Origin: Anaerolineales bacterium
GTDB taxonomy: Bacteria > Chloroflexota > Anaerolineae > Anaerolineales > UBA11579
Length of the DNA: 64,000 nucleotides
Direction: 5' to 3'
NCBI GenBank assembly: GCA_040902205.1
Contig: JBBDXR010000034.1
Span: forward strand, 2,859-66,858
A program made the translations under genes and the position numbers. A model generated the notes under the pieces. The model saw nothing but the letters and a program-made list of their open reading frames with translations, did no database searches and was not told the origin of the DNA. Below are positions 1 to 64,000 of the stretch, piece after piece. The stretch's first letter is position 1. Every line of letters starts with the position of its first letter.

Positions 1-317
1 TGCAATGGCTGGGCTCTTTGATGTCTTTCCTGTTCCTGGTCTTTGTGCTTACGATCTTCTATACGGCCTTTCCCAATCGTAGGGTGCCGCGGCGCCCGGC
101 GATCCTGGCCGGGCTCGTGGTGGGAGTCTCGCTCTTAGGGGCGCGCTTCCTCTTCGACCTGTTTCTCAATTCGACGGTCATAAATTACGGCACGGTCTAC
201 GGTTCTTTGGCCTGGATGGTCTCGTTGGCCCTGTGGGCTTACGTCGTGGCAACGCTGTTCCTGCTGGGAGCGGAGTTTGGCTCCGTTCTTGAGCTGGAAG
301 CAAAATCGGCCAGCTGA
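1..317 (+). CDS. YihY/BrkB-type membrane protein, C-terminal fragment (5' end outside window)
   Basis: Frame is open from the window edge to TGA at 315-317. The hydrophobic C-terminal sequence resembles the YihY/BrkB family. Confidence 0.65.
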   Translation, partial: QWLGSLMSFLFLVFVLTIFYTAFPNRRVPRRPAILAGLVVGVSLLGARFLFDLFLNSTVINYGTVYGSLAWMVSLALWAYVVATLFLLGAEFGSVLELEAKSAS

Positions 318-333
318 ATAGCGGCCGATTCAT

Positions 334-410
334 TGGGGTGGGTGACGGGACTTGAACCCGCAACCACCGCATCCACAGTGCGGTGCTCTGCCAGTTGAGC
401 TACACCCACC
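334..410 (-). tRNA. tRNA-His (anticodon GTG)
   Basis: The reverse complement folds as a cloverleaf: extra G-1 opposite C73, anticodon loop CTGTGGA, T-loop TTCAAGT, encoded CCA. Confidence 0.9.
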
Positions 411-482
411 AAGAAAAGCGATTTTATCATGCGAATATCTCCCCCGTCCCTTATAAAAAAGAGCAATCGGTTAGTCGGCTAA

Positions 483-1769
483 TCAGCCGCCCAGCAGGCT
501 TCGCAGACTGCTTGCCAAATCGCCTCGCGAGTAACTGTGTTGGTCACCAGACTGCAGATCCTTCACGCTCACCTCGTCCTTTTTGATCTCGTCCGGCCCC
601 AGAACCAGAACGAAGCGCGCGCCAACCCGGTCGGCCTGCTTGAACTGCTTCTGCAGTTTGTCGGCGCGCAGATGGCTGGTGACCTTGAGGCCGGCGGCGC
701 GCAACTCGGCCGCCAGGCTGATCGAGGCCAGCACGTGTTCGCTATCGAAGGCGGTGACATAGACGGGCGCCTCCGCTTTCAAGTCAGGTACATGGCCAAA
801 GGCCTGCAGCAGGAGGCTGATGACCACATTGCCCACGGCGAAGCCGACAGCGGGCACCGGGTCGCCGCCAACCGCGTTGACGAGGTCATCGTAGCGGCCG
901 CCGCCAAAGATGGCGCGGAATTCGCCGGCCGTGTCCCAGGCTTCGAGCACGGTGCCGGTGTAATAGTCGAGCCCGCGGATAATGTGCGGAGCGAACTTCA
1001 CATAATCATTGACGCCGTAAGCATCAATGGCCTTGAAGAAGCGCTGCAAGGTAGCCGACTTCTTCCACAGGTCCCGATCTTCGATAAGGCTGCGGATGCC
1101 CATGAGTTGGGCCGCATCCAAACCCAGGTCCTTGCCGCGCTGCAGCCAATCGGCCTCGCTAAGCTTGTCGCGCCGGTCGATGAGATTGAAGACTTCGAGG
1201 CGCAAGGCGGTCTGGACGCCAAGCGCTTCCAACTCCGACTGCATGAGTTGGCGGTTGTTGACCAGCACCTGGGTCTCGGTGGCGGCCAAGCCGACGGCTT
1301 TGAGAAAGGCGGCGGCAATGGCCGCCAGCTCGGCGTCCGCCTCGGGGCTATCGTCGCCGATCAGGTCGATGTTCCACTGGAAGAATTCGCGCGTGCGGCC
1401 TTTCTGGGGCTTTTCGTACCGCCAGAAGGGGCCAAAGGACCACCAGCGCAATGGGAAGGTGAGTTGCCGCTGGCGGGAGGCTACCATGCGCGCCAGGGTG
1501 GGGGTGAGTTCGGGGCGCAGGGTGATCTTCTCGCCGCCGCGGTCCTCGAAGACGTAGGACTGCTTCTCGACCAGCTCGGCGCTGGACTTGGCGGCGTAGA
1601 GCTCGAGGCGCTCCAGCATGGGGCCTTCGTATTCCTGGTAGCCAAAGGATTCGGAGACGGCGCGCATCTTGGAATACAGCCAGGTGCGCATGGCCATCTC
1701 TTCGGGGTAATAGTCCTGCGTGCCGCGTACCGGCTGGATGAGGGGGGACATGCGCGGTGATTTTAGCAT
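483..1769 (-). CDS. hisS: histidine--tRNA ligase
   Basis: 428-aa ORF with class II HisRS sequence (RGTQDYYPEE, FWRYEKPQKGRTREF, GGGRYDDL). The true start is possibly the ATG at 1751. Confidence 0.95.
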   Translation of the reverse strand: MLKSPRMSPLIQPVRGTQDYYPEEMAMRTWLYSKMRAVSESFGYQEYEGPMLERLELYAAKSSAELVEKQSYVFEDRGGEKITLRPELTPTLARMVASRQRQLTFPLRWWSFGPFWRYEKPQKGRTREFFQWNIDLIGDDSPEADAELAAIAAAFLKAVGLAATETQVLVNNRQLMQSELEALGVQTALRLEVFNLIDRRDKLSEADWLQRGKDLGLDAAQLMGIRSLIEDRDLWKKSATLQRFFKAIDAYGVNDYVKFAPHIIRGLDYYTGTVLEAWDTAGEFRAIFGGGRYDDLVNAVGGDPVPAVGFAVGNVVISLLLQAFGHVPDLKAEAPVYVTAFDSEHVLASISLAAELRAAGLKVTSHLRADKLQKQFKQADRVGARFVLVLGPDEIKKDEVSVKDLQSGDQHSYSRGDLASSLRSLLGG

Positions 1770-1852
1770 AGGGGGTTTGTTACCTTTGGTTTGCAGATGG
1801 GCAGACCCAGCAAGCGGTTGGCGGTAAAATTCCTGAATGCCCCGGAGGTCAC

Positions 1853-2629
1853 ATGAAGATCATTAGCTGGAACGTGAATGGATTGCGCTCTCACCTGAAA
1901 CCCGAAAAGGGAACCTGGAAATGGATCCGGGAGCAGAAGCCGGATGCGATCTGCCTGCAGGAACTAAAGGCCAAGCCGGAGCAACTCACCGATGCCCAGA
2001 TGGAGACCTTTAAGGGCTATACGGTGGCGTGGAACCCGGCGGAGAAACCGGGCTACAGCGGTGTGGCCACCATGGTGGCCAAGAAGACCAAGGAAGACAT
2101 CATCGGCTTCGGCGTGCCGCGCTTCGACAAAGAGGGCCGGGTTATTCAGACGCGCTTCGAGGACTTCGTGCTGCTGAACGTGTACTTCCCCAGCGGCACC
2201 ACGGGCATGGTGCGGGTGAAATTCAAGATGGAGTTCTATGAGGCGCTGCTCAAGCACATCAAGAAGCTGCAGAAGGCCGGCGAGCAACTGGTGATCACCG
2301 GCGATTTCAATACAGCGCATACGGAAATCGACCTGGCGCGGCCGAAGGAGAATCAGAGGACTTCCGGCTTTATGCCCGAGGAACGGGCTATGCTGGCGCG
2401 TTATTTCGAAGAGGCTGGGCTGGTGGACACCTTCCGAAAGCTGAACCCGGAAAAGGTGCAATACACCTGGTGGACGCAGCGCGCTCCGGCGGCGCGAAAG
2501 AACAATATCGGCTGGCGCATCGACTACTTCCTGGTATCCCTGGCGCAATTGCCGCGGGTCAAAGGCGTGACCATCTTCGATAAGGTGACCGGCTCGGACC
2601 ACTGTCCGTCCATGCTGGAGATCAAGTAA
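1853..2629 (+). CDS. xth: exodeoxyribonuclease III
   Basis: 258-aa ORF, MKIISWNVNGLR...SDHCP, typical of Xth/APE1-family endonucleases. GGAGG lies upstream of the ATG. Confidence 0.95.
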   Translation: MKIISWNVNGLRSHLKPEKGTWKWIREQKPDAICLQELKAKPEQLTDAQMETFKGYTVAWNPAEKPGYSGVATMVAKKTKEDIIGFGVPRFDKEGRVIQTRFEDFVLLNVYFPSGTTGMVRVKFKMEFYEALLKHIKKLQKAGEQLVITGDFNTAHTEIDLARPKENQRTSGFMPEERAMLARYFEEAGLVDTFRKLNPEKVQYTWWTQRAPAARKNNIGWRIDYFLVSLAQLPRVKGVTIFDKVTGSDHCPSMLEIK

Positions 2630-2645
2630 CAGGCAATAGATAGAG

Positions 2646-2670
2646 TAGGGGCGGGGTTACCCCGCCCCTA
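2646..2670. terminator. GC-rich perfect palindrome between convergent genes (putative bidirectional terminator hairpin)
   Basis: TAGGGGCGGGGTTACCCCGCCCCTA lies between the xth stop and the DUF255 gene stop. There is no clear T-run. Confidence 0.4.
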
Positions 2671-2674
2671 ACAC

Positions 2675-4714
2675 CTAGTTGGATAACAATTCCTTCAAAT
2701 CCCCTTCGGTGTTCACCGGCAGCTGGCACACAAAATTCCTGCACACATAGGCCGTCGGTTTGCCATCCTTGAGCGGCCGGTCAGCCAGCAAGGGCGGGCT
2801 GCCTGCAGGGGGAGGGAAGCCGGACATGGCGACGACATCGAAAGGCCGCCACTGTTTCCAAGTCTCATCAATTAACCTTATGGCGTCCTCTGTCTTGGGA
2901 TTGCCGACAACGGCGATCTCGCGGCCTTCGGCCAATGCGAAGTTCGCTGCGCATAGCCACATGCCAAATGCGGTCGGGTAGCGGCTAGCTGAAGGAAGGA
3001 TGATGGCGAGCATGCTCTCGGCCAGGTGGCGATGTTGGGCGCTGCCGCTGTACGTCGCAAGCTGCAAGAGACCCATGGCGGCCAGGGCGTTACCGCTAGG
3101 CGTGGCGTTATCCTGCTGATCCTTAGGGCGGGAGATCAGCGTTTCGTGGTCGTCGCGGGTATCGAAGAAGCCGCCCGCCGGGTCGCGGAAGTGGGCCAGC
3201 ATTTCGGCCGCCAGGCGCTCGGCTTCGGCATACCAACGCACGTCGGGTGCAGACTGGTAAAGGGCGAGCAGGCCAAGAATGAGGGCGGCGTAATCCTCCA
3301 GGTAGGCATTGTGCTCGGCGCGGCCGGACCGCCAGGAGCGCAGCAGGCGGTCACCCGGATGCAGCTCGCGCAACAAGAAGGCGGCATTGCGGCTGGCGAT
3401 GGCGGTGTAGTCCGGGCGGCGCAGATAGCGGCCGGCTTCCGCAAAAGCCAGCAGCATGAGCGCGTTCCATGAAGTGAGCACCTTATCGTCGGTAGCGGGC
3501 CGCACACGGCGGCCGCGGGCAGCCAGCAAGGCCGCCGCGGCCGAGGACAAGCGAGCCTTCACGGTTGCCGGATCACTATTGAACTCGCCGGCAAGCTCCT
3601 CATCCGATCTGGCGCGCTGCAGGATGCTGCCGTCTTCGAAGTTACCTTCTTTGGTTATCCCATATGCGGCTACGAATGAATCTCTAATCTCGTTATCTCC
3701 AATCTCGGCCTCTACCTCCTCCAGCGACCATACGTAGAACTTGCCCTCTTCGCCTTCGGAGTCGGCATCCAGGCTGCTGAGGAAGCCGCCCTGTTCGTTA
3801 CGCAGTTCTCGGGCGACGAAATCCAGGGTGCGCTCGCAGACCTCGCGCAGGGCTTCATCTCTAGTTACTAGATAGCCGTGCAAGTAGGCGCGGGCCAGTT
3901 GGGCGTTGTCGTACAGCATTTTTTCGAAATGCGGAACGAGCCAGAGTTCATCGACGCTGTAGCGGGCAAAGCCGCCGCCGACGACATCGTACATGCCGCC
4001 GCGGGCCATGGCGCGCAGGCAATGCACGGCCATAGCCTGCGCCAGCTTGTCGCCTTGCGTGGCGCGGCCGAGCAGGAAATCGATGGTCATGGGCTGCGGG
4101 AACTTAGGGGCGCCGCCCCAGCCGCCGTGGTTCCAATCGTAGGCCTGGGCCAGGGACATGATTGCGCGATCCAGCGCTTCAGGGTCCGGGCCGCCAGGTT
4201 GGCCGGCAGTGGGTTCGGCATGCTGCAAGTGCTGTTGCAATTGCCGGCCGGCCTCGAAGACCTTATCGCGCTGGCCCGACCACAAGTTGGACGCATGCTC
4301 AAGGATTTGGCGGAAGGAGGGCAGGCGGTGGCGCGGTTCGGGCGGAAAGTATGTGCCGCCCAGGAAGGGCTGGCCATTGGGCGTTAGGAAGACGCTCATG
4401 GGCCAGCCGCCGGAGCCGGTGAGGGCGACGACGGCGTTCATATAGATGCCGTCCAAGTCGGGACGCTCTTCGCGGTCCACCTTAATGTTCACAAAGTGCG
4501 CGTTCATGTAGGCGGCGGTCTCGGTGTCCTCGAAGGATTCGTGGGCCATCACATGGCACCAATGGCAGGCGGCATAGCCGATGCTGAGGAAGATGGGCTT
4601 ATCCTCGGCCACGGCGCGGGCCAGCGCCTGCGGCCCCCAGGGATACCAATCGACCGGGTTGTCCTGGTGTTGCAGCAGATAAGGCGAATTGGATTGGGCG
4701 AGGCGATTGGGCAT
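2675..4714 (-). CDS. thioredoxin-domain protein, DUF255/YyaL family
   Basis: 679-aa ORF. The N-terminus [18 protein letters not shown]...CHWCHVM is typical of DUF255, and the remainder resembles an epimerase-like alpha-toroid. Confidence 0.9.
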
Positions 4715-4720
4715 TTCGGT

Positions 4721-5470
4721 CTAGTGCGCCTCGTCTATTAAGCGTCCGTCATCTGCGGCGAGCTTCCAAGCCAAAGTGTGGAAATTGGACTCGATGTGCT
4801 TTCGATCTGAGGAACGCGGAATGACAATCATCCCTTTGTTCATCAGCCAATTTAGCAGCACTTCTTCGCGGGAGACCTTGTACTTCGCGGCGAGGCTCGC
4901 GAGCACACGCTCCTGTTGAGGAGTTCCCTTCTCAAGCGGGCTGTAGGCGGTCACGGTGACCTGGTGGCTGATGCAGAAGGTCAGGATATCTTGTGGCTGA
5001 TGATTCAAGTTGTATTCGATCTGGTTGTTGACAATAGGGATGCCGGTGTCCAAACATTCCTGGACCAGGTCGACATCGAAATTGGAAACGCCCAAGCTGC
5101 GCACCTTGCGAGCCTGGCGCGCCGTATCCATGGCGCCTAGAGTCTCGGAGAGCGGTGTATTGCCGGGCCAGTGGATGAGCAAGAGGTCGATGTAGTCTGT
5201 GCCGAGCTCGGTGAGGAAGCGATCCACGGCCGGGCCAACGCGTTGCGCCGAAAGGCTATGGCTCCATAGCTTCGTGGTGATGAAGACTTGATCGCGTGGA
5301 ATTCCGCTATGCGGGAGGGCTTCGGCAATGTATCCATGGCTGCCGTAGATGTCGGCGGTATCTAAATGGCGGTACCCGGTGCGCAAGGCGTGCAGTATGG
5401 ATTGGGTGGCGGAGCGACCCAGTCCATACGTGCCGAAGCCCATTGGTGGGATGTGGCTAGCGTTGCTCAA
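4721..5470 (-). CDS. aldo/keto reductase
   Basis: 249-aa ORF with AKR motifs (GFGTYGL, HLDTADIYG, LLIHWP). Apparent TTG start. Confidence 0.88.
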   Translation of the reverse strand: MSNASHIPPMGFGTYGLGRSATQSILHALRTGYRHLDTADIYGSHGYIAEALPHSGIPRDQVFITTKLWSHSLSAQRVGPAVDRFLTELGTDYIDLLLIHWPGNTPLSETLGAMDTARQARKVRSLGVSNFDVDLVQECLDTGIPIVNNQIEYNLNHQPQDILTFCISHQVTVTAYSPLEKGTPQQERVLASLAAKYKVSREEVLLNWLMNKGMIVIPRSSDRKHIESNFHTLAWKLAADDGRLIDEAH

Positions 5471-5571
5471 TGGCAGAGACGGTTTGTTTCAGGTTCGTTC
5501 TCTAGGCGAAGGGGAATCCACTTTGGCCGGTTGCTGAATCGGATCGCAAAATCCCCTGGCTGGGGATGCCC

Positions 5572-5799
5572 TTAATCAGCCGCGGATTTCGGTGGCGGGA
5601 TTTCCAACTTGTCTTTCGGCGTCTGGATGAATTTGTCGCCCACTTCGATCAGCATGACGGGGATGTCATCGATGACCGGATATTTGCGTCCGCATTCTTT
5701 GCAGATGAACCAGGCATCCTTGTAGAACTCCAGCTCGCCTTCGCTGGCCTGGACGCAATGGGGGCAACGCAGGATCTCGATAAGTTCTTTACTGACCAT
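5572..5799 (-). CDS. Trm112-family small zinc-ribbon protein
   Basis: 75 aa with LRCPHC...CKECGRKYPVIDDIPVML, the Trm112/UPF0434 signature. Confidence 0.8.
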   Translation of the reverse strand: MVSKELIEILRCPHCVQASEGELEFYKDAWFICKECGRKYPVIDDIPVMLIEVGDKFIQTPKDKLEIPPPKSAAD

Positions 5800-5820
5800 A
5801 TAGTCTCCTATCGGTTGACT

Positions 5821-7170
5821 TCATTTTACTGCCTCAATGCGCGCCCCCAGGCTGCGCAGGCTGGATTCCAAATTCTCGTAGCCGCGGGTGATGTGGCCGA
5901 TGCCGTGGATGGTGGACTTGCCCTTGGCCATGATGGCGGCGATCAGGTATGTGAAGCCGGCGCGCAGATCGGGAACGGTGATCTGGGCGGCTTCGAGCTG
6001 GGTGGGTCCTTTGATTACGGCGCTGTGCTGGTACTGGCTGGCGTCGAAACGGCAGCGATGGCCCAGGCAGGAGTCGAAGAGGGCGATCTCGGCTCCCATC
6101 AGCTGCAAGGCGCTCACATAGCCGAAGCGGTCTTCGAAGACGGTTTCGTGGACAACGGACATGCCTTCGGCCTGGGTGAGCAATAGCAGAAAGGGGGATT
6201 GCCAATCGGTCATGAAGCCAGGGTGTACGCTGGTTTCCAGGTGGATGGCTTTTAGAGTTCCATTGTGGAAGAAGCGGATGCCGTCCTCCTGCACTTCGAA
6301 GAGGCCGCCGACGCGGCGCAGCGTGTTCAGGAAGGTCAGCAGGTCTTGCTGGCGCGCGTTCTTCACGAAGACGTCGCCGCCGGTGGCCACCGCCGCGGCG
6401 CCCAGGGAGGCCGCCACGATGCGGTCCGGCAGGAGGCGATGGCTGGCCCCGGTTAGCGTGCCGACGCCCTCGACGACGAACGTACGATCCACTTTGTAAT
6501 CGATGATGGCGCCCATCTTCTGCAAATAGATCACCAGGTCCATGACTTCAGGCTCGATGGCTGCGTTGCGGATGGTGGTGCGCCCTTTGGCCAGCGTAGC
6601 CGTCATCAGCAGATTCTCGGTGGTGGTGACGCTGGGGTAGGGAAGCTCGATCTCGGCGCCGTGCAGGCCGTCGGCTTCGATGACGTAAAGGCCGCCTTCG
6701 GTTCGAACGCGGGCGCCCATTTTCTTGACGCCTTCGAGGTGGAAATTCACCGGCCGCGGCCCGATCTGGTCCCCGCCCGCAGCGGCCGGGATGAGGGCGC
6801 GACCGCGGCGGTGGAGCAGCGGACCCATCATCATGATGGCGAGGCGATTCCGGTTGCCCAATTCCTTGATGATCTCGTCGCTGGTGAAGGAGGGGGTATG
6901 CACTTCTAAGCGGTGAGCGCTCTCGCTCTTGAAGCGCGCCCCCACGGATTCGCACATCTCCTGCGTGATATGACGGTCGCCGATATCGGGTACGTTGGCG
7001 AAGTGGCTGGGTTGATCGCTGAGCATGGAAGCCACTAACAGCTTGGTGATAGAGTTCTTGGCGCCGCTAACGGCGATCTCGCCGCGCAGCGGGGCGCCGC
7101 CCTCGATGGTCCAAGTGCTTTGCACAGTCGGCAGGGGCGCGGTCTTGCTGCGCGTGGCGGCGCCGCGCAT
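5821..7170 (-). CDS. murA: UDP-N-acetylglucosamine 1-carboxyvinyltransferase
   Basis: MurA-like sequence (GEIAVSGAKNS...). I place the start at ATG 7170, 1 nt after the stop of the upstream gene. The longer ORF to 7296 overlaps that gene. Confidence 0.95.
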   Translation of the reverse strand: MRGAATRSKTAPLPTVQSTWTIEGGAPLRGEIAVSGAKNSITKLLVASMLSDQPSHFANVPDIGDRHITQEMCESVGARFKSESAHRLEVHTPSFTSDEIIKELGNRNRLAIMMMGPLLHRRGRALIPAAAGGDQIGPRPVNFHLEGVKKMGARVRTEGGLYVIEADGLHGAEIELPYPSVTTTENLLMTATLAKGRTTIRNAAIEPEVMDLVIYLQKMGAIIDYKVDRTFVVEGVGTLTGASHRLLPDRIVAASLGAAAVATGGDVFVKNARQQDLLTFLNTLRRVGGLFEVQEDGIRFFHNGTLKAIHLETSVHPGFMTDWQSPFLLLLTQAEGMSVVHETVFEDRFGYVSALQLMGAEIALFDSCLGHRCRFDASQYQHSAVIKGPTQLEAAQITVPDLRAGFTYLIAAIMAKGKSTIHGIGHITRGYENLESSLRSLGARIEAVK

Positions 7171-7171
7171 T

Positions 7172-9052
7172 TTAGTCGTCTTGCCCCTTGACTTGTTTAG
7201 GAGGCATGTTTGCGGTGCCGGGCCCGTACTGATAAATATCCGGCCAGGCTTGGTATTGGGTTGCGAAGATATCCTCGTAAAGCAACACGCCGTCACGATA
7301 GACGCGACGGAACCAAGTCACGTCGGCGCCCTTCACAGCCCAGTCCACTTGCTTCACTTCTCCCTTGCTTAATTCCGGGTTCTCTTCATAGCGCGTATCC
7401 GGCGGATCGGTGATGTTATCGATGCCGCTGCTCTGCGCTTCAACGGTGCGGCCATCACTGGTGGAATAGAATTTCCACGTGATGGATCCCGATTCGACGT
7501 AGGTTTCCATCAGCAGCCAGTAGGGCGTGTCGTTCTGGAATTTAAAATCGACAATGGGCGCGAACACGGTGGCATCCAGGCCTACCAAGCCGGGGTCGAT
7601 CTGGTTGGCCGAGTTGCGCTCGTAATATCCCACGCGGTAGGCGTGCGGCCAGCGTTCGACGATGGGGAAGCCGGCAAAGAACGCGGCGCGGAACAAGGTG
7701 GTACTCACCTGGCAAACGCCGCCGCCGACGCCCTTGATGGTGCGATCGCCGAAGATGATCAGCGCTTCGGCGAAGCCGGATTCCAAGCTGATGTCTCCGA
7801 TGTTGTCCACCATCGAGAACACCGCCCCAGGGGGAACCAGCAGGCCATGGAAACGTTCTGCGGCGGTGGTGATGTTTTGGATGCGCGCCGGGGCCGAACC
7901 GTAGAAGTAGGTGGATTCCTGATGAACTAACTGGGTAATGCCCAGCTCGGCGGCGGTCACGTTATCGCCGACCTCTGGGTCCGAATAGTCGTACTGTAGT
8001 TCCACTTGATGGGTGCCCTCGCCGATCTGCTCATTGATGTGGTCGATGCTGGCCTGCAAATCAAGCGTGCGGCCGACAATTGCCGGCTTGTAAATATCGA
8101 GTTGCGCGGTTTCATCGTTGAAGATGAACCGCGCATTGCGCGGCGTTGCAGCGACCTGCGGGCCTAGATCCGCAACAAAAGCGCCCAGCTGTTGCGCGTC
8201 GAGACCGATCTGGTAATGGGCGCGAGTCTCGCCCTCCACGCGCTCCACGCTTAGCATGCCCGCCAGCGTCTCAGGAGAAAGGGTCCACGGTTCGGGATTG
8301 TCTTCGTAAGAGCCGCCAGGAAGAATTGCAAGGGGCTGGGTCAGCAGATTCTGGGCGATGGCGGCTTGGGCGCTGGCATCCAGGATACGCGGCGGGGCTT
8401 CAATGACTGCAAGGGGAACTTCGATGTCCTGCATCAGCAGGAGTTGGGCGGCCAACCAGTCAGCGGTCTTTTGGGTATCCAGCGTGAGCCCGATCTGCCC
8501 GGGCTGCACGGCGATCTGTAAGCCGGACACGGAGAGTTGTGCTTCGATGGTCGGTCGGTTCAGTTCGGCGGCAATGCGCTGCAATGCGCGGTAAGCCGCC
8601 TGGCCATCGAAAACCAGTCGCGGAGCAAGCTCCGCACCACCCTGTAGCGATTGGGCCTTGCCGGCGATGTTCTCCCAGGGCCAAAGGCTGCGGCCGAAGC
8701 CATAGGCAGCGCCGGCGCTGGCTTCCGCATCTAAGCGCAAGCCCAGTTCCGCGGGCGTGAAGGTCCAGACGCGCTCGCCGTAGCGCAAGGTGACGTGGCC
8801 GGTGGTGGGGAAACTAAATTGCCGGGCTAGGAGGGCGACCGCTTCCGTTCGGCGCATGCCGCCGAGGTCCAGCCCGGCCATGCGCACGCCGGGCAAGATG
8901 CGGCCAAGGTAAGCCAGGCTGAAGATTGTGGAGAAGACGAGCGCGGCCAACGCGGCTAAACCAACGGCCGCGGCCAGCATCACTCCCGACTTGGCGAGGA
9001 TACTTGGCTTGGCTAGCTCGAGGGGCGGCTGGGCCATTGGCTGGGTCACCAT
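7172..9052 (-). CDS. VanW-family protein with N-terminal membrane anchor
   Basis: 626 aa with an N-terminal TM segment and the VanW core GGGVCQVSTTLFRAAFFAGFPIVERWPHAYRVGYY. Confidence 0.85.
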   Translation of the reverse strand: MVTQPMAQPPLELAKPSILAKSGVMLAAAVGLAALAALVFSTIFSLAYLGRILPGVRMAGLDLGGMRRTEAVALLARQFSFPTTGHVTLRYGERVWTFTPAELGLRLDAEASAGAAYGFGRSLWPWENIAGKAQSLQGGAELAPRLVFDGQAAYRALQRIAAELNRPTIEAQLSVSGLQIAVQPGQIGLTLDTQKTADWLAAQLLLMQDIEVPLAVIEAPPRILDASAQAAIAQNLLTQPLAILPGGSYEDNPEPWTLSPETLAGMLSVERVEGETRAHYQIGLDAQQLGAFVADLGPQVAATPRNARFIFNDETAQLDIYKPAIVGRTLDLQASIDHINEQIGEGTHQVELQYDYSDPEVGDNVTAAELGITQLVHQESTYFYGSAPARIQNITTAAERFHGLLVPPGAVFSMVDNIGDISLESGFAEALIIFGDRTIKGVGGGVCQVSTTLFRAAFFAGFPIVERWPHAYRVGYYERNSANQIDPGLVGLDATVFAPIVDFKFQNDTPYWLLMETYVESGSITWKFYSTSDGRTVEAQSSGIDNITDPPDTRYEENPELSKGEVKQVDWAVKGADVTWFRRVYRDGVLLYEDIFATQYQAWPDIYQYGPGTANMPPKQVKGQDD

Positions 9053-9181
9053 AGCGCAAGGATTTTACCCGCATCCGATGCATCAGAAAGCGATTCCTGT
9101 GGGTCTTGTATAATTTGCCGGTGAAGGCCAAGGCACTTGGCCAATAATGCTGCCGATTCCCTTCGGCCAAGTGACACCTAG

Positions 9182-10090
9182 ATGAGACCCCCACTAATCC
9201 AGAGAGTTACCCGAAAACTTGGACGCATAGGTGCCACGACCGTTTATCGCATAACAGGTCGCTGGGATGAGGATTTTAATCCTATCTTCGTATGCGGCGC
9301 ATCTGGAGCAGGCACTTCCTTATTGCGAGGCTTATTGGACCAGAATTTCGACGTAGCGGCCTCACTAGTGGAAAGCGCCCGGAGCGTGGCGGAGGACTCC
9401 ACACTTTATGTAGGTCCCGCACACCATTATGGAAATATCGATGAATATTTGCAGGCTTTATATTTTCCTTCTGGGACTACTGTGGATCAAGTTCGAGAAG
9501 ACAGTTTGTCGCTTTACCGCCGTTTCGTTCGGCACCCGAAGCGCTCTTCGGTCGTCATTGATAAATCAGCTAATTCGCATTTGGTGCGGGCTGAGCATCT
9601 GGCGGCGGCTTTCCCCCCCGGGCGCTTCATCCTTATTTTGCGCAACCCCATCACTACCATCGAAGGATTTCGACGAAAATGGCATTTGTTTATGAATGCC
9701 GATTTAACCGAATTATGTGATTTTTGGTTGGAATTGCACCGCACCTTTCTTCAGCAAAGCGTTGCATTTTCGGATAGGGTTATCGGTCTTACATTTGACG
9801 ACCTAATGCGCGATTCGGTGAGCAATGTTCAATGGATTGGGCAATGGGCAGATCTCGCGCCCAGGAGGGAAAAATATCCATATCAGGATGAATCTAATAA
9901 GCCGGGAAGGGGACTGCGAAATGTAGTCCAGGGCGAGATCCGCGTTGACGAAAGCGCGGAGCAAGATTCGTTATCACGAATATCCGCTTCCGACAAAGAG
10001 ACGATTCAAGAACGAATAGGGGATACCTATCAGGATTTAATCGATCACATCGCTGACTGGAAAAACATGGCTGAGAAGCCCGAAAGGTAA
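9182..10090 (+). CDS. sulfotransferase-family protein
   Basis: 302 aa with a PAPS-binding-loop-like CGASGAGTSLLRGLL and a later ILILRNP motif. Visibly lower GC than its neighbours. Confidence 0.7.
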   Translation: MRPPLIQRVTRKLGRIGATTVYRITGRWDEDFNPIFVCGASGAGTSLLRGLLDQNFDVAASLVESARSVAEDSTLYVGPAHHYGNIDEYLQALYFPSGTTVDQVREDSLSLYRRFVRHPKRSSVVIDKSANSHLVRAEHLAAAFPPGRFILILRNPITTIEGFRRKWHLFMNADLTELCDFWLELHRTFLQQSVAFSDRVIGLTFDDLMRDSVSNVQWIGQWADLAPRREKYPYQDESNKPGRGLRNVVQGEIRVDESAEQDSLSRISASDKETIQERIGDTYQDLIDHIADWKNMAEKPER

Positions 10091-10140
10091 TAATACACGG
10101 TACAGCAAGCTCTCTTGAAATGCATCCCAGCGGTTTGGAT

Positions 10141-10959
10141 TTAGAGGTATAGGGGCTTCTTTCGTTGGGCAGACGATTTCTGGCAGACGTACATGAGCAT
10201 GTGGCCCATGTGGTGCTCGGCCCAGCCCCAGTTCATCAGAAAGCGTTGCAACCGGCGGCCAAGTTCGGGGGTCTTGAAGAAGCGAGTGAGGAAGGGCAAC
10301 TCATCTTTCACGCCCTTGTACCCGCCATATTGATGGTGGGCGATCACGCTGAAGCCGGCTCGCTGCAAGTATTCATCGAACTCAACGGGAGAGTAAGCGT
10401 ATTGGTAAAAAGCCAGGTCCGCAGGTGGAGTCCTGCCAAAGAAACCCAGGCTCATTTTCAAGCGACGTAAACCATTTAGGAAAGGTATTGAGATCAAGGC
10501 TACGCCACCCGTGCCAAGCATGCGATTGGCCTCGGATAGAAAGGGTTCCGGCCCTTCCTGGCGGTGTTCCATTACGCCCAGGGAAATGTATCCCTGGTAA
10601 TAACCGTCCGGCACGTCAAGCTGGGTCACATCACCCCAGCGGAAAGGCTGATCAGGAAAGCGCTGCCTCAGCGCTTCGACCGTTTTCCGGCCGTAGTCCA
10701 CGCCATCGACGGTGTAGCCGCGAGCGCGCAAGGCGATCACGAATTGACCGAGCCCGCTGCCGGCTTCGATGATGCGCCCTTCCTTCGGGAGATACTTTGG
10801 AAATATGTCTTCGTAATAGCCCAATTCCCCTCGCGCCGCCTGCTCGTAAAGCTGCTGGCTGTCCTGTCCCGACCAGACCTCATCCCAGTATTCGGCGCTC
10901 GCGGCTTGGCGAAAATATGCCAAGCGCTTACCAATAACGACTCGCTTTATTTCTGCCAT
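10141..10959 (-). CDS. class I SAM-dependent methyltransferase
   Basis: 272 aa with motif I IIEAGSGLGQF and a downstream LGVMEH. Confidence 0.8.
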   Translation of the reverse strand: MAEIKRVVIGKRLAYFRQAASAEYWDEVWSGQDSQQLYEQAARGELGYYEDIFPKYLPKEGRIIEAGSGLGQFVIALRARGYTVDGVDYGRKTVEALRQRFPDQPFRWGDVTQLDVPDGYYQGYISLGVMEHRQEGPEPFLSEANRMLGTGGVALISIPFLNGLRRLKMSLGFFGRTPPADLAFYQYAYSPVEFDEYLQRAGFSVIAHHQYGGYKGVKDELPFLTRFFKTPELGRRLQRFLMNWGWAEHHMGHMLMYVCQKSSAQRKKPLYL

Positions 10960-11108
10960 GCGTCCTTAAGATGCCCAGTGGGCTTATCCGACATTTTACC
11001 TGTAACCCCGTACGCGCCTGCCCGATCAGCGCTGCCGATGCTGATCGTTAAACGCAGAATGTCTGGCCGAGCGATTCAGGATGACGGGAAGATTATTTGA
11101 TGCCAGGC

Positions 11109-11777
11109 CTAGTTGGCCCAGGGATGCGCGCAATTCAAAGCGAAGCCCGATTGCGTCCAGTCATCCCAGCGCGTGATCAGCTCGAACGGGCTGATGGACG
11201 GATCCAGGTGGGCAGGCACTAACGCTAGCAATTGGTCGAGGGCACCCGGACCGGCCGCGGCGATTGCCGCTGCGGAGTTGCAGACATTATTCAGGATCTG
11301 CACTTGTTCGTATAAAGCGCGTTGGGGCTCGATCCAGGTATCAGAGGTCAACGAGGCGCTGCTTCCGCTCAGGCCTTGGAGAACGCCGAGCGCGGCCTCG
11401 TCGATCCAAAAGACCTCATCCCACCACGCGCCTTGAGTGCGCAGGGGTGGCAGCGCATTCACATCATCGAAATTGCCGCTGGGCAAATAGAAAGCCGCAT
11501 GGGGTTTGGCGTATACGCTTTCGGTTTCGTCCAAGGGCACTGGATAAACGGGCATCCAATTCCAGGTAGCGCTATCCTCAGTCCTGGCTGCCAGCCAGAT
11601 CCCCTCAAGGGTGGGGTGTTCCGCCCCCAGGTCATCCACCAGCACGAAGAGGTAGTTGTGCTGCCCGCTCTCGCCAGCGGGAGCGGCGATGGCCTGCCCC
11701 AGACTGCCCAGGAAAAGGCCGGTCACCAGGCCGAGGCCGAGGAAACTAAGGAACAGCAAACGCGGCGTGATGGCCAT
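11109..11777 (-). CDS. hypothetical membrane-anchored/secreted protein
   Basis: 222 aa with an N-terminal hydrophobic segment. Last gene of the tightly spaced ftsZ operon. Confidence 0.6.
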   Translation of the reverse strand: MAITPRLLFLSFLGLGLVTGLFLGSLGQAIAAPAGESGQHNYLFVLVDDLGAEHPTLEGIWLAARTEDSATWNWMPVYPVPLDETESVYAKPHAAFYLPSGNFDDVNALPPLRTQGAWWDEVFWIDEAALGVLQGLSGSSASLTSDTWIEPQRALYEQVQILNNVCNSAAAIAAAGPGALDQLLALVPAHLDPSISPFELITRWDDWTQSGFALNCAHPWAN

Positions 11778-11780
11778 GGC

Positions 11781-12002
11781 TTAGAGCAGCCACCAGGCCA
11801 GGCCGATGCCCAGCACGAGGCCGAGAGCCCATCCACTAACCGCGATCACCCAACCCTGCGGAAGGAAAGCCATGGCGGGCTGCGCTTCGACCAGGGTCTT
11901 GGCCTGGATCAGGCCGTGGCTCAACGGACGAGCGGTGCTTAGGATGCGCACCACCGTCTGCCAGAAACTTAATTCGATCCATTCGCCAAAGCGGGCAACC
12001 AT
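11781..12002 (-). CDS. hypothetical small protein with C-terminal TM segment
   Basis: 73 aa with a C-terminal WVIAVSGWALGLVLGIGLAWWLL. GAGG lies upstream, and the start is 2 nt after the preceding stop. Confidence 0.5.
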   Translation of the reverse strand: MVARFGEWIELSFWQTVVRILSTARPLSHGLIQAKTLVEAQPAMAFLPQGWVIAVSGWALGLVLGIGLAWWLL

Positions 12003-12004
12003 GT

Positions 12005-12244
12005 TTACCTCGAGGTGGTGATCTTCAGGATGTGGCCGTTATCATCGGCCACCACGCGCACCATGCGGTTGAAACTCACCCCGCCGGATTGCGGCACGCG
12101 ACCTTTGAACGTGATCAGGTAAGTGGGGTTGGCCCCAGACCCTTTGGCGCCGGCCTGCAACTTCACACTGGGTTCGGCGTCTGCCACTTCAGGAAATTGA
12201 CGGCCGATTTGTTGCGAAATGCCCTGGATGGTCTTTGCATCCAT
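12005..12244 (-). CDS. hypothetical small soluble protein
   Basis: 79 aa with AAGGAG 6 nt upstream of the ATG. Starts 8 nt after the ftsZ stop. Confidence 0.65.
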   Translation of the reverse strand: MDAKTIQGISQQIGRQFPEVADAEPSVKLQAGAKGSGANPTYLITFKGRVPQSGGVSFNRMVRVVADDNGHILKITTSR

Positions 12245-12252
12245 CTTGCTCC

Positions 12253-13434
12253 TTACGCTCGCGCGCTTGCAGGTACGTTCACACGCGCCCGTTTGCGCAG
12301 GAAGGCGGGCACGTCCAGGTCGTTCAATATGTCCACGGCCAATACTTCACGGCTTTCCTCGACCACGGGAGGCAGGCTTGGTTTCGTGTCCGGCAGAGCC
12401 TCTAAGCCCTCTGCTTGAGTATGGATCGCCTCTACGCCTTGCATCACGTCGGCTAGTGATTTGGCGCCCAGCCCGGTAACGATCAGGATCACTTGGGCGC
12501 GCTCGCGCATGCGGTCGTCCTGCGAAAGACCCATCACTACATCGACGTCCTCGCTGATCAGGCCGCGGATGTGGCCGATAGCTTCGCCGACTTCATAAAG
12601 GCTCAGGTCTTCGCCGCCGCTGAAATTAGCGATCACGCCCTTGGCGTCTGCGAGAGAAATGCTTTCCAACAAAGGATGCTTGAGCGCTTGTTCGATGGCC
12701 TCGACAACTTTGCCCTCGCCGGTGCCATGGCCGATAGCCATCAACGCGCCACCGCCGCGCTTCATCAGGTTTCGCACGTGGGCGAAATCGACGTTGATCA
12801 GACCCGGTTGGGTCACCAACTCGGCGATACCTTGCACCGCCTGGCGCAATACGTCATCGGCCAAGCGGAAGGCCGTTTCCAGGGGGAGGTTTTGGGGAGC
12901 GACGAAAAGCAGCCGATCGTTGGGGATCGCAATAAGTGTGTCAGTTTTGGGCTGCAGGCGCGCTAACCCCTCTTGCGCGTTCTTTTGGCGGCGGCCCATC
13001 TCGAAGCTGAACGGCGTGGTCACCACCGCAATGGTGACAGCGCCTAAGGAGCGTGCCACCTCGCCGGCCAGCGCGATGGCGCCGGTGCCGGTGCCGCCAC
13101 CCATGCCCGCGGTGAGGAATACCATATCGGCGCCGCGCAGCGCATTTTCAATGTCTTTGCGGCTTTCGCGGGCGGCCTGATAGCCGACCTCGTGGACGCC
13201 GCCGGCCCCCAGGCCGCGGGTGAGCTGCGGCCCAAGCTGGATCTTCACCGGCGCCTGGCTGCTCTGGAGCACCTGGTAATCGGTGTTGGCGGCAATGAAT
13301 TCGACCCCGGGAATGCCGAGTTCGATCATGCGGTCCACGGCATTACTGCCACCTCCGCCCAGACCCATCACTTTGATGACCGGTCCGCGCAGCACTTGCT
13401 CTTTGTTGGTTTGGCTAGGTTTCGTATCTTCCAT
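12253..13434 (-). CDS. ftsZ: cell division protein FtsZ
   Basis: 393 aa with the tubulin signature GGGTGTG and the C-terminal peptide DLDVPAFLRK. Confidence 0.97.
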   Translation of the reverse strand: MEDTKPSQTNKEQVLRGPVIKVMGLGGGGSNAVDRMIELGIPGVEFIAANTDYQVLQSSQAPVKIQLGPQLTRGLGAGGVHEVGYQAARESRKDIENALRGADMVFLTAGMGGGTGTGAIALAGEVARSLGAVTIAVVTTPFSFEMGRRQKNAQEGLARLQPKTDTLIAIPNDRLLFVAPQNLPLETAFRLADDVLRQAVQGIAELVTQPGLINVDFAHVRNLMKRGGGALMAIGHGTGEGKVVEAIEQALKHPLLESISLADAKGVIANFSGGEDLSLYEVGEAIGHIRGLISEDVDVVMGLSQDDRMRERAQVILIVTGLGAKSLADVMQGVEAIHTQAEGLEALPDTKPSLPPVVEESREVLAVDILNDLDVPAFLRKRARVNVPASARA

Positions 13435-13445
13435 GGCGAGATCCT

Positions 13446-14930
13446 TTACGCTCCGGCAAGTTCCAGGTGTTCCACGGTGCAGCCAGCTTGGATTAGATTG
13501 CGCAGCAGTTCATTAGAAAAAGCGTCCAGCCCCCCAGCCAACGTGACGCGGGCGGCCTGTGCGGCTTCGGCTTCCGAGGTGCCAACAGTGGCCCGGCTGG
13601 TTTGCAGGAAGGAGCGTACGGCATCCATCGGCCATTCCTGCGCGGCGGGCAACAGCAAATAATGCTTGATCGCCCGTTCGGTGTCGATGGCATACCTGCG
13701 CGGCGCGCTGAAGGTTTTCTTTGGCGCGACCGCCGGGGTCCGCCAGGCGATCCATTCCTCGCCAACCTTAGTGGGCTTGCCGTTGATCTTGAAAAAGGCG
13801 GAATGGGCCGCGGGGCTGGCTGGGTCGGCTGCCAGTAACCACAAATTGCACGCCAATACATTGGTCGGCACGGCGTTGTTCTTTTCGGAGGATGCTTCGC
13901 GTTCGAGTGTTTCGGCCATGTTGATGGCGCGCTTTCCGGCCTGGGCATCCAGCGATTTTCCGCTTTCGGCTTGGACGCCGGCAGCCAGGATGATGATGGG
14001 CAGCTCTTTGCCCAAGGCGGCGCGCGAAATGGCGTTGTACCAATCGAAAATGCGGAAGCCGCGCTGGTCTTCGCTTCCATCCGGCGTGTGGTAAGGCAGA
14101 GTGGCAGGCCAGGACTCCGGGCCGCCGGCACCCCAGGTCATCGAGTTATCCCCGGTCCAGGCGTAAGCGCCAAGGGCCAGGCTCTCTAATAGCAAACCTT
14201 CGCCGCGTTCAGAAAGCGTTTCGAGCGCGGAGCGCAGGAAGGCCGTGTCCCAGTAATCGCCGCCAGGCTCCAGCGCGGGGAAGACGGGTAAGAGCCCGGC
14301 TTCGAGGGCGGAAATTGCCATGGGAACGAAGTAGTCGAGGAAGCGAGCAACGAGCCCGCGCTGTGTCCAGGCCGTGCCGGGCCATTGGGCGCGCAAGTTA
14401 GGGCGATCGAAAAGGGCGACGTAGCGCACGCCCCAAGAGGCGTAGGCGCGAAACATGGGGGCAAAGTCCTCGGCCTCATGCGCTTCGGTCAGCGGCAGGT
14501 CCAGATGAACCACCGGTTGTATACCGGCGTCGATTAGCGCGCTGATGAACTCGTTGGGAATAGCGCGGTCCAGCGGGGCGGGCAGGGTAACCCAATTCAC
14601 GCCGAGGCTTTGCATGACGGGCATCCAGCGGTCGAGATCGGCCTGGCTGTAGTGTTTGATATCCGCGAAATAGTGGATGCCCAGCCGCTTTTGCGGATCG
14701 ACTGGCAGGGGATCCGAAGCAGGTTGCGCGTCCATCTCCTCAGAGAGTGGATTGGGCTCATCAGGCGCGGCCAGTTCACCCGCGGCCGCAGCCGTCTCAA
14801 TCTCCGTGGGGACATCGGACGCGGTCAGATCCGCATTGCCGACATTCGCATCGGGGGCTTGTTCCGGGTGCAGCCTAAAATACTCGGCCAGTGAATCTGC
14901 GTTATTCGGGAAGGTCGTTTTGTCTTGCAT
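13446..14930 (-). CDS. hypothetical protein, possibly glycoside-hydrolase-like TIM barrel
   Basis: 494 aa with AGGAGC upstream of the ATG. Stops 11 nt before the ftsZ start. The domain assignment is only an impression from the sequence pattern. Confidence 0.7.
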   Translation of the reverse strand: MQDKTTFPNNADSLAEYFRLHPEQAPDANVGNADLTASDVPTEIETAAAAGELAAPDEPNPLSEEMDAQPASDPLPVDPQKRLGIHYFADIKHYSQADLDRWMPVMQSLGVNWVTLPAPLDRAIPNEFISALIDAGIQPVVHLDLPLTEAHEAEDFAPMFRAYASWGVRYVALFDRPNLRAQWPGTAWTQRGLVARFLDYFVPMAISALEAGLLPVFPALEPGGDYWDTAFLRSALETLSERGEGLLLESLALGAYAWTGDNSMTWGAGGPESWPATLPYHTPDGSEDQRGFRIFDWYNAISRAALGKELPIIILAAGVQAESGKSLDAQAGKRAINMAETLEREASSEKNNAVPTNVLACNLWLLAADPASPAAHSAFFKINGKPTKVGEEWIAWRTPAVAPKKTFSAPRRYAIDTERAIKHYLLLPAAQEWPMDAVRSFLQTSRATVGTSEAEAAQAARVTLAGGLDAFSNELLRNLIQAGCTVEHLELAGA

Positions 14931-15308
14931 GATGGCTCCTTGCGGCTACTTGGATGCAAGACACATGCCAGCCCCGCTTCAGGGCGAGGCTGGCTAGGAG
15001 GGCGGCCGGTGGAGCAGCCGGGCTAATCAGTTTGTGGGACTAAGCCCCCAACAGTGGGGACCCGTAATTATGTAAATGCCTTTCGCCAGCCACCATCGGG
15101 TCGAACCTTCTGGGGGTCGCTTTGCGCTTCAAGCGAAAGGCGTGAACCTTGAATTTGGGTATTCTGCATCTTTGTTCGAGGCCAGTTTAGCCAGGCGCGT
15201 TTAAGGGCTGATAAAGGTCCTGGGAAGGTTCAGTTAACGTTTTGCGCCAGAAGCATCTCCCCTTGGCATTCTTGCGCTTGTGGGAAAGCCCTATGGTAAA
15301 ACCGAGTC

Positions 15309-16265
15309 ATGATCCTGGTAACGGGAGGCGCAGGCTTCATCGGCCAACGGCTCGTCCAACGCCTCGTCGACGAAGGCCATAGCGTGCGCATCCTTATCCG
15401 CCCGTCCGCCTCCAGCCCCCGGCTGCCGCAAGGCCTGTCGGTGCAAGCTGCCATCAGCAGCTTGGCTGACCCGCGCGGGTTGCGCGCCGCCCTGGTTGGC
15501 GTCGACGCCATCTACCACCTGGCGGCCGTTGACTGGCTGGATCCCGCCGCTAATTTCCGTGCGACGGAGACCGAAGGCACCCGCAATCTGCTGGATGCCG
15601 CCCAGGATGCCGGAGTCGGTCGCTTCGTGTTTGTGAGCCACCTCGGCGCGGACCGGGCGGCGGCCTTTGCGGCCCTTAAGGCCAAGGGCATCGCTGAAGA
15701 GTTCGTGCGCCAGAGCCCCTTGGCTTTTACCATTCTGCGCTCCGGCCTGGTCTTTGGCCCAAGGGACCACTTCACCACCGGGCTGGCAAAGCTCCTCGCT
15801 TTTGCGCGCGTCTTCGCTTTGCCATTGGATGGGCGAATCCTCATGCAGCCTCTTTGGATCGAAGACTTGGTCTCTTGCCTCACGTGGTGTATGGCTGGGG
15901 AGGAAACGGTGGGACAGACCATTGAAGTGGGTGGCCCGGAGCATATAAGCCTGCGCCGCGTATGTGAAATGATCCGGGACAAAGCGGGCTTGGACACACG
16001 TATGATCTCCGGCCGTCCCTCTTATTTGCGTTTGCTGGTGAGCCTGCTGAAAGCGGTCAAGCCGCGTTTGCCAGTTTCGAATTACTGGCTCGATTATTTT
16101 GCAGCCAACCGTATCTGTGAGTTGGATACGCTGCCGCGCGCGTTCCACTTATTGCCGGCGCGCTTCTCGCAGAAGACCGAATACCTGGCCGGCGTCGATT
16201 GGCGCCAGATCCTGCGCACGGAAATGGCCGCGCCGCTACTGCGGCCAACCTTGCAAATTGAATAG
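15309..16265 (+). CDS. NAD(P)-binding Rossmann protein (NmrA/epimerase-like)
   Basis: 318 aa with the N-terminus MILVTGGAGFIGQRLV. Confidence 0.85.
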   Translation: MILVTGGAGFIGQRLVQRLVDEGHSVRILIRPSASSPRLPQGLSVQAAISSLADPRGLRAALVGVDAIYHLAAVDWLDPAANFRATETEGTRNLLDAAQDAGVGRFVFVSHLGADRAAAFAALKAKGIAEEFVRQSPLAFTILRSGLVFGPRDHFTTGLAKLLAFARVFALPLDGRILMQPLWIEDLVSCLTWCMAGEETVGQTIEVGGPEHISLRRVCEMIRDKAGLDTRMISGRPSYLRLLVSLLKAVKPRLPVSNYWLDYFAANRICELDTLPRAFHLLPARFSQKTEYLAGVDWRQILRTEMAAPLLRPTLQIE

Positions 16266-16323
16266 GTTCTGTAGTGGCGGCTGGTTAAGCGCTCTTATAT
16301 ACTCCTGCCAGCATCGGTACTGA

Positions 16324-16959
16324 ATGAAAACCTACGACGTTTCACTCACCATCTCCCCGGAGATGCCGGTTTGGCCAGGGGATGGCGGCATCCAGATCCA
16401 GCGCATCGAAAAAATTGAGGGAGGGGCGCCGGCTAATGTCTCGCGTATGCAAATGGGCGTGCATACCGGCACGCACGTGGACGCGCCCTATCATTTCCTC
16501 AAAGATGGCCTCACCGTAGAAAGTCTGCCGCTCAAGATCCTGGTGGGCCGCGCCTATGTCATCCATTTACGCGATGATGTCGACCTGATCACCCCCGAAG
16601 TTCTCGAAGCCGCCGGCATTCCGCCGCGCACACGGCGTGTGCTGATCCGCACGCGCAATTCCAAGCAGTGGTCTAAGGGCTACCGCGCCTTCCAGGAGGA
16701 TTTCGTCGGCGTGGACGTGAAAGCTGCCGAATACCTGGTGAAACGTGGCGTAAAGCTGATCGGCGTGGATTACTTATCCGTGGCCCCATTCGGAAATGCG
16801 ACCCCAACGCACGTCACCCTGCTGAAGGCAGGCGTAGTGATCGTGGAAGGGCTCAACCTGTCGCAGGTCACCAAAGGGCGCTACAATTTTTTCTGCCTGC
16901 CGCTTAAGCTAAATGGCAGCGATGGTGCGCCGGCGCGCGCTATCCTAGTCGGCGTCTAG
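16324..16959 (+). CDS. cyclase-family protein (kynurenine formamidase-like)
   Basis: 211 aa with the motif HTGTHVDAPYHF. Confidence 0.85.
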   Translation: MKTYDVSLTISPEMPVWPGDGGIQIQRIEKIEGGAPANVSRMQMGVHTGTHVDAPYHFLKDGLTVESLPLKILVGRAYVIHLRDDVDLITPEVLEAAGIPPRTRRVLIRTRNSKQWSKGYRAFQEDFVGVDVKAAEYLVKRGVKLIGVDYLSVAPFGNATPTHVTLLKAGVVIVEGLNLSQVTKGRYNFFCLPLKLNGSDGAPARAILVGV

Positions 16960-16976
16960 GTCAATCCGAGGGAATA

Positions 16977-17450
16977 GTGATCAGCATACGTGCGGCGACC
17001 CCGGCTGACTCCGGGGACATTGCCCGCGCCCACGTCGATAGCTGGAGGAGCACCTATAAGGGCTTGATGCCCAGTGAGTTCCTGGTCTCTTTGTCCCCCG
17101 AAAGGCGTTCTGTTCAGTGGAGCGCGGCGCTGGAAAACCCAGATCGCAATTGCATATTTGTTGCTGAGCATAAGGAAGTTGGTCTTGTTGGCTTCGTCGA
17201 TTGCGGGCCTGAGCGCGGGGGATGGAAGGAATATTCAGGGGAGATATATGCCATATACCTGTTAGAAAAGTATCAGGGTAAGGGAATTGGAAGAAGGCTA
17301 TTCAATCAGGCGGTGAAGGAACTGAAACGGCGGAACCATCAGAGCATGCTGCTTTGGGTACTGGTCGATAATCCTTCGCGTGGGTTCTATGAGCATGTGG
17401 GAGGAAAAGAGATAGGTCAAAAAGAAATTGAGATCGGGGGGAAAAGTTAG
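16977..17450 (+). CDS. GNAT family N-acetyltransferase (3' end probably frameshifted, see findings)
   Basis: 157 aa with the GNAT core YQGKGIGRRLF. A conserved-looking C-terminus continues in another frame to 17482. Confidence 0.8.
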   Translation: MISIRAATPADSGDIARAHVDSWRSTYKGLMPSEFLVSLSPERRSVQWSAALENPDRNCIFVAEHKEVGLVGFVDCGPERGGWKEYSGEIYAIYLLEKYQGKGIGRRLFNQAVKELKRRNHQSMLLWVLVDNPSRGFYEHVGGKEIGQKEIEIGGKS

Positions 17451-17626
17451 TAGAAGTGGCCTATGGTTGGAAGCAGCTATAAGATATGTGTTTTATCATG
17501 GGCATGCTCATGTCTGCCCGTTCCAGATTCTCGAGACTGAAATTGCACGCATCGGCAACCGCTGCCGCCAGCCCGGTGCGCCACCGTTCCCCAATAATTT
17601 CTCCCAACAAGGGTATTGGTGCCTGA

Positions 17627-18199
17627 ATGTCGTCATCTTCGCTTCGCGTTGTGGAACCAGGTGACGTAGAGGGGATCCTGGAGATCTATGCTCCCATTGT
17701 TCGCGAGACGGTGATCTCGTTTGAACTGGAACCTCCCAACCGCATGGAGATGCAGGATCGGATCGCAGACACGCTGCTCAAATACCCATGGCTGGTTGCG
17801 GAAGGCGACGGCCGCATCTTGGCTTATGCCTATGCCAGCGACCATCGCGACCGCTGGGCCTATCATTGGGCCGCCAATGTGTCCGTGTACGTGCACCCCG
17901 CCGCCCGTCGCCGGGGTCTGGCCCGGCGACTTTACGCAGCCCTGCTTGCCCTGCTGCGTGCCCAGGGTTACTACAACGTGTATGCCGGCATTGCGCTGCC
18001 CAATGAAGGCAGCGTCGGCTTGCATGAATCGATGGGCTTTCGACGGGTAGCTTTGTATATGAAGGTCGGCTTCAAGTTAGGCGAGTGGCGCGATGTTGGC
18101 TGGTGGGAACTTGCCTTGGGCGAGCATCCGGCTGAGCCCCCGCCGCCGCGTAGCTTTGCCGGCCTGGCGAAAGCAGAAACCGATTCGTGCTTGGGCTAA
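17627..18199 (+). CDS. GNAT acetyltransferase, phosphinothricin-acetyltransferase-like
   Basis: 190 aa with a PAT-family pattern (ISFELEPP, RRRGLARRLY, GSVGLHESMGF). Confidence 0.85.
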   Translation: MSSSSLRVVEPGDVEGILEIYAPIVRETVISFELEPPNRMEMQDRIADTLLKYPWLVAEGDGRILAYAYASDHRDRWAYHWAANVSVYVHPAARRRGLARRLYAALLALLRAQGYYNVYAGIALPNEGSVGLHESMGFRRVALYMKVGFKLGEWRDVGWWELALGEHPAEPPPPRSFAGLAKAETDSCLG

Positions 18200-18627
18200 G
18201 TTCCGCGCTTAAGGTTTTTGAATAAGCTTCGGTCGAATTGACCCAGATTTCCCGGACCCAGCTTGCCGGCGGCGGCCACTGCTGCGGCCACGTCTACGCG
18301 CAGTTGCGCAACGTCGATCCCCCGGCAGGTATCCGGCCAGGGGCGCAGCCACTTCTTGCAGCGTTCGAACATCTTGGCCATACCGATGAAGTTGTTGCGC
18401 TCGATCTGCAGGTAGACGATACCCGCTTGCAGGATGCCCTGGTACAAGTGCCGGGCAGGGCCGGTTTCGGCCCGCCAGGCGGCCTCCAGGGCCTCGTGGG
18501 CCTCCCAATAATGCCCACTGTCGAATAGCTCGATGCCCTTTATGGCCATAGGATCTAGCTCGCCCTGGCAGGCGGTAGGGATCTGCTCGGGCGTGACGAA
18601 GATCTCGTCTGGGTTGCGCACGGCCAT
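18196..18627 (-). CDS. DUF309 domain protein
   Basis: 143 aa with FDSGHYWEAHEALEAAWR, the DUF309 signature. Confidence 0.8.
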   Translation of the reverse strand: MAVRNPDEIFVTPEQIPTACQGELDPMAIKGIELFDSGHYWEAHEALEAAWRAETGPARHLYQGILQAGIVYLQIERNNFIGMAKMFERCKKWLRPWPDTCRGIDVAQLRVDVAAAVAAAGKLGPGNLGQFDRSLFKNLKRGT

Positions 18628-18697
18628 GCAATGAGTATATCCGGCAAGAAAAGAGGCGCAGGGAACTACGCCCCTTTTTCTTTGGAGAAGGTTGCCC

Positions 18698-19066
18698 TTA
18701 CTCGATGAAGACCTCTACATGGTCTCCACCATCCTCGTTGGTCACATCGATGACCTTGCCGGTCATGCCGCTGCGAATAGCTTCCATCAGGTCCACCTCG
18801 GCCACGCCGGGCACATACTTGGCGGCGATGCCAATTCCGGCGCTGACCATGGAGAGCGGCAGATTCACACTGACCTTGGAGCGGCCGCTGAAGCTGTCGG
18901 TCACACGGATGCGCACGTAGCGCCCATCGTCCACAGGCGCGGAACCGCGCGGGGCGCGGCTCGCGCCGCGGGTCAGGGCTTCCAGAAGCTTGGCGCCATC
19001 CGCCGGGCTGATCTTGCCATCCTGGATCATCTGCAATATTTTCAATCGTTCTTCGCTGGTTGCCAT
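18698..19066 (-). CDS. hypothetical protein, SHOCT-like N-terminal helix plus beta-rich domain
   Basis: 122 aa. The N-terminus SEERLKILQMIQDGKISPADGAKLLEAL and the C-terminal domain are paralogous to the C-terminus of the 19081-19785 product. Confidence 0.7.
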   Translation of the reverse strand: MATSEERLKILQMIQDGKISPADGAKLLEALTRGASRAPRGSAPVDDGRYVRIRVTDSFSGRSKVSVNLPLSMVSAGIGIAAKYVPGVAEVDLMEAIRSGMTGKVIDVTNEDGGDHVEVFIE

Positions 19067-19080
19067 TTTTCCTCTGCCTG

Positions 19081-19785
19081 CTAACTAATGGTGATGTCGA
19101 CGATTTCGTTGTCATCTTCATCGTTGGCTTGAATGTGAATGTTCTCGCCCTTTTTGCCGGATTCCTTAATGGCTTGCAGGAGCTTATCGACATCCTCTTG
19201 TTCCATGCCGGGGATATGGCGGCCCACCGAGCGCAGGGCGGTCGTGGCAACTCCCAAAGGCACAGGCAGGTCCACGTTGACGTTCACTTTGCCGCCGCGC
19301 CGCCGCGAGTCCACTTTGAGATGGGCCCAGGGGCCGCGCTGGGATAGCCAGCCGAACACGATGAGCAGGATGCCGATGGCCAAAGGGAACCAGGCGCAAA
19401 AGAAACCCAGGCCCAGGCCGCCATCGCGGGCGTCGGCAGCCATCCACAAGCCGGCCAGCAGGGTGATAAGGGTACCCGCCGTGATCGGGATCAGCCACCA
19501 AGCCCAGGTGCGCGAGGTGCTGAAATGATTGGGTATGACTTCGACCTTTGGCGGCTGGGCCTCCCGCTCACGCGGCAGCTCTTCCGTTGCGGCCTTTGTC
19601 GAAAGGCGCCGGGCAGCTTCGTCGGCGCTGATTTCGCCGCGCTCCAGAAGCTCGAGCACATCCATAGGCTTTTCGGCCTTGGTCGAGGTTTCATCCGTGC
19701 TGAGCAGGCGCTCCGCCTCTGCCGGGCTAATCTCGCCCTTTTCCAGGCGATTCAAAATGGCCATGCGTTCCGAGGGGCTAGGCAT
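19081..19785 (-). CDS. hypothetical membrane protein with two SHOCT-like repeats
   Basis: Start taken at ATG 19785, which overlaps the upstream stop by 8 nt (ATGCCTAG). Two SHOCT-like motifs are followed by two TM helices and then a paralogous C-terminal domain. Confidence 0.7.
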   Translation of the reverse strand: MPSPSERMAILNRLEKGEISPAEAERLLSTDETSTKAEKPMDVLELLERGEISADEAARRLSTKAATEELPREREAQPPKVEVIPNHFSTSRTWAWWLIPITAGTLITLLAGLWMAADARDGGLGLGFFCAWFPLAIGILLIVFGWLSQRGPWAHLKVDSRRRGGKVNVNVDLPVPLGVATTALRSVGRHIPGMEQEDVDKLLQAIKESGKKGENIHIQANDEDDNEIVDITIS

Positions 19786-21007
19786 TGTCTTCGTCCTTTT
19801 CGCGCGTTGGAGGAACTGGCGCAACAGGTGGGGTGGGCGGCACTGGCGGAACTGGGGGCACCGGAGGCTCGCCCTCGCCAGCCTTGCGCCCCTCCAGCGT
19901 ATTCAGCAGCATTTCGGCTTCCTGCACGCTGATCTTCTTTTCCTGCACCATCTGCAGGATGAGCCCGCGCTCCTTGCTGGATACCTGCTCGGATGCCTTG
20001 CCGCTATGGGAGACCGTGACCACCTGGCCGTGTCGATTGCGTAATTTGCGTTCCAGCCGGCGTTGCGCTTCCTGGACGCGGCGCTGCGCGTGAGCAGCGG
20101 CGCGCGAGCCGCTTTGCTTCAGGCGTTCGCCCAAGGCCTCCAATTGCTCATTGAGCGATTCCAACTGGCCTTCCATCTGGGTCGTTACTTGTTCTGTAAT
20201 CTCGTCGGCCAATCCGGCCAGGTCATCCACGAAATCCATGTCTGGTGTGAACTCTTCGCCCTCCCGGCAGCGGAAATCGATATGGCCTCCGGCCGAAAGC
20301 TCCAAAGTGGCCCCGCCGTCTCCGAGAATAAATTCATGCCGGCCGGTTTGCACTAGTTGTTTGCTGTCTTCGGTATACACATGGATCTGCTTTGCGCCGC
20401 TGATCAGCACGACATCCGCGTCCGTCGAGGCATCCAAATGGCAGAAGAGGTTTCCGCCGGCTTTGACGCGGTACTCGGAGCCAGCTTCGAGCTCCAGGCG
20501 CAATTCGGCGTTGCCGTCGCTAGCCGCCTCGATGTTCCCCTCTATATTCCGCAGGCTGAGGTTGCCGTGGATCTCCTTGGCGCTGACTTCGCCTTCCACG
20601 TCGCGCAGACTGAGATTGCCGGATACCTCCTCGGCATTGAGTTCGCCCTCCACATTGCGTGCGGTGAGGTTTCCATCTATGTTGCCCAAAGCAGCTTCGC
20701 CCACGGTTTTCAGATTGAGCGAACCGCCCACTTGGTCTACGCGAACCTTTCCTTCGAGGCCATTTACATACGCATCCCCGTCCACGGATTTTATGTGCAG
20801 TTCGCTTTGCTCTGGCACGCGCAGCATGCAATCACTTTCGCAACTCAATATCAGAGTGTCGTCTTTGAAACGGTATTCCAGATGTTCTTCGCTATCTACA
20901 TCGATGCGAATGACCTGCTCATCCCAGCCTTTGACCTGCAGGCTTCCGGCTACGTTTTCGATCTTGAGCAGCGGGGATTCCCCTGCGGGGATTTGGATTC
21001 TTGCCAT
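19778..21007 (-). CDS. DUF4097-like repeat protein (putative adhesin/LiaF-C-like beta-helix) with Pro-rich tail
   Basis: Start at ATG 21007, 1 nt after the DUF2089 stop. Has repeated GNLSLRDVEGEVSA-type units, a C-terminal SHOCT-like motif and a PPVPPVPPVPPTPPVAPVPP tail. Confidence 0.75.
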   Translation of the reverse strand: MARIQIPAGESPLLKIENVAGSLQVKGWDEQVIRIDVDSEEHLEYRFKDDTLILSCESDCMLRVPEQSELHIKSVDGDAYVNGLEGKVRVDQVGGSLNLKTVGEAALGNIDGNLTARNVEGELNAEEVSGNLSLRDVEGEVSAKEIHGNLSLRNIEGNIEAASDGNAELRLELEAGSEYRVKAGGNLFCHLDASTDADVVLISGAKQIHVYTEDSKQLVQTGRHEFILGDGGATLELSAGGHIDFRCREGEEFTPDMDFVDDLAGLADEITEQVTTQMEGQLESLNEQLEALGERLKQSGSRAAAHAQRRVQEAQRRLERKLRNRHGQVVTVSHSGKASEQVSSKERGLILQMVQEKKISVQEAEMLLNTLEGRKAGEGEPPVPPVPPVPPTPPVAPVPPTREKDEDNA

Positions 21008-21008
21008 C

Positions 21009-21395
21009 TCAGTTTCCTTCCTTCTCTTGGATGAGGCGCAGCGCCTCTTCGTAATTGATCCTGCCGGCATCCAGGTCATCCAGGATGCGTTTGCGTTCAT
21101 CGTCGCTCAAGCCGGCAAATTCGTCTTCGCCGGGTTCGTACCCCAGCGCGCGGATGACTTCTTGCAGCCGGTTGCGGATGGTGGGGTAGGAAAGGCCCAT
21201 ATCCGCTTCCATGCGGGTGATCTTGCCTTCATTGCGCACAAAAAGCTCGACGAAGGCTAGCTGCTCCTCGCTGAGCTGGCTGAACATGCCGGAGGTGAAA
21301 CGGCCCTCCAGCCGGGTTTCGCATTCCCGGCAGGAGAGGCCAGTGACCACCAGTTCGCCGCCGCAGACCGGGCAGGCGTTTGGGATTCTGTGCAT
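21009..21395 (-). CDS. DUF2089 family zinc-ribbon/HTH protein (putative regulator)
   Basis: 128 aa with CPVCGGEL...CRECETRL followed by LSYPTIRNRL, as in DUF2089. Confidence 0.85.
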   Translation of the reverse strand: MHRIPNACPVCGGELVVTGLSCRECETRLEGRFTSGMFSQLSEEQLAFVELFVRNEGKITRMEADMGLSYPTIRNRLQEVIRALGYEPGEDEFAGLSDDERKRILDDLDAGRINYEEALRLIQEKEGN

Positions 21396-21471
21396 GCTTA
21401 CCGGCCTTGCCAGGCCGAGGCCACCTGATTGCCCCCGGACGTTCGCGGTTTGATCGACGAGCCTAATGTGA

Positions 21472-21609
21472 TCAACGCCTCGCCGATCCCCTGCCTAACC
21501 TTGTGGTCCCACCGGTTCTGAGGGGAGAGCTGGCCGCCAACCGAGGCTGTGGCTCCCTGCACCGTTTGCTGCACGTAAAATGATAGACTTCATTGTTTGA
21601 AATAATCAT
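21472..21609 (-). CDS. candidate 45-aa leader ORF (MIISNNEVYHFTCSKRCREPQPRLAASSPLRTGGTTRLGRGSARR)
   Basis: ATG at 21609 is preceded by GAGGAG at 6-nt spacing and lies about 60 nt downstream of a canonical promoter. Translated by hand, with no homology support. Confidence 0.3.
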   Translation of the reverse strand: MIISNNEVYHFTCSKRCREPQPRLAASSPLRTGGTTRLGRGSARR

Positions 21610-21674
21610 TGCTTACTCCTCTTCTGGTAGACGGACATTCAAAATCCTTATTTTGTGAGCCATTTTCATGCGTA

Positions 21675-21702
21675 ATTATACAGATTGTCTTGAAAAAGTC
21701 AA
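21675..21702 (-). promoter_or_regulatory. sigma70-type promoter TTGACT-16-TATAAT for the DUF2089 operon
   Basis: On the minus strand the -35 TTGACT is at 21702-21697 and the -10 TATAAT at 21680-21675, inside an AT-rich stretch. Confidence 0.5.
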
Positions 21703-21705
21703 GAC
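21687..21705. promoter_or_regulatory. 7-bp-arm palindrome GTCTTGA-AAAAG-TCAAGAC overlapping the -35 box
   Basis: Perfect inverted repeat read directly. A related AAAAGTCAA recurs near 21743. Confidence 0.4.
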
Positions 21706-21848
21706 CTAATCTAAGAAATATCAAGCTTGCTATTACAAAAGTCAAATTCTTAGATAAACGGACTTGGTGGCTGGGTAGGGCGAAGAGAATAATAGGTTTG
21801 AGCAGTAATCAAGGTGCTTGGGATATCAGGAATCCCGAAAGCCAAGAT

Positions 21849-22817
21849 TCACACTACGGTTGCCGATTCGGCCCGGGAATTCTGTTGGATAGCCAGGGAG
21901 GTCCCGGGGCGGTCATGGGGCTTTCGGACTAGGCCCAGGGCGACGGGTCCCGATCGGGGAGAGAGGGCTGAAGATGTGATGGAGCCAATGGTCTTGCCAT
22001 CCGCGTAGATGGCGGCACCAGCCTCCAAGGGAGCCGAGGCCCGGATGCGAACCAATTGACGCACCACCTTGTCGTAGGTCACCTGGCGGGCCAGCACCTC
22101 CTGGCCCGTGTAACAACCCTTGACGGGTGATACAAGGCGGTCTAGGCCCAGTTCGAAAGGTGTGTATTCGTTTTGGAATTCAGGATCGCCGGCCAAACCC
22201 GCTTCTATGCGCAGGACCTCGCGAGCCGGGAAGTCCAAGGGGGCAATCGAGAGTTGAGCCAAGCGCTCAACGAGCACTTCCAACACCGTTGCCGGGAGTA
22301 AAACCAGGAATGCCAGGTTTGCTGAATAGCCGGATATGCCGATGGCCGCAGTTTGCTCACCATCCAAGGTCCCTGTGGCGACGCCATCCAGATTTGGAAT
22401 GGAGCTTATCCCAATCTCGGTCAACACTCGGCCAGCCGGCGGCCCATGCAGTTCGACTTGCGCCCAATGTGCGCTGCGATCCTCGATGGTAACTTTGTCG
22501 TTGAAGAAGACCCGTTTTTGAAAATAGGCCGCCAGCCCAGGTCCATGGCCGGGTTGCGTGAGCATGCCGACGGCTTCGCCCTCGTCGATCAGCAGGAAAT
22601 ATTCGAGGATGCGGCCAGTGGCAGCGGTCAGCAAACTGGGTAGGGCCTGAGTGCGGCTCAAGAGATCGAGATCGTTGGTCGTTTGGCGCTGCAGGTAGCC
22701 GCGGCGCGTCTCGCCGCTGAACGCGACGTAACCGGGCTTGGCGACTACGTAGTAGTCCGCGGCCTCATGGGCTGCGTTGAACGCGTCGATAACGTCAGGC
22801 GAAGGCATGTTCGTCAT
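21849..22817 (-). CDS. ygfZ: folate-binding YgfZ / GcvT-like protein
   Basis: C-terminal KGCYTGQEVLARQ motif. Start placed at ATG 22817, because the longer ORF would run into the trxB start region. Confidence 0.8.
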   Translation of the reverse strand: MTNMPSPDVIDAFNAAHEAADYYVVAKPGYVAFSGETRRGYLQRQTTNDLDLLSRTQALPSLLTAATGRILEYFLLIDEGEAVGMLTQPGHGPGLAAYFQKRVFFNDKVTIEDRSAHWAQVELHGPPAGRVLTEIGISSIPNLDGVATGTLDGEQTAAIGISGYSANLAFLVLLPATVLEVLVERLAQLSIAPLDFPAREVLRIEAGLAGDPEFQNEYTPFELGLDRLVSPVKGCYTGQEVLARQVTYDKVVRQLVRIRASAPLEAGAAIYADGKTIGSITSSALSPRSGPVALGLVRKPHDRPGTSLAIQQNSRAESATVV

Positions 22818-22912
22818 TCTAGCATCCGCCGCGGCGTTATATAATCGGCAAGCGCCGCCTGGAGTATGATTTTGATATCGAACAGCGTCTATTAGACAGA
22901 CGAGGAATCCCG

Positions 22913-23872
22913 ATGGAATCAAAGAAACCCACAGCCAAATCGCCTGTAGCCGCAGAGCACGTTAAGAACCTTGTGCTGGGCTCCGGGCCGGCCGGCTTGA
23001 GCGCCGCGCTCTACACCGCCCGCGCCCAGTTGGAGCCGGTGGTGCTGGCGGGCGCCGAATACGGCGGCCAGGTTTCGCTCACCCACATCGTGGAGAACTA
23101 TCCCGGCTTCCCGGAGGGGGTGGGCGGCCCTGAACTGACCGAGTTGTTCAAAAAGCAAGCCGAGCGTTTTGGGGCACGCGTGATGTTCGACACGGCCACC
23201 GCAGCAAACCTGGCCAAGCGCCCCTTCCGCATCAAGACCTACGAGAAGGAATACCTTGCCGATACGCTGATCATCGCCACCGGCGCCACGCCGCGGCATT
23301 TGGAGATCCCTGGCGAGACCGAGTTCACCGGTCGCGGCGTTTCTTATTGCGGCACCTGCGATGGCTTCTTCTTCAAGAACAAGGATGTGGTCGTGGTAGG
23401 AGGGGGAGACAGCGCCCTCGAGGAAGGCGTTTTTCTGACGCGCTTCGCCAACAAGGTCACCCTCGTTCACCGCCGCGATGAATTGCGCGCCAGCCCCATC
23501 CTGCAGCAACGCGCCAAAGACAACCCCAAAATGGGCTTCATCTGGGATACGGTGATCAAAGATATCCAAGGCAACGGCGCCGTGCAGCAGATCCAGATGG
23601 AAAACTTGAAGACCGGCAAAGGCGAGCCGTTCAAGACCGACGGTGTGTTCATCTTCATCGGCCATACGCCGAATACGCAATTGTTCAAAGGCCAACTGGA
23701 AATGGATGCGGCCGGTTACCTGGTGGCCAACCGCAACATGGAAACCAGCGTGGCGGGCGTTTTCTCCGCCGGCGAAGTATCCGATCCGCACTTTCGCCAA
23801 GTGATCACCTCGGCGGGCATGGGCGCTGCCGCCGCCATCCAGGCGACGCGGTTCCTGGAAAATAATCCTTAG
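22913..23872 (+). CDS. trxB: thioredoxin-disulfide reductase
   Basis: 319 aa with the redox CGTC in [20 protein letters not shown] and a C-terminal FAD motif. Confidence 0.95.
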
Positions 23873-23991
23873 CTACTGTCTAGCAATGAAACATGCAACC
23901 GGTAGCCTAATTAGCTAGGGTTCTAACGTTTTATGGGGGCATCCGGGTGAATCAGTTATACGCATATTTGCATTTATGAATAGTCGGTCGG

Positions 23992-24021
23992 TTGAAATTT
24001 CGGGGTCAACCAAGCTATAAT
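23992..24021 (+). promoter_or_regulatory. candidate promoter TTGAAA-18-TATAAT upstream of mdh-gltA
   Basis: Hexamers read directly at 23992-23997 and 24016-24021. Confidence 0.45.
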
Positions 24022-24072
24022 GAGGATATTCCGCGAGATGCGATCCCGTAATTCACTTCCCAGGAGACTTCA

Positions 24073-24996
24073 GTGACCAAGATTTCGATAGTCGGCGCGG
24101 GGATGACCGGGGCTACGGCCGCCCATTGGCTGGCCGAGCGCGAACTGGCGGATATCGCCCTGGTCGATATCGTCGAGGGCATGCCGCAGGGCAAGGCCCT
24201 CGATTTGTTACAGGCCATGCCAGTGATCGGCAAGGATGTACGCGTCGTGGGTTCGAACGACTACGCCGCCACGGAAGGTTCCGACATTGTGGTGATCACC
24301 GCTGGCTTGCCGCGCAAACCGGGCATGAGCCGCGAAGACCTGCTCAACACCAACGCCGACATCGTCAAGAAAGCCACCGAAGGCACGCTGAAGCATTCCC
24401 CCAAAGCAGTCTACATCATCCTTACCAACCCGCTCGACTCCATGTGCTATGTGGCCATGAAGGTAGGCGGTCTGCCGCGCGAGCGCGTCATCGGCCAGGC
24501 CGGCATCCTCGATTCGGCACGCATGCGCGCCTTTGTGGCCATGGAACTGGGCGTGAGCGTGGAGAACGTGGCCTGCTATGTGCTGGGCGGCCACGGGGAC
24601 AGTATGATCCCCCTGACGCGCCATTCCAATGTGGCCGGCGTACCTCTCAACGAAATCCTGCCTGCCGATAAACTATCAGCCATCGTGGACCGCACCCGCA
24701 AGGGCGGTGGAGAGATCGTAGCGCTGCTTAAGCAAGGCAGCGCTTTTTACGCGCCTTCCGCTGCCATCGCCCAGATGGCTGAGGCGATCCTGAAGAACAA
24801 GAATCTGATCGTTCCTTGCTCGATCTACTTGCAAGGCGAATATGGTTTGAAGGATATTTTCTTCGGGGTTCCTGCCCAGTTAGGGCGGGGCGGTCTGGTC
24901 AAAGTGATCGAATACCAGCTGAACGCCGAAGAAAAGGCCAGCGTGGAAAAATCTGCGGCCGAGGTGCGGGAAAGCACCGCCGCATTGAAGATATAA
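24073..24996 (+). CDS. mdh: malate dehydrogenase (LDH-like type)
   Basis: 307 aa with a GTG start after AGGAG, plus KISIVGAGMTG and GGHGDSM. Confidence 0.95.
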   Translation: MTKISIVGAGMTGATAAHWLAERELADIALVDIVEGMPQGKALDLLQAMPVIGKDVRVVGSNDYAATEGSDIVVITAGLPRKPGMSREDLLNTNADIVKKATEGTLKHSPKAVYIILTNPLDSMCYVAMKVGGLPRERVIGQAGILDSARMRAFVAMELGVSVENVACYVLGGHGDSMIPLTRHSNVAGVPLNEILPADKLSAIVDRTRKGGGEIVALLKQGSAFYAPSAAIAQMAEAILKNKNLIVPCSIYLQGEYGLKDIFFGVPAQLGRGGLVKVIEYQLNAEEKASVEKSAAEVRESTAALKI

Positions 24997-25023
24997 GGCT
25001 GCTCAGTCCCTTAAGGAGGCACC

Positions 25024-26361
25024 ATGTCGAAAGATGTCATGATCCAAACAGGCAATGGCAAGGAAGCGATGAAGTCGACGGAGTCTCTCTCGATTACGGA
25101 TAATCGCACCGGGAAGCAGTACGAAGTGCCTATCTGGCAGGGAACCGTCAAGGCCATGGATCTGCGCAAGATCAAGACTGGCGATGAAGATTTCGGCCTG
25201 ATGTCATATGACCCCGCTTTCCTGAACACCGCAAGCACCAAGAGCGAGGTCACCCTGGTGGATGGCGAAAAAGGCATCCTGCGTTATCGCGGCTATCCCA
25301 TCGAGCAGCTGGCGGAAAGCTGCACGTATCTCGAGGTGGCCTATTTGATCCTTTACGGTGAATTGCCCAACAAGGATCAACTGGCTCTATGGGTCTTTGA
25401 CATCACCCATCACACCATTTTGCATGAGAACATTCGCCATTTCATGCAGAACTTCCGCTACGATGCCCATCCCATGGGCATGTTCATCGCAACTGTGGCG
25501 GCGCTCTCCACCTTCTACCCTGAGGCCAGCAATATCGGTAATGAGGCGCTGCGCACCATCCAGATCCAGCGGCTGATCGCCAAGGTACCCACCATCGCAG
25601 CTTTCTCCTTCCGCCATGTGCGCGGGCTGCCCTTCATCTACCCTGACAACGATCTGAGTTACCCGGGTAACTTCCTGAGCATGATGTTCAAGATGACCGA
25701 GGCCAAGTATGCGCCCAGCCCGGTGTTGGAGCGAGCTTTGGACGTGCTCTTCATCCTGCATGCGGATCACGAGCAGAACTGCAGCACCAACGCGATGCGC
25801 GCAATCGGCTCCAGCAAGGTGGATCCGTATTCGGCCATGGCCGGGGCGGCCGCTGCACTTTACGGTCCGCTGCACGGCGGCGCCAACGAAGCCGTGCTCA
25901 AGATGCTGGCCCAGATAGGCGATATCAAGAACATCCCCGGCTTCATCGAAAAGGTGAAGAAAGGGGAGGGCAAGCTGATGGGCTTCGGGCACCGCGTCTA
26001 TAAGAACTATGACCCGCGGGCGCGCATCATCAAGAAAGTGGCCGAGGATGTATTCCAAGTCACCGGCCGCAACTCGCTGTTGGACATCGCCCTCGAACTG
26101 GAGCGCATTGCCCTCGAGGATGACTACTTCGTCTCGCGCAAGCTCTACCCCAACGTGGACTTTTATTCGGGGATCATCTACCAGGCCATGGGGTTGCCCG
26201 TGGCTATGTTCCCCGTCATGTTCGCCATCCCGCGCACCGTCGGCTGGCTGACCCAATGGCAGGAAATGCTTGGCGACGAAGAACAGAAGATTGCCAGGCC
26301 GCGCCAGGTCTACCTTGGAAAAGACAAGCGCGACTTTGTGGCGATGACCAAACGCAAATAG
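25024..26361 (+). CDS. gltA: citrate synthase
   Basis: 445 aa with HADHEQNCST and GFGHRVYKNYDPR. AAGGAGG lies upstream. Confidence 0.95.
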   Translation: MSKDVMIQTGNGKEAMKSTESLSITDNRTGKQYEVPIWQGTVKAMDLRKIKTGDEDFGLMSYDPAFLNTASTKSEVTLVDGEKGILRYRGYPIEQLAESCTYLEVAYLILYGELPNKDQLALWVFDITHHTILHENIRHFMQNFRYDAHPMGMFIATVAALSTFYPEASNIGNEALRTIQIQRLIAKVPTIAAFSFRHVRGLPFIYPDNDLSYPGNFLSMMFKMTEAKYAPSPVLERALDVLFILHADHEQNCSTNAMRAIGSSKVDPYSAMAGAAAALYGPLHGGANEAVLKMLAQIGDIKNIPGFIEKVKKGEGKLMGFGHRVYKNYDPRARIIKKVAEDVFQVTGRNSLLDIALELERIALEDDYFVSRKLYPNVDFYSGIIYQAMGLPVAMFPVMFAIPRTVGWLTQWQEMLGDEEQKIARPRQVYLGKDKRDFVAMTKRK

Positions 26362-26383
26362 TCAGCCGGTCACGAAAATAAAA

Positions 26384-26413
26384 GAGACCTCCCAATCGGA
26401 GGTCTCTTTTTTT
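26384..26413. terminator. rho-independent terminator (bidirectional position)
   Basis: GAGACCTCC-CAATC-GGAGGTCTC followed by T7, preceded by an A-run, between convergent genes. Confidence 0.8.
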
Positions 26414-26425
26414 ACGAGTAATTAG

Positions 26426-27580
26426 CTACTGGGTGGGCGTCGCCGCCACGCCGCTGCCGGACCAGGAGAAAACACGCTCTTCGCTGACCGGTCCTCCGGT
26501 AAGGAAAACCGGCAGCCCCTCCACATCCACCCCGATCTGCGCCACAGGCACTACGAACCACCTGAAGATGTGGGGCCGGCCGTCTGTAGGACGGAATGAG
26601 ATGGGCACGATGAAGCTGGTGTCTTTGACTTCGTCGATTATGCGCAGGTTCTGCCCGCCGGTAATATCGATGACGGTAACCTGATAGAACTCGTTGCCGC
26701 GCAAGGCGCCCACCGAGGACCATTGCAGCGTAACGCTGTCGGCCGTGGAGTCAAACGCGGCTCCGTCGGCTGGCAGCAGTGGCTCCGGCGCCGGGTAAGG
26801 CGGCGCAATGGTAGGCGTCACCGTAGCCCCGGCCACGAAGACCCGCTCGCACAGGGGGATGGTCAGGTGCTGGCCCAGGAACGCCACATCGCTGGTAAGG
26901 CCGTTCCATTCCAGGATCGCTTCCATGGGGACGCCAAAAGTGACCGCGATCAGGCTCATCGTTTCGCCTTCCTGCACCACGTGTTCCTGGGTGGGGCAAG
27001 CCGCGATGGTCGCGTCCAATTCGCTCAACGTGGCCGAGGCAGCGGGCGTGGGCGTGAAGGTGGGCTGCGGAATGCGCAGGACCTGGCTCACACTTAGGTC
27101 ACAGTTGGCATTCAACGCGTTCGCCAAAATGATGTCTTGCGGCTGGATGTCGAACGCGAAGGCGATGCCTCCGCAGGTATCCCCGAGTTGAACGGTATAG
27201 GAAAGCGCCGTAGGCGTCGCCTGCGGCGTCGGCGTGACCGTGGGAGTTTCAGGAGTGGGTGAAAGCGTGGCAGTCGGCGAGACCGATGGGGAAACGACCG
27301 CAGGGGCCGCGCTGAGGCCTCCCGTTTGCGACAGGGCCGCATAGGCCAGCCCGGCGCCTACCACCAGGAATAAAGCCAGCAGGCCGAGGGCTACCGGCAA
27401 GTTGAGCCTCACCTCGGGCATGGCGCCGCGGCCCACGAGCGGCATGGCAGCCAGCGGTTTCTTCTCGCTGGCGCTGAACTGGTAGCCGCACACCAGGCAG
27501 CGCGGCGAACGCTCGCTGACTCGAGTTCCGCATGACGGGCAGACTTTGGTTGGAGTGGAGCGGGGTTTATCCGAGGCCAT
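26426..27580 (-). CDS. zinc-ribbon / TM / double LysM domain protein
   Basis: 384 aa. CPSCGTRV...CLVCG is followed by a TM segment and then two LysM-like units (YTVQLGDTCGGIA, HVVQEGETMSLIA). Confidence 0.8.
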   Translation of the reverse strand: MASDKPRSTPTKVCPSCGTRVSERSPRCLVCGYQFSASEKKPLAAMPLVGRGAMPEVRLNLPVALGLLALFLVVGAGLAYAALSQTGGLSAAPAVVSPSVSPTATLSPTPETPTVTPTPQATPTALSYTVQLGDTCGGIAFAFDIQPQDIILANALNANCDLSVSQVLRIPQPTFTPTPAASATLSELDATIAACPTQEHVVQEGETMSLIAVTFGVPMEAILEWNGLTSDVAFLGQHLTIPLCERVFVAGATVTPTIAPPYPAPEPLLPADGAAFDSTADSVTLQWSSVGALRGNEFYQVTVIDITGGQNLRIIDEVKDTSFIVPISFRPTDGRPHIFRWFVVPVAQIGVDVEGLPVFLTGGPVSEERVFSWSGSGVAATPTQ

Positions 27581-27607
27581 AAAACCGAGGGATTATACCA
27601 ATCGGGC

Positions 27608-28837
27608 TTGTCAAGCGGGCGCTCAAGCAGGTGCCAAGGTTATACTCGCTCCGTGCAACCGATCAGCTTGTACTTGCACGTTCCTTTCTGTATCCATCGC
27701 TGCGGTTATTGCGATTTCAACACCTACGCCGGCCTGGAAGCCCTGATGCCAGCCTACGTGGACGCCTTGACCCGGGAGGCGCGCCTGCTTGCCGCCGCGG
27801 CCGGGGAACGCCTCACCGTTCACACTGTCTTTTTCGGCGGAGGTACGCCTTCTCTGCTTCCAGTAGACGCCATTCGATCCATGTTGGAAGCCATACGAAC
27901 CGCATATGACTTGATCGAGGATGCCGAGATCTGCCTGGAAGCGAACCCAGGCACGGTCTCACTAGATAAGCTCGCGGGGCTGCGCCAAGCCGGCATCAAT
28001 CGCCTCAGCTTCGGCGTGCAATCCGCCAGCCCTGAAGAGCTGCGCTTGCTCGAGCGCCAGCACGACTTCAGCGATGTGCTCATGGCAGTGATGTGGGCGC
28101 GGCAGGCCGGCTTTCAGAACCTGAATCTGGATTGGATCTTCGGCTTACCTGGCCAGTCTCTGGCCAGTTGGGCGCGCAACCTGGACCTGGCTATCGGCCT
28201 CGCTCCGCAGCATCTCTCGCTGTATGCCCTCAGCGTCGAGCATGGCACACCCTTCATGGACCTTTCTAGTCGCGGCCTTCTTCCCGATCTCGATCCTGAC
28301 CTGGCCGCGGATATGTACGAGTTGGCGGAGGCCAAGCTCAAAGCCGCTGGCTTCATCCAATACGAAATATCCAATTGGGCCCAGCCAGGCGAGGACAGCA
28401 GACCGTTGGCCTGCAGGCACAATCTGCAGTATTGGCGCAATTTGCCTTATGCCGGCCTCGGCGCAGGTGCCCACGGTTTTCTAGCAGGCCAGCGAACCGC
28501 CAATGTGCTTGCCCCGGCCGCCTACATCAAACGCCTCACGGGCGGGAAGCAAAGTGCCTTCCCGCGTACTCCGGCTACGGTCAGCGGCGAACCGATCGAC
28601 AGAGTGCGCGAAATGGGTGAGACCATGATGATGGGGCTCCGCCTGGTAGAGGAAGGCGTTTCGCGGGATGATTTCTCAAAACGATTCGGTGTGAGTATCG
28701 AAGAGGTGTACGGGGAGCATATTTCGAATTTATCCGCTCTCGGTTTGCTGGAACAGCTAAACGCGGATCGAAATCTGATCCGGCTGACGCAGCGCGGCAA
28801 GTTACTGGGGAACCGGGTGTTCAGGGAGTTTGTCTGA
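27608..28837 (+). CDS. hemW: radical SAM heme chaperone HemW / HemN-like
   Basis: CIHRCGYCDF cluster motif and GGGTPS. The start is uncertain, and GTG at 27653 is plausible. Confidence 0.85.
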   Translation: MSSGRSSRCQGYTRSVQPISLYLHVPFCIHRCGYCDFNTYAGLEALMPAYVDALTREARLLAAAAGERLTVHTVFFGGGTPSLLPVDAIRSMLEAIRTAYDLIEDAEICLEANPGTVSLDKLAGLRQAGINRLSFGVQSASPEELRLLERQHDFSDVLMAVMWARQAGFQNLNLDWIFGLPGQSLASWARNLDLAIGLAPQHLSLYALSVEHGTPFMDLSSRGLLPDLDPDLAADMYELAEAKLKAAGFIQYEISNWAQPGEDSRPLACRHNLQYWRNLPYAGLGAGAHGFLAGQRTANVLAPAAYIKRLTGGKQSAFPRTPATVSGEPIDRVREMGETMMMGLRLVEEGVSRDDFSKRFGVSIEEVYGEHISNLSALGLLEQLNADRNLIRLTQRGKLLGNRVFREFV

Positions 28838-28876
28838 CGAGTGTACGGATGACGACCGATCATCGTTAGGAGGTGT

Positions 28877-29380
28877 ATGGCACACATAACGAAATCCGGC
28901 AATCCCAAGGCGCCCGCCAGAGCGGACAAGATGTATTCACAGGGGCGGATAGATCCCTACGAGTCGCGCAAAAAACTTCCCGATCCTACACGTTGTCCCA
29001 CTTGTAAGGCGGTTTTTCTGAAGGGTCGCTGGACCTGGGAGACCGTTCCCGACCCGGTTAAAGAAGAGCTGTGCCCGGCCTGCCGCCGCATTAAAGATCG
29101 CGTGGCTGCCGGCATTGTGGAACTCAGCGGCCCTTTCTTCGAGGAACACCGCGCCGAGATCGAAAGCCTGATCAATAATCAGGAGAAACTCGAAAAGGAA
29201 CGCCACCCTTTGGAACGCATGATGGCCATGAAGCCCGCCAAGGGCGGCTTGCGCATAGAAACCACAGGCCACCACTTGGCCCGCCGCCTGGGCAATGCGC
29301 TAAAGGATGCCTATCAAGGGGAACTGGAGATCGAGTATTTGAAGGGTCAGGAAAAGGTGCGTATCAACTGGGAGCGCTGA
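28877..29380 (+). CDS. hypothetical zinc-ribbon protein
   Basis: 167 aa with the CPTC...CPAC pair. GGAGG lies upstream. Confidence 0.65.
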   Translation: MAHITKSGNPKAPARADKMYSQGRIDPYESRKKLPDPTRCPTCKAVFLKGRWTWETVPDPVKEELCPACRRIKDRVAAGIVELSGPFFEEHRAEIESLINNQEKLEKERHPLERMMAMKPAKGGLRIETTGHHLARRLGNALKDAYQGELEIEYLKGQEKVRINWER

Positions 29381-29383
29381 CCA

Positions 29384-30108
29384 TCAGTCTAGCTGGTTAT
29401 AGATCATCGCGAAGCCGCTGATAACCATCACCGCCAGCACGATGCGGCGAAGGGTCTTGCCGTCCATCTTGCTCAAAAACTGCTTTCCAGCAAAGCTGCC
29501 AGCAGCCGCCCCAACCGCAACTGCGATCCCGTAGAACCATAGATCGCCGGGTAGCGCACCAAAATATGCATAGGCACCCAATTGAACAAGGCCGGCCATG
29601 AAGGAATTGATCGTGTTGGTGCCTACCATGGCTTCCTTCTCCAGGCCGTAATTTAAGTAAAACGGGTTTTCCACTGGCCTGTGGCTCCAATAATGGCGGA
29701 CATTAAAGAGACGACGAATCCCAAGGGGAGGAAATGGATCCCTTTCATTTCGAAGGTTCTCTTTTTCTCGCCAAAACGATATTGGAATATTGTGGAGATC
29801 AAATACAAGCCGACTGCGATTTGCAGCCATTCGAGCTTGATCTGGGTAAATACGTAGGCTCCCAAAAAGGCGCCAAGCATGGCGCCAGGGATGTGGAACT
29901 TGGCCACTGACCAATTTATGTCACGCCAGAAAATGATCAGCCGAGCCGGCCGGCTTAGTTCTTCGCCGATCGCCAGGACAGGGGCCACTGCCCGTGCCCC
30001 CAGCGCAAAGCTTAGGACGGGGACCAACAGCAGGGAGCCGCCGCCACCTCCAACTGTGCTGACCACGTAACCGATGAATGCTGCTGCGGGGACGAGGACG
30101 AGTTCCAT
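29384..30108 (-). pseudogene. TSUP (TauE/SafE) family membrane transporter, interrupted by a 1-nt frameshift
   Basis: The N-terminal half is in ORF 29653-30108 and the C-terminal half in ORF 29384-29914. The frames join at GGCCAGTGG near 29676, where one extra C would restore ...GATGPVENPFYL... Confidence 0.8.
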
Positions 30109-30142
30109 GTGGAAACTAACGCCCCCAGCAACTTGCCGTTAC

Positions 30143-31156
30143 TCAGATCTCCCTCCGCCCCAGTTCCTCGGTAAGTTCGGCCAGTGCCGCGCCCGCTTCG
30201 GCCTCGGGCTTGGCCGCCGCCAGCGCCTGCAGCGCTTCACCGGTGAGCCTCGCCGCTTCATGCGCCGTGTAATCCCGGGCGCCTTCCGCCTCGAGCAAGT
30301 GGGCAAGGTCCTTCACCTTATCTGCCGGGTTCCCACCATTAGTCCAGCGCTTGGAAAATTCGCCTTCCTTCTGCAAAGCAAACAGGACGGGTAGCGATTT
30401 CTTTCCGCTCAATAGATCGCTGTGCGCTGACTTGCCCATTTCTTCGGCGTCTCCCCAGATGCCCAGCAGGTCGTCGTGCACTTGATAGGCAAGGCCCAGT
30501 TTCTCACCGAACACCATGTAAGCCTTGATCGTCGCGGCTGAAGCATCGGCTAGCAGCGCACCCAACTGCGTGCAGGTCCGAATGAGCACGGCCGTTTTTC
30601 CCCAGATCATCGGCCAATAAGCGTCCGAGTTGAGGTGCGGCGCTTCTTCGTAAGCCAAGTCCAGATATTGGCCCTGCGTAAGTTGCAGGCTGGTGCGCAG
30701 CAGCACTTTGGCGGCTGCAGTATAGGCGGAGCCGGAAGCGCTCGTCTCCAGCAATTCCAGGCTCATGTGGGCCAGTGAAAACATGGCATCCCCGGCGTTG
30801 ATCGCCTGGGCCGTGCCCAGCCGCGCCCAAAGCGTGGGCCGGCCGCGGCGCGTATCGCTCTCGTCTTGGATGTCGTCATGGATCAGGGAGAAATTGTGCA
30901 GCAATTCCACGGCCGCCGCGGCTGGCAGAGCCCGCGGCCAGTCGCCGCCGGCGGCTGCGCAAGTCAGCAAGAGCAGGGTGGGGCGCACCCGTTTGCCGGT
31001 GGCTTTTTGGCCGGCGCCTTCCCCCTCCCAACCCAGGTGGTAGCACAGCATTCGAAAAAACTCTTCCTGGCCGGACGTGTTGGCCGGCTGGATGGCTTCC
31101 TTCAATGCCTGCTCGACACCAGGAAGAAAGAGTTTTCGATATTGCTCAAGCGACAT
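30143..31156 (-). CDS. polyprenyl diphosphate synthase (GGPP/FPP synthase family)
   Basis: 337 aa with the Asp-rich motifs LIHDDIQDESDTRRG and VHDDLLGIWGD. Confidence 0.9.
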   Translation of the reverse strand: MSLEQYRKLFLPGVEQALKEAIQPANTSGQEEFFRMLCYHLGWEGEGAGQKATGKRVRPTLLLLTCAAAGGDWPRALPAAAAVELLHNFSLIHDDIQDESDTRRGRPTLWARLGTAQAINAGDAMFSLAHMSLELLETSASGSAYTAAAKVLLRTSLQLTQGQYLDLAYEEAPHLNSDAYWPMIWGKTAVLIRTCTQLGALLADASAATIKAYMVFGEKLGLAYQVHDDLLGIWGDAEEMGKSAHSDLLSGKKSLPVLFALQKEGEFSKRWTNGGNPADKVKDLAHLLEAEGARDYTAHEAARLTGEALQALAAAKPEAEAGAALAELTEELGRREI

Positions 31157-31186
31157 GCGGAGATTATAGAGGAAAAAAAGAAGGAG

Positions 31187-32218
31187 CTAGCTGCGCAGGA
31201 CCATCGTAACGGCTTGCAGCGCGGCCAGATCGCCGGCGCCTGCCGCGAACATGGTGACGCGCAACTCACGCACCATTTCTTCGATGGCCTTGCGGACGGC
31301 TTGGCTGGATTCGCTGGCCGCCTTCAGGAACGGGCCGGCCATACCGCCCAGGTCCGCGCCCAGGGCAATGCCCTTGGCAATATCCAGCCCGGAGCGCAAG
31401 CCTCCGGACGCGAAGATGCGCATCTTTGGCAGCGCCTGGCGCACCTGAATGATGGATTCGCTGGTGGTGATGCCCCAATCGCTGAACGCGGCCGCCAGGC
31501 GCGCCTGGCTTTCATTTTGGGCTCGATGCATCTCTACCTGCGTCCAGGAAGTGCCGCCTGCGCCGGCCACGTCGATGGCTTGCACCCCGGCGTGCGCCAG
31601 CTGTCTGGCCACTTCGGCCGAGATGCCCCAGCCCACTTCTTTCACCACGACCGGAACCTGAAGTTGCTTGCACATGATCTCGATCTTCTTGAGCAAGCCG
31701 CTGAAGTTCGTATCGCCTTCGGGCTGCACAGCTTCCTGCAGCGCATTCAGATGCAGCATCAGGGCGTCCGCTTCGCACATCTCTACAGCTTGCTGCAAAT
31801 GGGCCAGGCCGTAGCCATAATTAAGTTGCACGGCTCCCAGGTTGGCGAATAGCAGGATGTCCGGAGCCACATTGCGTACCTTGAAGCTGGCCGCCAGACT
31901 CTCGTCTTCCAGGGCGGCTCGCTGCGAACCAAGCCCCAGGGCGATACCTGCCGCCTGGGCGGCCTCCGCCAGGCGCTGGTTGATCTGGGTGGCATCTTTG
32001 CTGCCACCGGTCATCGAGGAGATCAGGATGGGTGCTTTCAGCTTTTTGCCGAAGATCTCGAGCGAGAGGTCCACCTCCTCAAGGTTCAGCTCGGGGAGGG
32101 CGTTATGCAGAAAAAAATAGCGTTCCAGCCCGGTGGTAAGCTTGGAACGCACGTCTTCTTCGAGGTTAATGCGGATGTGATCCGCTTTCCTCTCGCTTGT
32201 GCGCGTAACTTTCGCCAT
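31187..32218 (-). CDS. fni: type 2 isopentenyl-diphosphate delta-isomerase
   Basis: 343 aa with FMN-dependent IDI-2 sequence ([26 protein letters not shown]). Confidence 0.95.
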
Positions 32219-32280
32219 AAAGGGGTGTTCCTGTGCTTGAGGCTAGTTTACCAGCCGCATATTTGACTGTCAAACTATGG

Positions 32281-32308
32281 TTGACAGCCGCCATTCGATA
32301 GGTAGAAT
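32281..32308 (+). promoter_or_regulatory. candidate promoter TTGACA-16-TAGAAT for acpP
   Basis: Hexamers read directly at 32281-32286 and 32303-32308. Confidence 0.45.
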
Positions 32309-32339
32309 TGTCAGGTTTTCCACGGCTTAGGAGGCTGAA

Positions 32340-32576
32340 GTGGCAGATACGTTTGAACAGGTGAAAGCAACCATTATCGAATTACTCGGCGCTGACGCCG
32401 CGAAGGTTACCCGCGAAGCTCGCTTCCGTGAGGACCTTGAAGCGGACTCGCTGGATATCGTCGAACTCATTATGGCGCTTGAAGACAAGATGAAGATCGA
32501 GATCTCGGACGAAGATGCCCAGAAGATCACCACGGTTGGCCAGGCCGTCGATTACATCGAAGGCCAAGCGAAGTAG
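32340..32576 (+). CDS. acpP: acyl carrier protein
   Basis: 78 aa with [16 protein letters not shown] (phosphopantetheine Ser). GTG start after AGGAGG. Confidence 0.95.
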
Positions 32577-32599
32577 GCCCGCCTTTCCTCTGAAACAGA

Positions 32600-32628
32600 A
32601 GCGCAGCGAAAGCTGCGCTTTTTGTTTT
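32600..32628 (+). terminator. rho-independent terminator after acpP
   Basis: AGCGCAGC-GAAA-GCTGCGCT followed by TTTTTGTTTT. Confidence 0.8.
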
Positions 32629-32640
32629 CCTGGTGCTCAA

Positions 32641-33186
32641 CTACTTTGCGAAATCGGCAAACGCTTCTGGAAGCGGCAGACTGAACTTCTCACACAAAGC
32701 GGATACATCGCGATAATCGTTTTCACAAAGGGTGTACCCAGAATGGAATTTCACCAGCCATGCCGCCGAAATGCAGCGCACCGTATGGCCGCCGATTTCA
32801 CCAATACCTGTAAGGGACTCAGCCGGGTACATCACGCCTTGTTCAACCGGGCCGTAGAGCCCGTTTCCCTCTTCGTCGAATACTATTGCATGCACATCGA
32901 TCAGGCGGCCAGCCCCGTCTCCTAAGACGAAATTCCAGGGGCTTGTGTCGTCCCTGGGCCTATCTGTGTAATCTTCACGTGCCAAATGCTCGCGGAGCTT
33001 TGGCAGGTCTTGTTGCTGGATGACAATGTCGATGTCTTCGTGTGGGCGCGTTTGCTTGCCAAGCAGCGCGTCAACCCCCCAACCCCCGTCGAGCCAAATG
33101 TCTATGCCAAGCTTCTCAAGGGCTGTATAAAGGGCAATAAAGTCGCCCGCACTCGATGCATGTTTTGGATCGGGGATGGCCGTCAA
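32641..33186 (-). CDS. nucleotidyltransferase of the ANT(2'')/Lnu(F)-like family
   Basis: 181 aa with [26 protein letters not shown], resembling the aminoglycoside/lincosamide nucleotidyltransferase fold. The TTG start overlaps the sucD stop (TTGA). Confidence 0.75.
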
Positions 33187-34049
33187 TTCTTAAGTAGTTC
33201 GGGGATCTGTTCGGGGTGGTCGGCGAGCTGCACTCCGGCCAGCTTGAGCGCCGCGATCTTGTCTTCGGCGCTGCCTTCGCCGCCTTCCACGATGGCGCCG
33301 GCATGCCCCATGCGCTTTCCGGGAGGGGCGCTGCGCCCGGCGATGAAACTAACCACCGGCTTGGTCATATGCTTGCTAATGAACTCGGCGGCCTTCTCTT
33401 CGTCCGTGCCGCCGATCTCGCCGATCATCACCACTTTATCGGTCAGCGGATCTTCCTCGAACATCTTGAGGATGTCGATGAAATTGAGTCCCTTAACGGG
33501 ATCGCCGCCGATGCCCACGCACGTTGTAGCTCCCAGGCCCACCAGCTTCAGTGCGTATAGCACCTCGTAGGTAAGAGTGCCGGAACGCGATACGACGCCG
33601 ATGTTGCCGGGGATCGCATTGTCGCCGGGGATGAAGCCGATATTGGTCTCACCGGGAGTGAGCAAGCCTGGGCAATTGGGGCCGATAAGCTGCACCTTCT
33701 TGAAGTCCAAATAAGCGCGCACGCGCATCATGTCCTGGATGGGGATGCCTTCGGTAAGGCACACGATGAGCCGCACGCCCGAATCCGCCGCTTCCAACAT
33801 GGCATCCGGCGCCGCCGATTCCGGCACGATGATCATGCTGCAATCCGCGCCTGTGGCCTCGACGGCCACCTTCACCGAATCGAACACCGGCACCTTGCCG
33901 TCCAGCACCCATTCGCCGCCTTTGCCGGGACGCACACCGGCCACCACCTGGGTGCCGTATTCCAGCATGCGTTCCGAATGGAACAGCCCCTCGCGGCCGG
34001 TGATGCCTTGCACCACCACGCGCGTACCTTTGTCTGCCAGGATTCCCAT
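33183..34049 (-). CDS. sucD: succinate--CoA ligase subunit alpha
   Basis: 288 aa with SRSGTLTYE and GHAGAIV. Confidence 0.97.
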
Positions 34050-34050
34050 A

Positions 34051-35190
34051 TTATTTGCTTCCTTTGGCGGCCGCCACGGCCTTCTTGGCCGCGTCGGCCA
34101 GCGTTTCCGCGGTGGTCATCTTGGCCTCGGCCAGCAGGGCGCGGCCTTCTTCGGCGTTGGTGCCCACCAGCCGGATGACCATCGGAACCTTGGGCTTCAC
34201 TTGCTTCATGGCTTCCAGGATGCCGCGGGCGACCTCGTCGCCGCGGGTGATGCCGCCGAAGATGTTGAACAGCACCGCCTTCACATTCTTATCGGAGAGG
34301 ATGATGCGCAGCGCGGCCGCTACCTTCTCGGCATCCGCCCCGCCGCCGATATCCAGGAAGTTGGCGGGTTCGCCGCCAAACAGCTTGATGATGTCCATGG
34401 TGGCCATGGCCAGGCCGGCGCCGTTCACCATGCAGCCGATCTCGCCGTCCAGCTTGATGTAGGTGAGCCCGTATTTGCGCGCTTCGATCTCGGCCGGCGC
34501 CTCGGCGTCCAAGTCGCGCAGTTCGGACAGGTCCTCATGCCGGTACAACGCGTTGTCGTCGATGATCATCTTGCCGTCCAGGGCCAGCAGCTTCTCATCC
34601 TTGGTGATCACCAAGGGGTTGATCTCCGCCAGGGTGGCGTCGCTGGAATGGTAGGCCTCCCACAGGCCCTTGGTGATCCGGTGGAAGGCGCTCCAGTGCT
34701 TGCGGTCCAGCTCGATGCCGATGGCCAGATCGCGGATGTTGTAGTCCTGCACGCCCAGCAGCGGGTTGATGTTCACCCGGATGATCTTCTCCGGCGCGGT
34801 GCGCGCCACCTCTTCGATGTCTACGCCCCCCGCCGCCGAAGCGATGATCACGGGCTGGCGCGCCGCGCGGTCGTTGGTGATGCCCAGGTAGATCTCCGTG
34901 GCGATCTCCGCGACCGGGTCCACCAGCACCTTGCGCACTGGCAGCCCTTTGATCTGCATGCCCAGCACAGCTTTGGCGGCGTCCTCGGCTTCCTTAACCG
35001 TCTTCGCCAGTTTCACTCCGCCGGCTTTGCCGCGGCCGCCCACCAGCACCTGCGCTTTAATGACAACGCGGCCACCCAGTTGTTTTGCGATCTTGCTTGC
35101 TTCCTTCGGGGTAGCCGCTACTTTGCCCTGTGGAACAGGGACGCCATATCTGGCGAATATCTGTTTAGATGTGTATTCGTGTAATTTCAT
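34051..35190 (-). CDS. sucC: succinate--CoA ligase subunit beta
   Basis: 379 aa with [12 protein letters not shown] and the remainder typical of SucC. Confidence 0.97.
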
Positions 35191-35531
35191 CCGGGGTATT
35201 GCTCCTAACAGGAGTTCCTTGTCGGTTTTGCCGACAAGGAGACTCCCAACGCAAGCGCGGCCTTTGCTTTTTGCGCCTGCGTAGAGGTCGCCTTCATGGA
35301 AAGCGGCGGCATTATACCATTGGGGTAGTGGCAGCTCTTAATGCTAGGATTTTTAAAGGGAGAGCCGGTGAACGGACTATGTCATCTCGCCAATCGTTCA
35401 CCATGTCTTTCCTCCCCGCGCGGCGCAGGAATCCGTCCCTCTTTAAGGCATCCGCCAACCTTAAAAAAGGGAGGGATACTTGCAGGCGTATGCCGATTGT
35501 TGTAGTCTGCATATGGAATGCAGGAGGCAAC

Positions 35532-36191
35532 ATGAAATCTGAAGAGATCTATGCGCAGTTGGCAAGCCGCAAGGTATCCCCAGCCGATCTGGCCAAGAAG
35601 GCAGCAAGGAAGCCGGAGTTGATACCCATTCTGGTTGAGGGCATGTGCCAAAAGAAGGCCGAGGTTAAATACGGCAGCGCCAAGGCTTTACGCTTTGTTG
35701 TAGACGAGCAGCCGGAGCTGCTCTATCCCTATTTCGACGTGTTCGCCGTCATGCTGGATAATCGCAACAACATCTTCCAGTGGGAGGCGCTGTACCTGCT
35801 CGCCGGCCTGGCCTGCGTGGATGAGGACGATAAGCTGGAGGATCTATTGCCGGCCTATTTTGCCCGCCTGGAGGGGCCGACCATGATTACCGCCGCAAAC
35901 ACCATTAAAGGCGGCTCCCAGATCGCCAAAGCCAGGCCGGACCTGGCAAAGCGCATAGTCAAAGAAATTTTGCGGGCAGAAGACGGTCATTATGAGACCT
36001 CCGAATGCTATGAGATTGTGTGCGGTGAAGCCCTGAAGGCCTTTGACAAGATCTACAAGTTCCTGGAGGACCCATCTGTGGTGGTGGCCTTCGCCAAACG
36101 GCATAGGGATAGCGGTCGCAATTCGACTCGCATGGCTGCCCAGAAGCTTCTGGCCAGGAACACAAAAGCAGGCAAAGTGCCTGCGTTGTGA
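35532..36191 (+). CDS. hypothetical helical-repeat (HEAT-like) protein
   Basis: ATG at 35532 follows AGGAGG. The longer ORF from 35169 is an Arg-rich extension over the sucC leader. Confidence 0.65.
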   Translation: MKSEEIYAQLASRKVSPADLAKKAARKPELIPILVEGMCQKKAEVKYGSAKALRFVVDEQPELLYPYFDVFAVMLDNRNNIFQWEALYLLAGLACVDEDDKLEDLLPAYFARLEGPTMITAANTIKGGSQIAKARPDLAKRIVKEILRAEDGHYETSECYEIVCGEALKAFDKIYKFLEDPSVVVAFAKRHRDSGRNSTRMAAQKLLARNTKAGKVPAL

Positions 36192-36296
36192 GCCATGTTC
36201 AGAGGGGAGGGATTAACCTTGCCCCGCTCGCATAGACATTTGTACCGTCTGCAAGCGATGGTGGCTTCCAGCTAGACTGAAGGCCGCTCGAGGAAA

Positions 36297-36617
36297 ATGA
36301 CTGTTACCGAACTGATCGCGACGATCGACTCCAAGTCCATGACCGGCAGGGACGTGGTGGACCAGGCCCTCAACCGGCCGAAGGTCATCATGAGTCTTGT
36401 CGAAGGTTTATTCGCCTGGGATGCACGCGTGGCCTATGAGTGCGCGGGCTTGCTGACTCTGGTCAGCCGCGCCGCCCCCAAGTTGCTGTATCCTTATTTC
36501 AATTCCCTGGCTGATATGTTGGCCCACGCCGATTCGATCCGCCGCGAAGAAGTCAACGCCATGCTCCGCCGCCTCGAGCCGATCGATACCTTCAGCAAGC
36601 GGGCCTTCCTGGCCTGA
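36297..36617 (+). CDS. truncated paralog of the preceding helical-repeat protein
   Basis: 106 aa sharing LVEG...LLYPYF...ML with the 35532-36191 product. Confidence 0.5.
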   Translation: MTVTELIATIDSKSMTGRDVVDQALNRPKVIMSLVEGLFAWDARVAYECAGLLTLVSRAAPKLLYPYFNSLADMLAHADSIRREEVNAMLRRLEPIDTFSKRAFLA

Positions 36618-36678
36618 CTTCGTATAGCCGCTCCTGAATTACGAATTGCCAATTACCAATACTTGCTAGGTTTCCCAG

Positions 36679-36705
36679 TCTCTAATCTCTAATCTCTAAT
36701 CTCTG
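36679..36705. repeat. heptanucleotide tandem repeat (TCTCTAA) x3 plus a partial copy
   Basis: Read directly, in the spacer between convergent genes. Confidence 0.9.
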
Positions 36706-36720
36706 TTTTCCTCCTTCCCG

Positions 36721-39700
36721 CTATTCGGCCTCGATCACAAAATGATACAGCCTATTTCCCAGGCTGTCGCTTACCCACAGCCCGCCGCTGTCGTCCGCGG
36801 TGATCCCCTGGGCGATGCCGATGTTCACTTCGCCTTCCGTGTAACCGCCGAAGAAATGCACGAAGGTTCCGTCTTGCTCGAAGACCAGCACGCGGCCCAG
36901 GTCGGGATCCGTTACGTAAACGCGGTGGTCGCTGCCCACGGCCAGATAAGGCTTGTTGGTGATCGACTGGCCTTCCCAGCTTTCAATATCCCAGCTGCGC
37001 AGCGGGTTTAGCAGGCCATCCTGATAACTCAACACCTGCACGCGCAAGTTCCAGGCATCGGCCACAAAGAGCAAGTTCGCTTCCCGATCCAACGCCAGGC
37101 CCACCGGCTCCTCGAACTGGCCCAACTCGAAGCCGCTGCCGCCGATCTGGCTTACGTAGTTGCCGTTCGCATCGTAGATGATGATGCGCTTGTTGCCGGT
37201 GTCCGTCACGATCACGTTACCGTCATTAGCCACTAGGATGTCGCGCGGTCCGTACAGGGCGCCTGTCTGTTCCGTAGTGCCCCACATGGTCACGAATGCT
37301 CCGCTGGCCGTGAACTTCTGAATGCGATAGTTCCAAGTATCCGCCACGTACACAAACCGTCCATCCGGCGACACCGCCACGCCCCACGGTTCTGAAAACG
37401 CGCCTTCGGGATCGTTCGTTTCCACCGGATCGCCAGCTACCCCCCAGGCGTTGATGAACAGGCCGTCCGCATCCAGATGCTGGATGCGATGGTTGAAGGA
37501 ATCGGCCACGTAGAGGCTGCCATCCGGCGCCACGGCCAAGCCGCGCGGCGAGTTGAATTGGCCTTCGCCGCTGCCCGCATCGCCCGTGATCATGTCGAGC
37601 GGCAGGCTGACGCTCTTCCCTTCGTAGGGATCGGCGGCCAGCGCCGCGGGCGGGGCGCCGAGGTCCCAGATCTGCGCGGCAATATCCTTGCGCACGTACA
37701 TACGCATGCTGGCCGCCGGCGACCAGGCCGATGGACTGGGGTCGCGCCCGCGCAGTGTGAGGTAGTTGGTGAAATCGCGATTCAGCCAGACGTCGAATAA
37801 GGCTTCGCGTTCTTCAGGAGTGTCGATGTATTCGCCAATGCGCCCAAAGAGACGGGGCAAGTACTCAAGATAGGACATATCCGTGGTCGGCCGGCCGGTC
37901 TCGGCGGCGAAAGTTGCAGCAAGGCTCTTCTTCTGGAATTCGAAATAATCCTGATTGGGCCACCAGATGCGCTGGAACTGGAACACGTAATAGTCATCTC
38001 GCACGATGGGATCGATCTTGTTGTAGTTGGGATCCCCGGCGATGATGACCGCGTAGTCCCGCAAGTTCAGCGACGGGTTCACATCGTAATACAGCTTATT
38101 GGGATAGTTGCGCAGGTACCACCACAGGGGGTAATTGCTTTCGTTGTCATAGGCCACGCGGATATCCAGCCCATCGGTGAGCCGCAAGGATAGCTCTTCG
38201 AGCTGCTCCATCATTTCCTTGGGGCCGCGCGCCATGTGTGCGTAAACCAGGTATTCCGTAGCGCTGTCGTAGTTGAGATACGCCGCCCGGAACGCGGCCC
38301 GCGCCGTGAGCACGGCCAGCCCGGCGAAGGTCAGCAATACGAACGTTCTGCGTACTTGCGCATCCGGCCACTTGTCCTTGATCACCAGCCAGACCAGCAG
38401 CCCCGAGCTTCCCAGCAGCAACAGGACCGTAAAGACAAAGCGCAGGGTTGCTTGGATCTGGAATTGCTCCATCCCTTGGAAGGGAAGCCCACTCCCCATC
38501 AGAATGCCCATCACATCCAGGAAAACAAAGCCGGCCACCGCCATCGCCGCAACCATGGCCACGCCTCGCCAACTGGCGAACCGCGCCCAGTCCACCCGGC
38601 GGATCACCCAGCCCAGCGCCCAACCGGCCAGCATCAGCAAGGGCAGGGCGATGTGCACCGTGAGCCAGGGCATCTTCTCGCCCGCGATGGTATAGGCCGC
38701 CAGCGCACTGACCGCCCAGAAGGCGAATAGCCACAACGCGATTCGGCGGCTCTCGGCGGGCATCAGGTTCCGCGTTTCAGTTTCCTTCTTGGCCTTATGC
38801 GTGCGCTCGCGTCTCCAGATGCCAAACCCGAGGCCAGCCGCCAGAAAGCTGCCCAGCGCGCCCAGGAATTCGTAGACAGGGATCTGCACCGCCCAATAGA
38901 AATACGAAGGCTGGCTGCCGCGTTCCACGGCCTGCTGCTCAAGCCAATAGGCCAGTGACCCGATCAGTCCGGTGAATGTTCCCAACACCGGGTTGGTGAA
39001 CATCGTGGTGAATAGCGGAACGAATATGAGGAAGAAGATCCCGATATTGATTGACCATTGGCGGAAATTCCAAAGCCATCCAGCCAAAGCAGAGAGGCCG
39101 AACATGACCAGGATCACCAGCACCAGGATGAGCACATTGCCGGAAGCGGGGGATTGCAGGAATTGGCCCCAATTCATCGTGAGGATGGTGTTCTTGAAGT
39201 AGGAATAGCTGAGGTCCGTATTGAGCACGCGGCCCAGCCCCGAGAGCAGGAAGGCTCCCAGATTGGGCAGCACCACGGCGAACAGGATGACGACGAGCGC
39301 GAAGCTGCGCTCCCGCCGCAGGACTTCCAGGCCGTAGCCGCGCACCAGGAAAAAGAGGCTCGCGGCAACAGAGACCAGGGCCAATGCGAGGAGGAAGGAA
39401 CCTGCAAGCGTGCCCGCTTCCTTGGAGGCCACCGCCAGCACGACCACCCCCAAAAACAGAGCGCCGGCCGCCACCAGCAGCAATGAGAAGAACCGCTGGC
39501 GGTCCTCCGCTTCGCGCCATTTGCTTCTCCCTATGCGCGCCAGGAACAACAATCCCAGGAATATCAGGGCTTGGGCCGCGTAGATGAATGAGGTTTCCTT
39601 GGCCGCAAAATGCAGGGCGAGCGCTGTCGTAGCCACGTAGATGTATTTGTTTTCACCCCGATCCAGGTAGCGCAGCATCCCCCAGATCGTTAGCAGGCCG

Positions 39701-40164
39701 AAGAACGCCACCCAGGATTCGTTACGGGCGTAGCGGCTGTAATACAGCATGTACGGCGAGATCAGGAACAGGAACGCGGCGATCAGCGCCCCCACGCGGC
39801 CCAGGTAGCGGCGGAAACCCCACCAAACTAAGAGCACAGTAAACACACCGAACAATGCGGCCGGCGCCCGCGCCGTAAAATCGTTGTCCCCAAAAAGGAA
39901 ATAGCTGAGGCCAATCAAGTGAAATTGCAGCGGCCCATGGGTAAGCGGGTCGTGGGTATACCCGCTGCCCTGCGAAAGCTGCCAGGAGAAGACCACGTGC
40001 GTGGTCTCGTCGTGGCTCATTACTCGGTCGCCCAGGCCATAGAAGCGGCTGACCACAGCCAGGATCAGCAGCGACCCCAATAAGCCGATCTCCCAGGTCA
40101 GTTTGTACTCAGGGAAGATGCGGCGGTCCAACCAGTGTCTTGCTTTAGGAGATTCTTTGAGCAT
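36721..40164 (-). CDS. GT-C fold (ArnT/PMT, TIGR03663-like) polytopic membrane protein fused to a C-terminal NHL-repeat beta-propeller
   Basis: 1147 aa. About 15 hydrophobic segments are followed by six repeats of the type GxFxxPxGxAVxxDGxxYVADxxNxRIQ. Confidence 0.85.
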   Translation of the reverse strand: MLKESPKARHWLDRRIFPEYKLTWEIGLLGSLLILAVVSRFYGLGDRVMSHDETTHVVFSWQLSQGSGYTHDPLTHGPLQFHLIGLSYFLFGDNDFTARAPAALFGVFTVLLVWWGFRRYLGRVGALIAAFLFLISPYMLYYSRYARNESWVAFFGLLTIWGMLRYLDRGENKYIYVATTALALHFAAKETSFIYAAQALIFLGLLFLARIGRSKWREAEDRQRFFSLLLVAAGALFLGVVVLAVASKEAGTLAGSFLLALALVSVAASLFFLVRGYGLEVLRRERSFALVVILFAVVLPNLGAFLLSGLGRVLNTDLSYSYFKNTILTMNWGQFLQSPASGNVLILVLVILVMFGLSALAGWLWNFRQWSINIGIFFLIFVPLFTTMFTNPVLGTFTGLIGSLAYWLEQQAVERGSQPSYFYWAVQIPVYEFLGALGSFLAAGLGFGIWRRERTHKAKKETETRNLMPAESRRIALWLFAFWAVSALAAYTIAGEKMPWLTVHIALPLLMLAGWALGWVIRRVDWARFASWRGVAMVAAMAVAGFVFLDVMGILMGSGLPFQGMEQFQIQATLRFVFTVLLLLGSSGLLVWLVIKDKWPDAQVRRTFVLLTFAGLAVLTARAAFRAAYLNYDSATEYLVYAHMARGPKEMMEQLEELSLRLTDGLDIRVAYDNESNYPLWWYLRNYPNKLYYDVNPSLNLRDYAVIIAGDPNYNKIDPIVRDDYYVFQFQRIWWPNQDYFEFQKKSLAATFAAETGRPTTDMSYLEYLPRLFGRIGEYIDTPEEREALFDVWLNRDFTNYLTLRGRDPSPSAWSPAASMRMYVRKDIAAQIWDLGAPPAALAADPYEGKSVSLPLDMITGDAGSGEGQFNSPRGLAVAPDGSLYVADSFNHRIQHLDADGLFINAWGVAGDPVETNDPEGAFSEPWGVAVSPDGRFVYVADTWNYRIQKFTASGAFVTMWGTTEQTGALYGPRDILVANDGNVIVTDTGNKRIIIYDANGNYVSQIGGSGFELGQFEEPVGLALDREANLLFVADAWNLRVQVLSYQDGLLNPLRSWDIESWEGQSITNKPYLAVGSDHRVYVTDPDLGRVLVFEQDGTFVHFFGGYTEGEVNIGIAQGITADDSGGLWVSDSLGNRLYHFVIEAE

Positions 40165-40258
40165 TGGCGAGTGGGTCTCCGCGCAGGGATGCAGTATTTT
40201 ACGTTAGAGGGTGGGCTTTCGCCAAGTTTGCGGGCATGCGGCTGCCACCCGGTTTCCG

Positions 40259-40996
40259 TCAGGCGCGCTTCTTGGGTTTGGCCGGCGGAGCCTTCAGGAG
40301 CTGCACTTCTTCCGCTGTCAGCTGCCGCGCCTGCCCGGGCTTCATCGCCCCCACATTCAGGCCGGCGATGCGCACACGGATTAGCTTGGCCACCGGCATC
40401 CCCAGGGTGCGGGCGATCTCGCGGATCTCGCGCTTGCGGCCCTCGTGCATGATCACCCGCAGCCAGATGCCTTTGCCCTGCGCCCGATCGATGCGCACCT
40501 CGCAGCGCGCGCTGCGCGTGCCGTCGGGCAGCACCACGCCGCGCCGCCACGCATCCAACTCCTTAGGCTCCGGGTGCCGCGCCACCAGCACTCGGTATTC
40601 CTTCTCGGCCTCATAACGGGGGTGGGTTAGGCGCTGAGTCAGTTCCCCATCATTGGTGAGCAGCATCAGGCCTTCGCTCTCCAGATCCAGCCTGCCCACC
40701 AGGTGCAACTGTTGGCCGCCCGGGACCAGGTCTGTCACCTTCGGTCGCGGGTCGGGACCGGCAGTGGTCGAAAGCACATTGCGCGGCTTGTAGACCGCGT
40801 AATAGACGAATTCCTGCGGCAGCTTAAGTCGGTGGCCGTCCACCAAAATGGCGTCGCTCTGCGCCTCGGCTTTGCTGCCCAGTTCGGCCCGCCTGCCGTT
40901 GACGAATACGCGCCCGGCGGTTATCAATTCCTCGGCCGATCGCCGCGAACCAAATCCGGCGCGGGCCAGGATCTTCTGCAAACGTTCTTCTGCCAT
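40259..40996 (-). CDS. rluB: pseudouridine synthase, RsuA/RluB family
   Basis: 245 aa with an S4 domain (RLQKILARAGFGSRR) and the catalytic GRLDLESEGL. Confidence 0.9.
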   Translation of the reverse strand: MAEERLQKILARAGFGSRRSAEELITAGRVFVNGRRAELGSKAEAQSDAILVDGHRLKLPQEFVYYAVYKPRNVLSTTAGPDPRPKVTDLVPGGQQLHLVGRLDLESEGLMLLTNDGELTQRLTHPRYEAEKEYRVLVARHPEPKELDAWRRGVVLPDGTRSARCEVRIDRAQGKGIWLRVIMHEGRKREIREIARTLGMPVAKLIRVRIAGLNVGAMKPGQARQLTAEEVQLLKAPPAKPKKRA

Positions 40997-41014
40997 GGCG
41001 GCTCGGGCTAACTC

Positions 41015-41605
41015 TTAGCCACTTTCGGGTGTGGGTTCTGGCTCGGGCAGCGTTTCCTGTTTGGCCAGATGGTCGAGGTTCAGTGGCGGCAGCTCCTCCA
41101 GCTTTTGGAGGCCGAAGTGCTGCAGGAACTCTGACGTGGTGGTGTAAAGGATCGGACGGCCTGCGCTCTCGGCCCGTCCGGACTCCTCGATGAGGCCGTA
41201 GGTTAGCAGCGAGCGGAGAGCGCTGTCGCTGTTCACCCCGCGCACATGGTCGATCTGCGGGTGGGTGACCGGCTGCTGATACGCGATGATAGCCAGGCAC
41301 TCCAGGGCCGCATGGCTCAAGCGCGTGGTGGCTTCCAGGTCCAGGAAGCGCTTCACCAGCTCCCCGCTTTGCGGGGCACTGATCAGGCGCAATTCTCCTT
41401 TGTGTCTTTGTAGGCGGACGCCGCGCGCCGCGAACGATTCCTCGAGATTGGGCAGCGCCTTGTCCACCTCACGCGGCGTTACCTCCAGGGCCTCGGCCAA
41501 TTGCTTTACGGACACCAACCCGGGCGCGACAAATAGCAGCGCCTCTAACCTGGCTTCGAGGCTTAATTCCTGGTCGCTCTTTGGTTCAATGTTTTTCGGG
41601 GCCAT
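41015..41605 (-). CDS. scpB: segregation and condensation protein B
   Basis: 196 aa with LEALLFVA... and the ScpB double winged-helix pattern. Confidence 0.9.
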   Translation of the reverse strand: MAPKNIEPKSDQELSLEARLEALLFVAPGLVSVKQLAEALEVTPREVDKALPNLEESFAARGVRLQRHKGELRLISAPQSGELVKRFLDLEATTRLSHAALECLAIIAYQQPVTHPQIDHVRGVNSDSALRSLLTYGLIEESGRAESAGRPILYTTTSEFLQHFGLQKLEELPPLNLDHLAKQETLPEPEPTPESG

Positions 41606-41638
41606 AAACTATAATTTTTCTCTCTTCACCATTTGAAG

Positions 41639-43153
41639 ATGCGATTATACATCCTGCTCTTCTTCGTACTCTTGCTGCTCTCGGCTTGTGCCCCAGCCGT
41701 CGCACCTGCCGAGGCCATCTCCGTCACCATCAGCTTCGATGGCGATTCCCGCTCACTGACCCTGCCAGCTGGCAGCCGCGTGCGCGATGCCATCGCCTCA
41801 GCTGCCATTGAACTCGGCGACCTGGACCGCAGCGAGCCGCCATCCTACACGGAACTGACCGATGGCGATGAGGTCCGCGTCATCCGCGTCACAGAAGAAT
41901 TCGAGACCGAACAATCCACCCTGCCTTTCATTTCGCGCACCCTGCCCAATGAGTCGCTGCCCGTCGGCGAGCAGCGCCTGGTACAGAACGGCGCTAACGG
42001 CCTGCGTGAAGTCCATTATCGTCTGCTCTTCGAAGATGGCGAACTCGTCTCCCGCACCGAGGTCGACTCGGCCGTCCTCACCCAGCCGGTCGAGGAGATC
42101 ATCATGATCGGCGCGCAATCGACCTTCAGCTCCGTGGAGCTCAGCGGCCGCTTGGCCTTCCTCTCCGCCGGCAATGCCTGGGTGCTCGAGCGAAGCAGCG
42201 GAAGCCGCCGCGCCGTGGCCATCACCGGCGATCTCGACGGTCGTATCTTCGAGGTCTCGCCGAACGGCGAGTGGTTGTTGTTTTCGCGCACCAGTTCTTC
42301 GGATGGCGACATCAACGAGTTGTGGGTCGCCCGCCTCGATGAAGGCGACCAGTTCCTCATTGATCTGAATGTCAGCAATGTGGTCCATTATGCAGGCTGG
42401 GTTCCCGGAGACGAATACCAGGTGGCCTTCTCCACCGTCGAGCCCTCGCCCAACCCTCCGGGTTGGCAAGCCAACAACGATCTGCAGTCCCTCACCTTTA
42501 CCGACGCGGGGCAGGTAGCTGAGCTCGAGATTCTGCTTAGCCCGCGCGAAGACGGCTTCTACGCCTGGTGGGGCACCAGCTACGCCTCGTCGCCTTCCGG
42601 CGAGCAACTCGCTTTCTCGCGCCCGGATGGGGTGGGGACCGTGAATCTTGATTCCGATTCCCTCGACGTGTGGTTCACGCTGCCCGCCTTCCAAACCGGC
42701 AGCGATTGGGCCTGGATCCCCGGCCTTTCCTGGCTTGACGATGACAGCTTTTATTACGTCCGCTACGCGCTCAACCCGCCCAGCTTCGCGTTGGTGCTCA
42801 CCGGCCCCGGTGGCAGCACGCAGATCGCCGCCGACGTCGGCATGTTCGCTTATCCGGCCGCGGAACAGGATGGCGGCCAGGTTGCCTTCCTGCGCGCCTT
42901 CATTCCCGCGCAAAGCGATATCAGCACCTATGAGCTGATGGTGGCCACTTCCGAAGGCGTCACCGCCTCCTTGTTCCCACCCGAAGGCGCCGCGGGTCTC
43001 CAGCCGCACCAGGTGGCCTGGTCGCCCTCTGCCGAAAGCGGACCCATGATCGCCTTCGTGTACGAGGGCAATCTTTGGGTCGTCAACGTCCTCACCGGCC
43101 AGGCGCAGCAGCTCACTGGCGATGGCTTGGTCAGCCGCCTCTCGTGGCGCTAG
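41639..43153 (+). CDS. lipoprotein with G5-like domain and TolB-like beta-propeller region
   Basis: Lipobox LLLSAC, then a region resembling a G5 domain (VGEQRLVQNGANGLREVHY), then WD40-like propeller repeats. Confidence 0.75.
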   Translation: MRLYILLFFVLLLLSACAPAVAPAEAISVTISFDGDSRSLTLPAGSRVRDAIASAAIELGDLDRSEPPSYTELTDGDEVRVIRVTEEFETEQSTLPFISRTLPNESLPVGEQRLVQNGANGLREVHYRLLFEDGELVSRTEVDSAVLTQPVEEIIMIGAQSTFSSVELSGRLAFLSAGNAWVLERSSGSRRAVAITGDLDGRIFEVSPNGEWLLFSRTSSSDGDINELWVARLDEGDQFLIDLNVSNVVHYAGWVPGDEYQVAFSTVEPSPNPPGWQANNDLQSLTFTDAGQVAELEILLSPREDGFYAWWGTSYASSPSGEQLAFSRPDGVGTVNLDSDSLDVWFTLPAFQTGSDWAWIPGLSWLDDDSFYYVRYALNPPSFALVLTGPGGSTQIAADVGMFAYPAAEQDGGQVAFLRAFIPAQSDISTYELMVATSEGVTASLFPPEGAAGLQPHQVAWSPSAESGPMIAFVYEGNLWVVNVLTGQAQQLTGDGLVSRLSWR

Positions 43154-43204
43154 ATTGTTGCGCATGCTAAAATCCCGCGCCATCACCATGCCATCCCCTT
43201 CTTT

Positions 43205-43288
43205 GTCATTCCGAGCGAGGGCGTCTTGCGCCGCCTTTAGCGGCGCAGCCCAGAGCCTGCCCTTGAGCGAAGCGAAGGGAGGAATCCC
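43205..43288. repeat. solo repeat R1 (GTCATTCCGAGC... family) with internal hairpin
   Basis: GTCATTCCGAGCGAGG, the hairpin GCGCCGC-CTTTA-GCGGCGC (43228-43246), then TGAGCGAAGCGAAGGGAGGAATCCC. Related to R2 at 48426-48510. Confidence 0.7.
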
Positions 43289-43345
43289 TTTGGGTTTTCT
43301 TCAAAACGTGCATACACTAGAGAGTAGGGCGGTTTCAAGTTGACC

Positions 43346-43492
43346 ATGCGCATCCTCGTAACCGGCGCCGCCGGCTTCCTCGGCTCCCATCTCTGCGACC
43401 GCCTCCTGGCCGAAGGCCACGAAGCCTGTCCTGAGCGAAGCGAAGGATCGTCGGCATGGACAGCCGGAAGGCCGCACTGGAGCGCGCGATGA
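43346..43492 (+). pseudogene. relic 5' end of uxs (31 codons) split by a 23-nt repeat insertion; reads as a 48-codon upstream ORF
   Basis: [26 protein letters not shown] | 23-nt insert at 43425-43447 | VVGMD. After the insert, the shifted frame ends in a TGA overlapping the uxs ATG (ATGA at 43489-43492). Confidence 0.8.
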
Positions 43493-44448
43493 GAGTGCTC
43501 GTAACTGGGGCCGCGGGATTTTTAGGTTCCCATCTGTGCGACCGCCTCTTGGCCGAAGGCCATGAGGTCGTCGGCATGGACAACTTCATCACCGGCAAGC
43601 CGGAGAACATCGCCCACCTGGCCGGCAACGAGCGTTTCCGCTTCATCCGCCATGATGTGTCAAATTACATCCACGTCCCCGGCAAACTGGACGCGGTGAT
43701 GCATTTTGCCTCGCCGGCCAGCCCCAACCCGGCGTCGCCCATCGGCTATCCCAATCTGCCCATCCAGACCATGAAGGCCGGCGCGCTTGGCACGCACAAC
43801 AGCCTCGGCGTGGCCTTTGCCAACAAGGCGCGCTTCATGCTCGCCTCTACCTCGGAGATCTACGGCGATCCCCTCGAGCATCCGCAGAAAGAGACCTACT
43901 GGGGCCACGTGGACCCCATTGGCGAGCGCTCCGTCTACGATGAAGCCAAGCGCTTCGCCGAAGCGCTCACCATGGCCTACCATCGCTTCCACGGCGTCAA
44001 CACCTGCATCGTGCGCATCTTCAACACCTACGGCCCCCGCATGCATATCGACGATGGCCGCGCCGTGGCCAACTTCATCCAGCAGGCTTTGCGCGGCGAG
44101 AAACTCACCGTCTACGGCGACGGCCAGCAGACGCGCAGCTTCTGCTACGTGGATGACGAGATCGAAGGCATCTACCGCCTGCTAGTCTCCGACGTGCACG
44201 AACCCGTGAACATCGGCAATCCCACCGAGATCACCATCGAGCAGTTCGCCAAAGAGATCGACTCCCTTGTCGGCAAGAAGGCTGGCCTGGTATACGACAA
44301 GGATCGCATGCTCTCCGGCGACCCGCTGCGCCGCCAGCCGGATATCACGCGGGCGAGCAAGCACCTCGGCTGGGAACCCAAGATCTCGTTGCAAGAAGGG
44401 CTTAAGAAGACCATCCCTTATTTCAAACAGCAGTTGGGGATTGCCTAA
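43489..44448 (+). CDS. uxs: UDP-glucuronate decarboxylase (UDP-xylose synthase)
   Basis: 319 aa, [20 protein letters not shown]... with the YDEAKR catalytic motif, an SDR extended-family member. Confidence 0.9.
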
Positions 44449-44449
44449 T

Positions 44450-44893
44450 CCGTCATTGCGAGGAGCCGTGTTGCCGTAGGCAACTAAGGCGACGTGGCAA
44501 TCTGATAGCCCCTTGACCTGGTACCGTGGTCAAAGAAATAGAGGCCTGCGTCTACATCCTGACCAACTGGAAACATACAGTCCTGTATACTGGAGTAACG
44601 AGTGACTTGGCTCGAAGGATGGAAGAACATTGAAGTAAAACTGGAAGCGCATTCGCAAAGCACTACAATCTAAACACGTTGGTTTTGTGGAGGTTACTGA
44701 GAGATTCGAGGATGCAATTGCCCGTGAGAAACAGATCAAATCTTGGGCGAGGTGGAGAAAGAACGAATTGATAAGTAGCGTCAATCCTGACTGGAAAGAC
44801 CTGTACGATGAATATTTTGATTAAGCGAGTTGCATTTTCCTTCGTAGGTTCAGATTGCCACGTCGCTCCCTTGCTGTGGCAATCTCCGAGACC
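44450..44893. mobile_element. decayed copy (E1) of the GIY-YIG/inverted-repeat unit
   Basis: The left end CCGTCATTGCGAGGAG plus hairpin GTTGCC-GTA-GGCAAC matches the E2 end. There is a perfect 17-bp inverted repeat, GCGACGTGGCAATCTGA (44489-44505) and its complement (44850-44866). The outer right repeat is degenerate. Confidence 0.6.
44526..44824 (+). pseudogene. GIY-YIG nuclease pseudogene
   Basis: Homologous to the 47469-47777 product (ACVYILTNWKHTVLYTGVT...EKQIKSW...NPDWKDLYDEYF). It has an in-frame TGA at 44631 and a 1-nt deletion in the T-run at 44683-44686. Confidence 0.8.
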
Positions 44894-44905
44894 ATTTGCT
44901 GAGTT

Positions 44906-45361
44906 ATGAGCCTAATTAATAGTCGCAAAGAGCAAAAAAGGTTCGTGAAATTCGCCATCGTCGGCGCCATCGGCACCCTCGTCGACTACAGCGTCTTCAA
45001 TCTCGTCGCCTTCCTCTTCGGCGTCGAGGAGCTCTACGCCCAGGGCATCAGCTTCCTGGCCGCCGTCGCCTCCAATTTCATCCTCAACCGCAACTGGACC
45101 TTCCGCGACTCGCGCACCAAGCACGTGCGCGTGCAGCTCGCCCAGTACGTGCTGGTCAACGCCATCGGCCTCCTCATCCGCACCCCCATCTTTGCCTTCC
45201 TTGGCGGCCTGTTTGGCAATATGCTGGCCGGCTTCCAGGTGCCCTTCGGGCTGACTGCACACTGGCTGGCCCACAACCTGGCCCTTGCGGGGGCTATTGG
45301 GGTCGTTTTACTTTGGAACTACTTCGTTAACAGGCGCTGGACATTCGGCGACGTCAAGTAG
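44906..45361 (+). CDS. GtrA-family membrane protein
   Basis: 151 aa with KFAIVGAIGTLVDYSVFN and C-terminal LLWNYFVNRRWTF. Confidence 0.85.
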   Translation: MSLINSRKEQKRFVKFAIVGAIGTLVDYSVFNLVAFLFGVEELYAQGISFLAAVASNFILNRNWTFRDSRTKHVRVQLAQYVLVNAIGLLIRTPIFAFLGGLFGNMLAGFQVPFGLTAHWLAHNLALAGAIGVVLLWNYFVNRRWTFGDVK

Positions 45362-45378
45362 CAGGCTGGAGAAGTGTT

Positions 45379-45402
45379 GCCCGGCGAAGCCGGGCTGTTT
45401 CT
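45379..45402 (+). terminator. terminator-like hairpin after gtrA
   Basis: GCCCGGC-GAA-GCCGGGC followed by TGTTTCT. Confidence 0.55.
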
Positions 45403-45431
45403 CCCGCGTTGCGTAGCAACGCACGGCACCC

Positions 45432-45497
45432 ATCGGCGTGGTGCTGCTATGGAACTACTTCGTCAATCGTAGGTGGACGTTCGGGGATGTGGAGTAG
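45432..45497 (+). pseudogene. relic 3' end of a diverged gtrA allele (21 codons plus stop)
   Basis: Encodes IGVVLLWNYFVNRRWTFGDVE*, against IGVVLLWNYFVNRRWTFGDVK* at the end of the functional gene 70 nt upstream. Confidence 0.8.
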
Positions 45498-45636
45498 TTC
45501 GAGTTAACTGACTAGCAACTGCTTTGTTGCGTCAGACGCTTTTGTGTCCATAACCAAGCCGCGCAGCAATAATAGCCCTCCCAAGTCCCTGTGGACCAAC
45601 CTCAATCCCAGTGTGGGTGAGCCCCTTCCTGCGACC

Positions 45637-45663
45637 TTGACAAGAATCCTCCAACGATATAAT
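45637..45663 (+). promoter_or_regulatory. candidate promoter TTGACA ... TATAAT upstream of the membrane-protein/wHTH pair
   Basis: TTGACA at 45637-45642 and TATAAT at 45658-45663 (15-nt spacer), or TAATAT with a 17-nt spacer. Confidence 0.5.
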
Positions 45664-45715
45664 ATGTAAATAGGTTTGCGATACAAAGTAGTCTGTACTG
45701 TCAAGTGGAGGATGT

Positions 45716-46333
45716 ATGCAAGGCCCAAAGGAAATCCGGTTTTTGACCCTAAGGTACTCTCGCAGCCAGGGATTAAAAGGGTTCCCCTTGGGGCTCCTAT
45801 TGCTAGCCGTCGTTCTCTGGGTAAATTTCACCTCAGGTGCTACCCGTAATCTGATTCTCCCAATCTCTTTCGGAGTAGGGGCGGCCATCCTGTATTGGCT
45901 GGTTGGTGACTATTATCGTAGGCGATATGGAAGGGTCGAGGTGACCGTCGAACAAAGGCGCGTGGACTTTTTGTATGCTGCCTTGGCTGGTATCACTGGT
46001 TTGGGTGCCTTTCTCATGGATGTCAGCTATGAACTCCCGGTCAACATGGTCGGCTTGGTGTTCGCGGCTGGCTGCATTTTCGAATACACGCGCCTTTACC
46101 GGCTGGGGAAGAGTTCCTATTTCGTGTGGCAAACGATCATAAGTTTTATTCTAATCTTGGCTGTCAGCCTCCTTCCGGTCCTTGGCGCCGGAGGTGTCTG
46201 GCTGCAGCTCGGCTTGCGCTCGCACCTCCTGTTGGTCTTGCTGGTCACCAGCGTTATCCTGCTGCTAGGGAGTTTGGGAGAGCATCTCAATTTCGTTCGC
46301 CAATTCCCGGCAGGGGAGATCGGACATGGCTAG
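45716..46333 (+). CDS. hypothetical polytopic membrane protein
   Basis: 205 aa with about 5-6 hydrophobic helices. GGAGGA lies upstream of the ATG. Confidence 0.65.
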   Translation: MQGPKEIRFLTLRYSRSQGLKGFPLGLLLLAVVLWVNFTSGATRNLILPISFGVGAAILYWLVGDYYRRRYGRVEVTVEQRRVDFLYAALAGITGLGAFLMDVSYELPVNMVGLVFAAGCIFEYTRLYRLGKSSYFVWQTIISFILILAVSLLPVLGAGGVWLQLGLRSHLLLVLLVTSVILLLGSLGEHLNFVRQFPAGEIGHG

Positions 46334-46652
46334 CGTCTTCGAAGAGATGGCCGGCCTGGACCGCTTGATCCACGAACCCGCCCGCTTGGCTATTCTCACG
46401 GCTTTGTCCGCCTGCAAAAAAGCCGACTTCACCTTCATGCAGCGCCTCACCGGGCTTACGGTGGGCAATCTCTCCGTCCATCTGTCCAAGCTGGAAGAGG
46501 CTGGCTTGCTGCGCACCGAAAAACAGTTCGTTGCCAAACGCTCAAATACCGTCGCCGAACTCACAAAAAAGGGGCGCGCTGCAATTGATAATCATTGGCG
46601 GCAACTCGAAACCTTACGTAAGGACTCTAGGAATTGGAAGGTCGGTCAATGA
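46326..46652 (+). CDS. winged-helix (ArsR/MarR-like) transcriptional regulator
   Basis: 108 aa with LIHEPARLAILTAL...LTVGNLSVHLSKLEEAGLL. Overlaps the upstream gene by 8 nt. Confidence 0.8.
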   Translation: MASVFEEMAGLDRLIHEPARLAILTALSACKKADFTFMQRLTGLTVGNLSVHLSKLEEAGLLRTEKQFVAKRSNTVAELTKKGRAAIDNHWRQLETLRKDSRNWKVGQ

Positions 46653-46779
46653 ATTGGCGTGCGCCTTCCGCTCCTTGACATCAGCCTGAATTCCCGCCAC
46701 AAATCCCCAAATCGTGCGATTAATAGGCCCATGAAAGGAAGGGGGGGCCCTGCTTGCCTGCTGCCTGCCGCTTGCCGGC

Positions 46780-46833
46780 CTTGTCAAGTTGTAATGGTGC
46801 CGTGTGGCGCTCGTTACATTACCACTTGACAAG
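46780..46833. promoter_or_regulatory. long inverted repeat carrying two CTTGWCAAG palindromes
   Basis: The arms CTTGTCAAGTTGTAATG and CATTACCACTTGACAAG pair at 16 of 17 positions, about 20 nt apart, upstream of the thioesterase gene. Confidence 0.4.
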
Positions 46834-46889
46834 CAGATGGCCTTGAATACGCGATCAAATCGGCCATGCTTTTTGCTTATAATCCTCCC

Positions 46890-47390
46890 ATGCCCGCCCC
46901 CAAGCTCGCCCCGCAGCCCGTTTCCGCCTCCCGGGTCACCATTTCCCAGCTCATGGAGCCGGCCCACGCCAACGTGCAAGGCAACGTCCACGGCGGCCAC
47001 ATCATGAAGCTGGTGGACGAAGCCGGCGCACTGGCCTGCATGAAGCACTCCCGCCAGCGCGTCGTCACCGTGGTCATCGACCGCATGACCTTCACCCATC
47101 CCATCAAGATCGGCGACCTGGTCACCATCACTGCCGAAGTCAGCTACGTCGGCTCCACCTCCATGGAGGCCGAAGTCTCTGTAAAGGCCGAGAACCCCAC
47201 CTCCGGCCAGGCCTGGGACACCAACACCGCCTACCTGGTCTACGTAGCCCTGGATGAGCTTGGCAAGCCCGTCCGCGTGCCGCCCCTGCTGGCCGAAAGC
47301 GATTTCGAGCGCCAGCGCATGGAGCAGGGCGCTGCCCGCCAGCAATACCGCCTCAGCCAGAAGCAATTGGCTTCGGCCACGAAACGATGA
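46890..47390 (+). CDS. acyl-CoA thioesterase (hotdog fold, YciA-like)
   Basis: NVQGNVHGGHIMKLVDEAG and ...TSMEAEVSV. Start taken at the second ATG (46890), though 46866 is also possible. Confidence 0.85.
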   Translation: MPAPKLAPQPVSASRVTISQLMEPAHANVQGNVHGGHIMKLVDEAGALACMKHSRQRVVTVVIDRMTFTHPIKIGDLVTITAEVSYVGSTSMEAEVSVKAENPTSGQAWDTNTAYLVYVALDELGKPVRVPPLLAESDFERQRMEQGAARQQYRLSQKQLASATKR

Positions 47391-47397
47391 TCTTCCA

Positions 47398-47851
47398 CCG
47401 TCATTGCGAGGAAGGCCGAATGTAAATGAGGCCGACGAAGCAATCCGTGCGCTGCTTAAAGGGCTAAGATGCGGAGAGACCAAGACGCCTGTGTGTACAT
47501 CCTTACGAACTGGAAACATACCGCTTTCTATACTGGTGTAACCAATGACCTGCAGCGACGAATAGAACAGCACAAAACCAAGGGAGGAGGTCAATTCACA
47601 AGAAAGTACAACCTTACTAAACTTGTATTTGTGGAAGTTACAGAGCGAATCGAAGATGCCATTGCTGGGGAAAAACAGATAAAGGGAGGTTCGCGTCAAG
47701 ACAAAATCGACCTAATAAATAAAATGAACCCCGAATGGAATGATCTCTACGATGAGTACTTCGCAATCAGTGAATGACTTGTCTGCTCGAATAGAATGGA
47801 CTAGATTGCTTCGTCGGCGTTGCCTTGGCAACGCACTCCTCGCAATGACGG
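47398..47851. mobile_element. compact GIY-YIG unit (E2) bounded by nested perfect inverted repeats
   Basis: Outer inverted repeat: CCGTCATTGCGAGGA (47398-47412) and TCCTCGCAATGACGG (47837-47851). Inner inverted repeat: GCCGACGAAGCAATC (47431-47445) and GATTGCTTCGTCGGC (47804-47818). Hairpin: GCGTTGCC-TT-GGCAACGC (47817-47834). Confidence 0.65.
47469..47777 (+). CDS. GIY-YIG nuclease family protein (small, stand-alone)
   Basis: 102 aa with VYILTN...FYTGVTNDLQRRIEQH...AIAGEKQIKG, the GIY-YIG core. Lower GC than the flanking genes. Confidence 0.85.
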   Translation: MRRDQDACVYILTNWKHTAFYTGVTNDLQRRIEQHKTKGGGQFTRKYNLTKLVFVEVTERIEDAIAGEKQIKGGSRQDKIDLINKMNPEWNDLYDEYFAISE

Positions 47852-47858
47852 TGCGGCC

Positions 47859-48422
47859 TTGAAGCCCCTTCGCGTCGTCGCCGGCTTCGCTCGCGGCCTG
47901 CATCTGCGCTCCGTCCCCGGCGATAAAACCCGCCCCATCACCGACCGCGCCAAAGAATCATTGTTCAACATCTTGCGCCCGTTTTTACAGGGCGCCGCTT
48001 TCCTGGATCTCTTCGCCGGCACTGGCGCCGTCGGCATCGAAGCCCTAAGCCAGGGGGCTGCCTTCGTTCGCTTCATCGATAACCAGCGCGTCGCCGTGGA
48101 GACCATCAGCGCCAACCTGGCGGTCACCAAGTTAGGGGAGGGAGCTCACGTTCTGCAAACCGACGCCTTTGCGCACCTGGCGGGCAAACCCGACCGCACC
48201 TTCGATTACGTCTTCATCGCTCCACCGCAATACCACGGCCTTTGGAAGCAGGCGCTCCTGGCGCTGGATGCAAATCCGGGCTGGCTGGTAGCGGACGCCT
48301 GGGTCATCGTCCAGCTCGACCCCAGCGAATACGAACAACTCGTCCTCGCCAACCTCGACGAATTCGACCAGCGGAAATATGGCAAGGTGTTGCTTGTCTT
48401 CTTTGAAAGGAGAGCTTCTTAA
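47859..48422 (+). CDS. rsmD: 16S rRNA (guanine966-N2)-methyltransferase RsmD
   Basis: LRVVAGFARGLHL...RPITDRAKESLFNIL...FLDLFAGTGAVGIEALSQGA. There is no ATG, so I propose TTG at 47859. The ORF upstream of that is translated repeat sequence. Confidence 0.85.
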   Translation: MKPLRVVAGFARGLHLRSVPGDKTRPITDRAKESLFNILRPFLQGAAFLDLFAGTGAVGIEALSQGAAFVRFIDNQRVAVETISANLAVTKLGEGAHVLQTDAFAHLAGKPDRTFDYVFIAPPQYHGLWKQALLALDANPGWLVADAWVIVQLDPSEYEQLVLANLDEFDQRKYGKVLLVFFERRAS

Positions 48423-48425
48423 TTT

Positions 48426-48510
48426 GTCATTCCGAGCAGGCGCCGTCCTGAGCGAAGGCGAAGGAGCGCCTAGCGCTGCCTTTAGCGGCGCTGCCCGACG
48501 AGGAATTCAC
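48426..48510. repeat. solo repeat R2 (GTCATTCCGAGC... family) with internal hairpins
   Basis: GTCATTCCGAGCAGG, the core GTCCTGAGCGAAGGCGAAGGA, the hairpin AGCGCTGC-CTTTA-GCGGCGCT, then CGACGAGGAATTCAC. Starts 4 nt after the rsmD stop. Confidence 0.7.
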
Positions 48511-48558
48511 ACAGCTTAACTAATAAATGGCGTTCACTGTAAAAGGGGGTTTCGATGA

Positions 48559-49059
48559 TTAGCTATCAAATTCCATTACCAATTTGCCCGCCTCATCGTA
48601 CGAATACTTTCCCCACAAGGGCGCATCCCCTCGTTTCATCGTCAGCACCTTGGGTAGCAGGGAGGGGATATCTTCCACCATCGGCAATTCTGCCATCCTG
48701 CTCACCGGCACCCAGGCGATCTCTCCTTCAGATGAAGAGGTTGGCTCGCCAACTGCTTCACCACGGAAGACCCACATCGCAATTCCCGTTTCCGCGTCCC
48801 CCGTATCAATCGCCACCGTTGCGCATAGCCACAATCCCTCGGCAGTCAGGCCGCTTTCCTCTTCGACTTCGCGCCGCGCCGCGCCCAACACGCTCTCGCC
48901 GCGCTCCACGTGGCCGCCCATCCCGTTGTACAGGTTCGGGAACACTTTTCGATCAGCGCCGCGCTTGATCAGCAACACTTCATCCCCGCGGGTCAGGAAC
49001 ACCAACACGCGGGGAATGAACTGGTAGCGCGCCTTATCAGGAGCTTGAGGGGATGACAT
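48559..49059 (-). CDS. NUDIX hydrolase
   Basis: NUDIX box GGHVERGESVLGAARREVEEESGL. Start taken at ATG 49059; the ORF extends to a TTG at 49095. Confidence 0.85.
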   Translation of the reverse strand: MSSPQAPDKARYQFIPRVLVFLTRGDEVLLIKRGADRKVFPNLYNGMGGHVERGESVLGAARREVEEESGLTAEGLWLCATVAIDTGDAETGIAMWVFRGEAVGEPTSSSEGEIAWVPVSRMAELPMVEDIPSLLPKVLTMKRGDAPLWGKYSYDEAGKLVMEFDS

Positions 49060-49064
49060 GCCTG

Positions 49065-49120
49065 TGACCAATCGACCGATCGGCAAATTGGCCAATCGAC
49101 TGATTGACCAATCGACTGAT
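49065..49120. repeat. three direct copies of a 16-mer TG[AG]CCAATCGAC[CT]GAT
   Basis: Copies at 49065-49080, 49089-49104 and 49105-49120. The last two are in tandem and fill the aldolase-NUDIX spacer. Confidence 0.8.
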
Positions 49121-49123
49121 CAG

Positions 49124-50545
49124 CTAATCCGAAAGGTCCTTAACTTCTTCCTGTTCCACTTCCTCGCCGAAATAGAACTCTCGGTTAGGAATAACTTTGA
49201 CGGGGGTGACGAATTGGTCGATGTGTTTCTTGGTATCGCCGATGGCCAGCAGCTCGAACAGCGTGGCGAATTGCTTTTCCCACGCTTCGATTACCACTTG
49301 CCTATCTGCGCCGGTCAGGCTCCACAGGTCGGGCTTGAAAGGCCCCAGGGCTCGCTTGCGCCCTTCGTAGTGGAACTGCTCATTGGTTTGTCCTGTCTTG
49401 CGGTCAGCGCCGTATTTCGTATTGACATAGAGGTAAACGGCGCTCATGAACTGCTTGGGCAAGCGATCGTACATCATGTTCTGGAAGTTGGTGGCCAAAT
49501 GCACTTCGCAGGCCTCAGATTCTACGAACTTGCCGAAAGCTTCCTGGGGCAAGGTGGAAGCGCCGTGTTGCACGGCTCCGGCAAAGCCATATTCCTCGCG
49601 CGCCACGCGGCTCAACTTCAGCAGCGTGTCGAAATCCACCTTGACCTTGGCCACGGTGCCGTCCGGCAGCACCACGCCGCCGTGCGAGGTGCCGGTCTGG
49701 ATGCTGATCTTGCTCAATCCCACCGCCCCCGGCGCCTTGGCGGCCAGGGCTTGGCGGTATCCCTCCACGTAGGCGCGCAGTTCGGCCTCGTTGGAGTTGC
49801 GTCCTCCCACCTCGCCGATCTCGCCGCCCACCGACACTGTAACGCTCTCTGGCTGCCGCTCGCGGATGAAGCTGGTGAACCGGGCCGAAAGCTCCGAGTT
49901 GAGTTTCTGCTGGGCGCTTTCGCCAACCTGGCTGATGTCAACCAGGGTGGAGGTGTCGATGTCGATATTGAAAAAGCCGGCCTGCATCGCCTCGGCCGTG
50001 ATTTCTTCTACCGCCGCGATCTCCTTGCCCGCGTCCTCTTTGTAGCGTTTTGGCGAGATCTGAAAGTGGTCGCCCTGGATGAAGACCGGCCCCCGGTAGC
50101 CTTCCGCCAGCGCAGCCGCCAGGATGTTGGTGACGTATTCAGCAGGCCGCTGCTCGGTATAGCCGATCTCCGAGCGGGCGATCTCGAAAATGAAAGCCCC
50201 GGCGCCGATGCGCTTGGCTATTCGGAAAACGCAGCGCGCTGCATCGAACGACAGGGCTCGCAGGTTCATCGCCGGCACGGTAAAGGTTGGGGGCACCTCG
50301 CCGCGGCCGCGGGCCATGTACAGGTCGTGGATGCTGGAGGGGATGGCGCCGAGTTCCAGGGAGATCAGGCGGGTCAGGTAGCGCGCCCAGGCTTGCTCTG
50401 CGCCGCTGCCCAGCGCCGAGAGCCGCGCCAACTCGCCTATTTTTGCGCGCAAGGCGCCTTCATCCAAGATCTGGATGCCGCTATCGCTATATTGGACGCT
50501 GTTGTTCAACTTGGAAAGGACGGAGCTAAGTGCTGGGTTGGTCAT
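49124..50545 (-). CDS. class II fructose/ketose-bisphosphate aldolase family protein (long form)
   Basis: 473 aa with FIQGDHFQ, GGEIGEVGG, QTGTSHGG and VQHGASTLP, resembling class II aldolase metal and phosphate sites. Confidence 0.8.
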   Translation of the reverse strand: MTNPALSSVLSKLNNSVQYSDSGIQILDEGALRAKIGELARLSALGSGAEQAWARYLTRLISLELGAIPSSIHDLYMARGRGEVPPTFTVPAMNLRALSFDAARCVFRIAKRIGAGAFIFEIARSEIGYTEQRPAEYVTNILAAALAEGYRGPVFIQGDHFQISPKRYKEDAGKEIAAVEEITAEAMQAGFFNIDIDTSTLVDISQVGESAQQKLNSELSARFTSFIRERQPESVTVSVGGEIGEVGGRNSNEAELRAYVEGYRQALAAKAPGAVGLSKISIQTGTSHGGVVLPDGTVAKVKVDFDTLLKLSRVAREEYGFAGAVQHGASTLPQEAFGKFVESEACEVHLATNFQNMMYDRLPKQFMSAVYLYVNTKYGADRKTGQTNEQFHYEGRKRALGPFKPDLWSLTGADRQVVIEAWEKQFATLFELLAIGDTKKHIDQFVTPVKVIPNREFYFGEEVEQEEVKDLSD

Positions 50546-50697
50546 TCAGGTTCCCTCGGATTTCTACAGATAATAATTACGCAGGGATTTTACCATCGGG
50601 CCATGCCTGCGGATTATTACAAATCGCTTATGCTTTATAAAGTATAATGGCCGCGAGTGTGCGCAAAGGGCGCGCCGCCTTGTAGTGAGGAGCAGAA

Positions 50698-51216
50698 ATG
50701 TCTGATCTTTACGAACAGGTCCAGAACGACCAGGATATTTTCCGTAAGATCGCTGGCAAGATCCCCGGCTTCAGTGGCTACGTCGCTAGGGAAAACCGCC
50801 GCGCCGCCGATAAGCTGCTACGCGAATCCATCGCCGACAAATATGAACTGATTTGGAAGCGGGTGGGCAACCTCCAAAAGGAACTCGCCGATGCCCAGGA
50901 GCTGGAATACCTGGATAACCTGGAAGGCGCAGCCACCAAGCTCCGCACCTTCATCGATAAAGTGCGCACCGCCTCCTACGGCAACGCCGGCTTCTTTGAT
51001 GCTAAGAAGATCAAGTCGCCTGAACTGAAGCGCCTGTACGAGTTTGACCTGGCCTTGGTCGAACGCGCCGACAGCATTTCAGCAGGCGTGGACGCCGTGC
51101 AGGCCGCAGTAGGCACCGAAGACATGGCCGCCCCCGTCACCAACCTTGTAAATCTGACTCGTGACCTGGTCTCGACTTTTGACCAGCGCAGCGAAGTCAT
51201 TACCGCAGAGCCCTAA
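50698..51216 (+). CDS. hypothetical helical protein (partner of the SPFH gene)
   Basis: 172 aa with GAGGAG upstream. Stops 26 nt before the next gene. Confidence 0.65.
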   Translation: MSDLYEQVQNDQDIFRKIAGKIPGFSGYVARENRRAADKLLRESIADKYELIWKRVGNLQKELADAQELEYLDNLEGAATKLRTFIDKVRTASYGNAGFFDAKKIKSPELKRLYEFDLALVERADSISAGVDAVQAAVGTEDMAAPVTNLVNLTRDLVSTFDQRSEVITAEP

Positions 51217-51242
51217 ATAGAGATAACCACTAGGAGAGAGTC

Positions 51243-52268
51243 ATGGCCCGCATATTTGATGTAATCGAATATCCGAATGAAATGAAAGAGGAGATCGTCC
51301 ACCGCTTTCCTGAAAGCGGCTCGGGCGACTTCCGCCTCGGCTCCCAGGTGATCGTGCGCGAGTCGCAGAGCGCGGTGTTCTTCCGCGATGGAAAAGCGCT
51401 GGATGTGTTCAAGGCCGGCCGCCACACCATTGCCACAGGCAATATCCCCTTGCTGGTCAATATCCTGGGCGTGGCCTTCAATGGACGCAGCCCCTTCACC
51501 GCCGAGGTCTATTTCGTCTCCCGGCGTGAATTCCTGGATCGCAAGTGGGGTACACCGCAGCCCATCGTCATGCAAACCCCCGGCATCGGCCTGGGCTGGC
51601 TGCTGCTGCAAGGCTTCGGTACCTACGCCTACCAGGTTGAGGATCCGCAGCAATTCGTCACACAGGTAGTGGGTACCCAGGGGACCTACGACACTGTGGA
51701 CATCGAAAACGACTTACGCTCTCGCCTGCTGCGCAGCTTCTCAGATCTGCTGGGCAGCATGAAGGGCAAATACACCACGGTGCAAGACATCATCGGCAAT
51801 CAGGATGAAATCAGCGCCGCAGTGCGCGCCAAGGCGGCGGACGACTTTGAAGCCCGCGGCCTGGCGCTCAAGAGCTTTGTGATCGCCAACCTCACGCCTT
51901 CTCGGACTACGGCCGAAGGCCTGCGTGAAATGGGCTTGTTGGATACGGCCACCTACACGCAACTGCAAGCCGCGGATGCCATGCGCACCGCGGCCGCCAA
52001 TCCCAGCGGCGGGGCAGGCCTCACCGCCGGCATTGGCGCTGGCTTGGGCATCGGCAACGTAATGGGCGAGGCGCTCAAGGGTGCCATGTCCAGCAAGGCC
52101 GCCGCCGAGATGCCGGATGTGATGACCACCACCGAAGTAGCCAACTGGCTGAAAGTCTCCGAGAAAGATATCCTCGCCGCCATCAAGGCCAAGGACTTGA
52201 AGGCCAAGAAGGTCGGCAAGGAATATCGCATCACCAAGAAGAACCTGGAGAAATACCTGGGTAGCTAG
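51243..52268 (+). CDS. SPFH/band-7 (virion-core-protein-like) domain protein with C-terminal excisionase-type HTH
   Basis: 341 aa. The N-terminus IFDVIEYPNEMKEEIVHRFPE...SQSAVFFRDGKALDVF is the YdjI-like SPFH type. The C-terminus is TTTEVANWLKVSEKDILAAIKAKDLKAKKVGKEYRITKKNLEKYL. Confidence 0.8.
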   Translation: MARIFDVIEYPNEMKEEIVHRFPESGSGDFRLGSQVIVRESQSAVFFRDGKALDVFKAGRHTIATGNIPLLVNILGVAFNGRSPFTAEVYFVSRREFLDRKWGTPQPIVMQTPGIGLGWLLLQGFGTYAYQVEDPQQFVTQVVGTQGTYDTVDIENDLRSRLLRSFSDLLGSMKGKYTTVQDIIGNQDEISAAVRAKAADDFEARGLALKSFVIANLTPSRTTAEGLREMGLLDTATYTQLQAADAMRTAAANPSGGAGLTAGIGAGLGIGNVMGEALKGAMSSKAAAEMPDVMTTTEVANWLKVSEKDILAAIKAKDLKAKKVGKEYRITKKNLEKYLGS

Positions 52269-52290
52269 AGGCCTGACATAGAAAAAGAAA

Positions 52291-52312
52291 AACCGCGGCG
52301 AAAGCCGCGGTT
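52291..52312. terminator. terminator hairpin between convergent genes
   Basis: AACCGCGGC-GAAA-GCCGCGGTT flanked by an A-run and CTATTTT. Confidence 0.7.
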
Positions 52313-53506
52313 CTATTTTCTGACGCCTTCGCTTACCGCGCGCGCTTCCTCGGCATGCAGCTCGCCCCGTTTCCGCCAGGCGAAACGGTCGGCGTAAGGG
52401 TTGGGCTTGCCTTCCAGCACATCGGCGGTGATCTTGCCGATCAGCGGCGTGAACTTAAAGGCATGGCCGCTGCCGCCAGCGCTGACCAGCAGGCCGGGCC
52501 GTTCGGGATCCTTGTCGATCCAGAAATCTCCGTCGAACGTGTCGCAGTAGAAACACAGCCTCTCGAACACTTTTGGCGCATCTTCGATTCCCGGCAGCGA
52601 TTCCACCATGAACTTGCGGAAGCGCGGCTCGGCTTCGGCTGGAACCTGGCGTTGTCCACGCGGATCCCGGTGCCAACCTGCTCCGTGGTTAGCGATCTTC
52701 AGCGTGCCGTCATCCCGCGCCGGGAATCCGTACCAGCCGGTCTTGCCCACGTCCGCCGTCCAGACCGGGAAAGCTGGCGGCTGGTAGCGTTTGACATCGG
52801 TAACTTGGAAATGGAATACAGCCTGGGCCGTGGGGCACATCACCTCAGCCAGCCAGGGGAGCAAGGCCGGCGTCCACGAGCCGGCGCAAAACACTACCGC
52901 ATCGCCGCGATACTTTTTGCCCTCTACGGTGCTCACGCCCTTCACAACTCCGCCTTCTTCGGTCAGCGCGCGAAAAGAAGTGCCTTCCACGATTTGGACT
53001 CCGCGTTGCAGGGCGCGTTCGGCCATCAAGGAGAGTACTCGGCCACTGGGAGACCAGCCGCCTTGCGGATTGAAATAGCCATCCGGATACAGATCGGCAT
53101 TCCAGGCCGGAAAGCGACTGCGGATGGCGCCGGAATCCAGTCGCTCAACGGAGTGCCCGCGTGCTTGTAACAGCTGGAAGCTTTCGAACTCGAAGTCGCC
53201 CTGGTCCATCCCATCCAGAGTCAAATACAGGACCCCCGTCTCGTGGAATACAGTTTCGTCGAATTCGCTATTCCAGGAGCGCCAGATTCTCAGCGCCTCT
53301 TCCATCATCCGCATATAGAACTGATCGCGGCCGTAGTCCATGCGGATGACCTTGCTGATGTCGTTGGAGGCCGCCTGGGGGTGAGGCAGCGGCCCAGGTT
53401 CAAGGAGAGTAACGCCATGCCCGCGAGAGGCGAGTTCAATGCTGGTGGCCACGCCAAATACGCCCCCGCCGACAACGAGGATCTGGCTGGACTTAGTGGC
53501 CACCAA
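52313..53506 (-). CDS. FAD-dependent oxidoreductase (DAO/sarcosine-oxidase-like)
   Basis: 397 aa with the N-terminal ILVVGGGVFGVATSIELASRGHGVTLLE. Confidence 0.85.
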   Translation of the reverse strand: MVATKSSQILVVGGGVFGVATSIELASRGHGVTLLEPGPLPHPQAASNDISKVIRMDYGRDQFYMRMMEEALRIWRSWNSEFDETVFHETGVLYLTLDGMDQGDFEFESFQLLQARGHSVERLDSGAIRSRFPAWNADLYPDGYFNPQGGWSPSGRVLSLMAERALQRGVQIVEGTSFRALTEEGGVVKGVSTVEGKKYRGDAVVFCAGSWTPALLPWLAEVMCPTAQAVFHFQVTDVKRYQPPAFPVWTADVGKTGWYGFPARDDGTLKIANHGAGWHRDPRGQRQVPAEAEPRFRKFMVESLPGIEDAPKVFERLCFYCDTFDGDFWIDKDPERPGLLVSAGGSGHAFKFTPLIGKITADVLEGKPNPYADRFAWRKRGELHAEEARAVSEGVRK

Positions 53507-54008
53507 AGATCTTCTCGCCGGCCCTGATGGGCACCTTCAGGCGATTTTCTGCCGGAGGAATAGGACAATTCCACAATTCGTTGTACGCGCAATACGGATT
53601 GTAGGCGTAGTTGAAATCCACGATGAACAGCCCATTGGATAGTTGTTGGGGTTCGAGATAACGCCCGGCACTGTAGGTATCAATTCCTGCCAACGAATCC
53701 ACGAAGAGCAGGAAGAAGCCGTGCGGACTATTGAACAAAGTGAGTTGCGCCTCCTGGCCTTCGACTTGGAATGAGAATCGCCCGTAACGCATATAGGTCT
53801 TCACGTCCCCTGTGGACGTAGGCAGCTGCACTTGGTCTTGCTTGGCAAAAGGCGGCACTTCGATCTCGAAGCGAAGGTCGGTATTCTCGGGAAAATAGCT
53901 TAAGCCTTCGAAGTTCTCTCGCTGTTCAGGCGTCAGCGGACTGTTCGCGTCATTGGCGAAGAAGCTGTCCTTGGCTTTGCGGAAGTCGGCGAGAGATTGC
54001 ATAGTCAC
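53493..54008 (-). CDS. DUF1684 domain protein
   Basis: 171 aa with ...FNYAYNPYCAYNELWNCPIPPAENRL, typical of DUF1684. Confidence 0.85.
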   Translation of the reverse strand: MTMQSLADFRKAKDSFFANDANSPLTPEQRENFEGLSYFPENTDLRFEIEVPPFAKQDQVQLPTSTGDVKTYMRYGRFSFQVEGQEAQLTLFNSPHGFFLLFVDSLAGIDTYSAGRYLEPQQLSNGLFIVDFNYAYNPYCAYNELWNCPIPPAENRLKVPIRAGEKIFGGH

Positions 54009-54919
54009 TGTACTCTCGTGAACTCCACGATCATGCGCTGGCTAAAGAAACGCACGGGGGATTTGCGGTTCTCCAAGTAGACTGATCCTTGAGTATCGCG
54101 CGGATAACCTGCCATCTTCAGGAGTCGGTTCACGACTTTCCGTGTAAAGCGTGGGAAATCCATACGGTATAGCAGGTACGAATGGATCTGCAAGCCGGGG
54201 ATCTGCGAGGTGATCTTCTCGAATTCCTCGAGGGTACAAAAATGGTGTGTGCTGTAGTTCTCGATCCTTGCACGGTGGGCGGGAGTGTGGTATTCGCGCA
54301 TAAACTTGCCGAACAGTGAATTCCTTCGCGGCCAATAATGAGCAGGTTCTGAAATGAAGCAACTCCCTCCTGGTTTTAGCGTCGAGTGTATCCACTGGAA
54401 GAGATCCAATCTGTTGGGGATATGATGAACGGTGGACAAAAGCACGATGGCATCCACCGGATCCAACTTCATCTGCTGGAAATCGCCATGGAGGACCGCA
54501 TGGGAAAAGCCCTTCCTGGTGTGCGAGAGTTTTGCCAGGCGTTCGTTCAAGAAGCCAAGAAACGCATCCACGATGTCGATGAGCGTCAGCTTGGTAACTG
54601 ACGGGAAATGGGCAATGCTGTGCGTGTAGAATCCGCTGCCGGGACCGATCTCGATGACGGAGGCGGGTTGCCTCCGCTGCAGGAATTGCAGGAGTTTCGT
54701 TCCGACGATCGTGCTGCCGCGATCATCGAGTGAATCAAAATCCTGGCCGCCCTGGTATAGCTCCGGGTCGGCGTAGTCCGGACGAAAATTATTGTGCAGT
54801 TGATTGGCCTGGAGGACTAGCTTCTTATCCTCGGGTCTCAGGCTCTCCCAGACGCGGTCATTGCGCCCCTGTAAATAGAGAAAAAAGCCAAGCCGCCCGC
54901 GAATGCTGGGTAAGCGCAT
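54005..54919 (-). CDS. class I SAM-dependent methyltransferase
   Basis: 304 aa with VIEIGPGSGFYT motif I. Lower GC than the neighbours. Confidence 0.75.
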   Translation of the reverse strand: MRLPSIRGRLGFFLYLQGRNDRVWESLRPEDKKLVLQANQLHNNFRPDYADPELYQGGQDFDSLDDRGSTIVGTKLLQFLQRRQPASVIEIGPGSGFYTHSIAHFPSVTKLTLIDIVDAFLGFLNERLAKLSHTRKGFSHAVLHGDFQQMKLDPVDAIVLLSTVHHIPNRLDLFQWIHSTLKPGGSCFISEPAHYWPRRNSLFGKFMREYHTPAHRARIENYSTHHFCTLEEFEKITSQIPGLQIHSYLLYRMDFPRFTRKVVNRLLKMAGYPRDTQGSVYLENRKSPVRFFSQRMIVEFTRVQ

Positions 54920-54939
54920 CGACCTAGCGTATCTTGGAA

Positions 54940-55998
54940 CTAAGAGAACAGCCGCAGGAGGTAAGGCACCGCTATGTTCAGTATCAGCCCAATGGTGAAG
55001 AATTCACCTGCCTGGCGGTTGTAGTGCATGGCCCAGCCTACATACCAAAGCGGCCAAACAGTCCAGCCTTCAGGGGCTTTTGCGGGTTTGGGTTCGGAGT
55101 ACATCTTCCAGGTGGTGCGCAGGCGGCCGATGGCCAGGAAGGTAAGCAGAACACCGGGTCCGGTGTAGCCCAAGGCGACCAGCGCCAGGATCAGCGCATA
55201 GAACAAAACGAAGGTGACTTTGTTTAGAACTTTGGCTCGTTCCTCCCCGAGGATAACGGGAATTGAGCGCACGCCTACCTTCTTGTCCGCTTCGATTTTG
55301 TCGATGTGCTTGCCAACCAGCACGGACGCCACAATAAGGCCGTAGGGCAGGGTCAGCAGCCAGACTTCGAAGGGCAGGGGAGCTCCGCCGAGCGAGACGA
55401 AGGCGGTGCCGCCGATCATCAGCGGACCCCAGACGATGAGGGCGGTGAGTTCACCGAAGCCGGCCCTCTTCAGGACACTGGTGTAGAAAAGGCTAAGCAA
55501 TAATCCGGCCACGGCGAAATAGACCACAGTGGTGCCCAACTGCGTATACAGATAAATCATGATAGCGGCGTCGATGAGGTTAAGGATGACCGCAGCCGTT
55601 ATCAAACCCCGTGGCGTGGTCAGCCCGCCCAGGAGTGGGTGGGGACTGTACTGGGCGCGGGGGTAGTCTTCAGTGTCAACGCCTTGCCGCACATCCAGGT
55701 AATCGTTAATGAGATTGTTCGACGCGTGGGCGATGACCACGCCGAGTACGGCCAAAAGCCCAAGACCCCAGTTGACGGTGCCCAGGCCGCGGGCGGACCG
55801 TTCGGCGGCTATCAGTAGGCCAAGCAAGCCCGACGTGAGGGACATGGAAAAGACGCAGGATCGGGAGATCACCAGCCAGCGGGTGACGCTGTCGGCCAGC
55901 TGGATCTGTGGTACGTTGCACCCGTCTAAGGCCATCTTCCAACGAGCCAACAGGGGGATGGGGTGAACGGAGCGGCGCGTTGCGCTTCGGGTACTCAA
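54940..55998 (-). CDS. UbiA-family (MenA-like) aromatic prenyltransferase
   Basis: 352 aa and polytopic, with the Asp-rich motifs NDYLDVRQGVD and DKIEADKKVG. TTG start 6 nt after AAGGAG. Confidence 0.85.
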   Translation of the reverse strand: MSTRSATRRSVHPIPLLARWKMALDGCNVPQIQLADSVTRWLVISRSCVFSMSLTSGLLGLLIAAERSARGLGTVNWGLGLLAVLGVVIAHASNNLINDYLDVRQGVDTEDYPRAQYSPHPLLGGLTTPRGLITAAVILNLIDAAIMIYLYTQLGTTVVYFAVAGLLLSLFYTSVLKRAGFGELTALIVWGPLMIGGTAFVSLGGAPLPFEVWLLTLPYGLIVASVLVGKHIDKIEADKKVGVRSIPVILGEERAKVLNKVTFVLFYALILALVALGYTGPGVLLTFLAIGRLRTTWKMYSEPKPAKAPEGWTVWPLWYVGWAMHYNRQAGEFFTIGLILNIAVPYLLRLFS

Positions 55999-56308
55999 GT
56001 TTTCTCCTTCATAGACATATTGTGAAGAATGTAGTTAGGCTTTCACATCATAGCATACCCGAGTCAACCATGCATAACCGCCCCTATGACCCTCGCCAAA
56101 AAGCGAAGAGCCGTTGAATACACGCGCCTGCAACTAGCCATCAAGCCGTGACCCCAGTCTCAGACTTTCTACGACTTCACTGCATGTCGCTTTCACCTGC
56201 TTATACGGGACAAATGACACGTGGCAGGCCTCCTATATTGCTCAAGATTAGCCTTGTGGGTTCACCAGTACGGTGGACTCAAGTTTTTTCTGATGGATCC
56301 CAAGGAGA

Positions 56309-57196
56309 ATGATGGCAAGAAATGTAACATGCGAATCATGCGGTGCGAAGAACTCTGCCTCAAACCGGTTTTGCGGAAGCTGCGGGAGAGAGCTTATAGT
56401 GACCGAAGCCGCCGAGCCCCTGGCGCAAGCTAAGCAAGGGATGCAAGGGTCGAATTTATCTGCAGCACAATTGGAGAGAAAATTCAGGATCCGGAATGCT
56501 TGGCTGCTACTTCTAATAGTTCTAGGATATTTGGGATGGCAATTTGTATTTCAGTTGCCTATCGACTACGACATATATGTGGCGCTTCATAGCACATTCT
56601 TCCCCATAGTTCTCCTATTGGGCGGGGTGGGCTTGTTGGTGAATTCGATTTGGTTCATGGTTCGGCGCAGATCAAGCCCAGCTTCAGCCGATCAGCCTGC
56701 CGCCAAAAAGCCCGCCTTGAAGTCCGAAGAACCGCCAGCAGGCAAACCCGCAGGGCACCGGCAAAGCTTAGGAGTCTGGCTGGTTCTAGCTTTTACGCTA
56801 CTTTTTCTCTACTTCGTCATCTGGCCATTCTTCGCTGCGTTCATTGCAGCTGACGGAGATCTTGACCGGTTTGCCGAAGAGCTTCAATCTTCAGATAGTG
56901 TAGTTATCACCTGGCTCTGGTCCTTTTCCGATTCGATCGTTTCGGGGTTAAGCAGTGGAGGCGATGGAGGCAGCTGCAGCTTCCAGTGGCCGTCAGGAGG
57001 AGGTTATTACACTACGGATCCGGGCGGCAATCAGATGTACGTGGCTGGCGCGGGCGGAGAACCGAACGCCAGCGACTGCTATAACGCCTACGGGACTAAC
57101 ATGTGCGATGACCCGAGCGGCAATCAGGTAAATATGGATCAATTATGCTCGGCGTATCCTTGTACGCCTTTATGTAAAAGGCTGGGGCTTCCCTGA
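56309..57196 (+). CDS. hypothetical zinc-ribbon membrane protein with Cys-rich C-terminal domain
   Basis: 295 aa with CESCGAKN...CGSCG, four hydrophobic segments and a Gly/Cys-rich tail. AAGGAG lies upstream. Confidence 0.6.
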   Translation: MMARNVTCESCGAKNSASNRFCGSCGRELIVTEAAEPLAQAKQGMQGSNLSAAQLERKFRIRNAWLLLLIVLGYLGWQFVFQLPIDYDIYVALHSTFFPIVLLLGGVGLLVNSIWFMVRRRSSPASADQPAAKKPALKSEEPPAGKPAGHRQSLGVWLVLAFTLLFLYFVIWPFFAAFIAADGDLDRFAEELQSSDSVVITWLWSFSDSIVSGLSSGGDGGSCSFQWPSGGGYYTTDPGGNQMYVAGAGGEPNASDCYNAYGTNMCDDPSGNQVNMDQLCSAYPCTPLCKRLGLP

Positions 57197-57228
57197 TATT
57201 TCGAGGAAATGGATCGAAAGATCCTCGA

Positions 57229-58326
57229 TCAGCTGATCTGAACGGTTTCGCCCGCGATAAATTCTTCGATCTGTTTGCGAGCCAGGTCATCGGGTGACTG
57301 TTGCGGAGGAGTCTTCATCAGGTAGGCGGAGGGCGCCACCAGCGCCCCGCTCAGCCCACGGTCGAGCGCCAGCTTGGCACAGCGCACGGCGTCGATAACG
57401 ACGCCAGCCGAATTGGGAGAATCCCAAACCTCGAGCTTGACCTCCAGGCTTAACGGTACATCGCCAAAGGCACGGCCCTCCATGCGGATGTGCGCCCATT
57501 TGCGATCGGTGAGCCAGGGAACGTAGTCGCTGGGACCCACGTGGACGTCGGCTGGGTCCATCTCATAAGGGAGCATGCTAGTGACCGCGCCGGTCTTGGA
57601 GATCTTCTTGGATTCCACACGCTCGCGCTCCAACATATTGTAGAAGTCCATGTTTCCCCCGAAGTTAAGCTGGTAGGTGCGATCTAAGTGGACGCCGCGC
57701 TCGACGAAGAGGCGCGCCAATTCACGATGCGTGATCGTGGCGCCTACCTGGCTCTTGATGTCGTCCCCGATCACCGGCAGGCCGCGTTCCTCAAAGCGGC
57801 GGGACCAATAATCCTGGCTGGCGATGAAAACCGGAATGCAGTTCACGAAAGCTACACCGGCTTCCAGGACCTGCTCGACATACCATTTTGTGGCCATTTC
57901 GGAACCCACGGGCAGGTAGTTCACTACCACGTCGGTCTGGGTCTCTTTTAGGATGCGGACTATGTCCGCGGTGGGGCCGGGGGCTTTCTCCACCACTTGG
58001 CGCAAGTATTTGCCCAGGCCATCATGAGTCATGCCACGCTGCACGGGTACCTTGAGATAAGGGACTTCAGCGAACTTAATAGTGTTGTTGGGGTAGGCCC
58101 AAATGGCTTCGCTAAGGTCTTTCCCTACCTTCGTCGAGACCACATCGAAAGCGGCAGAAAATTCAATATCGTGAATGTGGTAGCCACCCAGGGAGGCGTG
58201 CATCAAGCCCGGGATCTGTTCCGTCTCGCTGGCATTCTTGTAGTATTCAACGCCCTGGACGAGAGAATTGGCGCAGTTGCCTACGCCGATGATGGCCACG
58301 CGCACTTTCTTGGATCTTTCAACCAT
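57229..58326 (-). CDS. ino1: inositol-3-phosphate synthase
   Basis: 365 aa with [19 protein letters not shown]... typical of the short bacterial/archaeal MIPS. Confidence 0.92.
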
Positions 58327-58381
58327 AGTGACAGCCTCCGCGTACTGACGATTATACTTGGGGCGATCTTACGAGATTCCT

Positions 58382-58780
58382 ATGGCACGTGGGCGCAGGA
58401 CGATCAGCATCGAGTTGGAGGATTTCCTATCCAACTTCTCCCCGGAGGTGCGCAATTTAGCCTTGGCCCTGCGCGACCTGATACTGGATATCGAACCGGA
58501 TGCGATCGAGCAGATCGATGTGCCTGCCCATTTGCTAGCTTATGGATATGCTAAGACATACAAGCACTTAATCTGCGTGATCATCCTCTATACGGATTAT
58601 GTCAATTTTGGCTTTCCGCGCGGGGTGGATCTGCCGGACCCAGAGGCCATGCTTCAGGGTACAGGTAAGAGGGCTCGGCACATCAAGGTCGATGACCTGG
58701 GCCAGGTGGAGGAACCCGAGGTGGCAGCCATGTTGCAAGCGTCGGTGGATCTCACCCCCAGGCCTGATTCCGAGAACTAA
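58382..58780 (+). CDS. DUF1801 (YdhG-like) domain protein
   Basis: ...LICVIILYTDYVNFGFPRG... pattern. Start taken at ATG 58382. Confidence 0.7.
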   Translation: MARGRRTISIELEDFLSNFSPEVRNLALALRDLILDIEPDAIEQIDVPAHLLAYGYAKTYKHLICVIILYTDYVNFGFPRGVDLPDPEAMLQGTGKRARHIKVDDLGQVEEPEVAAMLQASVDLTPRPDSEN

Positions 58781-58782
58781 AA

Positions 58783-58825
58783 AACGCAATAGGCAGCCGC
58801 GCTTATCGGCTGCCTATTGCGTTTT
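58783..58825. terminator. 17-bp-stem terminator between convergent genes
   Basis: AACGCAATAGGCAGCCG-CGCTTAT-CGGCTGCCTATTGCGTT followed by TTT, preceded by an A-run. Confidence 0.8.
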
Positions 58826-58848
58826 GCCTGCAAAGGCGCCCCAAATAT

Positions 58849-59436
58849 TTAAGGCACTTCTATTACTACGGACATGAAGCCGAAGGCCTGGCCCGAAGCA
58901 CTCGCGATGGCCCACCAGCCGGTATAAGACCCGGCTGTTGCGGGAGCCACCAGCGAGACCGAGAGTTCCGCGGTTGCGCCCGGGGCAACTGAAACGGCAA
59001 TAGGTTGGCTTGTTGAGCCGCCCATTTGATCGCCGCTGCTGAAGATGATCGTGTAAGTAGTCGTCCAGGTACAGCTGCCATCGTTTTTCACTTGCCAGGT
59101 CTTGGTGAACGGCGTGCTGGCGGCGATCTCCTCGCCATCCGAGACGGTGACATCCGCGACGAACGTCATCACATCGCAACCCGCTGCAGCGCCTGCGCCC
59201 AGGCCTGCCGTGGGGCTAACGGCTGGCGTGCTGGTGACGGCCGGTGTACTGGTCGGCGGTAGGGTATTCGTGGCGCTCGGCGTCAGCAGGGCAATCTGCG
59301 TGTACTGGGCGTTCACGGTGTTCACCGCGTCGCCGACAGCTTGAGTGACCGTAGCCTGGATATCGGCTTCGGCAAGGCCGCAGGCGGGGGTGAGTAAAAA
59401 AACTAGCAAGCTTACCAAGAGAGCTGCTTTTTTCAT
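58849..59436 (-). CDS. lipoprotein with NBR1-type Ig-like domain
   Basis: Lipobox LLTPAC, a Thr/Pro linker, then FTKTWQVKNDGSCTW...GSYTGWW, resembling the Nbr1_FW Ig-like fold. Confidence 0.75.
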   Translation of the reverse strand: MKKAALLVSLLVFLLTPACGLAEADIQATVTQAVGDAVNTVNAQYTQIALLTPSATNTLPPTSTPAVTSTPAVSPTAGLGAGAAAGCDVMTFVADVTVSDGEEIAASTPFTKTWQVKNDGSCTWTTTYTIIFSSGDQMGGSTSQPIAVSVAPGATAELSVSLVAPATAGSYTGWWAIASASGQAFGFMSVVIEVP

Positions 59437-59539
59437 GGGGATGGCACCTCGTTCAGGATTCTATCTAGCATTAAAACGAGATATACCCGCATAGTAGTTA
59501 CTCATAATCCATTAAGCCGCATTTTTTGCGGGCACTTGC

Positions 59540-61045
59540 CTATAAGGTGTAGAGCTCACCATACTTGCCGCGTAAATAGCCGATATAGGGCTCGATCTGC
59601 AGCTTACCGCCGGTGGTACGCTCGATCAATTCACTGGGCGTGAATTTGGACCCGTGGCGGTAGATATTCTGCTCAAGCCAAGTGTGCAGTGTGCCGAACT
59701 GGCCTTTTGCCGTTTCGGCCGGGATCTCCGGGTGGGCTTTGAGCGCCGCCTGATAGAACAAAGCGCTCATGATATTGCCGAGGGTATATCCCTGGAACAC
59801 TCCCCCGATCAGTCCGCCGTACCAATGGACATCTTGCAGCACACCATTTACATCACTCGGTGAGCGGACTCCCAGGTCAGCTTGGTAACTCGCGTGCCAT
59901 ACCTCCGGCAGATCCTTGATTTCCAGCTTACCCTCCAACAGCTGCAATTCCAGATCGAAGCGCAGCATCACGTGCAGGTTGTAGGTCACTTCATCCGCGT
60001 CGGTGCGAATCAGCGAAGGCACAACCTTGTTGATCGCACGATAGAACGCGTCCAGCTTCACATTGCCCAGCTGCTTGGGGAATTTCGCTTGCAGTTTGGG
60101 ATAATAGGATTCCCAGAATCCACGGCTGCGGCCAACGATGTTTTCCCAGGTTCGCGATTGGCTCTCGTGCACTCCCGAAGATGTCCCTGCCGCCAATGGC
60201 GTGCCCTCGAGTGCGGGATCCACGCCTTGCTCGTACATGGCGTGTCCCGCTTCGTGCAGGGTGCTAAACAGGGCATCCGAGAGGTCAGCTTCATGCACGC
60301 GGGTGGTGATGCGCACATCGCCAATCGAGAAGCTCGTGCAAAAAGGATGGTGAGTTTTATCCTGCCTACCGCGTTCGAAGTCGAAGCCGAAATCCCGGAT
60401 GACGCTCTCCCCGAAGGCTAGCTGTTCTCCTTCAGGATATCCTGCGCGTAGTGGGCTATCGTCCGCTTCGGTCTGGGAGGTAATGCTCTTGACGATGGGT
60501 ACCAGCTGCTGGCGCAGTTCATTGAATATAAGCCGGACGTCGCTGGCTTTCATCCCTGGATCCAAAATATCGATCAATGGGTCGGCGATATGTTCGTATC
60601 CCGGGAAGAAGTTGGCGTATTCCCGGCTCAGGTCGAGGGTGACCTTCAGCAGGTCGGCGACGGCTCCGAAATCGTTTGCCGGGCGTGCTTTGGTCCAGGC
60701 CTGGTAGGTGAGGGCGGTGTGCTCGCTGAATTTTGCCACCCAGGCAGGAGGCACTTTGACCAGCTTATCGTAATTCCGCCGCGTCTTGCGGATCAAGGCG
60801 GCTTCATCGGAAGCATAAGGCAGGCTTGCCGCCCGCTTTTCCAGCTGGTCCAGCAAATTGCCTATGGCGGGGTCGGTGAATTTCTCCTGAGCCAACCTGG
60901 CAAGGATGGATTGCTGGCGGCTGCGGGCCGGAGCGCCGCCGGGGGGCATGTAGGTGGACTGGTCCCAGTTGAGGATGGAGCCCACCGAATTGAGGTCGTA
61001 GACCTCCTGCAGCCTGGTCTTCAGCTCGAGCAGTTGTTTTTCCAT
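59540..61045 (-). CDS. M32 family carboxypeptidase (Taq-like)
   Basis: 501 aa with HEAGHAMYEQG and overall M32 features. Confidence 0.93.
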   Translation of the reverse strand: MEKQLLELKTRLQEVYDLNSVGSILNWDQSTYMPPGGAPARSRQQSILARLAQEKFTDPAIGNLLDQLEKRAASLPYASDEAALIRKTRRNYDKLVKVPPAWVAKFSEHTALTYQAWTKARPANDFGAVADLLKVTLDLSREYANFFPGYEHIADPLIDILDPGMKASDVRLIFNELRQQLVPIVKSITSQTEADDSPLRAGYPEGEQLAFGESVIRDFGFDFERGRQDKTHHPFCTSFSIGDVRITTRVHEADLSDALFSTLHEAGHAMYEQGVDPALEGTPLAAGTSSGVHESQSRTWENIVGRSRGFWESYYPKLQAKFPKQLGNVKLDAFYRAINKVVPSLIRTDADEVTYNLHVMLRFDLELQLLEGKLEIKDLPEVWHASYQADLGVRSPSDVNGVLQDVHWYGGLIGGVFQGYTLGNIMSALFYQAALKAHPEIPAETAKGQFGTLHTWLEQNIYRHGSKFTPSELIERTTGGKLQIEPYIGYLRGKYGELYTL

Positions 61046-61181
61046 ATTGAATCCTTCCGCAAAGAGAGGCGCTATTCTAATTCACGGTGAATGGGAAACA
61101 GCCGCCTTTTCGATAATTGCGCCTGACTTTTCGCTGGTAAAATCTCTTTTTACGGCAATTTGTGACACAAGGAGCCATGAC

Positions 61182-61517
61182 ATGGAGATTTCGGAAAAAG
61201 CATACAAGCGATCAACCTTGATCAAGGTACAGGGCAGGCTGGACATGGAGACATCGCCCGACCTCGAGAAGTACCTCAATAAGGTCTTCAAGAAGGGGCA
61301 ATACAAGGTAGTCGTGGATCTCTCGGGTGTCGACTATATATCCAGCGCCGGGTTGCGCGTGCTAGTGTCCGGCCTCAAGTCAGCTCGGCGCTACAACCGT
61401 GGGGATGTGCGCCTGTCTTCGCTCAGCCCGCGCCTGAAGGATGCTTTCCACCTGGTAGGGTTCCATCAACTATTTCAAAGTTTTGATAAAGTAGAGGATG
61501 CGGTCGGAAGTTTTTGA
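61182..61517 (+). CDS. STAS-domain anti-sigma-factor antagonist
   Basis: 111 aa with VDLSGVDYISSAGLRVL. AAGGAG lies 7 nt upstream of ATG 61182. Confidence 0.85.
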   Translation: MEISEKAYKRSTLIKVQGRLDMETSPDLEKYLNKVFKKGQYKVVVDLSGVDYISSAGLRVLVSGLKSARRYNRGDVRLSSLSPRLKDAFHLVGFHQLFQSFDKVEDAVGSF

Positions 61518-61541
61518 GACCGTAGATAATGGCAGACCCGC

Positions 61542-61979
61542 ATGCCTGAGACCATTAAAAAGGGCAAAGTCTTTGTTTGGGAAGGAGAAACACGAAAGGG
61601 GTTCCTGACAGAGTTGTCCAATTTCGTCGAAGAAGTAGGCAAAGCCTTGAAAGTGAAGGAAGAGGAGCTTTGCGATATGCAGGTGGCGATTGGCGAGGCT
61701 GCCGCCAATTCGCAGGAGCATTCCTACGAGGGGCAGCGCGGCAGGCTGCGGCTGGAGATTCTCAAAGATAAAGGCAGAATTGAAATCTGCGTAACCGATT
61801 GGGGCAAATCTAGCCCCGATGTAGAAAAGGTGCCTGAACCAAAGATCGTACCGGACCTGGCCGAGGTGGACCTGGAGGGTTTGGGGATGATGATGATCCG
61901 CCGGGCGATGGATGAGGTGGAGTTCTCCATTACATCAAAGGGCGGGCACGCAGTACGGATGTGCAAGCGTATTCGCTAA
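61542..61979 (+). CDS. anti-sigma regulatory factor / Ser-Thr kinase (RsbW/SpoIIAB-like HATPase)
   Basis: 145 aa with IGEAAANSQEHSY and ...GLGMMMIRRAMDEV. Confidence 0.85.
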   Translation: MPETIKKGKVFVWEGETRKGFLTELSNFVEEVGKALKVKEEELCDMQVAIGEAAANSQEHSYEGQRGRLRLEILKDKGRIEICVTDWGKSSPDVEKVPEPKIVPDLAEVDLEGLGMMMIRRAMDEVEFSITSKGGHAVRMCKRIR

Positions 61980-61983
61980 ATAC

Positions 61984-63771
61984 TTATTCTGCTTTCCTCT
62001 TCAGCAATATCGCAGTCAAGTCATCGTTAGGTACTCCGCCGGAGAAGGCGGCTATTTCTTCCTGGATCGTATTCAGGATGACGCTCGGATCCTCGTGGAT
62101 TAACTTCTTGAGCGCGGCCTGTATGCGGCGTTCCTCAAATAACCTTCCGGAAGAGTCCATGGCCTCGCTCATGCCATCGGTGTAGAACAGCACCAAATCC
62201 CCAGGGCCGAGTTCTACAACTTTCTGCTCGAGCCGGATGCCATGAACGACGCCAAGCGCAATCCCGTCCGCCCGCAACCGGGCGATACGCTTCTTGCCAG
62301 GACGCAACAATAGAGGCCTGGGGTGGCCGGCGTTCACGTAGGTGAGGGTTGCCTGTTTCGGATCCAGCAACCCGTAGAATAGCGTTACAAACCACTCGCT
62401 AAAGGAATCTGCAAGAATTAGGTCGTTCACCCGCTGGATGGCTTCAGCCGGCGGCCGGCCATCCATGCAGAAGGTTCGCACCAGGGTGCGACAAAAAGCC
62501 ATAAACACGGCTGCCGGCACGCCTTTGCCGGCTACATCGGCAATGATGAATCCCCAACGCTCTCCGGGCACGGGGAAACAATCGTAGAAATCCCCGCTCA
62601 CTCCTTTGGCCGCGCTCCATCGCGCGGCTACATCCCAACCGGCGATCTTGGGCAGTCTGCGTGGAAGCAAGCTGGATTGGATGGTGTGGGCAACGCGAAT
62701 CTCACTTTCAAGGCTTTCCTTTTCGCGTACTTGAGCATAGAGTTGCTGCAATTCGCCGTATTGCTGGGCATTGGCAACCGCCACAGCCGCCTGGCTGGCA
62801 AACAGCGTCAGCAGCCTCAGATCGTCCTGGTTGAACGCGGGGTCATTTTTCCTGCGGGAGAGGGCGATGACGCCCAGAATCCTTTCGCCATGCTCCACAG
62901 GGATAGCGATGGCCTGCCGGATCAAACCTAGCGGGGTATTGGTGGCCCGATTTTCCCAGGCATCGTAATCATTAATGATCATAGCCTTGCGGGTGGAGAA
63001 CACGGTGCCCGAGAGTCCTTCTCCCGGCTTCATGTTCACGGTGCGCAGGGCGGGGGGCAGGTGCCCGGGGACGGCTGGCACCAACACCTGACGCTGCTTG
63101 TCGAAGGTATAGAACTGGCCGTAAAAACCGTGCACAAGGTTCTCGGCGCGTTGGATCATGCGCTCCAGCACCACGGGAATATCCAGTTGCCGCGTGATCT
63201 CCAATGAGGTTTCGTAGAGGCTGGAAAGTTCCTGGGCGGCGCGCTTGGCCTCCTCGTACAACTGCGCATTCGAGATGGCAATGGCGGCCTGGCTGGCAAA
63301 GAGCTGCAGTTTTTCCAGATCCTCTTCGCTGAAAGGCGGCTCCTTTGGCTTGCGCTCGGCGAAGATTACGCCAAGGAATTCATCGCCTTTCTGCACCGGA
63401 GCTTGGACCACCGCGCCGACGATGCCTCTGGGCTGTTTTGGGTTGCGCCCGGGCCATTGATCATAGTCATCCACTTTCATCGGCATGCGCGTCTGCATGA
63501 CGCGCCCGGCCATTCCCTCGCCGGGTTTCACGACATAAAGCGCTTCTTCAGGCTGCCGAATATGGATAACAGGATCCAGTTCCCCGCGTTGGACATCGTA
63601 GAGGTAAATGCCCCCTGAATCGGCGTCCAGGAACTCCACGACGCCGCTGGCCATGGATTCCAGCAACGGCTTGAGCTCAAGCTGGCTTAGGAGCTTGTTG
63701 CTGAATTCCTGTAATTGGCGGAATGTGGACTGCCGGCGAAGGTCATCTGCAGTCGGTATTTGGCCGTCCAT
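61984..63771 (-). CDS. GAF-GAF-PP2C (SpoIIE/RsbU-type) phosphatase
   Basis: 595 aa with two GAF-like segments and then a PP2C region (SGDFYD, IADVAGKGVPAA, YTDG). Confidence 0.9.
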   Translation of the reverse strand: MDGQIPTADDLRRQSTFRQLQEFSNKLLSQLELKPLLESMASGVVEFLDADSGGIYLYDVQRGELDPVIHIRQPEEALYVVKPGEGMAGRVMQTRMPMKVDDYDQWPGRNPKQPRGIVGAVVQAPVQKGDEFLGVIFAERKPKEPPFSEEDLEKLQLFASQAAIAISNAQLYEEAKRAAQELSSLYETSLEITRQLDIPVVLERMIQRAENLVHGFYGQFYTFDKQRQVLVPAVPGHLPPALRTVNMKPGEGLSGTVFSTRKAMIINDYDAWENRATNTPLGLIRQAIAIPVEHGERILGVIALSRRKNDPAFNQDDLRLLTLFASQAAVAVANAQQYGELQQLYAQVREKESLESEIRVAHTIQSSLLPRRLPKIAGWDVAARWSAAKGVSGDFYDCFPVPGERWGFIIADVAGKGVPAAVFMAFCRTLVRTFCMDGRPPAEAIQRVNDLILADSFSEWFVTLFYGLLDPKQATLTYVNAGHPRPLLLRPGKKRIARLRADGIALGVVHGIRLEQKVVELGPGDLVLFYTDGMSEAMDSSGRLFEERRIQAALKKLIHEDPSVILNTIQEEIAAFSGGVPNDDLTAILLKRKAE

Positions 63772-63821
63772 GACCTCCTCCTTTTTCTGGCCATATTGTA
63801 ATTCACTGATTAAGCGACGGC

Positions 63822-64000
63822 CTATTGCCTAGCAAACAATTCGTTTAGCCGCTTGATCTGGTTTTGGGTCAGGCGGCTTTTTTCATCGGCCTTCAGCAAC
63901 ACGTGCTTGAGCTTCTTTATCGACGCGGTTGGGATCGGCGCGTCGCCTGCCTGAACTTCGGCGGCCTCGTCCATGAAAACCAGCGCCGCCTGGACGTGCA
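63822..64000 (-). CDS. 3' end of an unidentified gene (5' end outside window)
   Basis: Hand translation gives ...KKLKHVLLKADEKSRLTQNQIKRLNELFARQ* ending at TAG 63822-63824. No family recognised. Confidence 0.35.
   Translation of the reverse strand, partial: HVQAALVFMDEAAEVQAGDAPIPTASIKKLKHVLLKADEKSRLTQNQIKRLNELFARQ

Follow-up and report, generated by a model that had tools for sequence, protein, structure and literature searches.

A GIY-YIG nuclease gene between inverted hairpin repeats in an Anaerolineales genome: a divergent SRM-ssn-SRM cassette that probably moves, or moved, horizontally

Introduction

What is the role of a gene for a small GIY-YIG nuclease that is bracketed by perfect inverted repeats, is accompanied by no transposase, and fills the gap between a thioesterase gene and rsmD? 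The locus is part of a 64-kb stretch of an Anaerolineales MAG, in the following referred to as the window. A preliminary description had proposed a discrete mobile-element candidate whose movement would rely either on homing-type double-strand-break (DSB) repair or on host functions, and had found no characterisation to cite. Descriptions of the enzyme and of the repeats do, however, exist.

The first is the Ssn family of site-specific ssDNA endonucleases, founded by SsnA of N. meningitidis, a single-domain GIY-YIG protein of 94 aa (CDD cd10448; Chenal et al. 2025, Nat Commun 16:2388; PMC11893778). Genes of this family are typically flanked by their own hairpin targets (NTS/SRM). Binding of SsnA to the NTS hairpin CGTCATTCCCGCGMAVGCGGGAATCYRG requires ssDNA and one particular orientation, and the cut falls a few nt upstream; cleavage depends on the three nt before the stem, binding on the C after the stem, and RNA is not bound. 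Mutation of Y6, Y17 and E64 abolishes cleavage. SsnA and three tested homologs, each of which cuts its own repeats, act on ssDNA only, with no activity on dsDNA. Transformation by NTS-bearing DNA is lowered about five-fold by SsnA; the authors liken NTS-ssnA-NTS to an insertion sequence and propose its domestication (PMC11893778).

The second are the CGTC-tagged REPs, defined by Di Nocera, De Gregorio and Rocco (2013, BMC Genomics 14:522; PMC3733652). They include the Neisseria dRS3 and the Rickettsia RPE-4/6 repeats and mostly occur as inverted dimers. According to the authors they lack a dedicated transposase, and no associated gene was found (PMC3733652).

Results

The cassette and its neighbourhood

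The whole SRM-ssn-SRM cassette (47396-47853, plus strand) occupies the entire gap between a gene encoding a 4HBT thioesterase (Pfam; stop at 47390) and rsmD (Cons_hypoth95). The Pfam match of RsmD begins at residue 4 when translated from the start at 47859, a start that also agrees with that of the ortholog in the closest metagenomic relative (L084). The apparent extension MPWQRTPRNDG is therefore translated repeat, as had been proposed; the suspicion that such peptide artefacts are found elsewhere is borne out by mis-called N- and C-terminal extensions of the homologs P0008, P0034 and P0050. The GC content of the cassette is as low as 0.40, compared to 0.62-0.66 in its neighbours, in line with the first impression. 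Its sole ORF encodes the GIY-YIG protein (Pfam), with neither a transposase in general nor, more specifically, the HUH Y1 transposase that is the hallmark of REPIN-RAYT and IS200-IS605 systems present in the cassette.

The cassette includes a perfect terminal inverted repeat of 17 nt (47396-47412 / 47837-47853, CACCGTCATTGCGAGGA), longer than first described, and a perfect inner inverted repeat of 15 nt (47431-47445 / 47804-47818). The 64-kb window has only four perfect inverted repeats that reach 15 nt or more with their arms at most 600 nt apart, and three of these flank either the gene at 47469-47777 or its decayed copy (see below). Markov-1 random sequences, which define the chance level, contain a mean of 0.06 such repeats per window.

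Anatomy of the hairpin repeat units

The preliminary description had interpreted these repeats as two concentric pairs. Instead, the outer and the inner repeat are the two conserved arms of a single predicted hairpin unit of ~47 nt, which is present once per end in inverted orientation. The left unit (47399-47445, plus strand), identified from its sequence, its inverted-repeat arms and comparison as a divergent SRM or CGTC-tagged REP, consists of a CGTC tag (47399-47402), an ATTGC arm (47403-47407), GA and a variable insert, followed by GAA (47437-47439), a GCAAT arm (47440-47444) and a C (47445). The right unit (47804-47850, minus strand), recognised by its sequence and inverted-repeat arms, is an inverted copy of the left one that carries a different hairpin as its insert, namely GCGTTGC-CTTG-GCAACGC (47817-47834). 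This is the GC hairpin that had been pointed out before; it folds as a 7-bp stem.

A consensus was drawn from 270 units in 80 fetched homolog loci (50-65% aa identity). These stem from Chloroflexota, Ignavibacteria, Planctomycetota, Cyanobacteria, Bacteroidota, Patescibacteria, Omnitrophota, Elusimicrobiota, Proteobacteria and Bacillota, among others. The resulting unit reads Y-GTC-ATTGC-GA-(hairpin of 3 to ~60 nt)-GAA-GCAAT-C-(T/C)-C and has a length of 24 to more than 70 nt, with an internal GA/GAA loop that separates the 5-bp stem from an inner hairpin. In 90% of units a C or T occupies position -1, ahead of GTC; the tail is C-(T/C)-C. The outer stem shows covariation, with ATTGC/GCAAT in 255 cases, ATTAC/GTAAT in 9, ATTGT/ACAAT in 4 and ATTCT/AGAAT in one. 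The inner hairpin varies between units, with a G-C closing pair in 157 of 200 distinct units and a terminal stem of 2.34 pairs on average, versus 0.38 in shuffles. Many of the apical loops are GNA triloops, a loop type typical of very stable DNA mini-hairpins, and not GNRA or UNCG loops. Compact cassettes comprise 363-450 nt, the start codon being located 10-25 nt past the left unit and the stop codon frequently abutting the GATTGC of the right unit.

Single units fold only weakly by thermodynamic criteria (z = -0.9 to -2.5); the structure of the unit is instead derived from comparative evidence. Rfam searches gave no family on the repeat units, neither in the whole window nor in the region at E up to 10 nor in 20 related loci. 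A reading of the GAG...CGAA core as a hammerhead or k-turn was ruled out by inspection, together with the lack of Rfam matches.

The encoded protein

The ssn-like gene (47469-47777, plus strand), assigned by Pfam, homology to SsnA and a structure model, encodes an intact protein of 102 aa with a single GIY-YIG domain (PF01541, E = 4e-14; no other domain). An alternative GTG start at 47493 results in the 94-aa form that is called in NCBI (P0001). A BLASTP alignment with the 94-aa SsnA ortholog of N. gonorrhoeae extends over 88 aa with 41% identity (E = 2e-21). This ortholog is closer to the window protein than UPF0213 BH0048, to which there is a PDB profile match (E = 1e-8) and 28% identity in the Foldseek alignment. 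The residues Y10, Y21 and E68 align with Y6, Y17 and E64 of SsnA, such that the catalytic residues are kept; they are invariant in 34 homologs, and R30, R31 and N87 are likewise invariant in the homolog alignment. The structure prediction recommended earlier yielded an AF2 model (pLDDT 83.7) with GIY-YIG-type Foldseek matches to 1zg2, Slx1 and UvrC-N, the nearest solved structures being UPF0213 BH0048, Slx1 and the UvrC N-terminal domain. No extra DNA-binding domain beyond the ~95-aa catalytic core was found by Pfam or in the AF2 model. NCBIfam has no specific model for the protein; a match to a group I intron endonuclease is weak and below threshold (E = 0.004, 17 bits versus a cut-off of 56). 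As judged from sequence, the protein is a divergent homolog of the Ssn family and a predicted nuclease.

The gene is under purifying selection, with dN/dS values of 0.04-0.39 in close pairs. Across the full set of pairs, the proportion of differing sites has a median of 0.26 for pN and of 0.90 for pS, the latter indicating that synonymous sites are saturated. Searches with the window profile recover 518 clusters (50% identity) at E < 1e-30 and 9,809 at E < 1e-10. The closest relative of the window copy among 5.8 billion proteins is 75% identical. Among phages the family was found once, and among plasmids or chromids in 32 records, with identities below 60% throughout.

Association of repeats and gene

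The exact 11-mer GTCATTGCGAG adjoins homologous genes in more than 12 bacterial phyla, consistent with the earlier proposal of a widespread repeat family. It occurs in sense orientation upstream of the gene, at a distance of up to 250 nt, at 44 of 81 loci, and its complement downstream at 49 of 81; both sides are occupied at 34 loci (42%) and at least one side at 59 (~73%, computed from the counts). The density of the motif is highest within 500 nt of the gene. For published Ssn genes, an SRM is nearby in 71% and present on both sides in 42% of cases (PMC11893778). Homologs of the window protein are also detected by tblastn in typical hosts of CGTC-tagged REPs, and the host's own CGTC-type repeats flank all four fetched loci (N. 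gonorrhoeae; A. lipoferum, sufB-sufC; S. meliloti, gltA-lpxB; N. aromaticivorans). In none of 61 loci is the gene antisense to both of its neighbours, and 38 have the orientation ++, which suggests that the gene is probably expressed by read-through from host operons.

We note that the published SRM pattern, HGTCWYN(0-2)YYVSBRHN(0-5)WNVSBRGN(0-2)RNCYNB, has no match in the window and none in the 80 related loci. The same search picked up 9 matches in the Neisseria locus, 4 in that of Azospirillum and 1 in that of Sinorhizobium, which served as positive controls. The pattern is a search heuristic of the respective paper, not a family definition; the unmatched units of the window and of the 80 loci therefore constitute a divergent repeat class, and their target recognition could differ from that of known Ssn proteins.

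A decayed cassette and solo units in the window

A second, decayed cassette at 44451-44893 contains an ssn pseudogene between two repeat ends. Its left unit (44451-44502, plus strand) consists of CGTCATTGCGAGGA, the hairpin GTTGCCGTAGGCAAC and GCGACGTGGCAATC, and folds such that an ATTGC/GCAAT stem closes the inner hairpin (z = -2.5). The pseudogene (44524-44824, plus strand) carries an in-frame TGA and a 1-nt deletion, as seen in the alignment with the intact copy, to which the decayed copy is roughly 70-79% identical at the nt level; no ORF spans this interval, only fragments. In the homolog alignment the pseudogene groups with P0006 and P0011 (SWARWRK type), a sub-lineage other than that of the intact copy. 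The right end (44850-44893, minus strand) is degenerate, with its outer arm lost or rearranged and an inner arm, TCAGATTGCCACGTCGC, that pairs perfectly with 44489-44505.

Two solo composite units complete the set, so that both the decayed copy and the solo repeats announced in the preliminary description are accounted for. The first (43204-43286, plus strand; z = -4.2) has the form TGTC-ATTCC ... GGAAT-C, with inner hairpins that include CCCTT-GAGCGAAGCG-AAGGG. The second (48425-48507, plus strand) has the form TGTC-ATTCC ... GGAAT-T and separates the rsmD stop from the convergent gene downstream. Both have a stem of the ATTCC/GGAAT type, unlike the ATTGC/GCAAT stem of the cassette. Import of the epimerase-pseudogene-GtrA block as a whole was considered as well and is not supported by GC content.

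Evidence for insertion and movement

In this lineage the cassette has been inserted, and related cassettes are tag-delimited blocks in unrelated contexts. An empty thioesterase-rsmD junction, which the preliminary description had advised to look for, is found in L084, the closest metagenomic relative: here the stop of the thioesterase gene runs into the start of rsmD (aaTTGA) and the cassette is absent, RsmD and the thioesterase being ~78% and 82% identical to those of the window, respectively. The proposal of a discrete inserted unit without a transposase thus holds. The solo unit at 48425-48507 is likewise absent from L084, where rsmD and the convergent gene downstream of it overlap. Two other relatives harbor a rhodanese-like gene inside the thioesterase-rsmD gap.

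Comparison of related elements points in the same direction, as homology within pairs stops at the GTC tags. Two Dehalococcoidia loci (L079/L080) are 84% identical exactly from TGTCATTGCGAG to CTCGCAATGACA, with unrelated flanks; two Planctomycetota loci (L015/L035) are 89% identical over the cassette only, again with unrelated flanks; and the pairs L016/L019 and L020/L037 have the gene or cassette alone in common. Convergent pairs of units that enclose no ORF (60-250 nt) outnumber those that span a gene (42 versus 27), and Flavihumibacter soli has at least five ORF-less doublets within 3.7 kb. The GC content of the gene is below that of its flanks in 77 of 78 loci. The window itself contains two diverged copies (about 75% identical) at most 3 kb apart, from different sub-lineages and one of them decayed, and the overall distribution is patchy and cross-phylum at 50-65% identity. 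The insertion, the discrete blocks, the ORF-less forms and the patchy spread together suggest that the cassette acts, or once acted, as a small element that moves horizontally.

There is no visible sign of recent transposition. Wherever an identical protein recurs in several contigs (P0032 in 20, P0099 in 6), its context is unchanged, which gives no evidence of recent jumps, and the inheritance of some cassettes is vertical (Nostoc L038/L042/L059; L027/L051). No target-site duplication was found; short candidates at offsets 0-2 are no better than in shuffled pairings. Long direct repeats between the flanks (at least 40 bits in 21 of 73 loci, versus 0 controls) turned out to be mostly repeat-unit arrays. 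True duplications of host gene ends next to cassettes are confined to L033, L039 and L045, and are therefore not a general insertion signature.

Discussion

Relation to known systems

On these grounds the window cassette falls within the Ssn/SRM kind, of which it is a divergent member; it does not represent a novel type of element. The protein shares with Ssn proteins a length of ~94-102 aa with a single GIY-YIG domain, the catalytic Y/Y/E residues and, with SsnA, the 41% identity given above. The flanking hairpins share the unpaired (C/T)GTC tag, a stem that starts with AT and a C directly after the stem. Association rates are similar, and every homolog has a repeat type of its own on its flanks. 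The units differ from known Ssn repeats in their short 5-bp stem, the GA/GAA internal loop and the variable inner hairpin of 3-60 nt. Furthermore, there are few repeats per 64 kb here, compared to hundreds per genome in Ssn systems, and the host belongs to the Anaerolineales, whereas the main text of the Ssn paper does not mention Chloroflexi (PMC11893778).

With the CGTC-tagged REPs the units have in common an unpaired end tag (CGTC/TGTC in the units, CGTC/TGTC/CCTC in the REPs), a stem that begins with A-T then T-A, a short 3' tail, frequent inverted dimers and occasional intragenic copies. CGTC-tagged REPs possess a continuous stem of 8-9 bp with a loop of 4-5 nt and are known mainly from alpha-proteobacterial families; the units described here are interrupted and of variable length. 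The arrangement also resembles REP/REPIN-RAYT systems (Nunvar 2010; Bertels and Rainey 2011), with a small nuclease-type gene between inverted hairpin repeats, doublets as miniature non-autonomous forms, partly vertical inheritance, and recognition of an ssDNA hairpin with a conserved unpaired tag, the recognition being in our case extrapolated from SsnA. RAYT, however, belongs to the HUH Y1 transposases, which work through a covalent intermediate and can rejoin DNA, and is associated with the tag GTAG, whereas the window enzyme is a predicted hydrolytic GIY-YIG nuclease with the tag GTC. Relative to the main text of the Ssn paper, what is new is the divergent repeat architecture missed by the published pattern, the evidence for mobility and the explicit bridge to CGTC-tagged REPs. 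With regard to mobility, that paper only hypothesised an IS-like origin; the empty site, the tag-delimited blocks and the ORF-less doublets provide comparative evidence.

A putative mechanism

We consider it probable, at roughly 80%, that the SRM-ssn-SRM cassette is an Ssn-family nuclease gene with two inverted cognate repeats that moves, or moved, horizontally via a ssDNA route or host recombination. By analogy with SsnA, the flanking hairpin repeats are most likely the recognition target of the nuclease. As in SsnA and the three tested homologs, the protein would bind the folded repeat only in single-stranded DNA and in one orientation, and would read two features beside the stem, the unpaired GTC tag on its 5' side and the C immediately after it. 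The cut would then be placed a few nt upstream of the tag; the position so predicted lies within a few nt of the point at which homology between related cassettes ends. Since the two units are inverted, each strand bears one recognisable unit at its own 5' boundary. Movement may proceed through a ssDNA route, or through host recombination during transformation, and incoming or exposed ssDNA with repeats may also be cut in the cell, as in Neisseria.

By what is established for the fold, a hydrolytic GIY-YIG enzyme cannot rejoin DNA or perform strand transfer. The protein is therefore not a self-sufficient transposase, and host replication or repair, or else ssDNA taken up in transformation and then recombined, must contribute. 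A stronger version of the proposal, in which SRM-ssn-SRM cassettes are autonomous ssDNA transposons with a GIY-YIG nuclease as their sole protein and joining left to the host, and in which doublets and solo units are miniature derivatives, is put forward tentatively, as we regard it as possible rather than likely.

Alternative explanations

The nuclease and its repeats could also form a domesticated host system, i.e. a resident device for ssDNA restriction or recombination control in which the units on either side serve solely to regulate or mark the gene. The effect of SsnA on transformation and the domestication proposed by its authors (PMC11893778) fit such a device, as do the purifying selection on the gene, the vertical inheritance in Nostoc and L027/L051, the lack of recent jumps of P0032 and P0099, and an orientation that is never antisense to both neighbours and that probably allows expression from host operons. 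The orthologous junction in L084 is nonetheless empty, cassettes are discrete blocks in unrelated contexts, a decayed copy of another sub-lineage lies 3 kb away, the GC content of 0.40 contrasts with 0.63 for the genome, the distribution across phyla is patchy at 50-65% identity, and a handful of units in 64 kb is too few for a genome-wide control system. We thus hold domestication to be an unlikely explanation of the cassette, noting that the two views are compatible and not mutually exclusive.

The route of homing named in the preliminary description, by which a free-standing GIY-YIG homing endonuclease cuts an empty dsDNA allele and its gene is copied in by DSB repair, would account for the fold, for the weak NCBIfam match to a group I intron endonuclease, for the intergenic insertion that leaves genes undisrupted and for the rare long duplications of host gene ends in L033, L039 and L045. 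Catalytic fold, insertion between conserved genes and a selfish flavour are indeed shared with I-TevI and T4 Seg. Those enzymes, however, have C-terminal DNA-binding modules and a specific dsDNA homing site and reside mainly in phages and introns, none of which applies here. Insertion contexts are unrelated and differ in every lineage, hence a conserved homing site is lacking. Phages carry hardly any members of the family, the protein has no DNA-binding module beyond its core, and SsnA and its homologs are inactive on dsDNA (PMC11893778), such that DSB homing is very unlikely.

A role of the repeats as RNA, be it as UTRs, processing sites or transcript stabilisers with paired arms and a looped-out ORF, is highly improbable. 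The cassette is co-oriented with its neighbours and probably co-transcribed, and its arms could form RNA duplexes of 17 and 15 bp. The two ends are, however, reverse complements of each other and would thus adopt different RNA structures; the apical loops are often of the GNA type known from DNA mini-hairpins, neither the window nor 20 related loci have Rfam matches, and SsnA does not bind RNA (PMC11893778). Chance, or a fixed structured spacer with a fortuitous ORF, has nothing to its credit beyond the single locus and a probability close to nil, given the random expectation of 0.06 repeats per window, the conservation of the 11-mer beside homologs across phyla and the 9,809 family clusters. 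The preliminary description had named single-copy occurrence, a fixed position in relatives and an ORF free of purifying selection as signs of such a spacer; further copies, an empty junction and purifying selection were found instead.

Implications

The assignment gives a name to the very common annotation "GIY-YIG nuclease family protein" and to the repeat-derived pseudo-peptides in metagenomic proteins, with nuclease activity being probable by analogy to SsnA. The published SRM pattern misses a large sub-family (518 clusters at E < 1e-30) whose target architecture is different, and its enzymes, if active, would contribute new specificities to the ssDNA-cutting toolbox proposed in the Ssn paper. 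If cassettes of this type should prove to be ssDNA transposons, the long-missing mobilising enzyme of CGTC-tagged REPs (dRS3/NTS, RPE-4/6 and the rhizobial mosaic elements) would be found, and the occurrence of repeat-derived peptides in proteins of many phyla would be explained.

Genomic context of the cassette and of ssn homologs

The gap between the thioesterase gene and rsmD, which in the window holds the cassette, is filled in two relatives by a small gene for a rhodanese-like lipoprotein (locus L082, 2087-2473; locus L083, 1130-1516). Since the closest metagenomic relative (L084) has a junction without the cassette, close relatives show this site in three different states. In L084, the 8-mer GTCATTGC (2503-2510), which codes for R-V-I-A of RsmD, lies some 11 nt 3' of the empty junction; the window has GTCGTCGC at this place. 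This may be chance, or it may hint at a target preference.

In the S. meliloti locus L181 (the record is labelled pSymB), the annotated gene is immediately preceded, in the region around 880-1480, by the C-terminus of another ssn-like gene, reading …KLNPDWRDLYFQLW*. Two cassettes therefore appear to lie in tandem between gltA and lpxB.

Other homologs of ssn, the small single-domain GIY-YIG nuclease gene, reside within operons. On plasmid p1 of Planktothrix agardhii (L177, 13848-23369), a DISARM operon contains an ssn homolog between the gene for an MmeI-type methyltransferase and drmA. The homolog is surrounded by hairpin units of the ATTCT/AGAAT type and by tandem half-units, and arrays of the tag motif are also found within the annotated MmeI coding sequence (15521-15587 and 17159-17264). 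Further operon-internal homologs occur in loci L162-L176: the gene for protein P0032 lies in a restriction-type system, between the methylase gene and that for the ResIII helicase, and the gene for protein P0099 lies between those for Metallophos and HerA-like DUF87 proteins, with NurA adjoining.

Duplicated gene ends and other repeats

Two genes in the window have a duplicated end. A stretch of 77 nt that codes for the N-terminus of an NAD-dependent epimerase/decarboxylase is present twice (43346-43422 versus 43489-43565, 81% identity), the extra copy lying just 5' of the full-length gene (43456-44448); the copies are separated by a small CCTGAGCGAAGCGAAGG-type ("PERSEGS") hairpin. The 3'-terminal 66 nt of a GtrA-like ORF (44906-45361) recur 136 nt downstream with 73% identity (45296-45361 versus 45432-45497). 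Between these copies lie two short GC hairpins, GCCCGG-CGAA-GCCGGGC and GCGTTGC-GTA-GCAACGC, and the GC content of the epimerase-pseudogene-GtrA block is host-like.

The sole other long perfect inverted repeat of the window, a hairpin at 58781-58825 with arms of 19 nt (AAAACGCAATAGGCAGCCG and CGGCTGCCTATTGCGTTTT) and a 7-nt loop, bears no relation to the units. An Rfam search of the whole window returned a single match, a tRNA gene at 337-409 on the reverse strand.

In three related loci, long direct repeats made up of the end of the adjacent host gene lie on either side of the cassette itself: 126 nt with 96% identity in L033 (2237-2362 and 2796-2921), 79 nt with 90% identity in L039 (2815-2893 and 3337-3415), and 55 nt with 85% identity in L045. 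One copy of the gene end remains intact in each of them. Such duplications may arise, on rare occasions, as a side effect when a cassette inserts close to the end of a gene.
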